Assembly (NCBI GenBank): GCA_965203445.1
Contig: OZ241883.1
Span: 1,088,001 to 1,152,000 of the forward strand
Reading direction: 5' to 3'
DNA from: Candidatus Oxydemutator sp.
Lineage (GTDB): Bacteria; Pseudomonadota; Gammaproteobacteria; Poriferisulfidales; Oxydemutatoraceae
Length of the DNA: 64,000 nucleotides
Position numbers and translations under genes: made by a program
Part shown: positions 1-64,000 of the stretch, one piece after another
How positions within the stretch are numbered: position 1 is the first letter of the stretch
How the letters are laid out: each line of letters begins with the position of its first letter
Notes under the pieces: model-generated
The model's database searches: none
What the model saw: the letters and a program-made list of their open reading frames with translations, nothing else
What the model was told of the DNA's origin: nothing

Positions 1-188
1 AGCACGTCTATTTCCGCGGCGAAAGCCACCGCTTCCGGGTGCGGCACGACAAGGTGGTGAGCTACGACCCGTTGCCCGACGGTTTCGAGTTGACTCGAGA
101 TCGGATGAACGCCCGCCCGGAGCGTTTCTACGTCGGCGACGGCTGGTTCGTCTACAACTTGTTGATAAACGCCCAGGATCTGGAATGA
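1..188 (+). CDS. 3' end of a hypothetical protein (possibly PH-like domain), cut by the window edge
   Basis: Open frame from base 3: HVYFRGESHRFRVRHDKVVSYDPLPDGFELTRDRMNARPERFYVGDGWFVYNLLINAQDLE, TGA at 186-188; GC-rich codon usage. Confidence 0.6.
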   Translation, partial: HVYFRGESHRFRVRHDKVVSYDPLPDGFELTRDRMNARPERFYVGDGWFVYNLLINAQDLE

Positions 189-317
189 ACCGCCTCGCCC
201 GCACCGATGGGCGGTAGCGGCAAGCGCGCGCAAACGTGATAATATTGAGGGTCGCTGGACGGACTCGTCCGCAAGCCGGAAGACCGCAACCACAGGAGGG
301 AGGAATAACACGGAAAC

Positions 318-524
318 ATGAAGAAAAAACGCAACTCCGACAACGACGAATACAACCCTGACCGGTTGTATACGGTGCATGAACACGGTATGAGATTGAA
401 CTACGACGAACTGCTGAAACAACCGGGGTTCAAAGAAAAGCTCAAAAGACTGAAGGAAGTTGGCGATGCCGCAATCAAGGCAAGAGAGGCGCAGCTCCGG
501 CGGGATAATAAGAGTGGCAAGTGA
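318..524 (+). CDS. Small basic hypothetical protein (68 aa), low GC
   Basis: ATG with GGAGG upstream; its stop overlaps the next start (GTGA). Confidence 0.6.
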   Translation: MKKKRNSDNDEYNPDRLYTVHEHGMRLNYDELLKQPGFKEKLKRLKEVGDAAIKAREAQLRRDNKSGK

Positions 525-1300
525 ACCAGGTTGGTTTTGGTGCATTGCTGCCCCTTCTGCTCGTGCTGACGAGCGGATGGGGGCTGTTGCAGTCGCACTA
601 CGGCAAAACTTTTGTCTGGTGGCAATCAGGCTATAACCTGTATTTTCGCATTGCTTTCGCCGGCCTCCTCTGCTTCTTTTTCACCATCATCCTGGTGGTG
701 GCCTTTGCGCCACTTGGTTTCCTGCTCGAATTTCCTTGTACTGGCGGCGACGATGCCTTCGTCTCGTCGCTCCTCCAGTGCCGAAACGAGATACTTTTTA
801 TCGCTGCCTGGATGACTCCGGTACTCGGGCTGTCTGGCTATATCCTCGCCAACGTTATTTGGCAAGCAGATAGTCAGAGCATAGAAAAAAAACACAAGGT
901 GATTATTCAGGGGAAAGAATTAGAGGGATATATCAAGAGAACTCTGGAGAAACATCCTTTTTTGTCGATCACGTTGGATAACAGAAAAGTATATGTCGGC
1001 ATAGTATCCAATACTTTCCACTTTAACGAGTTGGATAAGGAAGAGAAATATCTTCGATTGAAAGTAAATTTCAGCGGATACCGGGGCGATGCTGATTTGC
1101 AGTTCCGAATCTCCGTGGGATATATGAATGAAAAACCACAAACTGGTGGTGAGAATTTGGGAAGTGAAGCCTCGCTGATGGAAGGCCAGGAAATAATCGT
1201 TCCCGTCAGGAAAGTCGTGTCTATCCAGCCCTTTGACCCGGAAGTCTATGCAAAATATGCAGAAAAATTCCCCAGGATGCAGCAAGCCCATGTCCAATGA
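521..1300 (+). CDS. Hypothetical membrane protein (about 3 N-terminal TM segments plus a soluble domain with RKVYVG and SGYR motifs), low GC
   Basis: 259-aa ORF with hydrophobic N-terminal half; AT-richer than flanks; 3' end overlaps nqrC start. Confidence 0.75.
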   Translation: MNQVGFGALLPLLLVLTSGWGLLQSHYGKTFVWWQSGYNLYFRIAFAGLLCFFFTIILVVAFAPLGFLLEFPCTGGDDAFVSSLLQCRNEILFIAAWMTPVLGLSGYILANVIWQADSQSIEKKHKVIIQGKELEGYIKRTLEKHPFLSITLDNRKVYVGIVSNTFHFNELDKEEKYLRLKVNFSGYRGDADLQFRISVGYMNEKPQTGGENLGSEASLMEGQEIIVPVRKVVSIQPFDPEVYAKYAEKFPRMQQAHVQ

Positions 1301-2060
1301 TTCCGTTCTGAAGACGCTGATCGTCACGGTCACGTTGTGCGTGGTTTGTTCGGTGGTGGTGTCGACCGCGGCCGTGGCGTTGCGGCCGTTGCAGGAGCGC
1401 AATCAGGTCGCGGCGTTGAACGAGAGCGTCCGCGAGGTCGCGGGGCTGCCCGCGGCGCCGTCCGGCGGCGCCAACGCGCCCACGGTGGAGGCGCGGGTCG
1501 TCAGCCTGATCAGCGGCAGATACGTGGATGATCCCGCGGCCGCCGATTTCGACATGATCGAGGCCGCGCGCGACCCGGAGTTGAGCGGCACCCTGGCCGA
1601 CGCCGACGACGTCGCCCGCATCCGGCGCCTGCCGCATTTTGCGAAGATCTATTTAGTGCGCCGCGGCGCCGAGGTGAGCAGGATGGTGCTGCCGCTGTAC
1701 GGCTACGGCCTGTGGTCCACGCTCTACGGTTTTATCGCGCTGGAGGCTGACGCCAACACGGTGCATGGGCTACAATTCTACCAGCACGGCGAGACGCCCG
1801 GCCTGGGCGGGCGCGTGGACGATCCGGCGTGGCGCGCGCTGTGGGAGGGCAAGCGGATCTATGACGAAGGCCCGCATCCGGTGCTCGAAGTCGTCAAGGG
1901 CAGGGTGCGTGCCGGCGACGGGCGCGCCGCCTGGAAGGTGGACGGCCTGTCGGGGGCGACGATAACCGGCAACGGCGTCGGCAACATGATCCGATTCTGG
2001 TTCGGCGATCTGGGCTATCGGAGATTTCTCGAAAACTACCGCTCCGGGGAGGCGGGTTGA
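1290..2060 (+). CDS. nqrC: Na+-translocating NADH:quinone reductase subunit C
   Basis: N-terminal TM ([16 protein letters not shown]), [18 protein letters not shown], flavinylation motif DGLSGATIT; start placed at ATG 1290 (MSNDS). Confidence 0.92.
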
Positions 2061-2062
2061 CG

Positions 2063-2716
2063 ATGGCATGGCGTGACAACAAAAAGGTTCTGCTCGATCC
2101 GTTGGTCGACGACAATCCGATCACGCTGCAAATTCTGGGGATTTGCTCGGCGCTTGCGGTCACGACGACGCTGGCGGCCTCGCTTATCATGTGTCTTGCG
2201 CTGACGTCGGTGCTGGCGCTGTCCAACGCCTCGATCAGCATGATCCGGCGCCACGTCCCGACCAACGTGCGCATCATCGTGCAGATGACGATCATCGCCT
2301 CGCTGGTGATCCTGGCCGACCAGATATTGAAGGCCTACGTCTATGACATCAGCAAGACGCTGTCGGTTTTCGTCGGTCTCATCATCACCAACTGCATCGT
2401 GCTCGGGCGCGCCGAGGCGTACGCGATGAAGAACCCGCCGGGGCCGAGTTTCCTCGACGGACTGGGCAACGGTCTCGGCTACAGTTTCGTGTTGATCGTC
2501 GTCGGCGGCGTGCGCGAGCTGTTCGGTTCCGGCACGCTCCTGGGCTACCCGCTGCTGCCGCTGGTTTCCGACGGCGGCTGGTATCAGGCCAACGGTCTGC
2601 TGCTGCTGCCGCCGAGCGCGTTTTTCATCATCGGCGGCATGATCTGGGTCATCCGCTCGTGCCGGCCGCAGCAGGTCGAGCAGCCCGAGTTCCGCATCCG
2701 AACCCAGGCGGCCTGA
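2063..2716 (+). CDS. nqrD: Na+-NQR subunit D
   Basis: [44 protein letters not shown]. Confidence 0.95.
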
Positions 2717-2734
2717 GACGATGGAAGCGTAGCC

Positions 2735-3343
2735 ATGGAAGCGTATCTGCAACTGCTGGTGCAGTCGGTTTTCGTCGAGAACCTGGCGCTCGCCTTTTTC
2801 CTCGGCATGTGCACCTTTCTTGCGATCTCGAAGAAGATCGAGAACGCGGTCGGGCTGGGCATAGCCGTCACCGTGGTGCAGGGGTTGACGGTGCCGGTCA
2901 ACAACCTGATCTACCAGTTTCTGCTGAAAAAGGGCGCGCTGGCGTGGGCCGGCCTGCCGGCGCTCGATCTGTCCTTCCTCGGTTTCATCAGCTACATCGG
3001 CGTCATCGCCGCGGTCGTGCAGATATTGGAAATGCTGCTCGACCGTTTCTTCCCGGCGCTCTACAACGCGCTCGGCATCTTCCTGCCGCTGATCACGGTC
3101 AACTGCGCGATCCTCGGCGGCTCGCTGTTCATGGTCGAGCGCAGTTACGACTTCGGCGAGAGCGTCGTCTATGGTTTCGGCAGCGGCCTCGGCTGGGCGC
3201 TTGCGATTGTGGCCCTCGCCGGCATCCGCGAGAAGCTCAAATACAGCGACGTGCCGCCGGCGTTGCAGGGGCTCGGCATCACGTTCATCACGGTCGGCCT
3301 GATGTCGCTCGGCTTCATGGCGTTTTCGGGCATCCAGTTCTGA
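2735..3343 (+). CDS. nqrE: Na+-NQR subunit E
   Basis: [46 protein letters not shown]. Confidence 0.96.
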
Positions 3344-3364
3344 TGCGGGCGGTGTAGCGCGGCC

Positions 3365-4579
3365 ATGCTGGAAATCGCACTCGGAGTCGGGTTTTTCACC
3401 GCCATAGTGTTGTTGCTGGTGTTCGTGATACTCGCCGCCAGGGCGCGTCTGGTGGTGCTCGGCGACGCGCGCCTGGTGGTCAACAGCGAGAAAGAGTTTC
3501 GCGTGCCGGTGGGTTCCAGGCTGCTGACCGCGCTCGCCGACAACCAGCTGTTCGTGTCCTCGGCCTGCGGCGGCGGCGGCACCTGCGCGCTGTGCCGCGT
3601 GCGCGTACTGTCCGGCGGCGGCGCCATCCTGCCGACCGAGACCGCCCACATCACCAAGCGCGAGGCGCGCAACGGCGAGCGCCTGTCGTGCCAGGTCGCG
3701 GTCAAGCGCGACATGGAGATCGAGGTGCCGCCCGAGGTCTTCGGCTGCCGCCAGTGGCGTTGCCGCGTGCGCTCGAACGACAACGTCGCCACCTTCATCA
3801 AGAATCTGGTGCTCGAACTGCCGTCGGGCGAGGCCGTGGATTTCCGCGCCGGCGGCTACGTCCAGATCGAATGTCCGCCGCACGCGGTCTCGTTCGCCGA
3901 CTTCGACGTCGCCGAGGAATACCGCGACGCCTGGGATCGGTTCGATTTCTGGAAATGCCGGTCGCTCTGCGACGCGCCCGTGTCGCGCGCCTACTCGATG
4001 GCCAACTACCCGGACGAGAAGGGCGTCATCATGTTGAACGTGCGCATCGCGACGCCGCCGCGCCCGGAACTGCCGCCGGGCGTCATGAGCTCGTATCTGT
4101 TCAGCCTGAAGCCGGGCGACGAGGTCACAATCTCGGGCCCCTTCGGCGAGTTCTTCGCCAAGGACACCGCCAACGAAATGATCTTCATCGGCGGCGGCGC
4201 CGGCATGGCGCCGATGCGCTCGCACATCTTCGATCAGTTGCAGCGCATCCACAGCGACCGCCGCATCGGTTTCTGGTACGGTGCGCGCAGCTACCGCGAG
4301 CTGTTCTTCGTCGAGGACTTCGACCGCCTGGCGCGCGAGCACGACAACTTCGACTGGAAGATCGCGCTGTCCGATCCGCAGCCCGAGGACGACTGGGACG
4401 GGCTGACCGGCTTCATCCACCAGGTGCTCTACGAGCGCTACCTGAAATCGCATCCGGCGCCGGAGGACTGCGAGTACTACATCTGCGGGCCGCCGATGAT
4501 GAACGCCGCCGTCATCAACATGCTCCACGATCTGGGCGTCGAGGAAGAAAACATTCTGTTCGACGACTTCGGGGGCTGA
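3365..4579 (+). CDS. nqrF: Na+-NQR subunit F
   Basis: 2Fe-2S motif [41 protein letters not shown]-terminal DDFGG. Confidence 0.97.
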
Positions 4580-5625
4580 TGCTCGTGCGCCGCAAGCAGC
4601 CGCTTCGCCGTCTCGCCGCCGCGCTCGTCGCCGTCATCACGACGCTCGCCGCCTGCGACTCTGCGCCGCCGCCGGCGCAGCACGCGCTTGCGGGCGAGAC
4701 CATGGGCACGACGTGGTCGGTCAAACTGTTCGACGCCGTCTCCGACGCCGAATACGAGCGTCTGGCCGCGGATCTGGGCGCGTTGTTCGACGATCTGGAC
4801 GCCAAGCTTTCCACATGGGACGAGGACTCCGAGCTGAGCCGCTTCAACCGCTCGCGCGACACCGGATGGCGCCCGGTTTCGGTCGAGATCGCGGAAATCG
4901 TCGGCGCGGCGCGGCGCATCAGCGATCATACGCGCGGCGCCTTCGACGTTACGGTGGCGCCGGTCGTCGCGTTGTGGGGTTTTGGCGCGGACGCCGGCGA
5001 GCGCTATGTCCCGGCGCGCGAGTTGCTGGCCGAGCGCATGGCCGCGGTCGGTTACCGCCATCTGTCGGCGCGCCTCGACCCGCCCGCGCTGCGCAAGGCG
5101 CTGCCGGCGTTGCAGGTGGATTTGTCGGCCATCGCCAAGGGCTACGCCGCCGACCGCGCGGCGTCGCTGATAGCGGCGCGCGGCGTCGTCAATTACCTGG
5201 CCGAGGTCGGCGGCGAACTGCGGGCCTCGGGCGTCAGCCGGCAGTTGCAGCCGTGGCGCGTCGGCGTCGAGAAGCCGGCGCCCGGCTGGCGCGAGACGAT
5301 GCGCGTGGTCGAGTTACAGGGGCGCGGCATCGCCACCTCCGGCGATTATCGCAACTTTATCGAGCTCGACGGCAGGCGCTATTCGCACGAGATTGATCCG
5401 CGCACCGGAGAGCCGGTGCCGTACCGCGGCGCGTCGCTTACGGTCATCGCCGACACCGCGATGGAGGCGGACGCCTGGGCCACCGGCCTGTTCGTGCTCG
5501 GCGGCGACGAGGCGCTGTCCATCGCCGAGGCGCACGGGCTTGCGGTGTATTTCATAGAGCAGAAGGCGGACGGTTTTTCGCAGGTATTCAACGACGCCTT
5601 CGCCGAACATATAGTGACGCCGTGA
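4579..5625 (+). CDS. apbE: FAD:protein FMN transferase, lipoprotein
   Basis: Lipobox LAAC, GETMGTTW, DLSAIAKGY, ATSGDYRNF, YSHEIDPRTG; ATG overlaps nqrF stop. Confidence 0.95.
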   Translation: MLVRRKQPLRRLAAALVAVITTLAACDSAPPPAQHALAGETMGTTWSVKLFDAVSDAEYERLAADLGALFDDLDAKLSTWDEDSELSRFNRSRDTGWRPVSVEIAEIVGAARRISDHTRGAFDVTVAPVVALWGFGADAGERYVPARELLAERMAAVGYRHLSARLDPPALRKALPALQVDLSAIAKGYAADRAASLIAARGVVNYLAEVGGELRASGVSRQLQPWRVGVEKPAPGWRETMRVVELQGRGIATSGDYRNFIELDGRRYSHEIDPRTGEPVPYRGASLTVIADTAMEADAWATGLFVLGGDEALSIAEAHGLAVYFIEQKADGFSQVFNDAFAEHIVTP

Positions 5626-5652
5626 ACGTTCCCGTCCGGCTATGATGTACCC

Positions 5653-5850
5653 ATGATTTACGTTGTCAGTTGCATTGTGCTGCTGCTTGCGGTCGCGGGC
5701 ATGGCGGTGGGCGTCCTGTTCGGCGGCAAGCCGATTCGCGGCAGTTGCGGCGGTCTCGGTTGTTCCGCCTGTGCCGGCGACCGCTCGCGCTGTCCGCGCG
5801 CCGCGCCCTCACCGCCGTCCCTGTCCCAGAGGGAGAGGGGAGAAGATTGA
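5653..5850 (+). CDS. nqrM: Na+-NQR maturation factor NqrM
   Basis: TM helix followed by MAVGV...KPIRGSCGGL and further Cys residues; located after apbE. Confidence 0.85.
   Translation: MIYVVSCIVLLLAVAGMAVGVLFGGKPIRGSCGGLGCSACAGDRSRCPRAAPSPPSLSQRERGED
5806..5842. repeat. REP-like palindrome of the CCCTCTCCC-N3-GGGAGAGGG type
   Basis: ccctcacc...ccctgtcccagagggagagggg. Confidence 0.6.
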
Positions 5851-5899
5851 CCTGTCCCCCATAATCAGGGCCGCGCCACGTGAGAGATTATTCCCGTTA

Positions 5900-6015
5900 C
5901 AGTCGAAGCATGGGGGAATGGATGTAAGCGAAGCGAAATGCTTGAAGCAGTTGGAGGTCGAGAACACCGAGCGGAAGCACGTGCTAGCGGAAGTAGCGTT
6001 AGACAACAAAGCGTC
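5900..6015 (+). mobile_element. IS3-family transposase OrfA remnant
   Basis: SKHGGMDVSEAKCLKQLEVENTERKHVLAEVALDNKA resembles the IS3/IS407 OrfA C-terminal segment; no OrfB or ends seen. Confidence 0.75.
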
Positions 6016-6258
6016 GGATTATGTTGCGCCGGCCGTATTCCTGGAGAAGGCGGCCTGACGTGACGGAATTTCTCTCGATGGCGGTTGCCCTGATTTAAGC
6101 GAGAGATCAACCATTTGTCCAGAATGTGGCAGCCCTGGTACGGGGTTGCGCTAATCTACGAAATATGATATAGGCTGGCACTAACAACAGCGAGGTGCAT
6201 CCCGCTGAGACGTCTGCAGAGACCACGTGGCTTACTGAGGTTCCCGGCTTGTTTTTGG

Positions 6259-9200
6259 TTGGGAGGGGGGGTGGCTTGTTGCTTGAGTATTTGCACGGTA
6301 GCATTTGCGCAGACGACCGATTCCTATCAAGTCGGGTTTTCAGGCGGATCTATCTTCCACTCAGAGTCATTCTTCTCTCCCAGACCGAGTTTCATTCAAC
6401 TTTCCATCGGAGCGGGTTCAAGCCTGCCTACCACGTTGACCGCCGACGTCGTCATGCGTTGGCGGGTGACCACCCGCTCCGGCGTGGACAACCCGGCGGA
6501 ACCGGAAGATTTCCTGATCACCAGCGGCACGGTCACGTTTTCCGCCGGCATCGACGTCAGGCGTCCCGTATACCAGTCATTTTACGTGCCGATGCGTGAC
6601 GATAATCTCAACGAAGGTCAGGAGCAGTTCACTCTGCTCCTGGAAGTACTCGCCGGGCCCGCGACGACGTCGCTCGTACTTGCAAATACTCGAGACTCCG
6701 TAATTTTCGGGGACGAAAACGACCGGGCCGGCGTCGCCTTTGACTTCGAGGTCGGCGATCTTGCGGAAGGCTCGGCGACCACTTGGCATATCACGCTGTC
6801 GGATAGCGTACCGTTGGTGCCTTGGACTATGGATTACAGCGAGACGGGCGACGACGTTACGGACGCGGACTACAGGCTGATAGCCGTCTCCGGCGTCCGT
6901 TTCGAGGCGACGACTATAGGTGGCGGGTACGTCCACGTCGAGGCTGGCCCACTCACCAAGACCTTTATCGTCGAGATCGTGGACGACGGCTACAACGAAG
7001 CCCGCGAGGAGTTGAGGCTGCGATTTCGCAGACCCAAGAATCGCGAGGAAATCTATACGAACGCGATAGACGTGTCTCAGACGCTCACCATTCCCGCCAA
7101 CGACCCGACCACGTATTCGATGGAGGCGTCGTACCCGGGGATAGCCGAAGGCACTACCGCGGCATTTGTGGTGATCGCCGGCGGCGGCACGCCGACGGCG
7201 CCGGTGACCCTCGCGTGGAGCCTCGAAGGCACCGGCGTGAACCCCGCTAGCGCGTCTGATTTCGCACGTGTCTCGGGCATGGTGACGGTAACGCCCGGCG
7301 AGGCCCCGGCAATTCCGATACACGCGGTAAGGGACCGGTTCGCCGAGGAGAACGAGCAGTTCCGGTTGAACTTGGACGGCGCCTCTGGCGGGCGCCCGCA
7401 AGGCGGGGGCGCCATCGTCACCGGCCGGTCTTCGGGGTTGACGATGATCCTGTACAGCCTCGGGTCGGAAACGATGGGCCTGGAACGGGCCGCCTACACA
7501 ATCGAGGAAGGAAAAACCACGCAGGTGTGCGTAGTGGCGTCGCATCCCGTGCAGATGGATCGCGACGACTTCTATCTGTCGTTGTCCACCACGGCGACCG
7601 GGAGCGCCGTCGCCGATAGTCATTACGCCGCCTTTAGCGACCGCCTGGTCGGACCATTCAACGCCACCACGCAGCGCGCCTGTACGAGCGTCGAGGCGTT
7701 GGTGAACCTGCACGACGGCGGCGTCGAGGACTTTTCATTGGAGCTGAAGAAACCCGCCGGCCTTGCGCGGGTGGAGATCTCGACCGCCAGTGCGGCGGTG
7801 ACGATAACCAAAGGGGACGTGGTGGTGGCGGCGCTGAGCCGGGAATCGAGGTTCGGCGGAGCAGTCACCGATGAAAGCGAGTTTTCCATTATTCTCCACG
7901 TTGTATTGCTCGATACCGACGGCGGGAAGAATCCCATACAGTCACCTTGGCGAGAGGGCGCGATAATCGAATACAGATTGTCGGGCACGGCGCGCAGCGG
8001 GACGGAGACCGATGCCGCCCGCGATTACGCGGTCTTCTATATTCCCCCGGATAGCAGTGTATACGAGCCAGACGCCAAGTCATTTGACGTGGCGTCCTCG
8101 ACCGGGACGTTGCCGATCAACGTCAATAGTCAGCGGGGCGAGATCATCCTGGATCTGCACCAGGACAATCGCAACGAGGACGACGAGTATGTCACGATCG
8201 AATTGCTTCGGGTGGTGACCGGATCTTCGCGCATCCGCATTTTCGACTACGTCAGCAAGACCGCGACCACCATCATCGTCGACGACGATCCGATTGTGGT
8301 GCACGTGCAACCGCCGCCGCCGGCGGCGGAAGGCACCACCGCGGTGTACACCGTGTCGCTCGGCGCCGTCCCGACGCGCCCGGTGCGCGTTCCGTACCTC
8401 GTTACCACGAGCACCGAGACGACGACGCCGCGCGCCGCGCCACAGGACTTCGTCGGAACCTTCCCGCGCGCGGGCGCGCTGGTGTTCACGGAGGACGATT
8501 TTGCGACCAGGAGCGTGTCCGTTCCGGTCAGCCACGACGGCCTGACGGAAGATGCCGAGTATTTTCATCTGGTTGTGACGTCGAGCGCGATTACCGGGAG
8601 CTACGGGGCTGCGCGCACGCCGACGACGAGGTCTGAAGCGACGATACTTGCGAGCAATCAGCTCGACGTGTCGGCGGGCATCCTGCCGATGGATCTCTTT
8701 GGCGGTAGCGGTACCGAGTTTGATCTTGCGTTCGACGGTGTAACGCTGACGATAGACCTGACCGATGCCAATGGCAATCTGACGACGCCGACGGCACCGG
8801 TGGCGATTGCCTACAGGCTGTCGGGGACCGCCGTGGGCGGCGCGGCCAGAGGCGCCGGGATAGACTACCACTACACGTTCGACTACGACGAGGCGACGTC
8901 ATTGGGCGTGGCGATGATCACTCCGAGCAACCGATTCCCGGGCCGGGCGCTTTTGCCGATAACGGTAGTACCCGATCTGGTGAACGAGCCGAGCGAGGAA
9001 GTCAGGATAGAGTTGCGCGAGGTAACGATGGGCGGTTTGCTGGTGTCGTGGCCGCCGACGACGCCGAGCGCGAGTTTCACGATCCTGGACGATGATGCGA
9101 TTCGCTACGGGGTGGTCGTTGATCGGGTGCGCGTGTCCGAGGATGCGCAGGCGGTGGTGCGTTTCACGCTGGAGTTCAGGGAGGACAATCCCCGATACGC

Positions 9201-12200
9201 GTTGTTGAGGTCTGCGGGGGACATCGAGGTGCCCTATACGCTGACGGGTTCGGCGACGTATGGGGAGGATTACCGCGTCGTCGGATTGTCGTCGTCTAGG
9301 ACGATCCCGATAGCGGCGAGGGAGACGAGCACGTCGTTCGAGGTGGTGGTTTTGGATGACGCCAGCAACGAGGGTAGCGAGACGATCACGGTGTCGTTGG
9401 GTGAGCCGCCGATTATCGGCGTGGGTGCGGGGATAGTCTCGCGCAGCGCGACGCGGGGCGTGGCGACGGTAGTGATAGAGCGCAGTGATGCGGTTACGTA
9501 TTCGGTGGCGTCGCTGGTGTCGCGCGTGCGCGAGGGCGAGGACGCGGAGTTTGTGGTGGGATTGGAGGGCGGCGTGGCGGGTGCGCCGATAACGCTGACG
9601 TATGCGGTGTCTAGCAGCGATCCGAATCCGGGCGGTGCGGCGGACTTCGTGGGCGCGGCGACGGGCGAGGTGGCGATAGCGGCGGGCGTTAGCAGCGCGT
9701 CGCTGGCGATCCGTGTGGCGCAGGACGCGCGCGCGGAGTCCACCGAGACGCTGACGGTGCGCTTGACGGGTGTCGCGGTCGGCGACGGTGGCGGCGTCGT
9801 GGTCGCGGGGGTCACGTCGGCAAGCGTCGAGGTGTCGGCGAACGCGGCGACGTTGCGCACGTTCAGGGTTACCACGCGCACCGAGGTTGCGAGCGTCGGG
9901 GAGGGAGCCGTCGTCGGCTACGTGGTGACGTTGAGCGGCGCCGCGCCGGGCGCGGACGTGGACGTGGCGTGGGGGGTTGCGGGTATCGGTGTCAATCCGG
10001 CGTCGTCGGAAGATTTCGTGGCGGTGTCGGGCACGGTGAGGTTCACGCCGATGGATGCGTCGGGCAGCACGAGGGGTTTCGTGGTCGGGATAGCCGAGGA
10101 CACGCTGAACGAGGGAGACGAGAGATACGCGGTAGGGCTTACGATGCCGGACGCGGACTCGGCGGTGTCGGGGATGCCGGAGTTGACGATAACGGACGAC
10201 GTTGCTGATCGCCTGGAGCTTTCGATCAGTCGCATAGACGCCGGCGACTTGTCGGAGGGTGCGGTGGACGCGGCGGATCGTCGCGCCGAGTTTCGGGTGC
10301 AGGTGGGGGCCTCGACGGCCACGGCGGCGGTTACGTTTTCGTTGACGGTTACTGGAAGCGGGGTTACGTCCGGGGACTACGGCGGTGTGGTGGATGGCGC
10401 GCCGCTTGTGATTCGTGCGCCGAGCACGCGCATGGTGGTGGTGTTGGAGGCGTTGGACGACAACTTGAACGAGGGGGACGAGGAGTTGATAGTGGGTTTG
10501 GACGCCGGGGTGCGCAGCGCGGGTGCTGCGGGTCTGGTATCGGACGCGCGGATGACGACGGCCACGGCGACGATCAGTCGCAACGATGCGACGCTGGTGT
10601 CGGTGTCGGGGGTGGCGAGCGTCGGCGTGTCCGAGGGCAGCAGCGCGGTGTTTGCGTTGAGTCTGTCGGGCGGCGAGGCGACGTTGCCGGTGCTGGTTGA
10701 ATGGAGGGTTACGACGGGGGCGTCGGTCGGCGAGGCGTCGGACGAGGACTTTGAGCGAACGTCTGGGGTCTCGGAGTTTGCGGTGGGGACGACGACGGTT
10801 CGGGTGTATGTTGCGATACGCAGCGACGGTCTGGCCGAGGGGGTCGAGACGTATGATTTGAGGTTGTCGCGTGCGCGCGGCGGCGGTGGCGGGGGTGCGT
10901 CGGTGGATGCGGCGTCCGGGTCGGCGACGGGGACGATACTTGCGAGCAATCAGCTCGACGTGTCGGCTGGCATCCTGCCGATGGATCTCTTTGGCGGTAG
11001 CGGTACCGAGTTTGATCTTGCGTTCGACGGTGTAACGCTGACGATAGACCTGACCGATGCCAATGGCAATCTGACGACGCCGACGGCACCGGTGGCGATC
11101 ACCTACAGGCTGTCGGGGACGGCCGTGGGCGGCGCGGCTACCGAGGCGAGGCGGGATTACACGTGGCCCGTGGGTTACAGCTCGACGGCGTCATCGGGCG
11201 TGGCGGTGATCACTCCGAGCAACCGATTCCCGGGCCGGGCGCTTTTGCCGATAACGGTAGTACCCGATCTGGTGAACGAGCCGAGCGAGGAAGTCAGGAT
11301 AGAGTTGCGCGAGGTAACGATGGGCGGTTTGCTGGTGTCGTGGCCGCCGACGACGCCGAGCGCGAGTTTCACGATCCTGGACGATGATGCGATTCGCTAC
11401 GGGGTGGTCGTTGATCGGGTGCGCGTGTCCGAGGATGCGCAGGCGGTGGTGCGTTTCACGCTGGAGTTCAGGGAGGACAATCCCCGATACGCGTTGTTGA
11501 GGTCTGCGGGGGACATCGAGGTGCCCTATACGCTGACGGGTTCGGCGACGTATGGGGAGGATTACCGCGTCGTCGGATTGTCGTCGTCTAGGACGATCCC
11601 GATAGCGGCGAGGGAGACGAGCACGTCGTTCGAGGTGGTGGTTTTGGATGACGCCAGCAACGAGGGTAGCGAGACGATCACGGTGTCGTTGGGTGAGCCG
11701 CCGGTGGTGAGCACGGGCGCGGGGGTGGTTACGCGCAGCGCGACGCAGTTCATGGCGACGGTAGTGATAGAGCGCAGCGATGCGGTTACGTATTCGGTGG
11801 CGTCGCTGGTGTCGCGCGTGCGCGAGGGCGAGGACGCGGAGTTTGTGGTGGGATTGGAGGGCGGTGTGGCGGGTGCGCCGATAACGCTGACGTATGCGGT
11901 GTCTAGCAGCGATCCGAATCCGGGCGGTGCGGCGGACTTCGTGGGCGCGGCGACGGGCGAGGTGGCGATAGCGGCGGGCGTTAGCAGCGCGTCGCTGGCG
12001 ATCCGTGTGGCGCAGGACGCGCGTGCGGAGTCCGCCGAGACGCTGACGGTGCGCTTGACGGGTGTCGTGGTCGGCGCCGGCGGCGGCGTCGTGGTCGCGG
12101 GGGTCACGTCGGCAAGCGTCGAGGTGTCGGCGAACGCGGCGACGTTGCGCACGTTCAGGGTTACCACGCGCACCGAGGTTGCGAGCGTCGGGGAGGGCGC

Positions 12201-15200
12201 CGTCGTCGGCTACGTGGTGACGTTGAGCGGCGCCGCGCCGGGCGCGGACGTGGACGTGGCGTGGGGGGTCGCGGGTATCGGTGTCAATCCGGCGTCGTCG
12301 GAGGATTTCGTGGCAGTGTCGGGCACGGTGAGGTTCACGCCGTCGGATGCGTCGGGCAGCACGAGGGGTTTTGTGGTCGGGATAGCCGAGGACACGCTGA
12401 ACGAGGGAGACGAGAGATACGCGGTAAGGCTTACGATGCCGGACGCGGACTCGGCGGTGTCGGGGATGCCGGAGTTGACGATAACGGACGATGTTGCTGA
12501 TCGCCTGGAGCTTTCGATCAGTCGCATAGACGCCGGCGACTTGTCGGAGGGTGCGGTGGACGCGGCGGATCGTCGCGCCGAGTTTCGGGTGCAGGTGGGG
12601 GCCTCGACGGCCACGGCGGCGGTTACGTTTTCGTTGACGGTTACTGGAAGCGGGGTTACGTCCGGGGACTACGGCGGTGTGGTGGATGGCGCGCCGCTTG
12701 TGATTCGTGCGCCGAGCACGCGCATGGTGGTGGTGTTGGAGGCGTTGGACGACAACTTGAACGAGGGGGACGAGGAGTTGATAGTGGGTTTGGACGCCGG
12801 GGTGCGCAGCGCGGGTGCTGCGGGTCTGGTATCGGACGCGCGGATGACGACGGCCACGGCGACGATCAGTCGCAACGATGCGACGCTGGTGTCGGTGTCG
12901 GGGGTGGCGAGCGTCGGCGTGTCCGAGGGCAGCAGCGCGGTGTTTGCGTTGAGTCTGTCGGGCGGCGAGGCGACGTTGCCGGTGCTGGTTGAATGGCGTG
13001 TTACGACGGGGGCGTCGGTCGGCGAGGCGTCGGACGAGGACTTTGAGCGAACGTCTGGGGTCTCGGAGTTTGCGGTGGGGACGACGACGGTTCGGGTGTA
13101 TGTTGCGATACGCAGCGACGGTCTGGCCGAGGGGGTCGAGACGTATGATTTGAGGTTGTCGCGTGCGCGCGGCGGTGGCGGCGGCGGTGCGTCGGTGGAT
13201 GCGGCGTCCGGGTCGGCGACGGGGACGATACTTGCGAACGATCCGCTCGCGGTGTCGCTTTCGGTGCTGCCCGCGAACATACCGTCCGACGGTCTTCGAG
13301 AAGCCGAATATGCCGTTGTTCCTCCGGCGTTTCGGATAGGCCTGCTGGATGCCTTCGGGACGCCGACGCGGGCGCCGTCGCCGGTGGCGATCACCTACAG
13401 GCTGTCGGGTGCGGCCGCGGGCGGAACGGCTACCGAGGCGAGGCGGGATTACACGTGGCCCGTGGGTTACAGCGCGGCGTCGGCGTCCGGCGTGGCGCGG
13501 ATCACAGGCGCCGCCAGTTCGGCGCGGGTCGTGGTAGTCGTAGTGGACGATATGTTGAACGAGTCGAGTGAGAGGGTCGGCATCGAATTGCTCGAAGTTG
13601 CGACGGGCGGTGCGCTGGTGTCGTGGCCGCCGCCGACGACGGGCACGGGTTTCACGATCCTGGACGATGATGCGATTGGCTACGGGGTGGTCGTTGATCG
13701 CGCGCGCGTATCCGAAGCGGCGTCGTCGCGGGCGACGTTCACGTTGGAGTTGAGGAGCGCTTTGAACCGGCCGCTGGCGTCGGCGGGCGACGTCGAGGTG
13801 CCCTATACGCTGACGGGTTCGGCGGCGTATGGGGAGGACTACCGCGTTGGTTTGTCGTCGTCTGGGATGATCCGTTTGGCGGCGGGGTCGACGAGCGCGT
13901 CGTTCGAGGTGGTGGTTTTGGATGACGCCAGCAACGAGGGTAGCGAGACGATCACGGTGTCGTTGGGTGAGCCGCCGGTGGTGAGCACGGGCGCGGGGGT
14001 GGTTACGCGCAGCGCGACGCAGTTCATGGCGACGGTAGTGATAGAGCGCAGCGATGCGGTTACGTATTCGGTGGCGTCGCTGGTGTCGCGCGTGCGCGAG
14101 GGCGAGGACGCGGAGTTTGTGGTGGGATTGGAGGGCGGTGTGGCGGGTGCGCCGATAACGCTGACGTATGCGGTGTCTAGCAGCGATCCGAATCCGGGCG
14201 GTGCGGCGGACTTCGTGGGCGCGGCGACGGGCGAGGTGGCGATAGCGGCAGGTGTTAGCAGCGCGTCGCTGGCGATCCGTGTGGCGCAGGACGCGCGCGC
14301 GGAGTCCGCCGAGACGCTGACGGTGCGCTTGACGGGTGTCGCGGTCGGCGCCGGCGGCGGCGTCGTGGTCGCGGGCGTCACGTCGGCAAGCGTCGAGGTG
14401 TCGGCGAACGCGGCGACGTTGCGCACGTTCAGGGTTACCACGCGCACCGAGGTTGCGAGCGTCGGGGAGGGAGCCGTCGTCGGCTACGTGGTGACGTTGA
14501 GCGGCGCCGCGCCGGGCGCGGACGTGGACGTGGCGTGGGGGGTTGCGGGTATCGGTGTCAATCCGGCGTCGTCGGAAGATTTCGTGGCGGTGTCGGGCAC
14601 GGTGAGGTTCACGCCGTCGGATGCGTCGGGCAGCACGAGGGGTTTCGTGGTCGGGATAGCCGAGGACACGCTGAACGAGGGAGACGAGAGATACGCGGTA
14701 AGGCTTACGATGCCGGACGCGGACTCGGCGGTGTCGGGGATGCCGGAGTTGACGATAACGGACGACGTTGCTGATCGCCTGGAGCTTTCGATCAGTCGCA
14801 TAGACGCCGGCGATTTGTCGGAGGGTGCGGTGGACGCGGCGGATCGTCGCGCCGAGTTTCGGGTGCAGGTGGGGGCCTCGACGGCCACGGCGGCGGTTAC
14901 GTTTTCGTTGACGGTTACTGGAAGCGGGGTTACGTCCGGGGACTACGGCGGTGTGGTGGATGGCGCGCCGCTTACGATCCGTGCGCCGAGCACGCGCATG
15001 GTGGTGGTGTTGGAGGCGTTGGACGACAACTTGAACGAGGGGGACGAGGAGTTGATAGTGGGTTTGGACGCCGGGGTGCGCAGCGCGGGTGCTGCGGGTC
15101 TGGTATCGGACGCGCGGATGACGACGGCCACGGCGACGATCAGCCGCAACGATGCGACGCTGGTGTCGGTGTCGGGGGTGGCGAGCGTCGGCGTGTCCGA

Positions 15201-18200
15201 GGGCAGCAGCGCGGTGTTTGCGTTGAGTCTGTCGGGCGGCGAGGCGACGTTGCCGGTGCTGGTTGAATGGCGTGTTACGACGGGGGCGTCGGTCGGCGAG
15301 GCGTCGGACGAGGACTTTGAGCGAACGTCTGGGGTTTCGGAGTTTGCGGTGGGGACGACGACGGTTCGGGTGTATGTTGCGATACGCAGCGACGGTCTGG
15401 CCGAGGGGGTCGAGACGTATGATTTGAGGTTGTCGCGTGCGCGCGGCGGCGGTGGCGGCGGTGCGTCGGTGGATGCGGCGTCCGGGTCGGCGACGGGGAC
15501 GATACTTGCGAACGATCCGCTCACGGTGTCGCTTTCGGTGCTGCCCGCGAACATACCGTCCGACGGTCTTCGAGAGACCGAATATGCCGGTGTTCCTCCG
15601 GCGTTTCGGATAGGCCTGCTGGATGCCTTCGGGACGCCGTCGCGGGCGCCGTCGCCGGTGGCGATTACCTACAGGCTGTCGGGGGCGGCCGCGGGCGGAA
15701 CGGCTACCGAGGCGAGGCGGGATTACACGTGGCCCGTGGGTTACAGCGCGGCGTCGGCGTCCGGGGTGGCGCGTATCACAGGCGCCGCCAGTTCGGCGCG
15801 GGTCGTGGTAGTCGTAGTGGACGATGTGTTGAACGAGTCGAGCGAGAGGGTCGGCATCGAATTGCTCGAAGTTGCGACGGGCGGTGCGCTGGTGTCGTGG
15901 CCGCCGCCGACGACGGGCACGGGTTTCACGATCCTGGACGATGATGCGATTGGCTACGGGGTGGTCGTTGATCGCGCGCGCGTATCTGAAGCGTCGTCGT
16001 CGCGGGCGACGTTCACGTTGGAGTTGAGGGGCGCTTTGAACCGGCCGCTGGCGTCGGCGGGCGACGTCGAGGTGCCCTATACGCTGACGGGTTCGGCGGC
16101 GTATGGGGAGGACTACCGCGTTGGTTTGTCGTCGTCTGGGATGATCCGTTTGGCGGCGGGGTCGACGAGCGCGTCGTTCGAGGTGGTGGTTTTGGATGAC
16201 GCCAGCAACGAGGGTAGCGAGACGATCACGGTGTCGTTGGGTGAGCCGCCGGTGGTGAGCACGGGCGCGGGGGTGGTTACGCGCAGCGCGACGCAGTTCA
16301 TGGCGACGGTAGTGATAGAGCGCAGCGATGCGGTTACGTATTCGGTGGCGTCGCTGGTGTCGCGCGTGCGCGAGGGCGAGGACGCGGAGTTTGTGGTGGG
16401 ATTGGAGGGCGGTGTGGCGGGTGCGCCGATAACGCTGACGTATGCGGTGTCTAGCAGCGATCCGAATCCGGGCGGTGCGGCGGACTTCGTGGGCGCGGCG
16501 ACGGGCGAGGTGGCGATAGCGGCGGGCGTTAGCAGCGCGTCGCTGGCGATCCGTGTGGCGCAGGACGCGCGCGCGGAGTCCGCCGAGACGCTGACGGTGC
16601 GCTTGACGGGTGTCGCGGTCGGCGCCGGCGGCGGCGTCGTGGTCGCGGGGGTCACGTCGGCAAGCGTCGAGGTGTCGGCGAACGCGGCGACGTTGCGCAC
16701 GTTCAGGGTTACCACGCGCACCGAGGTTGCGAGCGTCGGGGAGGGCGCCGTCGTCGGCTACGTGGTGACGTTGAGCGGCGCCGCGCCGGGCGCGGACGTG
16801 GACGTGGCGTGGGGGGTTGCGGGTATCGGTGTCAATCCGGCGTCGTCGGAAGATTTCATGGCGGTGTCGGGCACGGTGAGGTTCACGCCGTCGGATGCGT
16901 CGGGCAGCACGAGGGGTTTTGTGGTCGGGATAGCCGAGGACACGCTGAACGAGGGAGACGAGAGATACGCGGTAAGGCTTACGATGCCGGACGCGGACTC
17001 GGCGGTGTCGGGGATGCCGGAGTTGACGATAACGGACGACGTTGCTGATCGCCTGGAGCTTTCGATCAGTCGCATAGACGCCGGCGATTTGTCGGAGGGT
17101 GCGGTGGACGCGGCGGATCGTCGCGCCGAGTTTCGGGTGCAGGTGGGGGCCTCGACGGCCACGGCGGCGGTTACGTTTTCGTTGACGGTTACTGGAAGCG
17201 GGGTTACGTCCGGGGACTACGGCGGTGTGGTGGATGGCGCGCCGCTTGTGATCCGTGCGCCGAGCACGCGCATGGTGGTGGTGTTGGAGGCGTTGGACGA
17301 CAACTTGAACGAGGGGGACGAGGAGTTGATAGTGGGTTTGGACGCCGGGGTGCGCAGCGCGGGTGCTGCGGGTCTGGTATCGGACGCGCGGATGACGACG
17401 GCCACGGCGACGATCAGCCGCAACGATGCGACGCTGGTGTCGGTGTCGGGGGTGGCGAGCGTCGGCGTGTCCGAGGGCAGCAGCGCGGTGTTTGCGTTGA
17501 GTCTGTCGGGCGGCGAGGCGACGTTGCCGGTGCTGGTTGAATGGCGTGTTACGACGGGGGCGTCGGTCGGCGAGGCGTCGGACGAGGACTTTGAGCGAAC
17601 GTCTGGGGTCTCGGAGTTTGCGGTGGGGACGACGACGGTTCGGGTGTATGTTGCGATACGCAGCGACGGTCTGGCCGAGGGGGTCGAGACGTATGATTTG
17701 AGGTTGTCGCGTGCGCGCGGCGGTGGCGGCGGCGGTGCGTCGGTGGATGCGGCGTCCGGGTCGGCGACGGGGACGATACTTGCGAACGATCCGCTCACGG
17801 TGTCGCTTTCGGTGCTGCCCGCGAACATACCGTCCGACGGTCTTCGAGAGACCGAATATGCCGTTGTTCCTCCGGCGTTTCGGATAGGCCTGCTGGATGC
17901 CTTCGGGACGCCGACGCGGGCGCCGTCGCCGGTGGCGATCACCTACAGGCTGTCGGGTGCGGCCGCGGGCGGAACGGCTACCGAGGCGAGGCGGGATTAC
18001 ACGTGGCCCGTGGGTTACAGCGCGGCGTCGGCGTCCGGCGTGGCGCGTATCACAGGCGCCGCCAGTTCGGCGCGGGTCGTGGTAGTCGTAGTGGACGATA
18101 TGTTGAACGAGTCGAGTGAGAGGGTCGGCATCGAATTGCTCGAAGTTGCGACGGGCGGTGCGCTGGTGTCGTGGCCGCCGCCGACGACGGGCACGGGTTT

Positions 18201-21200
18201 CACGATCCTGGACGATGATGCGATTGGCTACGGGGTGGTCGTTGATCGCGCGCGCGTATCCGAAGCGGCGTCGTCGCGGGCGACGTTCACGTTGGAGTTG
18301 AGGAGCGCTTTGAACCGGCCGCTGGCGTCGGCGGGCGACGTCGAGGTGCCCTATACGCTGACGGGTTCGGCGGCGTATGGGGAGGACTACCGCGTTGGTT
18401 TGTCGTCGTCTGGGATGATCCGTTTGGCGGCGGGGTCGACGAGCGCGTCGTTCGAGGTGGTGGTTTTGGATGACGCCAGCAACGAGGGTAGCGAGACGAT
18501 CACGGTGTCGTTGGGCGAACCGCCGATTATCGGCGTGGGTGCGGGGATAGTCTCGCGCAGCGCGACGCAGTTCATGGCGACGGTAGTGATAGAGCGCAGC
18601 GATGCGGTTACGTATTCGGTGGCGTCGCTGGTGTCGCGCGTGCGCGAGGGCGAGGACGCGGAGTTTGTGGTGGGATTGGAGGGCGGTGTGGCGGGTGCGC
18701 CGATAACGCTGACGTATGCGGTGTCTAGCAGCGATCCGAATCCGGGCGGTGCGGCGGACTTCGTGGGCGCGGCGACGGGCGAGGTGGCGATAGCGGCGGG
18801 TGTTAGCAGCGCGTCGCTGGCGATCCGTGTGGCGCAGGACGCGCGCGCGGAGTCCACCGAGACGCTGACGGTGCGCTTGACGGGTGTCGCGGTCGGCGCC
18901 GGCGGCGGCGTCGTGGTCGCGGGCGTCACGTCGGCAAGCGTCGAGGTGTCGGCGAACGCGGCGACGTTGCGCACGTTCAGGGTTACCACGCGCACCGAGG
19001 TTGCGAGCGTCGGGGAGGGAGCCGTCGTCGGCTACGTGGTGACGTTGAGCGGCGCCGCGCCGGGCGCGGACGTGGACGTGGCGTGGGGGGTCGCGGGTAT
19101 CGGTGTCAATCCGGCGTCGTCGGAAGATTTCGTGGCGGTGTCGGGCACGGTGAGGTTCACGCCGATGGATGCGTCGGGCAGCACGAGGGGTTTCGTGGTC
19201 GGGATAGCCGAGGACACGCTGAACGAGGGAGACGAGAGATACGCGGTAAGGCTTACGATGCCGGACGCGGACTCGGCGGTGTCGGGGATGCCGGAGTTGA
19301 CGATAACGGACGACGTTGCTGATCGCCTGGAGCTTTCGATCAGTCGCATAGACGCCGGCGATTTGTCGGAGGGTGCGGTGGACGCGGCGGATCGTCGCGC
19401 CGAGTTTCGGGTGCAGGTGGGGGCCTCGACGGCCACGGCGGCGGTTACGTTTTCGTTGACGGTTACTGGAAGCGGGGTTACGTCCGGGGACTACGGCGGT
19501 GTGGTGGATGGCGCGCCGCTTACGATCCGTGCGCCGAGCACGCGCATGGTGGTGGTGTTGGAGGCGTTGGACGACAACTTGAACGAGGGGGACGAGGAGT
19601 TGATAGTGGGTTTGGACGCCGGGGTGCGCAGCGCGGGTGCTGCGGGTCTGGTATCGGACGCGCGGATGACGACGGCCACGGCGACGATCAGCCGCAACGA
19701 TGCGACGCTGGTGTCGGTGTCGGGGGTGGCGAGCGTCGGCGTGTCCGAGGGCAGCAGCGCGGTGTTTGCGTTGAGTCTGTCGGGCGGCGAGGCGACGTTG
19801 CCGGTGCTGGTTGAATGGCGTGTTACGACGGGGGCGTCGGTCGGCGAGGCGTCGGACGAGGACTTTGAGCGAACGTCTGGGGTCTCGGAGTTTGCGGTGG
19901 GGACGACGACGGTTCGGGTGTATGTTGCGATACGCAGCGACGGTCTGGCCGAGGGGGTCGAGACGTATGATTTGAGGTTGTCGCGTGCGCGCGGCGGTGG
20001 CGGCGGCGGTGCGTCGGTGGATGCGGCGTCCGGGTCGGCGACGGGGACGATACTTGCGAACGATCCGCTCACGGTGTCGCTTTCGGTGCTGCCCGCGAAC
20101 ATACCGTCCGACGGTCTTCGAGAGACCGAATATGCCGTTGTTCCTCCGGCGTTTCGGATAGGCCTGCTGGATGCCTTCGGGACGCCGACGCGGGCGCCGT
20201 CGCCGGTGGCGATCACCTACAGGCTGTCGGGTGCGGCCGCGGGCGGAACGGCTACCGAGGCGAGGCGGGATTACACGTGGCCCGTGGGTTACAGCGCGGC
20301 GTCGGCGTCCGGCGTGGCGCGTATCACAGGCGCCGCCAGTTCGGCGCGGGTCGTGGTAGTCGTAGTGGACGATATGTTGAACGAGTCGAGCGAGGGGGTC
20401 GGCATCGAATTGCTCGGAGTTGCGACGGGCGGTGCGCTGGTGTCGTGGCCGCCGACGACGACGGGCACGGGTTTCACGATCCTGGACGATGATGCGATTG
20501 GCTACGGGGTGGTCGTTGATCGCGCGCGCGTATCCGAAGCGGCGTCGTCGCGGGCGACGTTCACGTTGGAGTTGAGGAGTGCTTTGAACCGGCCGCTGGC
20601 GTCGGCGGGCGACGTCGAGGTGCCCTATACGCTGACGGGTTCGGCGACGTATGGGGAGGACTACCGCGCCGGGTTGTCGTCGTCTGGGATGATCCGTTTG
20701 GCGGCGGGGTCGACGAGCGCGTCGTTCGAGGTGGCGGTTTTGGATGACGCCAGCAACGAGGATAGCGAGACGATCACGGTGTCGTTGGGCGAACCGCCGA
20801 TTATCGGCATCGGTGCGGGGATAGTCTCGCGCAGCGCGACGCAGTTCATGGCGACGGTAGTGATAGAGCGCAGCGATGCGGTTACGTATTCGGTGGCGTC
20901 GCTGGTGTCGCGCGTGCGCGAGGGCGAGGACGCGGAGTTTGTGGTGGGATTGGAGGGCGGTGTGGCGGGTGCGCCGATAACGCTGACGTATGCGGTGTCT
21001 AGCAGCGATCCGAATCCGGGCGGTGCGGCGGACTTCGTGGGCGCGGCGACGGGCGAGGTGGCGATAGCGGCGGGCGTTAGCAGCGCGTCGCTGGCGATCC
21101 GTGTGGCGCAGGACGCGCGTGCGGAGTCCGCCGAGACGCTGACGGTGCGCTTGACGGGTGTCGTGGTCGGCGCCGGCGGCGGCGTCGTGGTCGCGGGGGT

Positions 21201-24200
21201 CACGTCGGCAAGCGTCGAGGTGTCGGCGAACGCGGCGACGTTGCGCACGTTCAGGGTTACCACGCGCACCGAGGTTGCGAGCGTCGGGGAGGGAGCCGTC
21301 GTCGGCTACGTGGTGACGTTGAGCGGCGCCGCGCCGGGCGCGGACGTGGACGTGGCGTGGGGGGTCGCGGGTATCGGTGTCAATCCGGCGTCGTCGGAGG
21401 ATTTCGTGGCAGTGTCGGGCACGGTGAGGTTCACGCCGTCGGATGCGTCGGGCAGCACGAGGGGTTTTGTGGTCGGGATAGCCGAGGACACGCTGAACGA
21501 GGGAGACGAGAGATACGCGGTAAGGCTTACGATGCCGGACGCGGACTCGGCGGTGTCGGGGATGCCGGAGTTGACGATAACGGACGATGTTGCTGATCGC
21601 CTGGAGCTTTCGATCAGTCGCATAGACGCCGGCGACTTGTCGGAGGGTGCGGTGGACGCGGCGGATCGTCGCGCCGAGTTTCGGGTGCAGGTGGGGGCCT
21701 CGACGGCCACGGCGGCGGTTACGTTTTCGTTGACGGTTACTGGAAGCGGGGTTACGTCCGGGGACTACGGCGGTGTGGTGGATGGCGCGCCGCTTGTGAT
21801 TCGTGCGCCGAGCACGCGCATGGTGGTGGTGTTGGAGGCGTTGGACGACAACTTGAACGAGGGGGACGAGGAGTTGATAGTGGGTTTGGACGCCGGGGTG
21901 CGCAGCGCGGGTGCTGCGGGTCTGGTATCGGACGCGCGGATGACGACGGCCACGGCGACGATCAGCCGCAACGATGCGACGCTGGTGTCGGTGGAGGGCA
22001 CGGCGCAGAGCGTCGGCGTGTCCGAGGGCAGCAGCGCGGTGTTTGTGTTGAGTCTGTCGGGCGGCGAGGCGACGTTGCCGGTGCTGGTTGAATGGCGTGT
22101 TACGACGGGGGCGTCGGTCGGCGAGGCGTCGGACGAGGACTTTGAGCGAACGTCTGGGGTCTCGGAGTTTGCGGTGGGGACGACGACGGTTCGGGTGTAT
22201 GTTGCGATACGCAGCGACGGTTTGGCCGAGGGGGTCGAGACGTATGATTTGAGGTTGTCGCGTGCGCGCGGCGGCGGTGGCGGGGGTGCGTCGGTGGATG
22301 CGGCGTCCGGGTCGGCGACGGGGACGATACTTGCGAACGATCCGCTCACGGTGTCGCTTTCGGCCCCGTCCAGGCGGGTGGAGGAAGGTGCGACGGCGGT
22401 ATTCCAGGTGCGACTGACCAATGCCCGGAACGTGCCGACGCGAGCGCCGCTGCCGGTTACGGTTGAGTACGCGCTGTCGGGAGCGGCAATGGGCGGGGCC
22501 GCGGGCGACGTGGCGCGCGATTATGATTACCCGTCGGGCTATGGTGCCACCACCGGCACCGGAACGGTGACCATCAGCACCGGTACCACCGACGCCGCAA
22601 TCGCGTTGACGGTCGCAAACGACGGGCGCAACGAAGCCGACGAAGACATAGAGATCACTTTGCTCAGGCTGGTCGCCGGTTCCGACGTCGCCGGCTTGGC
22701 CACGATCGTCAGCGCGGTGGTTACAGTTGCCGACGCCGATCCGATAGTGGCCGCCGTCGCCGCGCGCGAGTCGCGGAAGAACGAAGGCGAGGACTTTCTG
22801 TTCACGGTGACCTTGTCCGGTGGTTCGCGTGAGGCCCCGGTTACGGTTCCGTACCGGATAATGGGCATCGGTGCCGATCCGGCGGAGGCCACCGATTGGA
22901 GAGACCGTAGCGGCGGCGGTATCGAGATCGCCGCCACCGCCACGACCGGGCTTATCATCGTCCGGGCGCTGATAGACGATGAAGGGGAGGGTGCCGAGGG
23001 CCTCCGCGTAACGCTGAGCACGCCGACGGGCGTGGGTGTCGTCGGCGTCGCGCGGGTTGATGGCGCAAGGGCTTCGGCGACCGTCGAAATCAATCCGAGT
23101 ATGCAGATCAATCTGTCGTTTGCTCTCGCGGGGCCGGCCGACGCCGCCGAGGGGACGACCGCGACCTACCGCGTCGTATTCACCGGCAACGGCGGACGCA
23201 GCGCGCCGCCGACCACGTTCACGGTAACGGTAACGGCCGTCACCGCCCAGGGCGCCGACTTTGTCGGCGCCGGCGTCGCGACCGTCGCCGACGTTGTTTT
23301 TTCGGGCGAAGCCACCGGAGCCGCGAAGAGTTTTGGCGTGGCGCTCCTTGACGACGACCTCTCCGAAGGCACGGAGACCTACCGCGTGGTTATCGCCCCC
23401 GTCGGCGGCGCCCCCGTGATTACCAACGACACGGTCGAGACCGCGATCGCGGCGAGCGATCCGTTGCAGGTCGAGTTGGTGCCGCCCGGCGTGGCGCTGA
23501 GAGACGAGGGCGCCGCCGGCGCCACGACGCGGGTGTCGTTTGGCGTGAGCCTGACGCCGTCCCCGAACGTGCCGGACGGCGACGTGGTGATACGTTACGC
23601 GCTAAGCGGCGACGCCGGCGCCGCCGACTACGGCGACGACACCGGCGGCAGCGTGACCGTCGCCACGGGCGAGACGACGACGCAAATCCGAATAACCATC
23701 GTCGGCGACGACGCGTACGAGCCGGACGAGGAGTTGGTAGTCGCGCTACAAAGCGTGCAGGGCGCCAACGTGAGCCTTTCGGCGTCGAGCCGCGCGAGCG
23801 TTACCATAGTCAACGACGACCCGTTGCCGGTAGTTTCGTTCGCGCTGGAAGGCCCGCGCCGAGCCGCCGAGAACACGACGGCGACCTACGTGGTTACGTT
23901 CACCGACAGCGCAGGTCGGAGCGCGCCTTCGACGAACGTCGCTATCGGGGTGCTCGCCGGCGCCGGCGTCGAAGGCGCCGATTTTGACGGCGGCGTGCTG
24001 CCGTCGCGGACGCTCGCGTTCGACGGCGAGGCGTCCGGCAGCACCAAGAGTTTCTTCGTCAAGATCATAGATGACTCGTTGTCGGAGACCACCGAGAGTT
24101 ACGTTGTGCGCATCAGCGACGCGGCGGTCGGCGCGAGCGCTACCGTAGCCACGGCGATAGCCCGTAGCAATCCGTTGACGACGGTGTTAAGGCGCACCGC

Positions 24201-27200
24201 TCCCGTCGGCGCGGGTGCGCGACTTGAGGAAAACGCCGCGGCGACGTTCGTCGTCGAGTTTCGGCCGTTTAACCACCGTGCCGCGGGCGCGGTTACGATG
24301 GCGTGGAGCGCCACGGTCGACGCCCAGGCGAACACCGGCGCGGCGAACGCCCCGGGCAACGCCGACCTGTCGCCGGATTCCGGTATCGCGCGGATAGAGG
24401 CGGGCGACACGAACGCCGCGTTCACGGTAACGGCGCGCCAGGACGCGCTTGCGGAAGGCGAGGAGACCTTTACCGTCGGTCTTGGAGCCGTCGGCGCCGA
24501 GACCGGCGTCGGCGTCGTTACGCCGGGGGCTTCGACGACGGTGCAAACGACGATAGCGGCGAACGCCGCGGCCACGCGCTTTGTATCGGTGCGCGCTCCG
24601 GCGGGAGTGACGACGGTGGACGAGGCGGCATTGGTTACGTTCACGGTCGAGTTGGCGGGCGAGGCGCCGGAGGCCGGGGCGCCGCTGCTGGTGGATTGGA
24701 ACCTTGCCGGCGAAGCCGAAGAAGGCGCGGATTACGCCGCCGTTGCGACGACGGCGTTGCGTTTTACGACCACGGGCTCTCAGACGGTGTCGGTGCGGTT
24801 GACCGACGATCAGCTGAACGAGGCGCGGGAGGCTCTGATACTCGAGATCACCGGCGCCCGCGGTGGCGGCGCTCCGCCGCCGGCGGTGGCTACGTCGAGG
24901 GCCCTGGTGTGGATCATTGACGACGATCCGGTCGCGTATCGTATCGGCGCGGCACCGGGCGGTTTCGTGAGCGTTTCCGAGGCTGCCGGCGCGCGCCCGT
25001 CGCTACGCGTTGACCTTGACCGTGCCTCCGCCGGCGACGTTCGCGTCTCTTATACGGTAGTCGCCGGCAGCGCCGTCGGCGGTGTCGACTACGACGGCGC
25101 CGCGGGCGTGGTCACGATAGGCGCGGGCCGGACGAGTACCGAGTTTCGGCCGATTGCGGTAATAGACGACAACCGCAACGAACCGACCGAGACGCTCGTT
25201 GTAGCCTTGGACGCGGCGCCGATCGCGCAGCTCGATCCGCGCACGGGTTCCGTCGTTCCCGCGACGAGTCCGCCGTCGCGTGCCGAAGTGCGGATTATTG
25301 ACGACGACGCGGCACGCTACTCGATCGCGGCGTTGTCCTCAATCGTGGCGGAAGGCGCCACCGCCAATTTTGACGCGGGCCTCGGGAACGTCGTCGCGAA
25401 CGCACCGGTTACGCTGACCTATACGGTGGCGAGCAGCGCCCCGAACCCGGGCGACGCCCGCGCGGATTTCCATGACCCCGGCGACGGGCGCGCGGTCATC
25501 GCCGCCGGGAGCGGCGGTACGCGCGTTATGGTTCACGTCGCCCGCGACGGCGTCGCCGAAGCCGCGGAAACGCTGACGCTACGGTTGACCGGCGTCGCCG
25601 GTACTTGCGCCGGCTGCGGCATCATGGGTGCGGGCGATCCGTTGTCCGCGCAAGTGACGATACCGGCCAACGCGACCGCGGCGCGCACGTTCGCGGTGGT
25701 GACGCGCAGCGACGTTTTGCGCGTCGCCGAAGGCGACGCCATTTCCTACAACGTCGAGCTGGACGGGGCAGCTTTGGTCGCCGACGTCCGCTTGACGTGG
25801 CGCGTGGTCGGCGTCGGCGGCAATCCGACGGAAGCCGCCGATTTCACGGCCGTCACCGGGGCCGTGACGTTCACGTCGGGCGCCGCCGCCGGCAGTACGC
25901 GGGCGTTCACGGTTTCCATTGCATCGGATACGTTGAACGAGGGTGCCGAGCAATACGTGATCCTGTTGGAGACGGACGACGTTGATTCGGCGGTGGCCGC
26001 GCCGCGTTTTCGCACGACGGTAGAGGACGATGCCGGTGATCGCATAGTGCTCTCGATCAGCCGTATAGACGGCGGCGATTTGTCGGAGGGTGCCGTGGAT
26101 GCCGCTGATCGGCGCGCCGAGTTTCAGATCGAGGCCGGGAACGCGACGGCCACGGCGGTGGTCACGTTTTCGTTGACGGTTAGCGGAAGCGGCGTTACGT
26201 CCGAGGACTACGGCGGGGTGGTCAGCGGGGCGTCGCTTACGATCAGTCCGCCGAGCACGCGCCTAGTGGTGACGTTGGAGGCGTTGGACGACGATTTGAA
26301 CGAAGGCGACGAGACGCTCAGGCTTGCGCTACGGGGCGACGGGCGCAGCGCGGGCGCCGTCTCCCTGGCGGCGCCTCCGTTGGCCGCGGCCGTCGCGACC
26401 ATCGCGCGCAGCGATCCGACCACGGTTTCGCTGGAACGTACCGCGGTGAGCGACATGGGGGAGGCGGACATGGCCAGGTTTGCGGCGCGCCTGAGCGGTG
26501 GCAGGATCGCGCGCCCGGTGGCGATGGAATGGCGCGTCGTAACCGGGAGCGGCGCCGGGCGCGCGTCGAACGAGGACTTTGGGAATATGGGCGGCAACCT
26601 GGAGATAGAGGCCGGGCGCACGCGCGGCGAGATCGGCGTCGCGCTGTTGGAAGACAACGTTCGGGAACCGGACGAGCGCTATTGGGTGAAGCTCGCCAAC
26701 CCGCGCGGCGGCGGCGGCGCCGGGGTCGTGCTCGGGGTGTCTCAGGTGAGCGCAATCATCAGGCAGCTGGATCGTACGCCGCCGGTGCTCGAAGGGGTGG
26801 CTTACGCCCCCCGCCAGAAGCACGTGTGGCTGAAATCGGTCGGCGACGAGGCGCTCGGTATTTTGTTGCCTTCCGAGGCGCGTTTGCCGGACGTGCTGCG
26901 CGAGGACGGCGTCGCTCTGGATGGCTTCACGATGTGGACGATGGTCGGCGGCGAGCGCCGGATGATCGACGTAGTCAGCACGAGTTACCACGCCCCGCAC
27001 GCGGTGGTGCTGAATCTTGCGCGTGAAATAAGCGAGGACGCCGGCGGGCTGTTCGCGGACTACGTGTATCCGGGAGACGGTCTCGGCATCTTCGACCGCG
27101 CGCTCGAGGCGGGGGTCGCGGACGCGCGCTTCGGGCGCAGCCAGATCGTGTCGCAGATCGGTATCACGATACCGTTCAGCACGACCAGCGACCTCGACAA

Positions 27201-29187
27201 GGATTGCTTTCCGGACGCCGCCGAGGCGCGCCTGAACTTGAACCCGCTGGCGCCGCCGACGCCGAAGCAGCAGGCCGAGATACCGCGCGTGCGTCTAAGC
27301 CGCGGCGTCGGCGGCGTCGCGTACATCGCGTATTCGGGCATGCGCCGGGAGAACGTCGCCACGCACCTGGGGGTGGCGACGACCGGCGCGACGCCGGTGA
27401 GCCTCGCCGCGTACTACCTGTCGGACACTTTCGGCTACAGCGGAGCGTATCCGCCGGGCGGTTATGGTTGCACCGGTCTGTTTCCCGCCAACGGTTATCA
27501 GCAGAATCTGGCGCGTGGCGGTTGCGCGCTGGTGGATTTCGCCAACGTGCCGACCGGGGTCGAGCACCGCATCGGCTGGCTGGCGAAGGGATCGTCGGGT
27601 TACTGGCACGTGACGACGGGCAGCGGTTCGGCGACGGACAGCTGCCTGCCGGAGCAGAGGATCTGGCGCGTGCGCGAGGTTCACGTGGATGATGAGCGCC
27701 TGTTTTTTGCACCCGGAGCGGTGGCCACGGCTACGCTCCCGGTTGGCGCGCGTCACGACGGCGCGGCGGCCGTGGCGCCGTTGACGCTCGATTTCTCGAA
27801 CGTGGCGCCGGCTGTGAACGCGGTCGAACGCACGTTCAGCGCCGAGGTGTCGAAAGGCGCGGGCACGCGCGCCTCGACGCATGGTATCTTGGATTTGCGG
27901 GCGGGCCGGTCGTCGGTGTTGTGGCGCGCCGACGAGGCTGCGGGCGTTTTGGACCCGAATCGCTTTTCGCTGGGTCTGGCTACGCAAACGCACGTGATAC
28001 GCGCGGTGCCCGCGAACCTGCCGCCGGCGCTTGGGCGGCCGCGGCTGATGCACGGGGGCGGAGTGCGCAGCGTGCTGGTCCATGGGCGCGCGGGCTACGT
28101 CCTCGAGGTCGCGGCGGCCAACCTGGCGGCGCGAGCGGCGCCCGAGGCGTTCGATGAAAGCGGGGCGCTGTCGGGGTTGACGGTGACGCCGCGCGCGGAT
28201 TCGTTCGAGGTTGGTTTCGACGTGCGCGATGGTTTGGCGACGACCACGGCGGCGTTGCGCGTGGTCGCGTACGCGGCGGGCGGCGCCTCGGCGACGGTCG
28301 CGTACAGTTGGCCGCTGGTGGCGGCGTCGAACCCGCTGGCCGAGGCCGCGCGCGATACGGACGGCGACGGCGACGGCATCCCCGATGCATACGACTGGTG
28401 GCGTGCAAGTACGGAAATGCGCGGCGCGTTGTTGCCGGTGCCGGTATCGGATCGGTCGCGTGATTCGGCGGGCAGGTACCCCGGCCACCATATCCGCCCG
28501 GCGCTGCCGTTGCATCGGCTGCGCAGCGGAGCCGAGACGCGCGAACACGCGCGCGAACGCTCGGCGGCGGGAGAGCCGCTGCGCTACGGCGATTATTCGG
28601 CGGCGATGCTCGGCGCCGCCACCGCCGACTATAGCTTCGAGTTGTACGGCGTAGATCACGACGTGGGCGAAGACGGCGTGGCGCGCGGCGGCGCCGGGGG
28701 CGTGATCATCGCGTTGCCGTTGTATCTGCGCGAGGCCGGCATGCACCTGTCCCAGGCGTTCGACGTTTCCGCCGGCGACGGCTACGGCTTTGCGCGCCAG
28801 GGCCTAAGCGGAGGTTGCCCCGACGATACCCGGGACGCCGGCAGCCCCTACCGCGACGATGCCGGCAATCTCAAAAACAGCGCCGGGGCCCCGGGCGACG
28901 GCTGCCTCGCGCTGTATATAGTGGATGGCGGCGCCAATGACGGAGACGGCGTCCTCAACGGTTCGATCCGCGAGCCGTTCGGGAGACTGATCATCATGAG
29001 CGGCACGGGTAGTTTCGAAACCAGTGGCGGGTATTTCGGCTTTGCCGATCTGTCGCTATTGGCGCTGATGCTGCTGTTGCTGCTGTTGCTGTCGCTTGGC
29101 GGGAGAAACCGTCGTCGCAAACCGGCCCATGGAGCAGCCCGGTCTTCTCCCAGAGGGACAGGGGAAAGGTACTGTTTCGGGAGATGA
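6259..29187 (+). CDS. Giant (7642 aa) Calx-beta-like repeat adhesin with C-terminal GlyGly-CTERM-like sorting signal
   Basis: Signal-peptide-like ...CLSICTVAFA|QTT; dozens of ~120-aa modules (VxEG...DY...DDxxNEGxE...TIxDDD); DxDGDGIPD Ca-binding motif; tail SGG + hydrophobic helix + RNRRRK. Start codon uncertain. Confidence 0.9.
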   Translation: MGGGVACCLSICTVAFAQTTDSYQVGFSGGSIFHSESFFSPRPSFIQLSIGAGSSLPTTLTADVVMRWRVTTRSGVDNPAEPEDFLITSGTVTFSAGIDVRRPVYQSFYVPMRDDNLNEGQEQFTLLLEVLAGPATTSLVLANTRDSVIFGDENDRAGVAFDFEVGDLAEGSATTWHITLSDSVPLVPWTMDYSETGDDVTDADYRLIAVSGVRFEATTIGGGYVHVEAGPLTKTFIVEIVDDGYNEAREELRLRFRRPKNREEIYTNAIDVSQTLTIPANDPTTYSMEASYPGIAEGTTAAFVVIAGGGTPTAPVTLAWSLEGTGVNPASASDFARVSGMVTVTPGEAPAIPIHAVRDRFAEENEQFRLNLDGASGGRPQGGGAIVTGRSSGLTMILYSLGSETMGLERAAYTIEEGKTTQVCVVASHPVQMDRDDFYLSLSTTATGSAVADSHYAAFSDRLVGPFNATTQRACTSVEALVNLHDGGVEDFSLELKKPAGLARVEISTASAAVTITKGDVVVAALSRESRFGGAVTDESEFSIILHVVLLDTDGGKNPIQSPWREGAIIEYRLSGTARSGTETDAARDYAVFYIPPDSSVYEPDAKSFDVASSTGTLPINVNSQRGEIILDLHQDNRNEDDEYVTIELLRVVTGSSRIRIFDYVSKTATTIIVDDDPIVVHVQPPPPAAEGTTAVYTVSLGAVPTRPVRVPYLVTTSTETTTPRAAPQDFVGTFPRAGALVFTEDDFATRSVSVPVSHDGLTEDAEYFHLVVTSSAITGSYGAARTPTTRSEATILASNQLDVSAGILPMDLFGGSGTEFDLAFDGVTLTIDLTDANGNLTTPTAPVAIAYRLSGTAVGGAARGAGIDYHYTFDYDEATSLGVAMITPSNRFPGRALLPITVVPDLVNEPSEEVRIELREVTMGGLLVSWPPTTPSASFTILDDDAIRYGVVVDRVRVSEDAQAVVRFTLEFREDNPRYALLRSAGDIEVPYTLTGSATYGEDYRVVGLSSSRTIPIAARETSTSFEVVVLDDASNEGSETITVSLGEPPIIGVGAGIVSRSATRGVATVVIERSDAVTYSVASLVSRVREGEDAEFVVGLEGGVAGAPITLTYAVSSSDPNPGGAADFVGAATGEVAIAAGVSSASLAIRVAQDARAESTETLTVRLTGVAVGDGGGVVVAGVTSASVEVSANAATLRTFRVTTRTEVASVGEGAVVGYVVTLSGAAPGADVDVAWGVAGIGVNPASSEDFVAVSGTVRFTPMDASGSTRGFVVGIAEDTLNEGDERYAVGLTMPDADSAVSGMPELTITDDVADRLELSISRIDAGDLSEGAVDAADRRAEFRVQVGASTATAAVTFSLTVTGSGVTSGDYGGVVDGAPLVIRAPSTRMVVVLEALDDNLNEGDEELIVGLDAGVRSAGAAGLVSDARMTTATATISRNDATLVSVSGVASVGVSEGSSAVFALSLSGGEATLPVLVEWRVTTGASVGEASDEDFERTSGVSEFAVGTTTVRVYVAIRSDGLAEGVETYDLRLSRARGGGGGGASVDAASGSATGTILASNQLDVSAGILPMDLFGGSGTEFDLAFDGVTLTIDLTDANGNLTTPTAPVAITYRLSGTAVGGAATEARRDYTWPVGYSSTASSGVAVITPSNRFPGRALLPITVVPDLVNEPSEEVRIELREVTMGGLLVSWPPTTPSASFTILDDDAIRYGVVVDRVRVSEDAQAVVRFTLEFREDNPRYALLRSAGDIEVPYTLTGSATYGEDYRVVGLSSSRTIPIAARETSTSFEVVVLDDASNEGSETITVSLGEPPVVSTGAGVVTRSATQFMATVVIERSDAVTYSVASLVSRVREGEDAEFVVGLEGGVAGAPITLTYAVSSSDPNPGGAADFVGAATGEVAIAAGVSSASLAIRVAQDARAESAETLTVRLTGVVVGAGGGVVVAGVTSASVEVSANAATLRTFRVTTRTEVASVGEGAVVGYVVTLSGAAPGADVDVAWGVAGIGVNPASSEDFVAVSGTVRFTPSDASGSTRGFVVGIAEDTLNEGDERYAVRLTMPDADSAVSGMPELTITDDVADRLELSISRIDAGDLSEGAVDAADRRAEFRVQVGASTATAAVTFSLTVTGSGVTSGDYGGVVDGAPLVIRAPSTRMVVVLEALDDNLNEGDEELIVGLDAGVRSAGAAGLVSDARMTTATATISRNDATLVSVSGVASVGVSEGSSAVFALSLSGGEATLPVLVEWRVTTGASVGEASDEDFERTSGVSEFAVGTTTVRVYVAIRSDGLAEGVETYDLRLSRARGGGGGGASVDAASGSATGTILANDPLAVSLSVLPANIPSDGLREAEYAVVPPAFRIGLLDAFGTPTRAPSPVAITYRLSGAAAGGTATEARRDYTWPVGYSAASASGVARITGAASSARVVVVVVDDMLNESSERVGIELLEVATGGALVSWPPPTTGTGFTILDDDAIGYGVVVDRARVSEAASSRATFTLELRSALNRPLASAGDVEVPYTLTGSAAYGEDYRVGLSSSGMIRLAAGSTSASFEVVVLDDASNEGSETITVSLGEPPVVSTGAGVVTRSATQFMATVVIERSDAVTYSVASLVSRVREGEDAEFVVGLEGGVAGAPITLTYAVSSSDPNPGGAADFVGAATGEVAIAAGVSSASLAIRVAQDARAESAETLTVRLTGVAVGAGGGVVVAGVTSASVEVSANAATLRTFRVTTRTEVASVGEGAVVGYVVTLSGAAPGADVDVAWGVAGIGVNPASSEDFVAVSGTVRFTPSDASGSTRGFVVGIAEDTLNEGDERYAVRLTMPDADSAVSGMPELTITDDVADRLELSISRIDAGDLSEGAVDAADRRAEFRVQVGASTATAAVTFSLTVTGSGVTSGDYGGVVDGAPLTIRAPSTRMVVVLEALDDNLNEGDEELIVGLDAGVRSAGAAGLVSDARMTTATATISRNDATLVSVSGVASVGVSEGSSAVFALSLSGGEATLPVLVEWRVTTGASVGEASDEDFERTSGVSEFAVGTTTVRVYVAIRSDGLAEGVETYDLRLSRARGGGGGGASVDAASGSATGTILANDPLTVSLSVLPANIPSDGLRETEYAGVPPAFRIGLLDAFGTPSRAPSPVAITYRLSGAAAGGTATEARRDYTWPVGYSAASASGVARITGAASSARVVVVVVDDVLNESSERVGIELLEVATGGALVSWPPPTTGTGFTILDDDAIGYGVVVDRARVSEASSSRATFTLELRGALNRPLASAGDVEVPYTLTGSAAYGEDYRVGLSSSGMIRLAAGSTSASFEVVVLDDASNEGSETITVSLGEPPVVSTGAGVVTRSATQFMATVVIERSDAVTYSVASLVSRVREGEDAEFVVGLEGGVAGAPITLTYAVSSSDPNPGGAADFVGAATGEVAIAAGVSSASLAIRVAQDARAESAETLTVRLTGVAVGAGGGVVVAGVTSASVEVSANAATLRTFRVTTRTEVASVGEGAVVGYVVTLSGAAPGADVDVAWGVAGIGVNPASSEDFMAVSGTVRFTPSDASGSTRGFVVGIAEDTLNEGDERYAVRLTMPDADSAVSGMPELTITDDVADRLELSISRIDAGDLSEGAVDAADRRAEFRVQVGASTATAAVTFSLTVTGSGVTSGDYGGVVDGAPLVIRAPSTRMVVVLEALDDNLNEGDEELIVGLDAGVRSAGAAGLVSDARMTTATATISRNDATLVSVSGVASVGVSEGSSAVFALSLSGGEATLPVLVEWRVTTGASVGEASDEDFERTSGVSEFAVGTTTVRVYVAIRSDGLAEGVETYDLRLSRARGGGGGGASVDAASGSATGTILANDPLTVSLSVLPANIPSDGLRETEYAVVPPAFRIGLLDAFGTPTRAPSPVAITYRLSGAAAGGTATEARRDYTWPVGYSAASASGVARITGAASSARVVVVVVDDMLNESSERVGIELLEVATGGALVSWPPPTTGTGFTILDDDAIGYGVVVDRARVSEAASSRATFTLELRSALNRPLASAGDVEVPYTLTGSAAYGEDYRVGLSSSGMIRLAAGSTSASFEVVVLDDASNEGSETITVSLGEPPIIGVGAGIVSRSATQFMATVVIERSDAVTYSVASLVSRVREGEDAEFVVGLEGGVAGAPITLTYAVSSSDPNPGGAADFVGAATGEVAIAAGVSSASLAIRVAQDARAESTETLTVRLTGVAVGAGGGVVVAGVTSASVEVSANAATLRTFRVTTRTEVASVGEGAVVGYVVTLSGAAPGADVDVAWGVAGIGVNPASSEDFVAVSGTVRFTPMDASGSTRGFVVGIAEDTLNEGDERYAVRLTMPDADSAVSGMPELTITDDVADRLELSISRIDAGDLSEGAVDAADRRAEFRVQVGASTATAAVTFSLTVTGSGVTSGDYGGVVDGAPLTIRAPSTRMVVVLEALDDNLNEGDEELIVGLDAGVRSAGAAGLVSDARMTTATATISRNDATLVSVSGVASVGVSEGSSAVFALSLSGGEATLPVLVEWRVTTGASVGEASDEDFERTSGVSEFAVGTTTVRVYVAIRSDGLAEGVETYDLRLSRARGGGGGGASVDAASGSATGTILANDPLTVSLSVLPANIPSDGLRETEYAVVPPAFRIGLLDAFGTPTRAPSPVAITYRLSGAAAGGTATEARRDYTWPVGYSAASASGVARITGAASSARVVVVVVDDMLNESSEGVGIELLGVATGGALVSWPPTTTGTGFTILDDDAIGYGVVVDRARVSEAASSRATFTLELRSALNRPLASAGDVEVPYTLTGSATYGEDYRAGLSSSGMIRLAAGSTSASFEVAVLDDASNEDSETITVSLGEPPIIGIGAGIVSRSATQFMATVVIERSDAVTYSVASLVSRVREGEDAEFVVGLEGGVAGAPITLTYAVSSSDPNPGGAADFVGAATGEVAIAAGVSSASLAIRVAQDARAESAETLTVRLTGVVVGAGGGVVVAGVTSASVEVSANAATLRTFRVTTRTEVASVGEGAVVGYVVTLSGAAPGADVDVAWGVAGIGVNPASSEDFVAVSGTVRFTPSDASGSTRGFVVGIAEDTLNEGDERYAVRLTMPDADSAVSGMPELTITDDVADRLELSISRIDAGDLSEGAVDAADRRAEFRVQVGASTATAAVTFSLTVTGSGVTSGDYGGVVDGAPLVIRAPSTRMVVVLEALDDNLNEGDEELIVGLDAGVRSAGAAGLVSDARMTTATATISRNDATLVSVEGTAQSVGVSEGSSAVFVLSLSGGEATLPVLVEWRVTTGASVGEASDEDFERTSGVSEFAVGTTTVRVYVAIRSDGLAEGVETYDLRLSRARGGGGGGASVDAASGSATGTILANDPLTVSLSAPSRRVEEGATAVFQVRLTNARNVPTRAPLPVTVEYALSGAAMGGAAGDVARDYDYPSGYGATTGTGTVTISTGTTDAAIALTVANDGRNEADEDIEITLLRLVAGSDVAGLATIVSAVVTVADADPIVAAVAARESRKNEGEDFLFTVTLSGGSREAPVTVPYRIMGIGADPAEATDWRDRSGGGIEIAATATTGLIIVRALIDDEGEGAEGLRVTLSTPTGVGVVGVARVDGARASATVEINPSMQINLSFALAGPADAAEGTTATYRVVFTGNGGRSAPPTTFTVTVTAVTAQGADFVGAGVATVADVVFSGEATGAAKSFGVALLDDDLSEGTETYRVVIAPVGGAPVITNDTVETAIAASDPLQVELVPPGVALRDEGAAGATTRVSFGVSLTPSPNVPDGDVVIRYALSGDAGAADYGDDTGGSVTVATGETTTQIRITIVGDDAYEPDEELVVALQSVQGANVSLSASSRASVTIVNDDPLPVVSFALEGPRRAAENTTATYVVTFTDSAGRSAPSTNVAIGVLAGAGVEGADFDGGVLPSRTLAFDGEASGSTKSFFVKIIDDSLSETTESYVVRISDAAVGASATVATAIARSNPLTTVLRRTAPVGAGARLEENAAATFVVEFRPFNHRAAGAVTMAWSATVDAQANTGAANAPGNADLSPDSGIARIEAGDTNAAFTVTARQDALAEGEETFTVGLGAVGAETGVGVVTPGASTTVQTTIAANAAATRFVSVRAPAGVTTVDEAALVTFTVELAGEAPEAGAPLLVDWNLAGEAEEGADYAAVATTALRFTTTGSQTVSVRLTDDQLNEAREALILEITGARGGGAPPPAVATSRALVWIIDDDPVAYRIGAAPGGFVSVSEAAGARPSLRVDLDRASAGDVRVSYTVVAGSAVGGVDYDGAAGVVTIGAGRTSTEFRPIAVIDDNRNEPTETLVVALDAAPIAQLDPRTGSVVPATSPPSRAEVRIIDDDAARYSIAALSSIVAEGATANFDAGLGNVVANAPVTLTYTVASSAPNPGDARADFHDPGDGRAVIAAGSGGTRVMVHVARDGVAEAAETLTLRLTGVAGTCAGCGIMGAGDPLSAQVTIPANATAARTFAVVTRSDVLRVAEGDAISYNVELDGAALVADVRLTWRVVGVGGNPTEAADFTAVTGAVTFTSGAAAGSTRAFTVSIASDTLNEGAEQYVILLETDDVDSAVAAPRFRTTVEDDAGDRIVLSISRIDGGDLSEGAVDAADRRAEFQIEAGNATATAVVTFSLTVSGSGVTSEDYGGVVSGASLTISPPSTRLVVTLEALDDDLNEGDETLRLALRGDGRSAGAVSLAAPPLAAAVATIARSDPTTVSLERTAVSDMGEADMARFAARLSGGRIARPVAMEWRVVTGSGAGRASNEDFGNMGGNLEIEAGRTRGEIGVALLEDNVREPDERYWVKLANPRGGGGAGVVLGVSQVSAIIRQLDRTPPVLEGVAYAPRQKHVWLKSVGDEALGILLPSEARLPDVLREDGVALDGFTMWTMVGGERRMIDVVSTSYHAPHAVVLNLAREISEDAGGLFADYVYPGDGLGIFDRALEAGVADARFGRSQIVSQIGITIPFSTTSDLDKDCFPDAAEARLNLNPLAPPTPKQQAEIPRVRLSRGVGGVAYIAYSGMRRENVATHLGVATTGATPVSLAAYYLSDTFGYSGAYPPGGYGCTGLFPANGYQQNLARGGCALVDFANVPTGVEHRIGWLAKGSSGYWHVTTGSGSATDSCLPEQRIWRVREVHVDDERLFFAPGAVATATLPVGARHDGAAAVAPLTLDFSNVAPAVNAVERTFSAEVSKGAGTRASTHGILDLRAGRSSVLWRADEAAGVLDPNRFSLGLATQTHVIRAVPANLPPALGRPRLMHGGGVRSVLVHGRAGYVLEVAAANLAARAAPEAFDESGALSGLTVTPRADSFEVGFDVRDGLATTTAALRVVAYAAGGASATVAYSWPLVAASNPLAEAARDTDGDGDGIPDAYDWWRASTEMRGALLPVPVSDRSRDSAGRYPGHHIRPALPLHRLRSGAETREHARERSAAGEPLRYGDYSAAMLGAATADYSFELYGVDHDVGEDGVARGGAGGVIIALPLYLREAGMHLSQAFDVSAGDGYGFARQGLSGGCPDDTRDAGSPYRDDAGNLKNSAGAPGDGCLALYIVDGGANDGDGVLNGSIREPFGRLIIMSGTGSFETSGGYFGFADLSLLALMLLLLLLLSLGGRNRRRKPAHGAARSSPRGTGERYCFGR
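8641..22340 (+). repeat. Six near-identical in-frame tandem units of 2292, 2292, 2274, 2274, 2274 and 2277 bp
   Basis: Anchor ACGATACTTGCGA recurs at 8641, 10933, 13225, 15499, 17773, 20047 and 22324. Confidence 0.95.
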
Positions 29188-29201
29188 GTAGCGGTGAGGG
29201 G
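29144..29201. repeat. Degenerate REP-like palindrome overlapping the adhesin 3' end
   Basis: cttctcccagagggacagggg...gggaga...ggtgagggg. Confidence 0.45.
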
Positions 29202-29233
29202 ACATCCGTCGGGCGTATCCGGCGCGGCGGCGG

Positions 29234-29242
29234 TGTTATAAT
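29234..29242 (+). promoter_or_regulatory. Extended -10 promoter, probably leaderless transcript
   Basis: TGTTATAAT followed by 6 nt and then the ATG at 29249. Confidence 0.65.
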
Positions 29243-29248
29243 CGGGCC

Positions 29249-30085
29249 ATGTACAAGACGCTGGTTTCGACCGAGGTACTGGCACGGCATCTGGACGACC
29301 GCCGGTGGGTCGTGTTCGACTGCCGCTTTGACGTAACCCGCCCCGAATGGGGGCGGCGGGAGTACGCCAAACAACATATCGCCGGCGCCATTTACGCCGA
29401 TCTTGATAAGGATTTGTCGTCGCCGCCGGGTGCGGGCGACGGGCGCCATCCGTTGCCGGCGCCCGACGCGCTGTGCGCGCGGCTTTCTGCGTGGGGCGTC
29501 GGCGCCGACACCCAGGTGGTCGTCTATGACGAGAGCGTCGGCGCCGTCGCCGCGCGCACGTGGTGGTCGCTGCGCTGGCTGGGACACGAGGCGGTGGCGC
29601 TGCTCGACGGCTGCCTCGGCAAGTGGCTGAAAGAAGGGCGCCCGGTCAGCGACGAGGCGCCGCGCCCGGTGCCCGCGGTCTTTCGCGGGCGCGCCGACGA
29701 TACCGCGTGGGTTGCGACCGACGACGTCTTGCGCCAACTCGACGACGCCGATTCGGTCGTGATAGACGCGCGCCCGCCCGAACGTTTCTCCGGCGAGCGC
29801 GAGACCGTGGACGCGGTCGGCGGCCACATCCCGAACGCGGTCAATCACCCGCTGATGGAAAACGTCGGCGACGACGGCTGCTTCTTGTCGCCGCAACTGC
29901 TGCGCCGGCGATACCAGCCGTTGCACAAACAAACGACGATACATTCCTGCGGTTCGGGCGTGACCGCGTGCCACAATCTGTTGGCGATGGAGGCCGCCGG
30001 CCTGCCCGGCTCCAAGCTCTACGTCGGTTCGTGGAGCGAGTGGATCCGCTCGCCGCAAAGACCCGTCGCCAGGGGGAAGGAATAA
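29249..30085 (+). CDS. Two-domain sulfurtransferase (SseA/rhodanese family)
   Basis: HIAGAIYADL, GRHPLP, GHIPNAVN, CGSGVTAC, LYVGSWSEW. Confidence 0.92.
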   Translation: MYKTLVSTEVLARHLDDRRWVVFDCRFDVTRPEWGRREYAKQHIAGAIYADLDKDLSSPPGAGDGRHPLPAPDALCARLSAWGVGADTQVVVYDESVGAVAARTWWSLRWLGHEAVALLDGCLGKWLKEGRPVSDEAPRPVPAVFRGRADDTAWVATDDVLRQLDDADSVVIDARPPERFSGERETVDAVGGHIPNAVNHPLMENVGDDGCFLSPQLLRRRYQPLHKQTTIHSCGSGVTACHNLLAMEAAGLPGSKLYVGSWSEWIRSPQRPVARGKE

Positions 30086-30086
30086 C

Positions 30087-30623
30087 GTGAAAACAATAAA
30101 CGTGGATGAATTGAAAGAGGCCTTGGATCGCGGCGACGATATTCTGCTGGTGGACGTAAGGACGCCGCAGGAGTATCTGGCGTCGAAGATCGCCGCGGCC
30201 GTATCCATGCCGCTGACGCATTTCGATCATTTCGCGCCGTCGCTCGACAAGGGGCGCGCGGTGCACGTGACGTGCGGTTCCGGCGCGCGTGCCGCGGAAT
30301 TCTGCCGGCGGCTCGAGCGCTTGGGCCATGCGCCGGTGTTAGTCGAGGGCGGGCTTTCGGCGTGGACGAAGCGCGGTTATCCGGTCGAGACTGGCCCCAG
30401 GCAACCGTGGTCCATCGAGCGCCAGGTTCGTTTCGGCACCGGGGCGCTGGTGCTGCTCGGCGTCGTTCTCGGCGTCGTCGCAGACCCTCGTTACGTCTAT
30501 CTTGCGGGCTTTATCGGGCTGGGATTGATGGTCGCCGCGGTGACCAATTTTTGCGGCTTGTCGGTGTTGCTGTCGAAGATGCCGTGGAACAGGATGGACG
30601 CGCCCGGGAAGCCGGCGGCGTGA
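30087..30623 (+). CDS. Rhodanese domain plus C-terminal membrane domain (YgaP/DUF2892-like)
   Basis: DVRTPQEY, CGSGARA, IERQVR...G, CGL...LSKMPWN. Confidence 0.88.
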   Translation: MKTINVDELKEALDRGDDILLVDVRTPQEYLASKIAAAVSMPLTHFDHFAPSLDKGRAVHVTCGSGARAAEFCRRLERLGHAPVLVEGGLSAWTKRGYPVETGPRQPWSIERQVRFGTGALVLLGVVLGVVADPRYVYLAGFIGLGLMVAAVTNFCGLSVLLSKMPWNRMDAPGKPAA

Positions 30624-31189
30624 AGTTTTGCAGCCGCTGCGGATGCTCCAGGCTGACTGTAAAAATTCCCCCCGGCGACACGACGCCGCGCACCACGTGC
30701 GACGGCTGCGATGCGGTGTTCTATGAAAACCCGAAGATCGTCGCCGGCTGTATCCTCGAATGGCGCGGCAAAGTGCTGCTGTGCAAGCGCGCGATAGAGC
30801 CGCGCGCCGGATTGTGGACGGTGCCGGCGGGTTTCATGGAAAACGGCGAGTCGGTGGTCGAGGCCGCGGCCCGCGAGGCCTGGGAAGAGGCCGGCGCGAA
30901 GAGCGGCGATCTGGCGCTGCACACGATGTACAACCTGAAGCACGTGAACCAGGTGTACATGCTGTACCGCGGCGAATTGAGCGACGGGCGTTACGCGCCG
31001 GGGCACGAGACCGCGGCGGCCGATTTGTGCGCCGAGGAGGAGATTCCGTGGTCCGAGATCGCGTTCCCGGTCGTGGGCGAGGCGCTCGCGCTGTACTTCG
31101 ATGATCGCCGGCGCCGGCATTTTCGGCTGCACCAGGGCGACATCCTGCGCGACGACGCCCGCCGTCTGCGGATTATTCGTTACCCCTGA
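30620..31189 (+). CDS. NUDIX hydrolase with N-terminal zinc ribbon
   Basis: GTG start; MKFCSRCG...CDGC, YENPKIVAG, Nudix box GFMENGESVVEAAAREAWEE. Confidence 0.92.
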   Translation: MKFCSRCGCSRLTVKIPPGDTTPRTTCDGCDAVFYENPKIVAGCILEWRGKVLLCKRAIEPRAGLWTVPAGFMENGESVVEAAAREAWEEAGAKSGDLALHTMYNLKHVNQVYMLYRGELSDGRYAPGHETAAADLCAEEEIPWSEIAFPVVGEALALYFDDRRRRHFRLHQGDILRDDARRLRIIRYP

Positions 31190-31505
31190 CGTCGCCGCCG
31201 CCGCGGCACGGCGGCGACGCCGGAATTTCGCCGTGGCGCTGTTTCCATTCCGCCGGTGTCAGCGTATGCAGGGCCAGCGCGTGGACGCCGCCGGCCAGTT
31301 CCTCGGCCAGCAGTTCGTTCAGCGCGCGGTGTCGCTCGAGCAGTCTGCGATTCTCGAACGAGCGCGAGACGACGACGACCTTGAAATGCGACTCCGAACC
31401 CGGCGCCACGTTGTGGCGGTGGCTTTCGTTGGTCACCTCGAGGTAGGCCGGGTCGAGGCGGCGCGTTATTTTTTCCTCTATCGTGGTCTGTACGCGGCGG
31501 TTCAT
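31173..31505 (-). CDS. bolA: BolA family protein
   Basis: NESHRHNV, ESHFKVVVVS, GVHALALH, SPPCRGG. Confidence 0.93.
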   Translation of the reverse strand: MNRRVQTTIEEKITRRLDPAYLEVTNESHRHNVAPGSESHFKVVVVSRSFENRRLLERHRALNELLAEELAGGVHALALHTLTPAEWKQRHGEIPASPPCRGGGDVRGNE

Positions 31506-31558
31506 CGAAGGTCTCCGTGTTTTCTCATTTCGTTGTTTCCCTCATCAGGGCGGAGACA

Positions 31559-32416
31559 TTATAGCGGCGACGTGCGCTCGGGCGCGGCGACGTTGTAGAA
31601 GCGGCGCGCGTTGGCCGCGGTCATCTCGCCCAAGGCCGCCGGCGTCGTGTCGCGGCGGGCCGCGATCTCGCGCGCGACGTGCGCCAGAAAGGCGGGTTCG
31701 TTGCGGCGTCCGCGCGGGCGCGGTCGCAGGTCGCGCGGCAGCAGGTACGGCGCGTCGGTCTCTATCATCAGGCGTTCGTCGGGGATGGCGGCGACGGCCT
31801 CGCGCAGCGTCCGGGCGCGGCGCTCGTCGCAGATCCAACCGGTTACGCCTATGTGCAGGTTGAGCGCCAGATAATCCGACAACGTCGCGCGGTCGCCGGT
31901 GAAGCAGTGCACGACGGCGTTGCCGACGCGCTCGCGCAACGGCGCCAGCAGCGAGACAAAATCGTCGTGCGCGTCGCGCTGGTGCATGAACAGCGGCAGC
32001 CCGGTTTCCGCCGCCAGCAGGATGTGGCGCCGGAACGCCTCGCGCTGGCGCGCGCGCGGCGCGAAGTCGCGGCAATAGTCGAGTCCGGTCTCGCCGATGG
32101 CGACGACCTTGGGGGCGCCCGCCAGGCGCTTCAATGCGTCGTAACTTTGTCCGTCCCACTCGCCGGCGTGGTGCGGATGCACGCCGACCGCGGCGTGGAG
32201 AACCTGCGAATAGCGTTTGGCCAGCGCCAGCGCCCGTGCGCTGTCGGCGACGCTTGCGCCGGGCACGATCATCGTCTGTACGCCGCCGGCCGCGGCCCGC
32301 GCCAGCACCTCGCGCTCGTCGGCGCGAAACGACGGATGCGTGAAGTTGAAGCAGATGTCTATCAACGGGGTCGTCGGGGGTGCCGTCGGGGTGCCGTCGG
32401 GGGTCGTCGGGGGCAC
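31559..32416 (-). CDS. tatD: TatD family DNase
   Basis: GVHPHHA, AIGETGLDY, HQRDAH, VHCFTG, ETDAPYL, RNEP; start (GTG 32416) approximate. Confidence 0.9.
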   Translation of the reverse strand: MPPTTPDGTPTAPPTTPLIDICFNFTHPSFRADEREVLARAAAGGVQTMIVPGASVADSARALALAKRYSQVLHAAVGVHPHHAGEWDGQSYDALKRLAGAPKVVAIGETGLDYCRDFAPRARQREAFRRHILLAAETGLPLFMHQRDAHDDFVSLLAPLRERVGNAVVHCFTGDRATLSDYLALNLHIGVTGWICDERRARTLREAVAAIPDERLMIETDAPYLLPRDLRPRPRGRRNEPAFLAHVAREIAARRDTTPAALGEMTAANARRFYNVAAPERTSPL

Positions 32417-32418
32417 CG

Positions 32419-33363
32419 TCAGGTGGTTAGCTTCGCCATCTCGAAGCGCAGCTGCCTCAGGTTGTTGCAGTGGATCGCGTTGATCTCGCCGACGATGGCC
32501 GGGTAGTGGCCGCCCGCCGGCGTATGCACGATCAGCGGCGCGTCGGGCAGCAGGCGCCGCAGGATCCTGAGCTGGTTCGGCACGTCGTCGTCGTCCGCCA
32601 ACGCGCTCGCGCCGATGACCACGGCCTGCGCACGCGCGGCACACGCGGTGTCGGCGACGTCGCCGGGCACCGCGCGTTCTCCGATATAGACCGGGTTCCA
32701 GCCGTTGGCGTTGGCGACCGCGGCGATTTTCAGCGCGCTCAGTTCCGGGTCGCGCTCGACGGCGCCGACGACGGCGCGGTTGCGCGGATGATCGTTCGCC
32801 GCCGCGAGCATCAGCAGGCGCGCCGCGACCGCGCCGGTGAACAGGCGCTTGTGGCCGTTGGACAGCGCGCCGCGGCGGCACTCGTCGCGCACGTGCGCCA
32901 GCAGCGGCGTGATCAGGTCCTCGATAAGAAACATCGTGCCGAGCGCCCGTTCGGCCCGCGCCAGCGTCGCGATGCAGCCGCAGGCGTTGAGATCGTCGAC
33001 CGCCTGGATGCAGGAGTCGAAGTATTCCATCACGGCCGCGGTGCTCCGGCGTTGGCGCTCGCCGGGAGCGCTGGCGGCGACCGCCTGGTCTTTGGCGAGC
33101 AACTCGGCCAGACGCTCATTCGGCAGGTCCGCGACGTCGCCGATTCTTCTGCCGGCCGCGGTCACCTTTGCGAGCAACGAAAGCCGTTCGACGTCGGCGT
33201 CGGTATAGGTGCGCCTGGCGCCCGCGGTGCGCCCGGGCGCGACGACTTTGTAGCGGCGCTCCCAGGCGCGGATGACGCTGGTGCTCAAGCCGCTGTAGCG
33301 GGCCGCGATGCCGATGGAATGCGCGCCGCCGCTGGCTCCGTCTGGCGCAGAATGTTTTCTCAT
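32419..33363 (-). CDS. MerR-family regulator with CarH-like architecture (HTH, helical bundle, Rossmann domain)
   Basis: IRAWERRY..V.PGRT.G.RR.Y HTH; C-terminal GWNPVYIG...P B12-binding-like fold. Confidence 0.85.
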   Translation of the reverse strand: MRKHSAPDGASGGAHSIGIAARYSGLSTSVIRAWERRYKVVAPGRTAGARRTYTDADVERLSLLAKVTAAGRRIGDVADLPNERLAELLAKDQAVAASAPGERQRRSTAAVMEYFDSCIQAVDDLNACGCIATLARAERALGTMFLIEDLITPLLAHVRDECRRGALSNGHKRLFTGAVAARLLMLAAANDHPRNRAVVGAVERDPELSALKIAAVANANGWNPVYIGERAVPGDVADTACAARAQAVVIGASALADDDDVPNQLRILRRLLPDAPLIVHTPAGGHYPAIVGEINAIHCNNLRQLRFEMAKLTT

Positions 33364-33399
33364 TTGTATAAGTTCCGTCTATAATAGTAGCATAATATA

Positions 33400-33478
33400 T
33401 CCAGATTTTGCATCTGGAAGTTGAACAATATGTCTCTTTATCCTATACAAATGATAAAAAAACTTTTTCTGTATAGGA
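33400..33478. promoter_or_regulatory. Operator-like inverted repeats in the AT-rich divergent merR/dinB promoter region
   Basis: TCCAGAT-N5-ATCTGGA (33400-33418) and TCCTATACA...TGTATAGGA (33441-33478). Confidence 0.5.
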
Positions 33479-33558
33479 TTTGTCCCAATAATCATAGTGT
33501 GGTACTTCCCGTAACGAAGCCCGACAAAATAAAAACAGTTGGTGGTACAGTGGGGTGC

Positions 33559-34752
33559 ATGGAGCGGCCCGTCGGTATTCCTTTGAAAAGCCGCCGGAGG
33601 ACCTCCGGTGGCCTTTTGTTGCCGCCGGCGGCGCGCGCCGCCGACCGGCGCATCATCCATTTCGACATGGACGCATTCTTCGCGGCCGTGGAGCAGCGCG
33701 ATTTCCCGCGCTACGCCGGCAAGCCGCTCATCGTCGGCGGTCTGCCGGACAAGCGCGGCGTGGTCGCCACGTGCAGTTACGAGGCGCGCCGCTACGGCAT
33801 CCATTCGGCGATGTCGTCGGCGCGCGCGGCGCGGCTGTGCCCGTCGGCGGTTTTCGTAAAACCCCGTTTCGAGGTCTATCGCCGGGTGTCGGCGCGGATA
33901 CGCTCGATTTTCGAGGAGTTCACCGACCTCGTCGAGATGCCCTCGCTCGACGAGGGTTACCTGGACGTCAGCGAAAGCGCCGCCGACGTCGAGGCCGCCT
34001 GTGCCGTCGCGCGCGAGATCAAGCACCGCATCGCGCGCGCGACGCGGCTGACGGCCTCCGCCGGCGTCGCCTGCAACAAGTTCATCGCCAAGATCGCCTC
34101 CGACTTGGACAAGCCGGACGGTTGTTACGCGGTGCCCGCCGGGCACGCCGAACGCTTCGTCGGGAATCTGCCGGTGGGAAAATTCCACGGCGTCGGCAAA
34201 GTCACGCGCGCGCGCATGGAGAGGCTGGGAATCAAGACCGGCGCCGACCTGAGGCGCCACCCCCTCGACGAACTGGTCGGCATCTTCGGCAGCGCCGGGT
34301 ATTACTATTACGACGCGGCGCGCGGCATGGACGCGCGCCCGGTGATCACCGACCGCCCGCGCAAATCGGTCGGCGCCGAGACCACTTTCGAGAACGACCT
34401 GCGCGACGCGGACGAGATCGGCGTCGAGGTGCGTCGGCGCGCGCTCGAGGTCGCGCGTATCTTGAGGTCGCGCGAGTTGAGCGGCTACACGGTTACGCTG
34501 AAGGTCAAATACGCCGACTTCGTGCAGATTACCCGCAGCCGCACGCTCGATCATCCGCTGACCGGCCTGAAGGAGATGCTGCGCCTGCTGTCCGGGCTGT
34601 TGCGCAAGACCGAGGCCGGCCCGCGCCCGGTGCGGCTGCTCGGCGTGACGGTCTCCAATCTGTGCGCGCCCGGCACGCCTCGGCAGGCGGCGTTCGCCTT
34701 GTCCGAACCGGCGCGCGAACGCGGACGCGGCGCGGACGCCGAAGTTGCATGA
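33559..34752 (+). CDS. dinB: DNA polymerase IV
   Basis: IIHFDMDAFFAAVE, SYEARRYGI, SLDEGYLD, KIASDLDKPDG, RKSVGAETTF. Confidence 0.95.
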   Translation: MERPVGIPLKSRRRTSGGLLLPPAARAADRRIIHFDMDAFFAAVEQRDFPRYAGKPLIVGGLPDKRGVVATCSYEARRYGIHSAMSSARAARLCPSAVFVKPRFEVYRRVSARIRSIFEEFTDLVEMPSLDEGYLDVSESAADVEAACAVAREIKHRIARATRLTASAGVACNKFIAKIASDLDKPDGCYAVPAGHAERFVGNLPVGKFHGVGKVTRARMERLGIKTGADLRRHPLDELVGIFGSAGYYYYDAARGMDARPVITDRPRKSVGAETTFENDLRDADEIGVEVRRRALEVARILRSRELSGYTVTLKVKYADFVQITRSRTLDHPLTGLKEMLRLLSGLLRKTEAGPRPVRLLGVTVSNLCAPGTPRQAAFALSEPARERGRGADAEVA

Positions 34753-35018
34753 ACCGGACTGCGCCGTTCGCGTTGTTCTCGTCGCTGGCGCTTACACGCG
34801 CCGTTTGCGGTCGCGGCCGCGCACGCCGCCCCTCGTCCCCGGTTCCGAAGCCGCATCTGATAAGCGCTGTGCGCGTGGCTTGCCCTGGGCGATCACGAAA
34901 GACGGCGAACGGCCGGAGGCGCTGGAGGAGTTGACGGCGGCTTATCGTGCGTTTCCGATGGACGCCCAGGTCGCGTTGCGGTGGCGCTGGTGCGGTTGAC
35001 ACGCTCACGGGCGCGCCA

Positions 35019-36164
35019 TCACGGCGCCTTCAGGTTCAGCACCTCGTTGTCCTGATCGATGGAAAACTCGAAGTTGCCGAGGAAATCCATGCCGAGCAGG
35101 CCGTCGGCGTCGAAGGTCTCCGGCATTTCGGCGATGCCTATCGGCATGTCCTCGAACGTGACGTCGCCCACGCGGAAGCTGCGCGCGTTGACTATCGTCA
35201 CCTCCACCTGGCTGCCGACGGCGTTGAAGCGCGTCTTCTCTCCGCCCTCGGTGGACAGGCCGACGGCGTCGGCGAAGCGTCGGCGCACGATGGAAATCGA
35301 GGCGCCGGTGTCCAGTACCAAGTCGGCACGGCGGTCGTTGACGTTTGCCTCTATCAGAAAGCCGTTGCCCGCGCGCGTCAATTCGATCGGCGCGCCCTCG
35401 CCGAGTTGCCTCAGTTGCTCGACCAGCCGCGAGAGCTTGCGCGCCTTGCCGCCCCACTCGGGGTCGTGCAGGATGCGGTTCAAGCTGCCCAGCCCCTCGT
35501 AGTAGCGCCCGGCGCGGTACTGCGCGCCGGCGAGTTCGTAATAGTATTCGGGGCGGTCGCCGTCTTTTTCGATGAGCAAGTGGTACATTTCGCCCAATTT
35601 GTGCCATTGTTTTTTCTGCGTCAGCTGGGCGCGCCAGGCTTTGGTGATCTGGCCGATGACCTGATCCGCGCTCTCGGTGACCGTGTTCTCGCGGTCGTAG
35701 ATCTTGCCGTCCAGCGCGTTTTCCAACGCCTGCTCATACCGTTCGCGCTGCGCGTCGAGGCGCGCGCGCAGCAGCAGCGCGCCCGGGTCGTAACTTTCGA
35801 TTTCGAGATAGCCGCTCAGTAAAGGCGCCGCCTGGTCCGGCTTTTTTTGCGCCATCAGCCGCCGCGCCCGGTTGAGCAGCGCCGTGCGCATCGCCGCCGC
35901 CCGCACCGGGTCGCTGCTTCTCGTCTCGCGGTACATCAACAACGCCTGCGGCACTTCGCCGCGCGCCAGATGCGCCTGAAAGGACGCGCCTTCGTCCGCT
36001 GTATCACCGTCGGCGATTGTTTGGCCGGGCGCGTCCGCCGGCGCTGGTTTTTCGGCCAGGACCGGCGCCGCGGGCGGTTCTTTTTCACTGTTTTGCCAGG
36101 CATGTAGCGACCAGCCGATGATGAGGCCCACCAGCAGCCAGAACGTGATATTCAGCAGAGGCAT
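35019..36164 (-). CDS. Membrane-anchored TPR-like protein with C-terminal retropepsin-like aspartic protease
   Basis: N-terminal TM, helical repeats, LVLDTGAS, GLLGMDFL. Confidence 0.85.
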   Translation of the reverse strand: MPLLNITFWLLVGLIIGWSLHAWQNSEKEPPAAPVLAEKPAPADAPGQTIADGDTADEGASFQAHLARGEVPQALLMYRETRSSDPVRAAAMRTALLNRARRLMAQKKPDQAAPLLSGYLEIESYDPGALLLRARLDAQRERYEQALENALDGKIYDRENTVTESADQVIGQITKAWRAQLTQKKQWHKLGEMYHLLIEKDGDRPEYYYELAGAQYRAGRYYEGLGSLNRILHDPEWGGKARKLSRLVEQLRQLGEGAPIELTRAGNGFLIEANVNDRRADLVLDTGASISIVRRRFADAVGLSTEGGEKTRFNAVGSQVEVTIVNARSFRVGDVTFEDMPIGIAEMPETFDADGLLGMDFLGNFEFSIDQDNEVLNLKAP

Positions 36165-36219
36165 TGTGGTATTATATCGCGCTACATACCACACTACTGG
36201 AAATAGGATTGCAGCAACA

Positions 36220-38433
36220 ATGGCATCCAGGAAAAAATCAAGAAGAAGCCGTAAAAAGGGCGCGGCAAGGCCCGCCGGCGCACCGCAAAGCGCCGGCGCA
36301 TCGGCGATCGTCGCCGACCAGTCGAAGGGCCGCGCGGCACCGGCGACGGACGTTCGCCCCGCGCGTACGCGCGGCGCGTCTATAAAAAACAGCGGTGCCG
36401 CGCCCGTGCTCTCGCGCGCTTTTCTGGCGGAAGCGGACTCCCGCTACAGCTGGGCGTTCGGTATCTTCTTCGGGCTGACCGCGATAGTCTCGCCGTACGG
36501 TCAGACCGCGAACGGTTTCAACCCCGATCTGCACATGGCCGGTTACTTGCAGGTGGGCAGTCTGGCGTTCCTGCTGGCGTATCTGTTTCATTATCTGCGG
36601 CGCGGCCACGATGAACTATTCATGCCGCGCTCGCCCATGGTGTGGATCGTGTTCGCGCTCTATCTGTGGATGGTGGTCTCGATGTTGTGGGCGCACAACT
36701 TTTACGAGGGGTTCGTCAAACTGCTCGACTGGGGCGCCGCGGTCTGCATTTTTGTGCTGATGCTGCTGCTGATCCGCACCAGCCGCACGTTCTACCCCGT
36801 TTTGCTCGGTTTCTACGCGGGCGGTCTCGCCGTGTCCCTGCTCGGCGTCGGCCAGTACCTGTTCGCGCTCGACTGGGTGCAGCAGCACCAGGCGCCGGCG
36901 GCCACGTTCGGCAACAAAAACATGGCGGGAGAATATCTGGTGTTGGTGGCGCCGCTCGGTATTTGTCTGCTGCTGAACTCCCGCCACAGGCTTGCCGCGT
37001 GGTTTTATGCCATGAGCGGTTCCTTGATCATCGCCTACCTGTTTTACGGGCGCACCCGCGGCTCATGGCTGTCTTTTGCAGCCGAGGTGGTGCTGCTGGC
37101 CGGGTTCTTTCTGTTCGTATGGTTCAAGCATGGTTACAGGCCGTATTGGGATCGCAACAAAACCTATGCTTTTGCAGCCTCGCTTCTGTTTCTCGCGGTG
37201 CTTGTCAACATGCATCCGCACATGTTCAGCGACGGCACCCTCGGCATAGACTCGAGGATCAATCCGTCCGCCGGAGGGACGAAGGCGGACTCTTTCACCG
37301 GTGCGATAGAGTCCGCCTTCGGGACTTTTTGGGAGAGCGCCGATCAACGCTTCGTCATGTGGCTTAATTCGCTTGCGATGTACAAGGATCACTGGTTGCT
37401 GGGAACCGGAATCGGCAACTGGATGGTGTATTACCCGCTGTATCAAGCCGCGGTCGAAATTGACTGGATGCTGACGGGCAACCTGTACCACATCAACGCG
37501 CACAACGACTATGTCGAGTTTCTGTGCGAGTTGGGCCTGGTCGGCGGCGTGCTGATGCTGATGCTGGTCGGAATCATACTGCATACGATGTGGCGCATTA
37601 TCGTGAGACCCGGGATCTCCGATGAAAACCGCGTGTTCGGCGCCGCCGCCTCGGTCAGTATCCTGGGAATCAGCGCCAACGCCGTCTTCAGTTTCCCGTT
37701 GCAGCAGCCGGTGACGATCGCGATGTTCCTGTTCTACCTGGCGATGATACTCTCGGTTGTGAATACCTTGAACGAGGAAGAGCGGGACGTGTACACAATC
37801 AGGCTGCCGTCCCAGCCTTTCAAGATTTTTCTGGTGGCGCTGGTGGGTCTGGGAATGTCCTTCCTGGCGTTCATGCACTACCACTGGTACGTGTCGGAAA
37901 GCCACTACCGCGTCGCCTCGGCCTCGATGAGTCTGGGGCGCTACAAGGTGATGAATCAGTACGCCAAGGTCGCGTTCGAGAACAACCCGATGCGCACCTA
38001 CCTGAACATCTTCCCGGGCTCTTACTACGCCAAGCAGTCGAAATACGACAAGGCCATAGATTATTTCGAGGAGGTGCGCGACGACTATCCGTACCGCATA
38101 GAGATCATGCAGAACCTGGGCGCCTCCTACCTGTATTCCGGAAACAACGACAAGGCTGAGGAAGTGTTCGGACTGTGGCGCAGACTCCAGCCGCACTCCA
38201 TGGATATGCTCAAGTCGTACGGGCTGATGATGTTGCAGTTCGGCAAAAGGGACCAGGCGCGCTATTACCTGACGCGGTCGAAGGAGCTGTTCGAGGAAGC
38301 ACTGGCGCAGGCGATTGCGCACGGGCGCAAGAAGAACGAGCGCCGCCGGCGCATACAGCTGGACGCGGTCAACAAGGCGCTCGCGCACCTGGGGCCGGTC
38401 GCGGCCAAGGCCGCGCCCATGCCGTCCCCATAG
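36220..38433 (+). CDS. O-antigen ligase / PglL-like O-oligosaccharyltransferase family protein with C-terminal TPRs
   Basis: Multiple TM helices; ATFGNKN, RTRGSWL, GTGIGNW, NAHNDYVEFLCELG, FSFPL. Confidence 0.85.
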   Translation: MASRKKSRRSRKKGAARPAGAPQSAGASAIVADQSKGRAAPATDVRPARTRGASIKNSGAAPVLSRAFLAEADSRYSWAFGIFFGLTAIVSPYGQTANGFNPDLHMAGYLQVGSLAFLLAYLFHYLRRGHDELFMPRSPMVWIVFALYLWMVVSMLWAHNFYEGFVKLLDWGAAVCIFVLMLLLIRTSRTFYPVLLGFYAGGLAVSLLGVGQYLFALDWVQQHQAPAATFGNKNMAGEYLVLVAPLGICLLLNSRHRLAAWFYAMSGSLIIAYLFYGRTRGSWLSFAAEVVLLAGFFLFVWFKHGYRPYWDRNKTYAFAASLLFLAVLVNMHPHMFSDGTLGIDSRINPSAGGTKADSFTGAIESAFGTFWESADQRFVMWLNSLAMYKDHWLLGTGIGNWMVYYPLYQAAVEIDWMLTGNLYHINAHNDYVEFLCELGLVGGVLMLMLVGIILHTMWRIIVRPGISDENRVFGAAASVSILGISANAVFSFPLQQPVTIAMFLFYLAMILSVVNTLNEEERDVYTIRLPSQPFKIFLVALVGLGMSFLAFMHYHWYVSESHYRVASASMSLGRYKVMNQYAKVAFENNPMRTYLNIFPGSYYAKQSKYDKAIDYFEEVRDDYPYRIEIMQNLGASYLYSGNNDKAEEVFGLWRRLQPHSMDMLKSYGLMMLQFGKRDQARYYLTRSKELFEEALAQAIAHGRKKNERRRRIQLDAVNKALAHLGPVAAKAAPMPSP

Positions 38434-38441
38434 GCGGAGCG

Positions 38442-39293
38442 ATGGCCGGTTTTACCCTGGCAGGATTGTCTTCGGGCGCGTCGGCCTTTCCCGCCGAGGG
38501 TCTCAACCGCATACTCGGCGCCGTCGCCGTGCTGCTGTTGGTGCCGCTGTGTTTTTACTCGCTTTCCGGCGTGTTCTGGAAACTCTACTACCCCGACCGC
38601 GTGGCCACCGGTTTTGACGTGGCGGCGCCGCAGGCCGGTGCGACCGCGGCCGCCAGACCGCCGGCTTCGTGGGACTGGTTCACCGTCCATGAGGCGCCCA
38701 AGCCGAAGGCGGTGCCGGCGAAGATCAACGCGCGGCTGCTCGGCGTGTTCGGCGTCGGCGACCGCGGCATTGCGATGATCTCGCTCAACAAGGGCAAGCC
38801 GCAGAACTTCCGCGTCGGCGACGAGATCAAGGACGGCGTGGTGCTCGGCAAGCTGGCGCAGGATCACGTCATCCTGTTGCGCGGCGAGCGCGAGGAAGTG
38901 CTGGCGATGAAGAAGTTCAACCTGTTCAACGCGAAGAAGGACGACGGGGCGTTGATCGGCGCCGACGAGCGCGGCATCTCGCGCGATCTCGTGCACAAGA
39001 TGCTCCGCGAGCAGCCGTTGCGCCTGGCGCAGATGGTGCGCTTCGAGCCGGTGCGAAACCGCCGCTACGGGCGCGGCGTCAAAATTACCCCGCGCCGCAG
39101 CGAAAACGAAACCATGTTCTACAATATGGGCTTGATTCCCGGCGACGTGTTGCTCAAGGCCAACGGCCAGAGCATGGAGCAGATAGAACAAAAGCCCGGC
39201 TCGTGGAGGCCGCTGCTTACGGGTAAGAGCGTGCGCCTGGAATTGTTGCGAAATGGAGTATTGCAAAACGTCACGGTCAACCTCGGCAGGTAA
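38442..39293 (+). CDS. gspC: T2SS protein C
   Basis: TM helix, HR domain (ARLLGV...FRVGDEI...HVILLRG), PDZ-like GLIPGDVLLKANG; precedes secretin. Confidence 0.85.
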   Translation: MAGFTLAGLSSGASAFPAEGLNRILGAVAVLLLVPLCFYSLSGVFWKLYYPDRVATGFDVAAPQAGATAAARPPASWDWFTVHEAPKPKAVPAKINARLLGVFGVGDRGIAMISLNKGKPQNFRVGDEIKDGVVLGKLAQDHVILLRGEREEVLAMKKFNLFNAKKDDGALIGADERGISRDLVHKMLREQPLRLAQMVRFEPVRNRRYGRGVKITPRRSENETMFYNMGLIPGDVLLKANGQSMEQIEQKPGSWRPLLTGKSVRLELLRNGVLQNVTVNLGR

Positions 39294-39303
39294 GGCGCCC
39301 GCG

Positions 39304-41376
39304 ATGCCGACGCCGCTGCCGCGGCGGTTCCGGCGCCGCCTCGCCGCGATCGTGTGGCCGGCGCTCGCGCTGTGGTGGCAGCCGCTGGTGGTCGAGGCGG
39401 CGACGCTGAACTTCCGCGACGTCGACATCCGCCAGATCATCGAGAGCGTGTCCGAGCTGACCGGGCGCAACTTTCTGATTGACCAGCGCGTCAAGGGCAA
39501 GGTCACCATCGTCGCCGCCTCCGAGGTGCCCGACGACGCGGTCTATGACGTCCTGCTGACGGTGCTGGCGATGCACGGCTTTCGCACGGTGGACGCGGGC
39601 AACGGTCTGACCCGCGTGGTGCCGGCCAACGCCGCCGCGCGCTTCTCGCCGCTCGACCTGCCCGAGGGCCTGACCACCGAGATCATCAAGATCAACCATT
39701 TGAACGCCGCCGGTGTCGTGCCGATGGTGCGCCCGCTGATGACCGGCGAGGCGCAGGTTACCGTGCACAAGGAGACCAACAGCATCATCGTAACCGAACT
39801 TCAGGCCAACCTGACCCGCATCAAGGACATCATCGAGGTGCTAGACCGCAAGACTCTCGGCGAATATGAAATCATCGAGCTGAAGAGAACCAAGGCCAAC
39901 GATCTCGTCAACCTGGTGCAGCGCGCGCGCAGCCAGCAGACCAAGCACTTGGCCGAGGTCATCGCCGACCCCCGCACCAACCGCGTGATCCTGGTGGGTG
40001 CGCCCGAACTGCGCCTGCCGCTGCGCGCGATGATCGCCGAGCTCGACACGCTGCCGGACACCGAGGACGCCGGTCGCGGCGTGGTACGCGTGCTCCACCT
40101 GAACTACGCCGACGCCGAGGAGATGAAGGAAATCCTCAAAGGTCTGCTGACCAAGCAGTTTCTCGACCTGGCGCAGGAGGGCGCCGACGTCAGCGATAGC
40201 GGCGACCAGAAGGAGGACGACAAAAAAGACGACAAGAAAGAAGACAAGAAAGACGACGACAAAAAGGAAGAAGACAAGAAAGACGACAAGGACGACGACA
40301 AACGCTACACGGTGCAGGCCGACCCGGCCACCAACGTGCTGATCATCAGCGGCCCGTCGAACATCGTGCAGGCGATAGAAAGCGTCGTCAAGGAACTCGA
40401 CGTGCCGCGCCCGCAGGTGTTCATCGAGGCGATTATTGCCGAGATCACGCTGAATAAGACGGCAGATGTACAGACGCGGTTGAGTGGCGGCAAAGATGGA
40501 GAACCATTCCCGGGCAGCTCGGCGATTACCTCTCTGGAGGGACTTTTCACCGCGTTTGATTTCACGCGGGCGTCACCGGCAGCAGGCACTTTTCTGGGAG
40601 GAAAGATAGACAATGTAACCATTGGCCTGTTCGTACAAGCCCTCCGAACCGATGAGAATACTAATATTCTCTCGACTCCATCGGTGATGACGTTGAACAA
40701 TGAGCGGGCAGTGATTACGATTGGTACTCAGAGGACTTTCGACACAGGCGCAGTTCTTATCGCCGGACAAGGTGGTAGCGGCGCAGACAGGCTGGAAAGA
40801 CGAGACGTGGATACGGTACTCGAAGTTACGCCACAGATCACAAAGGGGGACGTGGTGCGCCTTGAGATCAAGCAGTCGGTCAATCGGGTTCAGGCAGGTC
40901 AGGAGAACAGCCAAACCCCCAATACGTTCAAGCGCGAAATCGAGACTGACGTTGTCGTCAACGACAAGGAAGTCGTGATTCTTGGTGGCCTTCTCGAGGA
41001 GCGGCGTACCGATGAGAGAGACAGAGTGCCTCTGTTGAGCGATATTCCGGTGATCGGCTGGCTTTTCAAGGGTCGTTCGAGCGACCGCGACAAGACCAAC
41101 CTGATGGTGTTTATCCGCCCGACGATCTTCCGCGAGCCGGACGCGGCCAACGAGGAAGCCGTGAACCGCTACGTGCAGCTGCGCCTCGATCAGCTCGAGA
41201 ACCTGGAAACGGTGGACAGCCTGCTGGCCGAAGAGGAAAGAACGATGCTGCTGCCGACGCTGAACAAAGAGCGCGAACTCAGACGCGACGCCAAGCGCAA
41301 GGCCAAGCGCGACCAACGCCGCAAACCCCGCAAAAAACGCAAACCCCGCCGCCCCTCCGGCAACAACCCGTCGTAA
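39304..41376 (+). CDS. gspD: T2SS secretin D
   Basis: LNFRDVDI, IDQRVKGKVT, LDVPRPQVFIEAIIAE, NILSTPS, VPLLSDIPVIGWLF, NLMVFIRPTI. Confidence 0.95.
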   Translation: MPTPLPRRFRRRLAAIVWPALALWWQPLVVEAATLNFRDVDIRQIIESVSELTGRNFLIDQRVKGKVTIVAASEVPDDAVYDVLLTVLAMHGFRTVDAGNGLTRVVPANAAARFSPLDLPEGLTTEIIKINHLNAAGVVPMVRPLMTGEAQVTVHKETNSIIVTELQANLTRIKDIIEVLDRKTLGEYEIIELKRTKANDLVNLVQRARSQQTKHLAEVIADPRTNRVILVGAPELRLPLRAMIAELDTLPDTEDAGRGVVRVLHLNYADAEEMKEILKGLLTKQFLDLAQEGADVSDSGDQKEDDKKDDKKEDKKDDDKKEEDKKDDKDDDKRYTVQADPATNVLIISGPSNIVQAIESVVKELDVPRPQVFIEAIIAEITLNKTADVQTRLSGGKDGEPFPGSSAITSLEGLFTAFDFTRASPAAGTFLGGKIDNVTIGLFVQALRTDENTNILSTPSVMTLNNERAVITIGTQRTFDTGAVLIAGQGGSGADRLERRDVDTVLEVTPQITKGDVVRLEIKQSVNRVQAGQENSQTPNTFKREIETDVVVNDKEVVILGGLLEERRTDERDRVPLLSDIPVIGWLFKGRSSDRDKTNLMVFIRPTIFREPDAANEEAVNRYVQLRLDQLENLETVDSLLAEEERTMLLPTLNKERELRRDAKRKAKRDQRRKPRKKRKPRRPSGNNPS

Positions 41377-41377
41377 T

Positions 41378-41510
41378 TCTCCCTCCCCCTCAGGGAGAAG
41401 TTGTTCGCAGGCCCGTAATGTAACCCTCTCCCCCTATAGGAGAGGGCGGGCGGATTCCATGAGGGCCGATAGCAGAGGCTTTTGGCTTACCCTCTCCTAT
41501 GAAGGAGAAG
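41378..41510. repeat. Cluster of three degenerate REP-like CCCTCTCCC/GGAGAGGG palindromes
   Basis: ccctccccctcagggag; ccctctcccctataggagaggg; ccctctcctatgaaggag. Confidence 0.55.
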
Positions 41511-41617
41511 TTTCAGGCCAACCTTAGCGGCGTGGCACACATCTGGCGCGAGGCTGATTGCCGACATGGAGAACTGCTGCCGGACATGCCGGGGCATGTT
41601 ATAATCCGTCCTTAATC

Positions 41618-41848
41618 ATGAGCACCATAGCCCTTTATCAACTGCTCAAGCGCATTCCCGACGTCACCGAAAATGAGGTGTAGGCGGCGGTGGACTCGAT
41701 TCCCCAAGTCGAGGAAGTGGCCACCAAAGCAGATTTGCACCGCCTTGAGATCAAGCTGGTCAATCTTGAGACCAGGCTGACCAGATTGATATTCAGTTCC
41801 GCTGCCGTCGTTATTGTCGCGGTCAGCGCAATAGTGAAGCTCACCTGA
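41618..41848 (+). pseudogene. DUF1640/CCDC90-like small coiled-coil protein with C-terminal TM and an internal amber stop
   Basis: MSTIALYQLLKRIPDVTENEV*AAVDSIPQVEEVATKADLHRLEIKLVNLETRLTRLIFSSAAVVIVAVSAIVKLT; TAG at 41681; TGTTATAAT upstream. Confidence 0.7.
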
Positions 41849-42019
41849 TATGCGCCGCCAGTGGTGCCCGGCGCCAGCCTATAGCTAGGCGAGGATTATG
41901 TAACCAACAAAAGAGGTTAACGACATGAAAGAATAGAGGATAATACGTGATCCGGACACATGGGTACCACCCAAACTGAAGAGGTACCCGAATGTAACAA
42001 GAACACATTTAGGGCGACA

Positions 42020-42255
42020 AGGAAGCCGTGAACCGCTACGTGCAGCTGCGCCTCGATCAACTCGAGAACCTGGAAACGGTCGACAGCCTGCTGGCCGAAG
42101 AGGAAAGAACGATGCTGCCGACGTTGAACAAAGAACGCGAACTCAAACGCGACGCCAAACACGGCGCCAAACGCAAGGCCAAGCGCGACCAACGCCGCAA
42201 ACCCCGCAAAAAACGCAAGTCCAGAACCCGTCGCTCCGACGGAAGCTCGTCGTAA
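42020..42255 (+). pseudogene. Second, diverged copy of the gspD 3' end
   Basis: Near-identical to 41153-41376 (EAVNRYVQLRLDQLENLETVDSLLAEEERTM...), mostly synonymous changes plus two in-frame indels. Confidence 0.9.
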
Positions 42256-42609
42256 AAATCGGCGGCTTGTCGCGTGGCCACCCGCGTCGCCGTCGCTTGC
42301 GCCGCTCCTTTTTTCTGCGCCCCCACCGCGCCACAAGCCGTCTTCCCGATACCGTCAGGTGCTCTCCCGCCACCGGGGATGGGGCGCGTCGTCAGCGATT
42401 TTACCGTTCGTCGGATAAATGGTGCCTTTTGTTCCGTTTGTGATTATGCTGCCTGAATGACCGCGGCAGAGTAGCCCTTTTCAACCTGAAAGAGGCTGCC
42501 ATGCAAAACATCATGACAAAACAGACCGACAACCCGCAAGCGAAACAACCGGACGCGCTACCGGTGAACTGGAACGCCCCGGTCACCCGCGGCCAGTTTG
42601 AAACGACCA

Positions 42610-43025
42610 TGGTCGCGATGCGCGCCGATCTGGAAAGCCAGATAGCGGGCCTTCGTTCCGATCTGGAAAGCCAGATAGCGGGCCTTCGTTCCGACCTGGA
42701 AGGACAGATAGCAGGTCTGCGGAGCGATATGGTGGCGATGCGCGCCGACCTGGAAGGACAGACAGCAGGCCTGCGGAGCGACATGGTGGCGATGCGCGCC
42801 GATCTGGCAGGGCAGATAGCAAGCCTTCGTTCCGATCTGGAAAGCCAGGTAGCGAGCTTTCGTTCCGACCTGGAAAGCCAGATAGCGAGCTTTCGTTCCG
42901 ACCTGGAAGGACAGATAGTGAGTCTGCGCGCCGATCTGGCAGGGCAGACAGCGGGCCTTCGTTCCGATCTGGAAGGCCAGATAGCGAGGCTTCGTGCCGA
43001 CATGATGGAGATGCGCGCCGATATT
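42610..43025 (+). repeat. 33-bp (11-aa, RSDLE[S/G]QIA[G/S]L) tandem repeats interspersed with 21-bp (RSDMVAM) units
   Basis: Repeated cgttccgatctggaaagccagatagcgggcctt variants. Confidence 0.9.
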
Positions 43026-43170
43026 GACCGGCGCATCACCGGAGTCGAACTGCGGCTCGACCGCAGAATATCCGATCTCGAATCGCGGATGATCCGCTGG
43101 CAGATCATAACGGGAATTACATACTTTAATCCGTGAAGGATAGTGAAGTAGCTGATTTTATGTAAGATTT

Positions 43171-43179
43171 TGTTATAAT
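43171..43179 (+). promoter_or_regulatory. Extended -10 promoter for tnpB
   Basis: TGTTATAAT 8 nt upstream of ATG 43188. Confidence 0.65.
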
Positions 43180-43187
43180 GTTTGAGA

Positions 43188-44468
43188 ATGAAGGTTCATA
43201 GAACAATTCGATACAGGCTGCATGCCGGCACGCATGCCAAAGCCCGCAAGTTGGCGGGTTTGGCGGGTGCGTGCAGGTTTGTGTGGAACCATTTTGTAGG
43301 AAAGTTACGGGATGAGTATATAGCATATGGAAGATGCAGGCCTTGGTATTTTACATTGGGCAAGCAGTTCACTCTGTTGCGACGTTATTGTGAACCCTGG
43401 TTGCAGGAATACTCGGCCAACATAGTAAAGAGTTCTTTGAAGCCCATAGAAACTGCGTACAAGAAGTTCTATGACAAGAAAGGAGGACTCCCTAGGTTTC
43501 ATGCAAGATATGTACATCATGAGAGTTTCCCTTTGGTATCTGGTTTGTTTCGTATAAGGGGTCGCCATTTGCATATAGCCAAGATAGGCGAGGTGCTGTT
43601 GCTTGGCCATAATCCGTATCCCGATGCAAAGCCCGTGTCGGGCACAGTCAAAAGGGAATGCGGGAATTGGTATGCATACATAGTGTATAAAGTGGAACAG
43701 AAAGAAGTTAAACGTGAATATAATTCAGTAGGCATAGACAGAAATGTAGGTCAAATAACATGCTCGGATGGGATAGTTTATCGAATGCCTGATACTACTC
43801 GATTAGAGGCGCGTCGTCGTCGTTATCAGCGGATGATGGCGAGGCGGAAGTGCGGTAGCAGGAAGCACAAGGTAAAACCCTCTAATCGCTATCTGCGTGC
43901 CAAGCATTCCCATGCCATAACGTGCAGGAAGATAAAGCAAAAGAGGAACAACTGGTGTCATCATGTAAGCAGTGAGATAGCAGAGAATTATTCTGTAGTG
44001 CATTTGGAGGATTTGAATACGAGGGGCATGACGAGGGGTGCCAAGGGCACGGCTACTGCCCCTGGCAGGAATGTGAAGGCCAAGTCGAGCCTGAACAAAG
44101 GAATACTACGTACGAACTGGTATAAATTAGAGCAGTATTTGGGTTACAAAACCCAAGTAAATTATGTATCTGCAAAGAACACGAGTCGTGCTTGCAACAA
44201 GTGCGGATGTATAAACGAGAAGAACAGAGTATCGCAATCAATGTTTGTTTGTGTTGATTGCGGCCATCGAGACAATGCGGACTGGAACGCCGCCAAGAAT
44301 GGCAAAGTTCTGGGCGATGCTACACTGAATTACAAGGCCTCCGGGAATGGGGCTACTGGACGCGGAGGTGGCGGTAAGACCTTGAAGGAATTATTAACCG
44401 ACAAGGCACGGCCTGTGAAGCGTCAAATGGATACTTCAATCTCAGAGAATAATGTTCTCACGGATTAA
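43188..44468 (+). CDS. tnpB: TnpB RNA-guided endonuclease
   Basis: IRYRL...GACRFVWN, GLPRF, RuvC-I VGIDRNV, RuvC-II HLEDL, zinc finger CNKCG/CVDCG, RuvC-III NADWNAAKN. Confidence 0.95.
   Translation: MKVHRTIRYRLHAGTHAKARKLAGLAGACRFVWNHFVGKLRDEYIAYGRCRPWYFTLGKQFTLLRRYCEPWLQEYSANIVKSSLKPIETAYKKFYDKKGGLPRFHARYVHHESFPLVSGLFRIRGRHLHIAKIGEVLLLGHNPYPDAKPVSGTVKRECGNWYAYIVYKVEQKEVKREYNSVGIDRNVGQITCSDGIVYRMPDTTRLEARRRRYQRMMARRKCGSRKHKVKPSNRYLRAKHSHAITCRKIKQKRNNWCHHVSSEIAENYSVVHLEDLNTRGMTRGAKGTATAPGRNVKAKSSLNKGILRTNWYKLEQYLGYKTQVNYVSAKNTSRACNKCGCINEKNRVSQSMFVCVDCGHRDNADWNAAKNGKVLGDATLNYKASGNGATGRGGGGKTLKELLTDKARPVKRQMDTSISENNVLTD
44330..44446 (+). ncRNA. Putative omegaRNA scaffold overlapping the tnpB 3' end, with candidate guide from 44427
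   Basis: Position matches known TnpB omegaRNAs; GACGC/GCGTC and CCTTG/CAAGG pairings; ends ...GAAGCGTCAA. Boundaries inferred. Confidence 0.55.
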
Positions 44469-44780
44469 AGTATATAATTCCCATTATAACGATGGTTACC
44501 CTGACTGGCGTTATCATCGCGGCAGCCGGGTATCTTTCAAGCATTCCGTCCTGAAGGAGAGCACGATGCAGTCACAAAATCCCGATGGCGGGTTTTTCTT
44601 GTTGCGGCTTTGCAGAACAGGAGTGTACGAACGCCTCCTTCGCTCCCTTTCCCGCCGGGAGGGGGGTTATGCGCTGCGCTCTGGTTTGGCACGGGCCGCG
44701 CGGGCCGCGTGGGAGTGTACGGGCGCCGGGGTGCTACAATACCGTGTCGAACCAATTCCGCCGTTGATTTGCACCTCCCC

Positions 44781-46616
44781 ATGTACCAGTCCTACTTCAA
44801 CTTCTCGGAAGACCCGTTCACGATTTCGCCGAATCCTCGGTTTCTGTATTTGAGCGAGCGCCACCGCGAGGCGCTTGCGCATTTGCAGTACGGCGTGCGC
44901 GAGAACAGCGGCTTTATTCTGCTCACCGGCGAGGTCGGCACCGGCAAGACCACCGTGTGGCGCTGTCTTGCCAGCCGGCTGCCGGACGACGTTCATCTGG
45001 CCGTCGTGTTGAACCCGCGCCTGAGCGAGAGCGAGCTGGTCGAGTCCATCTGCGACGAGTTCGGCGTCGCCTGCGAACCGGCGGGCCGTGGCCTCAAGCG
45101 CCTGGTGGACGCGCTCAACCGCCACCTGCTCGCGCTGCACGAGCGTGGCGAGCGCGCGGTGCTGATCGTCGAGGAGGCGCAAAACCTAGACGCGACGCTG
45201 CTCGAACAACTGCGCCTGCTGACCAACCTGGAGACCGACGAAAGCAAACTGTTGCAGATCATCCTGGTGGGCCAGCCCGAGCTGCTGGACAAGATAGACG
45301 GCCCGCAACTGCGCCAGCTGCGCCAGCGCGTCACCGCGCGCTATCACCTGACGTCGCTGGACGCGGACGAAGTGCGCGCCTACGTCGCCCACCGCCTGGA
45401 GATGGTCGGCGGCGGCCTCGGCCTGTTCACCGAGCAGGCGTTGTTGCGCCTGACCCGCGTAAGCGCCGGCATTCCGCGCCTGATCAACCTGATTTGCTCG
45501 CGCGCGCTGCTTGGCTGTTTTTCCGAGGACAAGAGGCAGGTGGACTTGCGCGTCATCGAGCAGGCGGCGCACGAAGTGTTGGGAGAGAAGCCGGAGCAGG
45601 CGGCGTTCGCGTCGCCGCTCTCATCGCCGGCGCCGTTCGGCGTGACGCCGCGCCGGGGACTCGCCGTCGCCGCCGGTCTCGCGTTGCTGGCCGCCGGCAT
45701 CTGGTTGTACGGCGGTTCGTTGTCGGCACCCGATGATCCGCCGCTGCTGGTGCAAGGCGACGGGCCGAAGGCTGCGTCGGAAGTCGCACGGGCGGCCGAG
45801 GAGAAGAGTGTCGGCTTGGTGGCTGCGGCGCCTCCCGTATCGCAAGTGCCCCAATCACCGCCGGTCGCGCATACCCTCTGGGTACAGCGCCCGGGTTCGA
45901 TTACGGCGCCCGCCGCCGGTTCGCTTGCCGCCCCCGCCGCGCCGCCGCGCGCCGAACCCGCCGCCGACTGGCGCGATGGGGTTGCCGCAAAGACGCCCGG
46001 CGAAGCGCCGGACAGCGGCCCGTATCGCGCGTTGTTCGCGTTGTGGGGCGTCGAGCTGCCGCGCGAACTGACCGAATCGCCGTGCGAATACGCGCTGCGC
46101 CACGGGCTGGATTGCTGGCATCGTCGCGGCTCTTTCGACAGCGTCGAGCGCGTCAACCGCCCGGCGTTGCTGAAGATGGTCGCAAGGCGCGGCGGGCAGC
46201 CTTTCTACGCGGTGTTGAACGGCGTCACCGCCGACGGCTTGCTGCAAATGAACGTGGCCGGCGCCGCCATAGCCGTCGCGCGACGGGAATTGGAAGAGGT
46301 GTGGACCGGCGAATACACTTTGTTGTGGCGCCGCCCGTCCGGCTATATAGATACCATCTACCCGGGCGACAAGAACGACACGGTGCGCTGGGTCGCGCGA
46401 CAGCTCGCGGGGCTGATGAACAACCCGCCGCTGGCGCGACATTCTTCGGTGTATTCTCCGGCCCTCGAAAACCACGTGCGCGGTTTTCAGCACCACTGCG
46501 GGCTTTTTGTCGACGGCCTGGTCGGCAAGGAGACGCTGATCCGGCTGAGCGCGCTGGTGCGCAAGGAACCACTTTTGCGCGACGACGCGCCGTCGTGCCG
46601 CTCGCGCCTGGGATAG
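44781..46616 (+). CDS. gspA: ExeA/GspA AAA ATPase with peptidoglycan-binding C-terminus
   Basis: FTISPNPRFLYLSERHREAL, GEVGTGKTT, EEAQNL, LRLLTNLE, VRGFQ...DGLVG. Confidence 0.93.
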   Translation: MYQSYFNFSEDPFTISPNPRFLYLSERHREALAHLQYGVRENSGFILLTGEVGTGKTTVWRCLASRLPDDVHLAVVLNPRLSESELVESICDEFGVACEPAGRGLKRLVDALNRHLLALHERGERAVLIVEEAQNLDATLLEQLRLLTNLETDESKLLQIILVGQPELLDKIDGPQLRQLRQRVTARYHLTSLDADEVRAYVAHRLEMVGGGLGLFTEQALLRLTRVSAGIPRLINLICSRALLGCFSEDKRQVDLRVIEQAAHEVLGEKPEQAAFASPLSSPAPFGVTPRRGLAVAAGLALLAAGIWLYGGSLSAPDDPPLLVQGDGPKAASEVARAAEEKSVGLVAAAPPVSQVPQSPPVAHTLWVQRPGSITAPAAGSLAAPAAPPRAEPAADWRDGVAAKTPGEAPDSGPYRALFALWGVELPRELTESPCEYALRHGLDCWHRRGSFDSVERVNRPALLKMVARRGGQPFYAVLNGVTADGLLQMNVAGAAIAVARRELEEVWTGEYTLLWRRPSGYIDTIYPGDKNDTVRWVARQLAGLMNNPPLARHSSVYSPALENHVRGFQHHCGLFVDGLVGKETLIRLSALVRKEPLLRDDAPSCRSRLG

Positions 46617-46626
46617 GAGGGCCGTC

Positions 46627-47403
46627 GTGTCGTACATACTCTCCGCGTTGAAGAAGGTCGAACGCAAGCGCCAGGTCGGACAACCGCCGGACTTGCTGGC
46701 GATGCACGTCGAACCGGGCGCGGCTTCCGGCTATCGGGACAACCCGGCTTCCGGCGTACTCAAAGTGCTCGTGGTGACCGGGATCATCGCCGCCGCCGTC
46801 GCCTGGTCTTTGTCGCCGTCCGGCGCGCGCACGATGGACTGGCTTGGTCAGCGTTGGAGCGCGCTTACGCTGCCGCGACTTGCGATCTCGTCCGGCGATG
46901 CGCCGCCCGCTGACGCTGCCGTCGTCGACAAGCCGGCCTATAGAACCGTCACCGTGCGCGAGTTCACCCCGTCGCCCGGCGTCGCGCCGAGGCGTGGTGC
47001 CGTCGCCGACCACTCCGCTGCGGCGCCCGCCGTCGTCGCGCCCGCGCCACAGGCGCGGCCTGCATACGCCGCGCCCGTGCAAGTTGCGCCTGCGCCGTTC
47101 GACGCATTCGCGCCCGCTGCACCGCCGGCGTTCGACGTGGCCTTGCTGCCCGCTGCCGAGGTGGTTGATTTCGAGCACCTGCCCGCGCCCGTGCGCGCCC
47201 GGCTTCCGGTGCTGTCGGTAACCGGGCATCTCTACTCCAGCGCGCGCCCGCAGGCGAACAAGATTTTCATCAACGGCGCGGCGTTGCGCGAGGGCCAGTT
47301 TGTCAACGAAGAGCTGATGGTGCGCGAGATCACCGCCGCCGGCGCCGTCATGGAGTTTCACGGCGTGCGTTTTCGTCTCGGGAAGTCGAGGATATTCCGC
47401 TGA
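46627..47403 (+). CDS. gspB: ExeB/GspB
   Basis: MSYILSALKKVERKR, TM helix, Pro/Ala linker, HLYSS...IFING...EG. Confidence 0.88.
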   Translation: MSYILSALKKVERKRQVGQPPDLLAMHVEPGAASGYRDNPASGVLKVLVVTGIIAAAVAWSLSPSGARTMDWLGQRWSALTLPRLAISSGDAPPADAAVVDKPAYRTVTVREFTPSPGVAPRRGAVADHSAAAPAVVAPAPQARPAYAAPVQVAPAPFDAFAPAAPPAFDVALLPAAEVVDFEHLPAPVRARLPVLSVTGHLYSSARPQANKIFINGAALREGQFVNEELMVREITAAGAVMEFHGVRFRLGKSRIFR

Positions 47404-48884
47404 TGGCCGAAGTCAGAGGGGCGCGTCTGCCGTTCGCGTTCGCCCAGAAACACGGCTTGTTCGTCGGCGAGAGCGAGGGCGCGCTGCGGCTGTTCTGCCG
47501 TTCCGACGTGTCCATGAACGCGCTGCAGGAAGTGCGGCGCATGTTCAACCGCGAGTTCTCGCTGCGTATGCTCGATGCCGGCGAGTTCGACCAGAACCTG
47601 CAGAAGACCTACGCCAACCAGAGCGGCGGCTTGTCCTTCATGAGCGACGTCGAAGACCACGTCATGGGCATGGACGAGGTCGCCGCGGCCTTCGAGGAGC
47701 CGGAGGATCTGCTCAAGACCGAGGACGACGCGCCGATCATCAAGATGCTCAACGCGATCTTTTTCGAGGCGATCCGCGAGCGCGCCTCCGACATCCACGT
47801 CGAGCCTTACGAGCGCGACCTGCAGATCCGCTTTCGCTTAAACGGCGTGTTGCGCACGATGCTGACCTCGTCGGTCAAGCTGGCGCCGTTGCTGGTGTCG
47901 CGCGTCAAGGTGCTGGCGCGCCTCGACATCGCCGAAAAACGCCTGCCGCAGGACGGGCGTATCACCGTGCGCCTGGGCGGGCGCAGCGTGGATTTGCGCG
48001 TGTCCACGCTGCCGTCGAGCTACGGCGAGCGCGTGGTGTTGCGCATACTCGACAAGCAGACCGAGCAGATGCAGTTGGTGCAGTTGGGCATGGAGTCCGA
48101 GATGCAAAAACGCTTTCACAGCATGGTCAACCGCCCGCACGGCATCGTTCTCGTAACCGGCCCGACCGGTTCGGGCAAGACGACGACGCTCTACGCGGCG
48201 CTGGCCGAGGTCGACCGCCGCCAGCGCAACATCATGACGATAGAAGACCCCATCGAGTACGACTTCGAGGGCATCAGCCAGACGCAGGTCAACACCAAGG
48301 CCGGCATGACCTTTGCGCGCGGCCTGCGGGCGATTTTGCGCCAGGACCCCGACGTCGTGCTGATCGGCGAGATCCGCGACGGCGAGACCGCCGACATCGC
48401 GGTGCAGGCGAGCCTGACCGGCCACCTGGTGCTGTCGACGTTGCACACCAACACCGCCTTGGGCGCGATCACGCGCCTGTGCGACATGGGCGTCGAGCCG
48501 TTTCTGCTGACCGCGACGCTGCAAGGCACGCTCGCGCAACGCCTGGTCAGGCGGTTGTGTCCCGAGTGCCGCGAGTCGTTCATGCCCGACCTCGACGAAC
48601 TCAAGTTCTGGGACATAGACCCCGACAATTTCCGCGCCCAACCGGTGTACCGCCCGAAAGGCTGCGAGGCGTGCCACCACACCGGCTACTCCGGGCGCTT
48701 CGGCCTGTTCGACTTCGTCGTAATGGACGACGTGCTGCGCCAGATCATCCACGACGGCGGCAGCGAGCTGGACATGGAGCAGCACGTCCGCAAAACCCAG
48801 CCCAACCTCAGAACCATCGGCCTGCAATACGCATTCTCCGGCGACACGTCGTTAGAGGAAGTGCTGGCGGTAACGCTGCATTAG
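47403..48884 (+). CDS. gspE: T2SS ATPase E
   Basis: ASDIHVEP, LDIAEKRLPQDGR, GPTGSGKTTT, LRQDPD, ASLTGHLVLSTLHTN, tetra-Cys motif. Confidence 0.97.
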   Translation: MAEVRGARLPFAFAQKHGLFVGESEGALRLFCRSDVSMNALQEVRRMFNREFSLRMLDAGEFDQNLQKTYANQSGGLSFMSDVEDHVMGMDEVAAAFEEPEDLLKTEDDAPIIKMLNAIFFEAIRERASDIHVEPYERDLQIRFRLNGVLRTMLTSSVKLAPLLVSRVKVLARLDIAEKRLPQDGRITVRLGGRSVDLRVSTLPSSYGERVVLRILDKQTEQMQLVQLGMESEMQKRFHSMVNRPHGIVLVTGPTGSGKTTTLYAALAEVDRRQRNIMTIEDPIEYDFEGISQTQVNTKAGMTFARGLRAILRQDPDVVLIGEIRDGETADIAVQASLTGHLVLSTLHTNTALGAITRLCDMGVEPFLLTATLQGTLAQRLVRRLCPECRESFMPDLDELKFWDIDPDNFRAQPVYRPKGCEACHHTGYSGRFGLFDFVVMDDVLRQIIHDGGSELDMEQHVRKTQPNLRTIGLQYAFSGDTSLEEVLAVTLH

Positions 48885-48888
48885 GAAA

Positions 48889-49101
48889 ATGAAAACCAAA
48901 AAACGAAAACGCACCGGCGCCCGAACCCATGCCTGGGGCATACCGGATTTGTTTTATCCGGACCCTAAGGAGGTCTATGCAAGATTCAGCGATGATTTGG
49001 ATGTCGCTGATAAACTTACTTATTATGGCGCTGCACTGCGGCCATACTTTCTTGCTGCCCTCGATCAAGCGAGTGAGGACGTCGAGAAGGACAAAGCCTG
49101 A
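48889..49101 (+). CDS. Small hypothetical protein (70 aa), low GC, between gspE and gspF
   Basis: ATG 4 nt after gspE stop; AT-richer than flanks. Confidence 0.5.
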   Translation: MKTKKRKRTGARTHAWGIPDLFYPDPKEVYARFSDDLDVADKLTYYGAALRPYFLAALDQASEDVEKDKA

Positions 49102-49102
49102 T

Positions 49103-49181
49103 TCTCCCTCTCCCTCTGGGAGAGGGTTTCATTATTTGTCCGGCCTTCGGCCACTTTCTCCCAGAGGGTCAAGGTGAGGGG
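49103..49181. repeat. REP-like palindrome pair
   Basis: ccctctccctctgggagaggg ... ttctcccagaggg...ggtgagggg. Confidence 0.65.
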
Positions 49182-49249
49182 GTCGTTCCGGCCTTCACAC
49201 CGGTAAGGGAACGCCCCCAAGGCGTTCCCGAAGTGTATACTCGTTGCCG

Positions 49250-50449
49250 ATGCAGGCATATAACTACCAAGCCTACGACCGCGAGGGCAAGACCCGCAAG
49301 GGGGTGCTCGAGGCCGATTCCGAGCGCCATCTGCGCCAGCAGTTGCGCGAGCAGAAGCTGACGCCGATTGAGATTTCCGCGGTCGGCGCGGCGCGCTCGC
49401 TGTTTCAGTTCCGGCGCAAGCTCGGGCGCGGCGATCTGATGTTGATGACGCGCCAGTTGGCGACGCTGCTCGGTTCCGGTATGCCGCTCGAATCCTGTCT
49501 GCGGTTGATGGCCGAGCAGGCCGAGAACGTGCAGGTCAAGCGGCTGGTGTCGGCGATTCGCGGCCAGCTGACCGAGGGGCACACGCTGGCCTACGCGCTG
49601 CAAAAGGCGCCGGCCGCGTTTCCGTCCGATTACATTGCGACCATATCGGCGGGCGAGGAGACCGGTCATCTGTCGCAGGTGCTGGAACGCCTGGCCGACG
49701 AGGTCGAGCAGTCCGGGCAGGCGCGCCAATCGCTGATGACGGCGTTGATCTACCCGCTGCTGATGTTGACGGTGGCCACGGCCGTGATCATCCTGCTGCT
49801 GGTCAACGTCGTGCCGCAGGTTACGCGCGTGTTCGTGCAGATGAACCAGGAACTGCCGCCGCTGACGTCGGCGCTGATCTCGATCAGCAACTGGCTCAGG
49901 GACTACGGCGTGTATCTGCTGGTCGCGTTCACCGGCGCGCTGACGATTTTCCTGCTGATATTGCGCAACCCCGAGGCCAAGGAGCGCTGGCACAACATGC
50001 TGCTGCAAACGCCGCGTTTCGGCTACTGGCTGGTGGTCGGCAACGTCGCCGGATGGGCGCGCAGTCTCGGCGTTCTGCTCGGCAGCGGCGTGCCGATCAT
50101 GGAGTCGCTGCGCATCGCCGCCGAGCGCGTCGGCAATCTCGCGCTGCGCCGCAACCTGGGCGACGTCGCCGAGCGCGTGCGCGAAGGCGACGGCCTGCAC
50201 CAGGCGCTGCTGAAGAGCAAGCGCTTCCCGCCGTTTCTGATCCACATGGTCAGCAGCGGCGAGTCGAGCGGCACCCTCGACAACATGCTGATCAAGGTCG
50301 CCGACTATTACGACCACCGGATACGCACGCTGGTGGACGCCGGCCTCAAAATGTTCGAGCCGCTATTGGTTATAATAATGGGCGGCATCGTGCTGCTGAT
50401 CGTGATGGCGGTGTTGGTGCCGATTATCCAAATGAACCAGCTGGTGTGA
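49250..50449 (+). CDS. gspF: T2SS inner-membrane platform protein F
   Basis: TRQLATLLGSGMPL, GEETGHL..VLERLAD, ALIYP, GESSGTL..ML, EPL. Confidence 0.95.
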   Translation: MQAYNYQAYDREGKTRKGVLEADSERHLRQQLREQKLTPIEISAVGAARSLFQFRRKLGRGDLMLMTRQLATLLGSGMPLESCLRLMAEQAENVQVKRLVSAIRGQLTEGHTLAYALQKAPAAFPSDYIATISAGEETGHLSQVLERLADEVEQSGQARQSLMTALIYPLLMLTVATAVIILLLVNVVPQVTRVFVQMNQELPPLTSALISISNWLRDYGVYLLVAFTGALTIFLLILRNPEAKERWHNMLLQTPRFGYWLVVGNVAGWARSLGVLLGSGVPIMESLRIAAERVGNLALRRNLGDVAERVREGDGLHQALLKSKRFPPFLIHMVSSGESSGTLDNMLIKVADYYDHRIRTLVDAGLKMFEPLLVIIMGGIVLLIVMAVLVPIIQMNQLV

Positions 50450-50454
50450 CGAAT

Positions 50455-50862
50455 ATGAAAAGAAAAAGCGCGCAAAGAAAAACAAAAGCTCAGCGCGGAT
50501 TTACGCTGATAGAAATCATGGTCGTCGTCGTCATCCTCGGCATTCTGGCGGCCCTGGTGGTGCCCTCGATCATGGAACGCCCCGACATGGCGCGCCAGGT
50601 GCGGGCCAAGCAGGACGTGCGCACGCTGACCAACGCGATCAACATGTATCGCCTCGATCACTTTAACTATCCCACGACGCTGCAGGACCTCGTCGCCGGC
50701 AATTACCTCGACAAGCTGCCGCAGGATCCGTGGGGCAAAGACTACCAGTACCGCAGCCCCGGTTCGCACGGCCGCTTCGACATCTACAGCTACGGCATGG
50801 ACGGACTGGATGGCGGCAACGGACTCGATCAGGACATCGGCAACTGGAACCTGGATGGGTAG
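50455..50862 (+). CDS. gspG: Major pseudopilin G
   Basis: QRG|FTLIEIMVVVVILGILAALVVP, LPQDPWGKDYQY, DIGNW. Confidence 0.95.
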   Translation: MKRKSAQRKTKAQRGFTLIEIMVVVVILGILAALVVPSIMERPDMARQVRAKQDVRTLTNAINMYRLDHFNYPTTLQDLVAGNYLDKLPQDPWGKDYQYRSPGSHGRFDIYSYGMDGLDGGNGLDQDIGNWNLDG

Positions 50863-51463
50863 AGCCGTTCGTTTCGCAGGCGCGCCTTCACCCGCCCCGT
50901 CGTCCGGTTTTACCCTGATCGAAATCATCGTCGTCACCGTGATCATCGCGGTGGTCGTGTCCGCGACGCTGCTGTCGGTGTCGGTGGGCGAGCGCGGACG
51001 GGCGCAGGAGACCAGCCGCCGCATCGTCAGCCTGATGAACAATCTGTCCGCCGAGGCTATTTTGACTGGCGTGGCGCACGGCTTGCGCTGGGACCCCGGC
51101 GCGCGCCGCCTGGCCGCGGTGCGTTTGCCCGCGACGTCGTGGCAACCGGCCGCGCGTTTCGGCGATATAAACGTGCCGAACAACTGGAGTCTGCGGCTGT
51201 CGTTGGGCGGCCTCGACGAGGGCGTGGATCTGGCGGATCTCGGCGGCGACGAACCCGCCGCCGGTTTCGACGATGACGAGGAAGAGGCGGAGGCCGCCAG
51301 GCGCGTCGCGGTCGAACCCTGGGTGCAGTTTCAGCCGACCGGCCTGTGGCAGCCCGGTGGGATTTTGCAGATCTTCGTCGACCAGGAGCGTCAGGCGACG
51401 TTCGGCTGGAGCGCCACCGGGCGCATCGCCTTCGGCAGGCGCGTCGAGGAGGAACCGCCGTGA
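50855..51463 (+). CDS. gspH: Minor pseudopilin H
   Basis: G|FTLIE prepilin motif; gene order. Confidence 0.85.
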   Translation: MGRAVRFAGAPSPAPSSGFTLIEIIVVTVIIAVVVSATLLSVSVGERGRAQETSRRIVSLMNNLSAEAILTGVAHGLRWDPGARRLAAVRLPATSWQPAARFGDINVPNNWSLRLSLGGLDEGVDLADLGGDEPAAGFDDDEEEAEAARRVAVEPWVQFQPTGLWQPGGILQIFVDQERQATFGWSATGRIAFGRRVEEEPP

Positions 51464-51897
51464 CGCGACACCGCGCCCGCGCCGACAGCGCCGCCGGCTT
51501 CACGTTGATCGAGGTGCTGATCGCGGTCGCCGTGCTGGCGATTGCGCTCGGCGCCTCGCTGGACGCGCTCAACGTTTTTTCCGACACGCAGGTGCGGCTG
51601 CGCGAGCGCTATCTTGGGCACCTGACCGCGTGGAACGTGATGACCGATTACCGCAATGAACGGCTGCAAGCGCCCGCGGCCGACGGATTTGCGTCATTGA
51701 GCACCGAAGGTTCGGAAGAGCAGGGCGGTTCCATCTGGCAGTGGTCTTTGCAGAGGAGGGAACGGCGTGAAGAGGACGCCGAGGAGGCGCCGGCGGAGCG
51801 CGTCGCGATCGTCGTCGTCGACGTCTATTCGCCGGCGATGGCCGCGCGACGCGATAGCCCGCCGTCGGCGACGCTGCAAGCGATCTTCGGCCAATGA
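51460..51897 (+). CDS. gspI: Minor pseudopilin I
   Basis: G|FTLIEVLIAVAVLAIAL; gene order. Confidence 0.87.
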   Translation: MTRHRARADSAAGFTLIEVLIAVAVLAIALGASLDALNVFSDTQVRLRERYLGHLTAWNVMTDYRNERLQAPAADGFASLSTEGSEEQGGSIWQWSLQRRERREEDAEEAPAERVAIVVVDVYSPAMAARRDSPPSATLQAIFGQ

Positions 51898-52562
51898 ACC
51901 TTGGTGCGCGCGCCGGCGCCCGCGGCTTCACGCTGCTGGAGGTGCTGATCGCGATGTCCATTTTCGCGTTGATCTCGGCGATGGCCTTCCAGGGCCTGCA
52001 AACCTCGATGACGATGCAGGAGAAGGTCGAGGCCACCGCCACCGAGCTGAGCGACGTGCAGCTGGTAATGACGCTGATGTTGGACGACTTCATGAACGTC
52101 GTGCGCCGGCCGGTGCGCGCCGCTTTTGGCAGCGACCGTCTGCCGGCCTTCGACGACGAGGCGCCGCTGGTGGGCGGCAGCGAGGACGTCTATGCCTGCG
52201 AGGCGGTGTTCACGCGCGCCGGCCTGCCGCCGGGACGGCTGCTGCGCGCCGGCTTGCAGCGCGTCGCCTGGTGCACCGACGGTAGCAACCGGCTTTATCG
52301 TCTGTCGTGGCCGGTGCTCGACCTCGCGCAGGACAGCCTGCCGGTCGAGAGCCTGCTGCTCGAAAACGTGATTCTGTTCGATATACAACTCGAGTGGCGG
52401 CGCGACAACTACGGCAGGGAGACCGCGGCGTGGCTTGAAATGCTGCCGCAATCCATCGAGGTCACGCTCGAGGTCGAGCGCGGCGACGCCGGCGAAAGCG
52501 TGTCCTTCGTGCGCCGTTTCCCGGGCCTGCAGGACGTCTACCCGTGGCTCGAGGAGCGGTGA
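51894..52562 (+). CDS. gspJ: Minor pseudopilin J
   Basis: G|FTLLEVLIAMSIFA, LQRVAW, RLSWPVLD. Confidence 0.9.
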   Translation: MNLGARAGARGFTLLEVLIAMSIFALISAMAFQGLQTSMTMQEKVEATATELSDVQLVMTLMLDDFMNVVRRPVRAAFGSDRLPAFDDEAPLVGGSEDVYACEAVFTRAGLPPGRLLRAGLQRVAWCTDGSNRLYRLSWPVLDLAQDSLPVESLLLENVILFDIQLEWRRDNYGRETAAWLEMLPQSIEVTLEVERGDAGESVSFVRRFPGLQDVYPWLEER

Positions 52563-53824
52563 CGGAGGCGCGCGGCGTCGCGCTTCTGAGCGTGATGATC
52601 GTCGTCGCCTCGGTGTCGGCCACCGCCTCGTGGCTGCTCTACAGCCAGAACCTCGACATCGAGCGCACCTCGCGCATCCTGAAGAAGGAGCAGGCCGTGC
52701 TGCTGGCGCTGACCGTCGAGTCGCGCGCGCTCATCGCGCTGCAACGGGATCGCGTCAGCGACGGCGACTCCGCCGTGGACTACTACGCGAGCAGCGGGGA
52801 GGATGAGGACGTCGCCGCCGATGAGAACGCCGCCGCCGATGGGGACGGCGACGAAGAATCCTGGTCCAGGCCCTGGCACGTCTCGGCCGACGTGCCGCCC
52901 CTGGAGTCGCTCGGCGACGCGCGCGTCTCGACGTGCATCTACGACCTGCACGGTTTGTTGAACGTCAACAACCTGCGCGCTGCAAGCCGTCTGAAGTCCG
53001 TGCCTGAAAATGAGAACAGGCACGACGCGAGGAATCCCGCGCACCCCGGCCAGTGGCACGCGCGGCGTTTCAGAAAGTTTCTCGAGAAGTTCGCCGCCAC
53101 CGTTCCCGTTACCGAAGAGGGAAGCGCGCCCGACGTCAACGTGCTGATGGACTCGCTCGGCGATTGGCTCGACGGCGACGACGACTTCCGCACCAGCGGC
53201 GCCGAGGACGCCGAGTATTCGCTGAAGAAGTTCGGCTACCACGCCGCCAACGCGGCCATGGTGTCGCCGCGCGAACTGCACTGGGTCAAGGGTTTCGAGG
53301 ACCTGCCGCCGGCGTCGCTGGCGTCGTTGCAAAGCCAGCTGGTGGCGCTGCCGGCGCGCATCGTCGGCAGGAGCAGCAAGATCAACGTCAACACCGCGAC
53401 CGAGGAGGTGCTAGAGACGCTGCCTTACTTCGAGGCCGAGAGCGCGCGCAAATTGAGGGAGCGCGTGCGCGACGAACCGCTTACCGCGCAAAACGAGATC
53501 GCCCAGGTGATACGCCCGCTGCTGTCGCCGCGCGAGGATCAGCAGCCGCATTTGCTGGACTGGGTGGACGAGTATCTGACGGTGCAGAGCCGCTTCTTCG
53601 GTCTCGTCGTGGCGGTGCGTTTCAGCGGCGTGGAGCTTACGATCAACAGCCTGCTCTACCGGGACAACACCGACCGACCGTACCGCGTCTACGTGTTGCA
53701 ACGGTATTTCGGCGGCAACCCCCACGCCGAGCTCGACGTGTTCGACGGCGGGCGCTGCGTCGTCGGTGCCGGCAAGGGCGTGGACGACGATGCAAACGCG
53801 ACGGACGACGAAACGATTTTTTGA
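52559..53824 (+). CDS. gspK: Minor pseudopilin K
   Basis: RG|VALLSVM, LNVNNL, DWLDGDD, GAEDAEY, INVNTA. Confidence 0.92.
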   Translation: MTEARGVALLSVMIVVASVSATASWLLYSQNLDIERTSRILKKEQAVLLALTVESRALIALQRDRVSDGDSAVDYYASSGEDEDVAADENAAADGDGDEESWSRPWHVSADVPPLESLGDARVSTCIYDLHGLLNVNNLRAASRLKSVPENENRHDARNPAHPGQWHARRFRKFLEKFAATVPVTEEGSAPDVNVLMDSLGDWLDGDDDFRTSGAEDAEYSLKKFGYHAANAAMVSPRELHWVKGFEDLPPASLASLQSQLVALPARIVGRSSKINVNTATEEVLETLPYFEAESARKLRERVRDEPLTAQNEIAQVIRPLLSPREDQQPHLLDWVDEYLTVQSRFFGLVVAVRFSGVELTINSLLYRDNTDRPYRVYVLQRYFGGNPHAELDVFDGGRCVVGAGKGVDDDANATDDETIF

Positions 53825-53890
53825 AACCGGAGCGGCGCGCCACCATCCGCCGCGCGGCGCGGATATGGTATTCTGCATCAAGCACCGCGC

Positions 53891-55000
53891 GTGACCATGT
53901 GGAAAATTACCCCCGACTCGCAACTGATCGAGCTGCCCGTCGCCGAGGGCGCGCGCGCGGGTCGCGGCGTCGTCTGGGTGCCGACCGAGGTGCTGGTCTT
54001 CGCGTGCCCGAAGCTGCCGCCGGGGCGCAGGAAGTTGTGGCGTCAAACGGCGCCGTTCGCGCTCGAGGAAGAGCTGATCGAATCAATAGAGGCGCTGCAT
54101 TTCGCGCTGGGCCCGCCGCGCGAGGAGGGGGTGCCGGTGGTCGTGGTGTCGCGCCGGCGCATGGACGAATGGCTGCGGTTGTTGAGCGCCGAAGGCGTCA
54201 AGCCGCGCGCGATGCTGCCCGACGTGTACGCGCTGCCGTGGGCCGACGAACGGCGCGTGGTTTGGCACGAGGGGGAGCGCTGCATCTACCGCGCCGCCGA
54301 ACACGCCGGCTTTGCCGGCGGCGTCGAATGGATCGCGTCGCTGGCCGCGTTGCAGGACCGCAGCGGGGCTTTCGACGTCTATGGTGGCGACCCCGGGGCG
54401 CTGCCCGAGGCGTGGCGCGATAGTTTGCGCCCGCCGCTGGCACCGCTCGACCAGATGATGGTGCGCGCCGACGCCGGCGGCGCTATTGACCTGTTGCAGG
54501 GGGAATACTCGGTCAAGAGCGGTGCCGCCGCGTGGCTGCGTCCGTGGCGTTGGGCCGCGGCGCTGGCGCTGATGCTGTTCGGTTCGCACCTGGCCACGCT
54601 GGTCATAGAGACGCGCTGGTTCGACGCCCGCGCCGGCCAATTCCGTGCCGACAGCGCGCGTTTGTTCGAGTCGTTGCGAATAGACGGCGAACTGATCAAC
54701 TTGCGCGCGCAGGTCGAGCGCCGCCTGCTGCAACTTGAGGAGCACCGCACCAAGAGCGACGACAACGCGTGGAAGCTGGTGGCGGCGCTCGAGAAGTCGC
54801 TGTCCGAATGCAAAAGCTGCCGCGTGGATATGCTGGACTTCAGGCAGCAGGAGATACTGCTCGAAGTGAGCCTCGCCGGCAACCCGCAGCAACTCAAGCG
54901 CGTGCTCGAACAACTGCCGGGCGGCGTCGCCGCCCACCAGGATCTGCCCCCCGACAAGGGGCGCACGCGCCTGCGTTTCCGGATAAGGCCGCGCCAGTGA
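53891..55000 (+). CDS. gspL: T2SS protein L
   Basis: PFALEEEL...LHFA, PDVYALP, DLLQGEY, then TM helix. Confidence 0.88.
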   Translation: MTMWKITPDSQLIELPVAEGARAGRGVVWVPTEVLVFACPKLPPGRRKLWRQTAPFALEEELIESIEALHFALGPPREEGVPVVVVSRRRMDEWLRLLSAEGVKPRAMLPDVYALPWADERRVVWHEGERCIYRAAEHAGFAGGVEWIASLAALQDRSGAFDVYGGDPGALPEAWRDSLRPPLAPLDQMMVRADAGGAIDLLQGEYSVKSGAAAWLRPWRWAAALALMLFGSHLATLVIETRWFDARAGQFRADSARLFESLRIDGELINLRAQVERRLLQLEEHRTKSDDNAWKLVAALEKSLSECKSCRVDMLDFRQQEILLEVSLAGNPQQLKRVLEQLPGGVAAHQDLPPDKGRTRLRFRIRPRQ

Positions 55001-55497
55001 AGCCGCTGCGCCAGATCGCCGACGCCTGGGGGCAGCGCAGCGGGCGCGAACGCGCGATGCTCGCCGGCGCCGTGGCGTTCGCCGTGGCGTTCGCCGCCTA
55101 CAGCCTGTTCTACCGCCCGCTGCTCGAGCGCCACGAGCGCGCGTCCGAGCTGTTCGCCGCCGCCGAGGGCGACCACCTGTGGCTGCAAAGCCGGGCGCAA
55201 ACAATCATCGGCCTGCAATCGTCGGTGCGCGGCGCGCGCCTGGCCGGCACCGCGTCCGGAAAACTGCGCGAGATTCTTGCCGAGAGCCTTGAGAAAAGCG
55301 GCTTGCAGGGGAAACTCGGCGTCGTTGATCAGGAAGAGGGCACGAAGCAGATAGAAATACAGTTTTCCCCCGCCGCCGGCAAGGACGTCATGCGCTGGAT
55401 CGAACGGCGCGTTGATGACGGCCACCTGTTGCAGCGTTTGCGCGTAGAGACCGGCGCCGGAGGGCAGGTGTCGGCTACGGCTTACTTCGAAGGGTAG
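54997..55497 (+). CDS. gspM: T2SS protein M
   Basis: W..RS.RER followed by TM helix; gene order. Confidence 0.82.
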   Translation: MKPLRQIADAWGQRSGRERAMLAGAVAFAVAFAAYSLFYRPLLERHERASELFAAAEGDHLWLQSRAQTIIGLQSSVRGARLAGTASGKLREILAESLEKSGLQGKLGVVDQEEGTKQIEIQFSPAAGKDVMRWIERRVDDGHLLQRLRVETGAGGQVSATAYFEG

Positions 55498-55502
55498 GCG
55501 CG

Positions 55503-56246
55503 GTGGTCTGGCTCAGGCGTTTCTTTTATCTGCTGCTGGGCGTGCTGGTCCTGGCCGCGTGCGTCGTGCTGACGATGCCGGTGCGGTTCGCGCTCGATCA
55601 CGCGGGCGCGCCGCCGGGTGTCTCGCTGGCGCACGTGCGCGGCAACCTGGTCGGGGGGCGCGCCGGCCTGCTGTTCAATCCGCCGCCTGGTCTGCCGGCG
55701 CGCGCCGACGTCGGTTGGCGCTGGTGTCCCGGCCTCAATCCGATAGTCTGGTGCCTGGAGGTCGAGGCGCCGCCGGTGCGCGGCAAAGTCGTGGCCGCGT
55801 GGTCGCCGCCGCGCGCGTTGCGGCTGAGCGAAGGCGTGCTCGAGGCGCGGCTTGAGCGCCGCCCGTTGCCGCTCGGCAAGATCACGCTGCCGCTTAGCGC
55901 GAATCTGCGGCTCGCGTTGGACGAGGCGCGCTTTGCCCTCGGTGGCTGGTTGCCGCAATCGTTGCGCGCGCGCGCCGTGGTCGAGGACGTTGCGACCGAC
56001 CTGTTCAGCGCCGGCGATTTCCAGGCCGATCTGGCCTCCGATGAAAACGGCGGGCTTGGCGCGCGCGTGCGCGGCGGCGGTGAACTGTTCCGAGTGAACG
56101 GCGACGCGGCGCTCGCCGCCGACCTCGGCTACCGCTACCAGTTGGACGTCGACACCGACAACGACCTGGTGCGCGATTTTCTGGCGCAGCGGGGCAAGGC
56201 GAACGACAAGGGCGGCTACCGGCTGAGCGGCGACGGCGGGTTTTGA
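55503..56246 (+). CDS. gspN: T2SS protein N-like
   Basis: N-terminal TM + MP, VRGNL..G; last gene of the gsp cluster. Confidence 0.7.
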   Translation: MVWLRRFFYLLLGVLVLAACVVLTMPVRFALDHAGAPPGVSLAHVRGNLVGGRAGLLFNPPPGLPARADVGWRWCPGLNPIVWCLEVEAPPVRGKVVAAWSPPRALRLSEGVLEARLERRPLPLGKITLPLSANLRLALDEARFALGGWLPQSLRARAVVEDVATDLFSAGDFQADLASDENGGLGARVRGGGELFRVNGDAALAADLGYRYQLDVDTDNDLVRDFLAQRGKANDKGGYRLSGDGGF

Positions 56247-56264
56247 GCCTGCTATAATGAGAGG

Positions 56265-56675
56265 ATGACGAAGTTGCAGAAAACGGTGGGCGATCTGATG
56301 GCCGAGGCGCTCGCGAACGTCGACACGCTGGAAGTCGCCGAGGCGCGTGCGCTGCACGGCGAGGACGGCGTGCAGTTCATAGACGTCCGCGATTTGCACG
56401 AGTTGACCGAGAGCGGCACCATCCCGGGCGCGGCGCACGCGCCGCGCGGCATGCTCGAATTTTTGGCCGATCCGGCCAGTCCCTACCACGACAAGGTATT
56501 CGCGCAGGACAAAAAGTTCGTCTTGTTCTGTGCCGGCGGCGGGCGCTCGTCGCTGGCGGCGTGGCGGCTTAAGGAGATGGGCCTCGAAAACGTGTGCCAC
56601 GTCGCCGGCGGCTTCAAGGCGTGGCGCGAGGCCGGCGCCGACGTGGCCGCCTACCGCGCAGGCTCCTCCGGATAG
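56265..56675 (+). CDS. Single-domain rhodanese
   Basis: IDVRD..E...G.IPGA.HAPRGMLEF, FCAGGGRS, GGFKAW. Confidence 0.9.
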   Translation: MTKLQKTVGDLMAEALANVDTLEVAEARALHGEDGVQFIDVRDLHELTESGTIPGAAHAPRGMLEFLADPASPYHDKVFAQDKKFVLFCAGGGRSSLAAWRLKEMGLENVCHVAGGFKAWREAGADVAAYRAGSSG

Positions 56676-56692
56676 AACGCGCCGCGAATCTT

Positions 56693-57304
56693 TTGCGCCG
56701 GCTGTTTTCTGAGGCCGCGTTGGTCTTCGGGGTCGCGGCGGCGGCGGCGGTCGCCTCGTCGGAGGCGTTGCGGGAGCCGATGCTGTTCAACGCCGCGTTG
56801 GTCGGCGCGGGTGAATGGTGGCGGGTGTTGACCGGTAATTTCGCCCACCTGAACGGGCGCCACTTGGCGCTCGACTTGCTTGCCTGGCTGTTGATTTTTC
56901 TTATCGGGCGCGCGTGGATGGGCGTCGCCGCCTGGATTTTTTATCTCGTCGTCGGCTGTTTGGCGGTATCCGCCTGCCTGTACTGGTTCGCTCCCGAGAA
57001 CGCGTTTTTCGGCGGATTGTCGGGCGCGTTGCACGGTCTTTTCGCGGTGATCGCGTTGCAGCAGCTGCGCGACGGCGAACGCCTGGGGCTTGTGCTGCTG
57101 GCGTTGCTCGCGGCCAAGCTGGCGTACGAGGGATACTACGGAAGCACCGTCGGCACCTCGGCGTTTATCGGCGTGCCGGTGGCCGCCGAGACTCATCTTT
57201 ATGGCGTGGCCGGCGCCGTCCTGTTCTTTTTGCTGGCGCGTCTGCCCGCCTGGCTGAAGGGAGGGGGAAGCGGCCGCCCGGGCCGCGGCCTCGGAGCGGC
57301 ATAG
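56693..57304 (+). CDS. Rhombosortase (rhomboid-family intramembrane protease)
   Basis: GEWWRVLTGNFAHLN..HL, catalytic GLSGALHG, K...E, HLYG; start approximate. Confidence 0.85.
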   Translation: MRRLFSEAALVFGVAAAAAVASSEALREPMLFNAALVGAGEWWRVLTGNFAHLNGRHLALDLLAWLLIFLIGRAWMGVAAWIFYLVVGCLAVSACLYWFAPENAFFGGLSGALHGLFAVIALQQLRDGERLGLVLLALLAAKLAYEGYYGSTVGTSAFIGVPVAAETHLYGVAGAVLFFLLARLPAWLKGGGSGRPGRGLGAA

Positions 57305-57307
57305 TGT

Positions 57308-57340
57308 AAAAAGCCCGGCCACGAGAAACGTGGCCGGGCT
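57308..57340 (-). terminator. Rho-independent terminator, possibly bidirectional
   Basis: 12-bp stem AGCCCGGCCACG/CGTGGCCGGGCT with A-run on the left; lies between convergent genes. Confidence 0.8.
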
Positions 57341-57363
57341 GCAAAGTCCGTCAGTGCGGGGAC

Positions 57364-57720
57364 TTATATCTTCTTTTTGGCGGTGCGCCTCTTCTTGGTG
57401 GTGCGTTTTTTCTTGGGCGCCGCTCTTTTTTTCTTGACGGTACGTTTTTTCTTGGGCGCCGCTCTTTTTTTCTTGACGGTGCGTTTTTTCTTGGGCGCCG
57501 CTCTTTTTTTCTTGACGGCGCGTTTTTTCTTGGGTGCCGCTCTTTTTTTCTTGACGGTGCGTTTTTTCTTGGGTGCCGCCTTCTTGCGCACGGTGCGCTT
57601 CTTACGCGTGGCTTTGCGCTTCGGCGCCGCCCGCTTCACGGCACGTTTTTTTGCCGGTCTGCGTTTGACCGCGGACTTCTTTTTGACAAGTCGCTTTTTG
57701 GTGCGTCTTTTAATGGCCAT
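57364..57720 (-). CDS. Histone H1-like Lys/Arg-rich repeat protein
   Basis: GGAGG RBS; MAIKRRTKKR... with tandem 13-aa VKKKRAAPKKKRT units. Confidence 0.8.
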   Translation of the reverse strand: MAIKRRTKKRLVKKKSAVKRRPAKKRAVKRAAPKRKATRKKRTVRKKAAPKKKRTVKKKRAAPKKKRAVKKKRAAPKKKRTVKKKRAAPKKKRTVKKKRAAPKKKRTTKKRRTAKKKI

Positions 57721-57800
57721 CAATACCTCCTTGATAACGTTGTTGGTGATGGATCTGACGGGGCCGCCAAGACGCGGCGGCACACGTTCTTTTGAAAAGT

Positions 57801-57988
57801 GAGATAACTCCGTAGAAGTCGTCGTCCTCCGACGTCCTTTGACCATGAGGTCCAAGGAAGGGTCGGCCCGCCGTCTTCAGGCTTCTCATCCACGTGAGCA
57901 TGCGCACCGACGGCGGGAGTAACCCCTTTTTTCAAGAAGTACGGTAAAGGATTATTCAGGGGACTAACGAGTATCACAGAGTTATCTC
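57801..57988 (-). ncRNA. ssrS: 6S RNA
   Basis: Directly downstream of zapA; closing stem GAGATAACTCTGT/ACGGAGTTATCTC; motifs AGTCCCCTGA, GGTGCGCATGCTC, GAGAAGCCT, CCTTGGACC...GGTCAAAGG match gammaproteobacterial 6S. Confidence 0.85.
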
Positions 57989-58300
57989 AAGACTTTTAGA
58001 ATCGTCGCGGCTGCGTCGGGGCGACGGGGGGCTTTGTCTGCTTTCGACGAGCCGCGTCAGGCGTTTGATTTTTTGTTCCAATTCGCGCCGTATGCTCAAT
58101 AGCCTGGCCGCGAGGTTAAGTGCCGTGATTGCTATGACTTTTTCGTTATCGGTAGTGGTGACGGCCTGCTTCATTTCGGCGGCCTGCTCGTTGAGATAAC
58201 GCGCCGCGTCGTGCACGGTTTTTTCCTCGTGCGGCGCGCAGGCTATCAGGTATTCCCTGCCCATGAGCTTGATCTCGACGTTCGCGTAATTTTCGCTCAT
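57974..58300 (-). CDS. zapA: Cell division protein ZapA
   Basis: IKLMGREYLIAC, AARYLNEQ, IAITALNLA; synteny with pepP-ubiH and 6S RNA. Confidence 0.88.
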   Translation of the reverse strand: MSENYANVEIKLMGREYLIACAPHEEKTVHDAARYLNEQAAEMKQAVTTTDNEKVIAITALNLAARLLSIRRELEQKIKRLTRLVESRQSPPSPRRSRDDSKSLEITL

Positions 58301-58319
58301 CGGTGAATCAGATTCGGCG

Positions 58320-58550
58320 TCAGGGTTTCTCGATCAGGCGCAGACGTTCGAGCAACGCCTCGATCTTGTGCTGCACACGTTGGTTGGCCTCGGTGAGAGC
58401 TCTGTTTGCAGAGACCAGGTTTTGGTGATCACGGCGCAGGGTTTCGTTTTCCTCGACCAGCTTGGCGTGCTCCGCGAGCAGCTTTTCCAGTCCTCGCTCG
58501 AGCTCGGCCAGCGAATCGAGTTTTTCATGAACAGTGTCAGACTGATTCAT
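58320..58550 (-). CDS. ZapB-like (TIGR02449-type) coiled-coil protein
   Basis: Heptad coiled coil, L.EEN..LR, KIEALLERL; upstream of zapA. Confidence 0.75.
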   Translation of the reverse strand: MNQSDTVHEKLDSLAELERGLEKLLAEHAKLVEENETLRRDHQNLVSANRALTEANQRVQHKIEALLERLRLIEKP

Positions 58551-58793
58551 GGGCTGCAATGGTAGTATATTTTCTGCAATGGTCAAGTAATAAAAATAAA
58601 AAAATTTTTCCTCGATACGCTACACTCCGATCATCAAAACGGCGACGCTCGACCGCACGCCTCGAGGCCTCCGGACGAATCGGACGCGACGTCACCGTGC
58701 TTTTTGTAACATTATGAAATAAAATGAAAAAAGAACGCCGCGCGTGATCGCTGTACGATCGTGCTCGCAGTGGTATCGTAGCGTTCTCAGCGT

Positions 58794-60122
58794 TTGGAAA
58801 CCGGGATGGAAGAAAAAAACATCGAACGCGCAAACGCCGAATTTCGGAAGCGTCGGCGTCGCCTCCTGCGTCAAATCGGGCGCGACGCCCTGTTGTGCCT
58901 GCGCGCCGCTCCCGGCAGAATCTACGCCGGCGACGTTCTCTATCCGTACCGCCAGCACAGTGATTTCGCGTATCTGACCGGTCTGTCGGAAGACGGGATG
59001 ATCGCGGTCTTCGCCCCCGCTTGCGAGCACGGCGACTACCTCCTCTTTTGCACGCCGAACGACGACGCGCGCGTGATCTGGGAAGGCAGGCGCGTTGGTC
59101 TGCGCGGCGCGGTGCGTGACCACGGCGTGGACCTCGCGCTGCCGTTGCAGGATTTTTCCGAATGGTTGCCGCGTTTGCTTGCCGGACGCCGGCGGCTTTA
59201 TTGCGACCTGGAGGACGCGGCGCACGTGGCTGATCTGGCCACCGCCTGCACCCGTGCGCGCGGCGCCGCGCGCGGCGCCGCGGCGCCGCGCGAATTGGTG
59301 GACGCCGGCGTGCCGTTGCACGAGATGCGGCTCAAGAAATCGCCGTTCGAGTTGCGCCTGATGCGCCGCGCCGTCGAAATTTCCGTCGCGGCGCACCGGC
59401 GCGCGTGGCGTTTTTGCCGTGCCGGCGCGTCCGAACGCGAAGTCGCCGCCGAGTTGCTGCATGAGTTTCACGCCAACGGCGCGGTGGCGGCGTACCCGCC
59501 GATAGTCGGCGGTGGTGCCAACGCCTGCGTGTTGCATTACACCGCCAACGAGGACCTTTTGAAAGACGGCGATCTGCTGCTGATAGACGCCGGTGCCGAA
59601 TACCAGCTGTACGCCGGCGACGTGACGCGCGTGATCCCGGTCAACGGACGTTTCCGCCCGGCGCAGCGCGAACTGTATGAGATGGTGCTCGAGGCGCAGC
59701 GCGAGGCGATAGCGCGCGCCGTCGTCGGCAACACCTGGGCCGAGGTCGACGCCGCGGCCGCGGCCTCGTTGACGCGCGCCCTCGCCGCCGCCGGTCTGCT
59801 GCGCGGGCGTCCGGACGTGCTGCTGAAGAAACGCGCCTACACGCGCTTTTACATGCACGGCATCGGCCATTGGCTGGGCCTGAACGTGCACGACGTCGGC
59901 GACTATCGGCGCGCCGGGCGCCCTCGCCGTTTCGAGCCGGGCATGGTGCTGACGATAGAGCCGGGTGTGTACGTGCGTCCGGCGCGCGACGTCGCAAGGC
60001 GCTGGTGGAACACCGGCATCCGCATCGAGGACGACGTATTGATCACCGCGCGCGGGCCGCAAGTGCTGAGCGCGGCGCTGCCGAAAGAGGCCGGGCAGAT
60101 CGAGGCGGCGATGGCGCGATGA
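58794..60122 (+). CDS. pepP: Xaa-Pro aminopeptidase
   Basis: YRQHSDFAYLTG, LIDAGAE, GDVTR, HGIGHWLGLNVHDVG, TIEPGVY, GIRIEDD. Confidence 0.93.
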   Translation: METGMEEKNIERANAEFRKRRRRLLRQIGRDALLCLRAAPGRIYAGDVLYPYRQHSDFAYLTGLSEDGMIAVFAPACEHGDYLLFCTPNDDARVIWEGRRVGLRGAVRDHGVDLALPLQDFSEWLPRLLAGRRRLYCDLEDAAHVADLATACTRARGAARGAAAPRELVDAGVPLHEMRLKKSPFELRLMRRAVEISVAAHRRAWRFCRAGASEREVAAELLHEFHANGAVAAYPPIVGGGANACVLHYTANEDLLKDGDLLLIDAGAEYQLYAGDVTRVIPVNGRFRPAQRELYEMVLEAQREAIARAVVGNTWAEVDAAAAASLTRALAAAGLLRGRPDVLLKKRAYTRFYMHGIGHWLGLNVHDVGDYRRAGRPRRFEPGMVLTIEPGVYVRPARDVARRWWNTGIRIEDDVLITARGPQVLSAALPKEAGQIEAAMAR

Positions 60123-61354
60123 AGGGCGAGGGCGCCGTGGCCGACTTTGACGTCGTGGTCGTCGGTGGCGGCTTGGCCGGATCGGCGGCGGCGTTGGCCG
60201 CGTCGGCGGCCGGCGTGCGTTGTGCGATCATCGAGCCGCGCGACGTCGCCGCGGCGGCGAACGTGCCGTTGCGCGCGCTCGCGTTGTCGGCGGTCAGCCG
60301 GCGCATTCTTGACCACGTGGGCGCGTGGCGCGCGTTGCGCGAACGCGCGTGTCCGGTGCGCAAGATCCACGTGTCCGAGCAGGGGGTTTTCGGCGTGACT
60401 CGGATATGCGCGCGGCAGGAGGGACTGGACGCGCTCGGATACGTGGTCACCGCCGCCGACTTGATGCACGCGCTGCACCGGTCGCTGGCCGCGGCGCCCG
60501 CGATGACCGTGCTCTCCCCGGCGCGCGCCGAACGCGTCGAGCGCGATGCCGATTGCGTCCACGTCTCGGTCGCTGACGGCGGCGGCGCGCGCCGCCTGCG
60601 CGCGCGCTTGCTGGTGCTGGCCGACGGCGGCGCGTCGGATTTCTCGCGACGGCTGGGTTTCGAGCCGCGCACCAGGGATTACCGGCAGGTCGCGGTCGTC
60701 GCCGCGGTCGAAACCGACGAGGACGGCGGCGAGCACGTCGCCTATGAACGCTTCACTCCGAACGGCCCGCTCGCGGTGTTGCCGGTCGGCGGCCGTGCGC
60801 GCGTGGTCGCGTGGGTACACCCCGAGGCCGCGGCCGCCGAAGTCGCGGCCCTGCCGGACGCCGATTTCATCGCGCGTCTGCAACGGGTGCTGGGGAGGCG
60901 TCTCGGCCGCCTGGCGAATCCGGGGGAGCGTTTCGTCTATCCGCTGACGTTGCGCCGTGCGCCCGGCATGGCGCGCGATCGCGTCGTGCTGTTGGGCGAC
61001 GCCGCGCACCGCGTGCATCCGGTCGCCGGGCAGGGCTACAATCTGACGTTGCGCGACGTGGCTTTTCTGTCGCAGTGCGCGGCGGACGCCGGCGACGTCG
61101 GCGCGCGTGCGGTGCTCGACGCGTACCAGGCGTGCAGGACGCGCGACGTGCGCCGCGTGGTGCGCTTCACCGACGCGCTCGCCACGGCCTTTGTAAAACC
61201 CGGCAGGAGCGCGGCGTGTCTGCGTGGCGCCGCTCTCGTCGCGCTCGATCTGCTGCCGCCGTTGCGCCGCGCCATCGTGCGTCGCAGCCTCGGTCTGGCG
61301 CCGCCGTGGCCGCGTCTCGCCGGTGTTCCGCCGGTCACAGCCGATGCGGCCTGA
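60119..61354 (+). CDS. ubiH: 2-octaprenyl-6-methoxyphenol hydroxylase
   Basis: GGGLAG, IHVSEQG.FG, LGYVV, AYERFT..GPLA.LP, GDAAH..HPVAGQGYNL.LRD; follows pepP. Confidence 0.9.
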   Translation: MKGEGAVADFDVVVVGGGLAGSAAALAASAAGVRCAIIEPRDVAAAANVPLRALALSAVSRRILDHVGAWRALRERACPVRKIHVSEQGVFGVTRICARQEGLDALGYVVTAADLMHALHRSLAAAPAMTVLSPARAERVERDADCVHVSVADGGGARRLRARLLVLADGGASDFSRRLGFEPRTRDYRQVAVVAAVETDEDGGEHVAYERFTPNGPLAVLPVGGRARVVAWVHPEAAAAEVAALPDADFIARLQRVLGRRLGRLANPGERFVYPLTLRRAPGMARDRVVLLGDAAHRVHPVAGQGYNLTLRDVAFLSQCAADAGDVGARAVLDAYQACRTRDVRRVVRFTDALATAFVKPGRSAACLRGAALVALDLLPPLRRAIVRRSLGLAPPWPRLAGVPPVTADAA

Positions 61355-62546
61355 ACCGCCGACGGCAGTCGTCGGCGGCGGCGTCATCGGCCTGGCGTGC
61401 GCGGCCAGACTGGGATTGGACGGGCGTCGCGTGCTGCTGTTCGCGTCGCGACCGCGCGCCGTCGCGACCGACGCCGATGCTCCCTATACTCCGAGAACCT
61501 ACGCGCTGAACGCCGCCGCGTGCGCGTTTCTCGATTCCATCGGCGTGCTCGGGTCGCTGGCACGCTACGAGCGCTTTTGCGCGCTCGAGGTATGGGACGC
61601 CGAAGGCGGCGGGCGCATTCGCTTCGACGCGGCGGGTATCGGCGCCTCGCATCTGGGGCTGGTCGTCGAACACGCGCATTTGTCGCGGGCCTTGTTCACG
61701 CGCCTCGATGCGCTGGCGTGCGTCGAGCGTATCGAAGCGCGCCCGGCGGCGTATGCGCGGGCCGCGGCCGCGCATACGCACGGCGCGCCCCGTGGCCGGC
61801 GTATCTTCTTCGACGCGGGCGAGCGCGACGTGGGGGTGATCATCGGCGCCGACGGTGCGCGCTCCCGGGTGCGCGAATGGATGGGGGTGGGGTGGCGCGC
61901 GTGCGACTATCGGCAGACCGCGCTGGCCGCCGTCGTGCGCACCGAGATCGGGCACGAGGCCACCTGCTGGCAGTGCTTTTCGCGCGACGGTATCGTCGCG
62001 TTTCTGCCGTTGGCTGAGCGCGTCTGCGCGGTGGTCTGGTCGTGCCCGCGCGCGCTGGCCGGCGAGATCCTGGGCACGGGCGGGGACGCGGGCGCTTCTT
62101 TCGAGAGGCGTCTGGAACGCGCCTTCGGCGGGCGTCTCGGCGGCGTCGAACTCGTGTCCGAGGTCGCCTCGTTCCCGCTCTACGGCGGCATCGCCCGCGA
62201 CTACGTGCGCCCGGGTTTTGCGCTGGTCGGCGACGCCGCCCACGGCGTGCATCCGCTGGCGGGGCAGGGCGCGAACCTGGGTTTCGCCGACTTGGCGGCT
62301 TTGTTCGAGGCGCGCGAACAAAGCCGCGCCGCGGCCTTCTCGTGGCCGGTGTTGCGCCGTTATCAGAGAAGCGTCAAGGCGCGCAACTGGTGCATGAAGA
62401 CCGGGCTGGAAGCGCTGCTGTGGTTGTTCTCGCACCGCCGGGGCGCGGTGGTCGCGACGCGCAGCGCCGGTCTGGATTGCAGCGACCGTATCGCGCCGTT
62501 GAAGAGTTTCTTTATGCGCGTCGCCGGTGGCGCGCCACTCGGGTGA
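61344..62546 (+). CDS. ubiI: UbiI/VisC-family FAD-dependent hydroxylase
   Basis: GGGVIG, VWD, LG.VVE, GADGARSRVR, GDAAH..HPLAGQGANLG; follows ubiH. Confidence 0.8.
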   Translation: MRPEPPTAVVGGGVIGLACAARLGLDGRRVLLFASRPRAVATDADAPYTPRTYALNAAACAFLDSIGVLGSLARYERFCALEVWDAEGGGRIRFDAAGIGASHLGLVVEHAHLSRALFTRLDALACVERIEARPAAYARAAAAHTHGAPRGRRIFFDAGERDVGVIIGADGARSRVREWMGVGWRACDYRQTALAAVVRTEIGHEATCWQCFSRDGIVAFLPLAERVCAVVWSCPRALAGEILGTGGDAGASFERRLERAFGGRLGGVELVSEVASFPLYGGIARDYVRPGFALVGDAAHGVHPLAGQGANLGFADLAALFEAREQSRAAAFSWPVLRRYQRSVKARNWCMKTGLEALLWLFSHRRGAVVATRSAGLDCSDRIAPLKSFFMRVAGGAPLG

Positions 62547-62621
62547 CGGGCCGCCGCGGGTTTGTCCGGCTGTGCCCGGTTCTGCACGACCGCGACCGGG
62601 CGTCGTCGTCGTGCGCGCGGT

Positions 62622-63128
62622 TCAGCCGTCTTGCAGCGCCGCCAGCGCGCTCTCGTAGTCCGGTTCGTCGCTGATCTCGCCGACCAATTCGCCGTGCAGC
62701 ACCTGGTTGTGCTCATCGAGCACGACGACGGCGCGCGCGGTGATGCCGGCGAGCGGGCCGTCCTCTATCAGGACGCCGTAATCGCGCGCGAAATCGCGCG
62801 AGCGCATCATGGACAGCGCGACGACGTCTTCCAGCCCCTCGGCGTCGCAGAAACGGTGCATCGCAAAGGGCAGGTCGGCGGACACCACCAGGATTTTGGC
62901 GTGCTCCTGACGCGCCGCCGCGGTATCGAATCTTTTGGTCGAGGTCGCGCACACCGGCGTGTCGAGGCTCGGCACGATGCTGATCAGCTTTTTCGAACCG
63001 GGGAAGGATTCCAGCGTAAGATCCTCGAGTTCATGGTTCGTCAGTCTGAAGTCGGGCGCCTGCGAACCGTTCGCCGGCAACTCGCCGTTGGTGTGAACCT
63101 CCTTGCCTTGCAAGGTAATAATTGCCAT
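62622..63128 (-). CDS. tpx: Thiol peroxidase
   Basis: PSLDTPVC, SADLPFAMHRFC, EPDY. Confidence 0.95.
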   Translation of the reverse strand: MAIITLQGKEVHTNGELPANGSQAPDFRLTNHELEDLTLESFPGSKKLISIVPSLDTPVCATSTKRFDTAAARQEHAKILVVSADLPFAMHRFCDAEGLEDVVALSMMRSRDFARDYGVLIEDGPLAGITARAVVVLDEHNQVLHGELVGEISDEPDYESALAALQDG

Positions 63129-63438
63129 TACGCTTCCTCCATAGTGTCGGGTAACGGTGCGGGAATGCGCGCGCATTATACTAAAATGCAGGGGTGTGCA
63201 TGGGGAGCCGCGGGCGGCGCGCGGGAGAAGACGCTTTTTTATCCGATAACAAGCAGATATGCGAGTGTGGACGAGATCTCTGCCACGGGTTTTTGAACGT
63301 TTTGCGGCGTCGAACCCGCCGTCGCTTCTCGTACAATGCGCGTGTCCGCAAGGGCTTGGTTGCAGAGTGCGACGCGCGGGCGTCGTGGCGCGTCTTAGCG
63401 GACGGCGTGAACCACGGATACTCTATCGGAGGAGAACC

Positions 63439-63777
63439 ATGAGCGACAAGTACGAACAAGTATCGAAGTTTTTCGAGGAAGCCAGGACCAACGCGTCGTT
63501 GCGCGCGGCCCTGGCGCGGACCCGGAGCGAAGACGACGCGCTCGAGGTGGCCCGTCGTTTCGGCTATGAGTTCACCGAAGACGACGTGGCCGCGCTCAAG
63601 GAGCGGGTCGCCGTGCTGGACGAGGAGGAAATGGCGGACGTTTCCGGCGGTGATCCGCCGGGCGCCCCGATCACGCCCGTGGACTACGACGGGAGTTCCG
63701 CCTTCCAGAGTCTTTCGAGTGGTAGCCGCGGCAGATTGCTGAGAGGACTGCAAAGCTTTCGGTGCGGCCTGTCGTAG
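63439..63777 (+). CDS. Nif11-like leader peptide RiPP precursor
   Basis: GGAGGAG RBS; F.E....NASLR..L...A...GYEFT.DD...LDEEEMADVSGG leader followed by a 41-aa core. Confidence 0.8.
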   Translation: MSDKYEQVSKFFEEARTNASLRAALARTRSEDDALEVARRFGYEFTEDDVAALKERVAVLDEEEMADVSGGDPPGAPITPVDYDGSSAFQSLSSGSRGRLLRGLQSFRCGLS

Positions 63778-63861
63778 CGCCCCGCGTGGCGGTGCAGATT
63801 TCGGCCCTTGCATGGACGCCGGTCGCGGCGACGGTCTCGTAATAAAACAGGATGAACCGAT

Positions 63862-63890
63862 AAGCCCCCTTCTCGAAGGGGACTTTTCTT
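63862..63890 (+). terminator. Possible Rho-independent terminator
   Basis: ccccttctcgaagggg hairpin followed by actttt. Confidence 0.5.
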
Positions 63891-64000
63891 GTTCGTCGTG
63901 CCCGCCGCCTCGCGCTTCGTCATTTCCGCGAAAGCCGCAACCCGGCCACAAGACGGCGGCTCCGCCCCACGTCCGGCTGCCATAATTCTGTTACATTCGG

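Follow-up and report, generated by a model that had tools for sequence, protein, structure and literature searches.

Elements of the ISNwi1 group of the IS1595 family have GGnnATTAT ends and duplicate 8 bp of AT-rich target; their DDE transposase carries a zinc finger at its N terminus. This group and the passenger-carrying forms of the family are reportedly covered by ISfinder/TnPedia and by Siguier et al. in 2009.

An association of TnpB with DDE transposases was reported in PNAS by Altae-Tran et al. (2023, PMC10691335), who distinguished the DDE-associated TnpB branches DDE-1 to DDE-6 with inverted terminal repeats and proposed that solo TnpBs located between the same ends owe their movement to transposases acting in trans. 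IS1595 does not appear in the main text of that study and is named once in one of its supplements, in a list of profiles; its Figure 4 and Additional Files 10-11 could hold an IS1595 branch. A later review lists ISL2, IS630, and IS1031 for DDE-associated TnpB, describes IS200/IS605 elements as devoid of terminal inverted repeats and of a target duplication, and raises the rarity and role of RNA-guided nucleases in prokaryotic DDE cut-and-paste transposons as a question (2026, PMC13565253). Fanzor1 and variants of Fanzor2 have been reported from TIR/TSD transposons of eukaryotes and viruses (Yoon et al. 2023, NAR, PMC10711439). A literature search by titles and abstracts revealed no explicit link between TnpB and IS1595.

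The window, which is the whole stretch of 64,000 nucleotides that was analysed here, contains a 1,371-bp element at positions 43112-44482 with an intact tnpB gene as its only cargo. With a probability of about 85%, this element belongs, as a non-autonomous member, to a lineage of IS1595-type (DDE, cut-and-paste) transposons and carries a working TnpB-omegaRNA module and no other cargo.

The element, its cargo and its insertion site

The element is bounded by a left terminal inverted repeat of 25 bp (43112..43136, + strand; arm GGGAATTACATACTTTAATCCGTGA) and a right terminal inverted repeat of the same length (44458..44482, - strand; arm GGGAATTATATACTTTAATCCGTGA), which agree at 24/25 positions. 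The arm pattern occurs twice within the window and had 0 matches across 100 shuffles. Outside the repeats, the unstranded left and right copies of the target-site duplication (43104..43111, ATCATAAC; 44483..44490, ATTATAAC) are identical at 7/8 positions, the right copy differing by a C>T change at the third base from both the left copy and the empty allele described below. An earlier note on this DNA had described a tnpB gene without a transposase, enclosed by 25-bp inverted repeats matching at 24/25 positions and by an 8-bp direct repeat matching at 7/8; the same arms, scores, and duplication positions were recovered, and tnpB is the only gene in 43112-44482. The element encodes tnpB alone and has no DDE transposase gene of its own; it is therefore non-autonomous and, strictly speaking, does not qualify as an IS. 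Its G+C content is 45.6% vs 65% for the window, which was counted toward a foreign origin. A consensus scan of its + strand for promoters and terminators yielded nothing exceeding shuffle expectation. Directly upstream of the start codon, the motif TGTTATAAT (43168..43176, + strand), which is absent from the listing of this promoter scan, resembles an extended -10 box when read from the sequence only, and similar TGnTAT(A/G)AT motifs are present in the left ends of the paralogues E04-E07.

The tnpB ORF (43182..44468, + strand) encodes 428 amino acids from a TTG codon at 43182 and terminates at a stop codon within the right inverted repeat; according to an alignment with the paralogues, the ATG at 43188 is the likelier start. 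The product matches the NCBIfam model NF040570 (guided_TnpB) with 175.8 bits vs a cut-off of 100 and contains the Pfam domains HTH_OrfB_IS605, OrfB_IS605, and Cas12f1-like_TNB. In a phmmer alignment to ISDra2 TnpB (8h1j/8exa), D186, E276, and D367 fall on the acidic RuvC positions and a CxxC...CxxC zinc finger is present, which bears out the three acidic residues and the zinc finger reported in the earlier note. These three residues as well as C338, C341, and C360 are invariant across 11 paralogues, and dN/dS between TnpB paralogues ranges from 0.087 to 0.172 in the 8/9 pairs for which it was computable. Judging by these sequence comparisons, TnpB is under purifying selection and its catalytic residues have been kept.

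The element interrupts a gene for a coiled-coil protein with 11-residue repeats. The 5' part of this gene is located at 42501..43111 (+ strand), and the 3' part, which encodes a C-terminal hydrophobic anchor and contains the stop codon, at 44491..44554 (+ strand). The earlier note had stated that excision of the element together with one repeat copy restores the reading frame and the membrane anchor; removal of 43112-44490 in silico indeed yielded a 224-aa coiled-coil protein with the hydrophobic stretch IITMVTLTGVIIAAAGYL at its end. An empty-site allele, a search for which had been proposed in that note, was also found. One contig from the public run X2 joins 43106 to 44486 and thereby omits exactly 1,379 nt, corresponding to the element plus one 8-mer, and its single copy of the duplication reads like the left copy; the support consists of this single contig with a depth of 2.5 and 70 nt on the shorter side. 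The insertion is thus polymorphic in the sample, and an insertion-free allele exists. In the same-genus genomes G001-G003 no orthologous empty site was found, because the DNA match to these genomes begins only at about position 44779 of the window.

Related cassettes and the probable transposase partner

Further copies with different 8-bp duplications, an IS1595 transposase with the same ends, and close TnpB homologues flanked by inverted repeats had also been proposed as checks in the earlier note, and all of them are present. The genome contains 13 full-length TnpB elements, the duplications of which match at 8/8 positions in 8, 7/8 in 2, 6/8 in 2, and 4/8 in 1, so that 10 have a match of at least 7/8. 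In 13/13 paralogues, the tnpB ORF enters the right repeat, which provides the stop codon. A second copy of the window element, located at genome positions 25458-26828, differs from it by 1 nt in 1,371; the identity ends exactly at both element ends, and this copy is flanked by a perfect but different 8-bp duplication, CTTTTTTG. E06 and E07 are a second recent pair, also with differing duplications, and most paralogues are old (dS 0.6 to >3). MITE-like pairs of the same ends without tnpB occur in the genome as well, e.g. at 113341-113503.

In other genomes, TnpB homologues with 41-60% identity are located between ends of the same kind. A set of 122 near-full-length loci, in which the 13 of this genome and some duplicates are counted, yielded 48 unique sites across genomes whose duplication matches at 7/8 positions or better. 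The strict end pattern GGGAATTATATA with at most 3 substitutions revealed no end pair at 36/122 of these loci. A generic inverted-repeat search of 24 loci without a confirmed end pair gave a 10-mer inverted match in 11 and none in 13. Several of these 11 matches are recognizable diverged ends. A tblastn search of a plasmid collection yielded only relatives with at most 34% identity and therefore no annotated close example.

The only PF12762 match of the genome is an IS1595-family DDE transposase (NF033547, 205.9 bits vs a cut-off of 75). It is encoded at genome positions 1979910-1980848 inside a 2.6-kb element (1978350-1980965) with inverted ends matching at 26/26 positions, GGGAATTATATACTTAAATCTACAAA, and a perfect 8-bp duplication, TTTCTGAT. 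This element and the window element have the termini GGGAATTATATAC in common. Comparison of the window ends, GGGAATTAYATACTTTAATCCGTGA, with those of the transposase element showed that the first 15 positions are common apart from the Y and that, read by eye, about 20 of 25 positions match; the repeat interior is CTTTAATCCGTGA in the window element vs CTTAAATCTACAA in the transposase element, which is the only one in the genome. The GGnnATTAT ends presumably assign these elements to the ISNwi1 group of the IS1595 family. The ends of the subfamilies E04-E07 agree with the transposase element's ends in 22-24 of 26 positions (24 of 26 in E05), and several paralogue subfamilies have just the terminal 12-13 bp in common with it. 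Because the repeat interiors differ, one transposase may not serve all subfamilies, and cognate transposases have possibly been lost. The transposase element, as the autonomous partner, carries a passenger gene, and the passengers of IS1595-type elements here include a methyltransferase-HNH fusion.

Twenty unique transposase elements with GGGAATTAT-type ends and 8/8 duplications were found in relatives. An IS1595 transposase was detected in 14/17 TnpB-positive vs 6/24 TnpB-negative genomes, the 41 searched genomes being kin and not independent of each other. Among the TnpB-positive relatives, the search at E<=1e-40 detected no IS1595 transposase in G016, G030, and G036, of which G030 consists of one contig and has 16 TnpB matches. 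When the transposase and the methyltransferase were searched by tblastn against the loci L044-L131, transposase genes were located near 4 TnpB loci (L060, L070, L085, and L107), and none was found within the same inverted repeats as tnpB. A Y1 transposase TnpA (PF01797) had 0 matches in the complete genome, while 6/14 control genomes were matched. Movement mediated by a Y1 transposase was rejected on the basis of this genome-wide result and of the presence of inverted repeats and 8-bp duplications.

The proposal of the earlier note that a non-autonomous IS1595-type cassette is moved in trans is thus supported by the shared ends, the copies, the transposase, and the lack of a Y1 TnpA. The IS1595 transposase would bind the shared ends and mobilize the cassette in trans.

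A predicted omegaRNA and a candidate TAM

A putative omegaRNA scaffold was delineated as a conserved structured region at 44337..44482 (+ strand), which overlaps the 3' end of tnpB. In an alignment of 47 sequences, 17 pairs were found with 96.3% of cells paired, and 10 of these pairs show compensatory changes; 0/500 shuffles scored as high, and slid controls reached 32-46%. In the last predicted hairpin, 44421-44433 pairs with inner bases of the right inverted repeat. A right-end hairpin involving the repeat interior is found in 40/48 elements, compared with 21/48 for the left end and 48% after shuffling of the upstream part. This terminal hairpin alone is not specific for an RNA role, because the transposase element's own ends also fold with their repeat interiors. 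The covariation points to an RNA-type structure that the final approximately 145 nt of the element would form and that would reach the element end. A search of 42900-44700 against Rfam in evalue mode yielded no omegaRNA family and just a chance-level sRNA match downstream. Based on the paradigm of IS605 TnpB and on the footprint in the left flank, the guide segment is predicted at 44483..44502 (+ strand), comprising the duplication and about 12 nt of the flank.

Directly 5' of the left duplication, the left flank reads CAG (positions -11 to -9; 43101..43103, + strand), and these bases are a candidate TAM. In 48 unique TnpB elements, position -9 is occupied by G in 29, A in 18, T in 1, and C in 0, and is thus a purine in 47/48; at the mirror position +9, a pyrimidine is present in just 22/48. 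For 20 transposase-only elements of relatives, the counts at -9 are A9, C6, G2, and T3. A purine at this position was found in 12/21 transposase-only vs 47/48 TnpB elements (Fisher p=4e-5), the control set of 21 elements being small and some sites being orthologous (L054/L190). Among 23 further elements with decayed duplications, the purine is present in 17. The flank motif varies with the TnpB clade (..TA vs ..G). The footprint consists of approximately one strong position, -9, with -10 and -11 being weaker, and is shorter than the TAMs of studied TnpBs, which comprise 4-5 nt. Position -9 is where the TAM would fall if the guide began at the duplication.

These features would be compatible with the following sequence of events. 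The tnpB transcript or a 3' sub-transcript of it may be processed into an omegaRNA, the scaffold of which would close with the hairpin of the right inverted repeat, and the guide would be read from the flanking DNA, namely the 8-bp duplication and the next bases. TnpB would then cut the unoccupied allele consisting of the left flank, one 8-mer, and the right flank, with the last bases of the left flank serving as TAM. Such cutting would help the element to be retained or copied back, as has been proposed for IS605 TnpB. At the filled junction, the place of the TAM would be taken by the element's own ...TTCCC end, which would protect this junction. The chances appear evenly balanced that TnpB has in this way retained the homing logic of IS605 elements in a cut-and-paste transposon, with the right repeat as last omegaRNA stem, the duplication as guide seed, the base or bases 5' of the left duplication as TAM, and the CCC terminus as anti-TAM at the filled junction. 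If this applies, selection by the nuclease visibly shapes the locations of a DDE transposon, as reflected by the purine at -9 in 47/48 elements and the clade-specific motifs, and the footprint would be a first genomic readout of a benefit of an RNA-guided nuclease to a TSD-making transposon in prokaryotes.

A doubtful explanation is that the elements do move by their IS1595 ends and that TnpB has no role in transposon upkeep, being selfish or host-useful cargo, e.g. for defence or regulation. In that case, the purine at -9 would stem from chance or from an asymmetry in the target preference that the transpososome has on TnpB-type ends. The shortness of the footprint and the 21-element control set leave room for this, other passengers such as the methyltransferase-HNH fusion occur in IS1595-type elements here, and it has been argued in the 2026 review that a homing nuclease is of little benefit to cut-and-paste DDE elements, whose excision already leaves a break (PMC13565253). 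However, the footprint follows the orientation of tnpB, is missing from transposase-only elements with the same termini, coincides exactly with the TAM position of a guide starting past the right end, and varies with the TnpB clade. In addition, as in homing-type TnpBs, none of the catalytic residues is lost and the scaffold extends to the element end.

It is improbable that the cassettes are immobile relics whose cognate transposases are gone and which the single IS1595 transposase of the genome does not recognize. The almost identical copies in the window and at 25458 occupy different sites with different duplications, E06 and E07 differ in their duplications, the insertion is polymorphic in the sample, and the E04-E07 ends are close to those of the transposase element (22-24 of 26), although the repeat interiors vary among subfamilies and relative to the transposase element, most paralogues have a dS of 0.6 to >3, and the duplications are poor in 3/13. 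Hardly credible is a one-off nesting in which an ordinary IS605/IS1341-type tnpB element inserted into an IS1595-type MITE, so that repeats and tnpB would be unrelated neighbours. A TnpB-only element of the IS1341 group is the usual setting of a solo tnpB (PMC13565253), and MITE-like end pairs without tnpB, such as the one at 113341-113503, do exist; yet 13 diverged copies in this genome and 48 unique sites across genomes are built in the same way, and covariation links the interior of the repeat to the scaffold next to it. IS605 ends would also have no room, since the gap between the left end and the start codon is only 70 nt and the right repeat is entered by the ORF. A one-off nested insertion was therefore rejected.

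Comparison with known systems

The design of the cassette has been described in outline since 2023 (PMC10691335); the present case is unusually clean. The present analysis adds the covarying RNA scaffold with the right repeat as its last stem and the purine footprint at -9. In the parts of PMC10691335 that were available, neither a left-flank TAM footprint nor a duplication serving as guide start was found. The genome offers a compact natural test system, in which 13 intact cassettes fall into several end subfamilies, one autonomous partner can be identified, and an insertion is polymorphic, and further assets are the predicted omegaRNA with a transposon end as last stem and the orientation-specific flank signature that predicts a TAM.

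As in the IS1595/ISNwi1 group, GGnnATTAT ends and 8-bp AT-rich duplications are present, and the autonomous partner encodes a DDE transposase and carries a passenger. In contrast to this group, the window element has no transposase and carries as cargo an RNA-guided nuclease, the predicted RNA of which uses the transposon end. The window element resembles DDE-associated TnpBs in that the 3' end of tnpB is located at most 250 bp from the transposon end, and solo TnpBs in that its ends resemble those of transposase-bearing relatives (PMC10691335); the main text of that study names IS630 for DDE-6, whereas the window element is of the IS1595 type. With the solo tnpB elements of the IS1341 type in the IS200/IS605 family it has in common that it is TnpB-only, about 1.3 kb long, and present in several copies, with an omegaRNA, here predicted, overlapping the 3' end of tnpB. 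Unlike IS200/IS605 elements, it has 25-bp inverted repeats and an 8-bp duplication, and its genome is devoid of a Y1 transposase.

Like Fanzor elements, the window element is a non-autonomous TIR/TSD element encoding the nuclease alone, and an inverted repeat is predicted in the scaffold of a guide RNA that passes the transposon end (PMC10711439). It differs from them in being prokaryotic and in encoding a protein of canonical TnpB size (about 410-430 aa) with an unrearranged RuvC domain. Furthermore, the duplication has been placed in the scaffold for Fanzor (PMC10711439), whereas the variable 8-bp duplication is more likely to be the first part of the guide here. If the TAM reading is true, the guide-acquisition trick of IS605 elements has been transferred to a target-duplicating transposon, and these cassettes would be a bacterial counterpart to the Fanzor-bearing TIR transposons.

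Boundaries and gene content of the window element

The window element (43112-44482, 1,371 bp) is bounded by inverted arms at 43112-43136 and 44458-44482 that are complementary at 24 of 25 positions, and the flanking 8-mers ATCATAAC (43104-43111) and ATTATAAC (44483-44490) are identical at 7 of 8 positions, the same values as had been reported in the earlier note. The arm pattern occurs at two places only in the whole window and was matched in none of 100 shuffles. With 45.6%, the G+C content of the element lies below the 65% of the window. Scripted excision of 43112-44490 restores a coiled-coil protein of 224 aa that is rich in repeats and carries a hydrophobic segment at its C-terminus, in agreement with the proposal that removal of the element restores the interrupted gene and its anchor. 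In a contig from a public run of the same sample, position 43106 is joined to 44486; the skipped 1,379 nt correspond to the element plus one 8-mer and thus indicate an allele without the insertion. This single contig has a depth of 2.5x and three other differences and is weak by itself, and its boundaries agree with those obtained by the two other routes. Upstream of the interrupted gene, a 75-aa ORF (42028-42255) repeats the C-terminal part of a 707-aa secretin-like protein (39253-41376; NRYVQLRLDQLENLETVDSLLAEEERTML...) and is a partial duplication of the 3' end of the secretin gene, located between this gene and the interrupted one.

Between the arms, one long ORF is encoded (43182-44468), the stop codon of which lies within the right arm. 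It matches the TnpB family NF040570 with 175.8 bits (curated cut-off 100) and contains three Pfam TnpB domains. Alignment to the solved ISDra2 TnpB (8h1j/8exa) places D186, E276, and D367 at the RuvC acidic positions and both CxxC pairs in the zinc finger, confirming the earlier assignment of an intact catalytic triad and zinc finger. In eight of nine tnpB paralogue pairs dN/dS is 0.087-0.172, the remaining pair being saturated; purifying selection acts on TnpB.

Paralogous elements, the IS1595 transposase and distribution

The complete 2.38-Mb genome contains a second copy of the window element at 25458-26828, which differs by one base. Its identity to the window copy ends exactly at both termini, and it is flanked by a perfect duplication, CTTTTTTG, unlike that of the window copy. 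A protein search revealed 13 full-length intact TnpB paralogues with 60-100% identity and four fragments. Clear inverted ends starting with GGGAA(T/C)TAT and matching at 20-26 of 26 positions were found in 12 of the 13 elements, while in the remaining one, E08, the left end contains an indel. The duplications match at 8/8 positions in eight elements, at 7/8 in two (including the window copy), at 6/8 in two, and at 4/8 in one. The duplicated 8-mers are AT-rich and no two are alike, so that other copies with different duplications, as the earlier note had anticipated, do exist.

Further variants of these elements are present. E08 (genome 1431141-1432433) has outer ends of the window-element type and, 24 nt further in, an extra left end, GGAGATTATATAGACAACTTGACAA, of another subfamily; its TnpB shares only 67% identity with the window copy, and it looks as if ends had been swapped or re-captured between subfamilies. 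An internal deletion marks a 786-bp derivative (genome 247602-248387), which has a truncated tnpB, perfect 26-bp ends, the same as those of the full-length element E04, and non-matching flanking 8-mers (3/8); it may represent a step towards a MITE. MITE-like end pairs are located at 113341-113503 (163 bp), without tnpB or scaffold sequence, and at 757576-757755 (180 bp), with a short tnpB 5' remnant. Exact copies of the terminal 12-mer number about 30 genome-wide, and several of these stand alone.

A search with PF01797 found no Y1 transposase in the genome, while controls did match. The IS1595 DDE domain has exactly one match, a protein assigned to the IS1595-family transposases (NCBIfam, 205.9 bits, cut-off 75). 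The respective gene lies within a 2,616-bp element (genome 1978350-1980965) with 26/26 ends, GGGAATTATATACTTAAATCTACAAA, and a perfect 8-bp duplication. As a passenger, this element carries a gene for a 436-aa N6/N4 DNA methyltransferase with a fused C-terminal HNH nuclease domain. Compared with the TnpB elements, the ends of this transposase element agree with E05 in 24 of 26 positions and closely resemble the ends of E04, E06, and E07. About 20 of 25 positions, read by eye, are shared with the window element, and several other TnpB end subfamilies have only the terminal 12-13 bases in common with the transposase element.

Among 41 genomes (40 relatives of the same order and this one), TnpB homologues are encoded in 17 and transposase homologues in 20. 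The transposase is present in 14 of the 17 TnpB-positive and in 6 of the 24 other genomes; as these are kin genomes, the counts do not amount to a statistical test. Termini of this kind, together with 8/8 duplications, also bound 20 unique transposase elements in the relatives. In three TnpB-positive genomes no transposase was found at the threshold used. One of these, the single-contig relative G030, has 16 TnpB matches and no IS1595 transposase at E<=1e-40; its cassettes may be stranded, or a more distantly related transposase may serve them.

Scanning one genome per species yielded 77 TnpB loci, from MAGs labelled Gammaproteobacteria, Arenicellales, Candidatus Porisulfidus, Candidatus Oxydemutatoraceae, Thiotrichales, and Chromatiales, and from one Opitutales record. 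Pooling of the species scan, the relatives, and this genome resulted in 122 near-full-length loci, some of which occur in more than one collection. An end pair with a duplication of at least 7/8 was found at 55 of these loci (48 unique sites); 31 have an end pair with a poorer duplication and 36 no end pair by the strict pattern. A generic search of 24 loci lacking a confirmed end pair detected a 10-mer inverted match in 11, several being recognisable diverged ends. No locus with transposase and tnpB inside the same ends was found.

Predicted omegaRNA scaffold and flank signature

The last ~145 nt of the element show nucleotide conservation beyond the need of the protein. An alignment of this region from 47 elements supports four helices with 17 pairs, in which 96.3% of cells are paired versus 85.1% in column shuffles (0/500 as high) and 32-46% with slid partners. 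Compensatory changes occur at 10 of the 17 pairs. The terminal hairpin follows a conserved single-stranded CGTCAAA block; the right inverted repeat supplies its 3' arm with the repeat interior, and the hairpin covaries between subfamilies. At the right end, the prediction yields this hairpin in 40 of 48 elements, compared with 21 of 48 at the left end and 48% with the upstream part shuffled. The ends of the transposase element fold back too, and the last stem alone is therefore no proof of an RNA role. The scaffold matches no Rfam family. Conserved scaffold-core motifs also occur outside the 13 full elements (genome 481778, 1480659, 916767, and 918731) and could represent remnants of orphan omegaRNAs or guide RNAs that stand alone.

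Should the guide derive from the sequence immediately beyond the right end, in the manner of IS605 elements, the duplicated 8-mer would form its start; at an unoccupied site this 8-mer follows the left flank, which would hold the TAM. With every element oriented by tnpB, position -9, directly 5' of the left duplication, is G in 29, A in 18, T in 1, and C in none of the 48 unique TnpB sites; C occurs at -10 in only 2 and A at -11 in 27. The mirror position +9 has A in 19, T in 14, C in 8, and G in 7. The -9 preference lacks the palindromic symmetry that a transposase working on two similar ends would be expected to produce. In 20 transposase-only elements, -9 is A in 9, C in 6, G in 2, and T in 3; including this genome's own transposase element, a purine is present in 12 of 21, which differs from the TnpB set (Fisher p=4e-5). 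Among 23 TnpB elements with decayed duplications, 17 have a purine at -9. The flank motif varies with the TnpB clade, being mostly TA in one clade and G in others. At the filled junction, the transposon terminus ...TTCCC places C, the base never seen at -9, at the corresponding spot. From 48 sites (two orthologous) and a small control set, we infer that the left-flank signature is a candidate TAM footprint, for which one strong position is short. At 44485, the right duplication copy of the window element has T, while both the left copy and the empty-site contig read C; a guide starting at the right duplication would mismatch the empty allele at guide position 3.

Relation to known systems

The observation is real, and the reading of the window element as a non-autonomous IS1595-type cassette moved in trans, proposed in the earlier note, is supported. 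Altae-Tran et al. 2023 (PMC10691335), who named IS630, described six TnpB branches associated with DDE transposases, each of them having inverted terminal repeats, as well as solo TnpBs located between such ends, for which mobilisation in trans was proposed; IS1595 is absent from the main text of that article. ISL2, IS630, and IS1031 are listed in a 2026 review (PMC13565253). Judged by titles and abstracts, no paper found in literature searches links TnpB to IS1595 ends. Since the kind has already been described, the window element is a new and very clean member rather than a new class. Added are an autonomous partner identified within this complete genome, the coexistence of several end subfamilies, a polymorphic insertion, and an orientation-specific flank signature predicting the position of the TAM, the part that merits a test. 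A further addition is the covariation evidence for a transposon end doubling as the last stem of the predicted omegaRNA. The eukaryotic and viral parallel is provided by the systems of Yoon et al. 2023 (PMC10711439), where the RNA scaffold includes the inverted repeat.

Follow-up and report, generated by a model that had tools for sequence, protein, structure and literature searches.

A tnpB-bearing IS1595-type element whose right terminal repeat may be built into a flank-guided omegaRNA

Introduction

TnpB is seen as a homing aid of "peel-and-paste" IS200/IS605 elements, whose scar-less excision restores a cleavable site. Where, then, would a TnpB take its guide from when its gene lies in an element with inverted repeats, one of which stands between the RNA scaffold and the flanking DNA? 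The question is raised by a locus in the window studied here (the whole stretch of DNA that was analysed, 64,000 nucleotides). A preliminary description of this locus offered three answers: a constant guide inside the element, directed at a phage or a rival element, which was its headline; an internal guide directed at tnpB-less siblings, which would be converted by homing; or an RNA that runs through the right repeat and takes the flank as guide. We consider it probable that the last of these applies, with the omegaRNA reading through the right repeat, the repeat being built into the scaffold, and the guide coming from the adjoining flank DNA. The two internal readings were not supported.

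Results

The tnpB-bearing element occupies positions 43112-44482 of the window (1371 bp), and tnpB is its sole gene. Its main parts are the following.

43104 to 43111, no strand: left copy of the 8-bp target-site duplication, ATCATAAC
43112 to 43136, + strand: left terminal inverted repeat, GGGAATTACATACTTTAATCCGTGA; identity with sister copy B begins at 43112
43188 to 44468, + strand: tnpB, 426 amino acids, with Pfam domains HTH_OrfB_IS605, OrfB_IS605 and Cas12f1-like_TNB
44458 to 44482, + strand: right terminal inverted repeat, whose last 6 nt (44477-44482, AUUCCC) are the 3' strand of the predicted pseudoknot

A search for inverted repeats returned arms at 43107-43136 and 44458-44487 that are 93% complementary; the true terminal repeat is 43112-43136 and 44458-44482, matched at 24 of 25 positions, and the contig graph breaks at both edges of the element (43112 and 44482). 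At its third base the right copy of the duplication, ATTATAAC (44483-44490), departs from ATCATAAC, the sequence of both the left copy and the empty site. The empty site is present in a contig of run X2, which fuses 43106 to 44486 and leaves one copy of this sequence; the public sequencing runs listed for the locus are two, from one sample, and were kept as contigs, and a search for RNA runs containing it gave none. No empty site was found in sister genomes through the ortholog of the disrupted host gene, where only the downstream gene was matched, and a scan of the metagenome with a right-flank 25-mer gave 0 matches.

With its 25-bp repeats and 8-bp duplications the element departs from IS200/IS605 elements, which have neither and whose ends are those of Y1 or serine transposases, and it shares inverted repeats and an 8-bp duplication with elements that encode DDE_Tnp_IS1595. 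Within the 1371 bp only the ends lie outside tnpB (43188-44468), the frame that was compared with protein families and that shorter frames overlap, and no DDE transposase of its own was found; judged from its sequence, the element is therefore a non-autonomous IS1595-type insertion sequence carrying an intact tnpB as cargo. The 2.38-Mb genome contains 13 intact tnpB copies with common ends (GGGAAYTAT... and ...ATAATTCCC) and 8-bp duplications. One of them, copy B, is 99.85% identical to the present copy (copy A) and lies at another site, within a perfect duplication, CTTTTTTG; such near-identity at two sites with different duplications suggests mobilisation in trans by an IS1595 transposase. 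The same repeat bounds a 2.6-kb element (G000:1978350-1980965) encoding DDE_Tnp_IS1595 (1.3e-43) and Zn_ribbon_IS1595, and the genome also has solo ends and derivatives without tnpB that share this terminus (e.g. 113341-113503, 757576-757755 and 247602-248387).

The protein has the domain set of a TnpB, a helix-turn-helix, a RuvC-like OrfB domain and a zinc-ribbon TNB domain: PF12323 (3.5e-6) and PF07282 (2.3e-12) score above their cut-offs, and PF01385 reaches 30.4 bits, marginally below its cut-off of 30.5 (4.8e-7). Among 20 relatives, residues E274, D365, C336, C339 and C358 never vary, and D184 and C355 hardly do; both the catalytic acidic residues and the CxxC...CxxC pattern are thus kept, and we take E274, D365, D184 and the cysteines to belong to the RuvC motifs. 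Among solved structures, the protein comes nearest to those of TnpB (entries 8bf8/8ex9/8exa and 8h1j, E 1.4e-17). The tnpB frame spans the whole RNA-like segment, and its stop codon lies within the right repeat. A scan of the right end for consensus promoters and terminators returned no promoter on the + strand and no terminator at hairpin P3, and Rfam gave no family at gathering score in 42800-44800. A promoter-like sequence, TTGTTATAAT, was seen by eye upstream of tnpB and was missed by the consensus scan.

Covariation supports a structured RNA that overlaps the 3' end of tnpB and whose pseudoknot adjoins the predicted guide. Its hairpins are as follows.

44337 to 44353, + strand: hairpin P1 (GCCU/GGGC), supported by covariation; its loop GGGAAU (44343-44348) is the 5' strand of the pseudoknot
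44359 to 44424, + strand: long hairpin P2 (GACGC...GCGUC, AGG...CCU, tip CCUUG...CAAGG), helices 3 and 4
44431 to 44473, + strand: hairpin P3, fold of -14.1 kcal/mol, z -2.25

The preliminary description had placed most of these parts correctly: GACGC (44359-44363) pairs with GCGTC (44420-44424) and CCTTG (44380-44384) with CAAGG (44402-44406), the omegaRNA-like segment ends at ...GTGAAGCGTCAA (44426), the next 31 nt (ATGGATACTTCAATCTCAGAGAATAATGTTC, 44427-44457) lead to the right repeat, and the flank ATTATAACGATGG begins at 44483. Its likening of TCAA (44423-44426) to an IS605-type right end fails, as canonical relatives end in ...GGAGGAnGTCAA, about 90 nt past the homologous helix (alignment by eye). 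In an alignment of 84 relatives (A2), the stem of P1 (helix 1) is 96% paired and has two covarying pairs. The two pairings noted in P2 exceed chance: GACGY/GCGUC (helix 3) is 96% paired with all five pairs changed on both sides, and sister copies E and F have, by eye, CCCTG/CAGGG in place of CCTTG/CAAGG. The minimum-energy fold of P2 has a z of -2.65.

The pseudoknot joins the loop GGGAAU of the conserved hairpin P1 to the element's last six bases, AUUCCC, about 135 nt downstream. Among 85 distinct tails, all six pairs can form in 65 and five of the six in 14, with loop and end changing together (GGGAAU:AUUCCC 36, GGGACU:AGUCCC 7, GGGGAC:GUCCCC 6, GGGAUU:AAUCCC 1). In alignment A2 (84 rows) this helix 2 is 95.4% paired and three of its six pairs are changed on both sides; the three covarying pairs include 17 G-U or U-G cells, in which pairing is retained where identity to the left end is gone. 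The loop motif equals the left-end sequence in most copies, which leaves room for a cause of the covariation at the DNA level, yet in copy E loop and right end read GGGAAC:GUUCCC while the left end is still GGGAAT. The same loop pairs with bases 3-7 from the right end in nine canonical IS605-type relatives (about 30% identity), and their variable end base covaries (AU 4, GC 2, UA 2, UG 1). Taken as a whole, the structure is 94.1% paired in A2 against at most 55.6% when slid, and none of 500 shuffles attained the observed percentage paired or covariation score, a control that overstates significance, the sequences being related.

Hairpin P3 involves the right repeat too. Its 5' arm (44431-44448), the candidate fixed guide of the preliminary description, is the variable segment following ...GGATAC; its 3' arm (44456-44473) closes with the inner part of the right repeat, including the beginning of the conserved 12-nt terminus, and the unpaired tail 3' of it is mostly 6-11 nt. 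In the 84 relatives the sense strand folds more stably in 67, the antisense strand in 16, with one tie (mean energies -14.1 and -9.8 kcal/mol, respectively), and z lies below -2 in 55. In the present copy alone the antisense strand is slightly the stabler (-16.3 against -14.1), the strand test being informative only as a family-wide count. Because of the covariation and this sense-strand bias, the terminal repeat appears to form part of the guide-RNA scaffold.

If so, the guide should lie in the DNA next to the element, where the flanks are asymmetric.

43099 to 43103, + strand: candidate TAM GGCAG, in the left flank directly 5' of the target duplication
44483 to 44502, + strand: predicted guide, made up of the right duplication copy ATTATAAC (44483-44490) and flank, for an assumed length of about 16-20 nt

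Of 60 unique insertions of tnpB elements, 59 have a purine directly 5' of the duplication, at -1 (G 43, A 16, T 1, C 0; binomial 1e-16), whereas only 26 have a pyrimidine at the mirror position; before this count, 56 of 123 called elements had been removed because their duplications or repeats were poor. As a control we used clean insertions of transposase-only elements of the same repeat family, from relatives and this genome (duplication matched at at least 7 of 8 positions, terminal repeat at at least 18 of 26). Of these 21, 12 have a purine at -1 (Fisher 1e-5 against the tnpB elements); 8 of the 21 are insertions of one IS in one genome. By eye, the base before -1 varies by sub-clade, with "TA" in some and "NG" in others. 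The flank signal consists of one strongly constrained base only, which we counted against reading it as a TAM; the TAMs of studied TnpBs are 4-5 nt long. Together, the placement of the pseudoknot and the -1 purine point to a guide that starts in the region of 44483, next to the element. As the flank signal sits 5' of the duplication, the variable 8 bp more likely belong to the guide than to the scaffold; the first base of the duplication is G in 0 of 60, and the guide boundary may shift by a base or so. Given the third-base difference in the right duplication, the guide predicted for this copy would be mismatched in its seed to the empty site.

Two other readings place the guide inside the element. 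In the headline reading, some 20 nt after ...GGAUAC, freed by 3' trimming, would be a fixed guide that aims TnpB at a phage or rival element. This would agree with conservation among copies, which falls exactly after GGATAC, and with a branch of the contig graph at 44434; further, the 20-mer 44435-44454 is found exactly (21 nt with the next base) in four IMG/VR contigs of one phage, within a tape-measure gene and in the same reading frame, preceded by a G, and thus a purine. Relatives of TnpB with fixed guides do occur elsewhere; a fixed-guide TnpB is what the available part of one study (10.1101/2025.08.27.672191) calls the Cas12k ancestor. However, the segment is a hairpin arm that differs from copy to copy and covaries with the repeat of the copy it belongs to; within this genome the copies vary from 15 to 36 nt in its length up to the conserved terminus; and the pseudoknot requires the last 6 nt of the element, which are located beyond it. 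None of the 20-mers of six other copies has a viral match, and one exact match in seven queries of a collection of this size is about what chance would give (a rough estimate is 0.1-0.2 per query). The viral contig, at 45-49% G+C against 63.6% for the host, has no DNA in common with it, and TTCAATC within the 20-mer is, by eye, the arm homologous to TCTAATC of copy H. We therefore read the exact tape-measure match as chance. Neither a genomic target nor more than this one viral match in seven copies was found, unlike what fixed-guide derivatives of the TldR or Cas12k-ancestor type would call for, and the purine in the flank would be left unexplained. We hold a fixed guide to be very unlikely, and slimmer still is the chance that in copies A and B the 21 nt after ...GGAUAC act, after 3' trimming, as a fixed anti-phage guide against the tape-measure gene beside a flank-guided role. 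In the sibling reading, the internal segment would guide the cutting and conversion of tnpB-less miniature copies with the same repeats. Derivatives and solo ends of this kind exist in the genome, and by eye the inner part of the left repeat is similar, in direct orientation, to the 5' arm of P3, but arm and left ends are identical at only about 9-12 of 20 positions, with the mismatches proximal to the scaffold (by eye). No post-scaffold 16-mer has a non-self genomic site at up to three mismatches. Among the post-scaffold and flank 16-mers of the 13 copies, genomic matches with 0 mismatches were to self only, and those with 2-3 mismatches were scattered and without common context. The 20-mer 44427-44446, singled out for searching in the preliminary description, matched only two self copies in the genome at up to three mismatches, and 0 viral contigs. 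The probability of sibling homing is, in our judgement, negligible.

Alternatively, the flank may not guide any targeting: the hairpin and the complementarity of loop and end would serve transposition or regulation at the DNA level, for example by blocking read-in transcription, and the purine at -1 would be the transposase's choice of target. The 2.6-kb transposase element does carry, by eye, a 7-bp hairpin overlapping the inner repeat at its transposase-proximal end, and the transposase-only control set is small, its members being other IS variants. Against this stand the preference for the sense strand in 67 of 84 hairpins, the G-U cells of the loop/end helix, the loop of copy E, which tracks the right end and not the left, and the presence of the same pseudoknot in canonical IS605-type relatives without inverted repeats. 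Moreover, the two ends are near-identical, so that a symmetric transposase complex should not yield an orientation-specific bias, and tnpB has stayed intact in 13 copies of this genome as well as in 17 of the 41 related genomes. We regard this explanation as unlikely. The reading in which the guide comes from the flank, with the RNA running through the repeat into ATTATAAC..., is supported by the pseudoknot, the sense-strand bias of P3 and the -1 purine.

Discussion

In the flank-guided reading, a DDE transposase encoded elsewhere would move the element, as the 2.6-kb copy with the same ends could provide. We infer that an omegaRNA is produced, whose sequence extends from the 3' end of tnpB across the right repeat and on into the flank. 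The inner half of the repeat would pair in P3 with a matching sequence placed just upstream, which would account for the variation of the 5' arm among copies. AUUCCC and the loop GGGAAU would form the pseudoknot, which ordinary TnpB RNAs place immediately before the guide; being made by the last six bases of the element, it would make the DNA to the right of the element the guide. The guide would begin with the duplicated target's first base or very close to it (AUUAUAACGAUGG... in this copy), with the 3' end of the RNA in the flank. The natural target would be the uninterrupted site, preceded by a purine-ending motif (GGCAG here) as TAM, and its cleavage would favour homing; the element's own right junction, preceded by ...UUCCC, would be spared from cutting. 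A cut-and-paste DDE element leaves a break anyway, and a homing benefit is not obvious, as pointed out in the available part of PMC13565253.

Compared with canonical IS200/IS605 TnpB-omegaRNA systems (ISDra2 type; 8bf8/8exa), the element shares the domain set, the intact catalytic residues, an RNA overlapping the 3' end of tnpB and a loop-to-3'-end pseudoknot adjoining the guide. Those systems have no inverted repeats or duplication, end on the right in a TnpA hairpin and ...GTCAA, and are moved by a Y1 transposase; here the entire 3' module is swapped for an IS1595 repeat. With the IS1595 family it shares the repeats (GGGAATTAT...) and 8-bp AT-rich duplications common to transposase-bearing copies of this genome and relatives, and it differs in lacking a transposase gene, in having an RNA-guided nuclease as cargo and in the extra RNA structure at its right end.

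DDE-associated branches of TnpB have been described (PMC10691335). In the available parts of that paper they resemble the present case in three respects: the elements that harbour tnpB have inverted terminal repeats, copies with tnpB alone have termini similar to the ones found on elements with a transposase, and no more than 250 bp separate the 3' end of tnpB from the element end. The paper also suggests that guides are acquired in a related manner. Its main text names IS630 and contains "IS1595" 0 times; one of its six DDE branches could be this IS1595-type family. The hairpin-plus-pseudoknot solution and the flank TAM signal found here are not described in those parts. The DDE branches of the supplementary lists of Altae-Tran 2023 may already include this tnpB family. 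The available text of PMC13565253 lists ISL2, IS630 and IS1031 for DDE-associated TnpB, and no association of TnpB with IS1595 was found in the literature, as judged from titles and the beginnings of abstracts.

A similar arrangement is known from the reRNAs of Fanzor1 and Fanzor2* (PMC10711439). According to the accessible portion of that work, these belong to non-autonomous elements with terminal repeats and duplications that encode the nuclease only, the repeat is predicted to be part of the scaffold, the guide derives from the flank, and small-RNA reads of Fanzors of such transposons reach about 15 nt past the duplication. They differ in being eukaryotic or viral and in a short, fixed duplication that is counted both as scaffold and as part of the TAM, whereas the duplication here is 8 bp and variable and the flank signal lies 5' of it; the pseudoknot present here is reported there as absent in Fanzor1 by Yoon et al.

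In bacteria, little attention has been given to why a DDE element with inverted repeats should carry an RNA-guided nuclease and to how its RNA deals with a repeat that separates scaffold from flank. The case provides a testable RNA design, in which the repeat is divided between a covarying hairpin and a pseudoknot strand, as well as a predicted TAM position ahead of the variable 8-bp duplication. Natural material is abundant, with dozens of insertions in small genomes whose public records name sponge-associated lineages, from several phyla. If the flank bias is the footprint of a TAM, RNA-guided homing would shape the persistence of DDE-element insertions, and the homing model would extend beyond IS605/IS607, with a bacterial counterpart to the Fanzor adaptation.

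An IS1595-type element with tnpB as cargo

The features of the window's element, which we call copy A, are as follows.
43112-44482, the element
43112-43136 and 44458-44482, inverted repeat proper (repeat finder and sequence)
43188-44468, tnpB, 426 aa, a single frame that fills the element except its ends
44337-44353, 44359-44424 and 44431-44473, predicted hairpins P1, P2 and P3 of the guide RNA (omegaRNA)

The repeat-finder arms (43107-43136 and 44458-44487) are 93% complementary. A domain search finds the three TnpB domains in the tnpB product, and among solved structures the TnpB entries 8bf8/8ex9/8exa and 8h1j come closest (E 1.4e-17). The G+C content of 43112-44482 is about 42-50% (~46%), versus 63.6% for the genome, and this foreign composition is kept even among copies down to about 60% protein identity.

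The genome, a single contig of 2.38 Mb, contains 13 intact tnpB copies plus fragments. All copies start with GGGAAYTATATA and finish with TATATAATTCCC, with small variants, and nearly every copy lies between AT-rich direct repeats of 8 bp. Across 43112-44482 the window's copy and copy B, which sits at another site with a perfect duplication (CTTTTTTG), are 99.85% identical. The left end of copy H (G000:C1:1432385-1432440) is rearranged or doubled (GGGAATTATACTTTAAATCCGTAGGGAGATTATATAGAC...), and its duplication is degenerate (6/8).

A scan of the genome for the 12-nt terminus revealed a 2616-bp element at 1978350-1980965 (551-3166 of locus L031) bounded on each side by the same 26-bp repeat. 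Its protein, with DDE_Tnp_IS1595 (1.3e-43) and Zn_ribbon_IS1595 domains, is the only IS1595 transposase that the genome encodes in full length; a 146-residue fragment lies at 512990-513433. The element's passenger gene encodes a 436-aa fusion of an N6/N4 DNA methylase and an HNH nuclease. Related genomes contain elements of 1.25-1.4 kb with a transposase alone, and these too have ends of this repeat family and perfect duplications of 8 bp. Since its ends are common to IS1595-transposase elements, the window's element is a non-autonomous IS1595-type element with tnpB as cargo. An IS200/IS605 anatomy was rejected, given the inverted ends, the duplications and the ends held in common with the DDE_Tnp_IS1595 element.

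The 2616-bp element also has a 7-bp hairpin that overlaps the inner repeat beside the transposase start. By our own count from the scan list, the exact 12-nt terminus occurs 25 times in this 64% G+C genome, where miniature or deleted members of the repeat family (G000:C1:113341-113503, 757576-757755 and 247602-248387) and many solo ends also occur.

TnpB relatives are present in 17/41 related genomes and in many further public genomes, with record titles including Porisulfidus, Arenicellales, Poriferihabitaceae, Caldilineaceae and Rhodothermales. GGGRMYTAT-type inverted repeats and 8-bp duplications are retained in elements with as little as about 34% protein identity. The tnpB-in-IS1595 family (loci L083-L141) occurs in MAGs of Gammaproteobacteria, Chloroflexota (Caldilineaceae), Rhodothermales and Alphaproteobacteria; this range of phyla, together with the many sponge-associated names among the record titles, suggests horizontal spread within one habitat. 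Relatives with some 30% identity (records of Desulfovibrio, Malikia, Nonomuraea and others) are canonical and have no inverted repeats, their right end being a G+C-rich hairpin followed by ...GGAGGAnGTCAA, beyond which the flanks diverge.

An uninterrupted allele of the insertion site

In the public sequencing run X2, a contig joins 43106 directly to 44486 (...GCAGATC|ATAACGATGG...), with a single ATCATAAC and the host gene intact. The contig graph of this run breaks at 43112 and 44482, toward the flanks of copy B, and again at 44434, toward copies F and E. The two duplication copies differ at the third base (43106 versus 44485), the left reading ATCATAAC and the right, where the flank starts at 44483, ATTATAAC; the empty allele carries C at that base, like the left copy. 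The right copy has thus changed, and the guide predicted for the window's copy would have a seed mismatch to the empty allele.

The contig with the uninterrupted gene is of low depth and about 94% like the window there. The gene itself (42501-43136 and 44491-44555) consists of 33-nt (11-aa) tandem repeats, DLESQIAGLRS-like, and its final ~21 codons, a hydrophobic tail, resume after the element.

The element end covaries with a loop in the tnpB frame

The preliminary description had read an omegaRNA-like segment in this element, and its pairings are present in the sequence: GACGC (44359-44363) with GCGTC (44420-44424), and CCTTG (44380-44384) with CAAGG (44402-44406). The segment ends, as described, with ...GTGAAGCGTCAA at 44426, 31 nt before the right inverted repeat. 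It lies wholly inside the tnpB frame, whose stop codon falls within that repeat. The TCAA at 44423-44426, likened there to IS605 right-end motifs, is no cleavage motif of a right end but belongs to the 3' strand and linker of P2, homologous by eye to canonical ...GAAGCAGGAAC....

A short conserved hairpin, GCCU...GGGC, lies some 135 nt before the right end, and its loop GGGAAU (44343-44348) is exactly complementary to the AUUCCC that ends the element (44477-44482). Among 85 distinct tails, all six pairs can form in 65 and five in 14, the remaining six including cases of a misplaced anchor.

Loop and right-end sequences among the tails
Loop:end; tails
GGGAAU:AUUCCC; 36
GGGACU:AGUCCC; 7
GGGGAC:GUCCCC; 6
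GGGAUU:AAUCCC; 1
GGGAAC:GUUCCC; 1 (copy E of the window's genome)

Copy E keeps GGGAAT at its left end, so the loop tracks the right end instead. Aligned with MAFFT, 84 tails give 95.4% pairing for this helix, 3/6 of its pairs being changed on both sides, and 94.1% for the full four-helix structure, which when slid reaches at most 55.6%; the tails are related by descent, so that these figures overstate independence, although pair switches occur in several separate clades. None of 500 shuffles matched the observed percentage paired, both-side-change cells or covariation score, while measures counting pairs or pair types were unexceptional (82 and 64 of 500 shuffles). As read from the sequences, the loop codon switches its amino acid among N, T, D, S and I as the repeat changes, which points to selection on the loop at the RNA rather than the protein level.

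The canonical relatives, which lack inverted repeats, have the same loop-to-right-end pseudoknot: the homologous loop, in them GGCAU, GGCGU or GGACU, pairs with the third to seventh bases from the right end, and the single variable end base covaries across the nine sequences (AU 4, GC 2, UA 2, UG 1). A comparable pseudoknot, joining position -3 and about -130, was tested in an IS607 TnpB by Yoon et al. (PMC10711439). By homology, the strand pairing with the loop would mark the last bases before the guide, a place that in the tnpB-in-IS1595 family would be taken by the inverted-repeat tip.

The variable segment forms one arm of a hairpin and is probably not a fixed guide

The preliminary description had also proposed that the guide may be fixed inside the element, with 44427-44446 as the candidate. 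Among copies within the genome, a variable stretch of 15 to 36 nt separates ...CGTCAAATGGATAC, where conservation ends, from the conserved terminal 12 nt. By eye, the 3' part of this stretch is in every copy the inner repeat, complementary to the left end of the same copy, and the 5' part is complementary to the 3' part. Folding this region for 84 distinct sequences of the family gave P3 in nearly all, with z < -2 in 55/84, and the single-stranded 3' tail beyond it is mostly 6-11 nt. P3 is more stable in the sense strand in 67/84 members, less in 16 and equal in 1 (mean energy -14.1 versus -9.8 kcal/mol), as expected from G-U pairs in a transcript and not from a DNA-level palindrome. In the window's own copy antisense P3 is slightly the more stable, so the strand argument rests on the family count. 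Because the segment pairs with each copy's repeat, the candidate fixed guide is a structural element, the 5' arm of P3, that changes along with the repeat.

Searches for targets do not support a fixed guide either. The 20-mer 44427-44446 matches nothing elsewhere in the genome at up to 3 mismatches and nothing in the viral collection, and internal 16-mers of all copies have no match elsewhere in the genome at the same threshold. The 20-mer right after GGATAC (44435-44454) exactly matches four viral contigs (IMG/VR; L204-L207, at 6390-6409 in L207), which represent one phage tail module, within the tape-measure gene (phrog_339, 2e-78). That the match extends over 21 nt (44435-44455) in the same reading frame (SISENNV) and is preceded by G is what a real element-encoded guide would predict, yet we hold that reading very improbable: the corresponding 20-mers from six further copies have no match in the viral collection, the viral contig has 45-49% G+C against 63.6% in the host, and the two have no DNA in common. 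By our rough estimate, exact 20-mer matches arise by chance at ~0.1-0.2 per query in a viral collection of such size, against which one match in seven queries is unremarkable, and the phage match is probably due to chance.

A TAM-like footprint at the insertion sites

If the guide begins immediately after the repeat, its target is the uninterrupted site, with the TAM (the motif just 5' of a TnpB target) just 5' of the 8 bp to be duplicated. Ends were called for 123 elements, of which 67 had at least 7/8 duplication and at least 16 repeat matches; 60 were left after duplicate removal. The control was a small set of 21 transposase-only elements with the same repeat family, 8 of these insertions being one IS in one genome.

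Flank bases of tnpB and transposase-only elements
Position; tnpB elements; transposase-only elements
-1 (5' of duplication), purine; 59/60 (G 43, A 16, T 1, C 0); 12/21
+9 (mirror, 3' of duplication), pyrimidine; 26/60; 8/21
Duplication first base, G; 0/60; -
Duplication last base (mirror), C; 7/60; -

The -1 purine difference between the two groups is significant (Fisher 1e-5), a flank statistic that kinship among insertions inflates. Strong constraint is seen at one flank base only; the base preceding it differs by sub-clade ('TA' versus 'NG', by eye). A symmetric transposase complex should not give such an oriented bias because the two ends are nearly identical, and the bias lies exactly where a 5' TAM would be, making it a candidate TAM-like footprint. 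The element's own right junction has C at the equivalent place (...UUCCC), which would spare the element from cutting.

Comparison with known systems and proposed mechanism

Altae-Tran et al. (PMC10691335) describe elements with a DDE transposase and inverted ends that contain tnpB, as well as tnpB on its own between the same ends; their main text names IS630 and not IS1595, and a 2026 review (PMC13565253) lists ISL2, IS630 and IS1031 in the passage concerned. In the literature examined, which for Altae-Tran et al. comprises the main text, we found no IS1595 association of TnpB, no repeat split between a covarying hairpin and a pseudoknot strand in bacterial TnpB, and no TAM-like footprint before a variable 8-bp duplication. 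The idea of the repeat as part of the RNA scaffold, proposed here for the window's element, comes from Fanzors (PMC10711439).

The covarying pseudoknot at the element end, P3 and the flank bias support another proposal of the preliminary description, an RNA running through the repeat with its guide in the flank. In the most likely mechanism the element would be moved by an IS1595 transposase acting in trans, and we infer a transcript from tnpB that runs on through the right repeat. This RNA would fold into P1 with loop GGGAAU, P2 with the pairings described, a short linker, and P3 taking up the inner repeat, after which the terminal AUUCCC and the P1 loop would close the pseudoknot. The predicted guide would be the next 16-20 nt or so, AUUAUAACGAUGGUUACC... 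in the window's copy. TnpB may then cut uninterrupted copies of the site, for instance on a sister chromosome or an incoming allele, that bear a purine-ending motif, here GGCAG. Repair templated by the occupied copy would let the insertion spread or persist, the putative homing benefit to the element.
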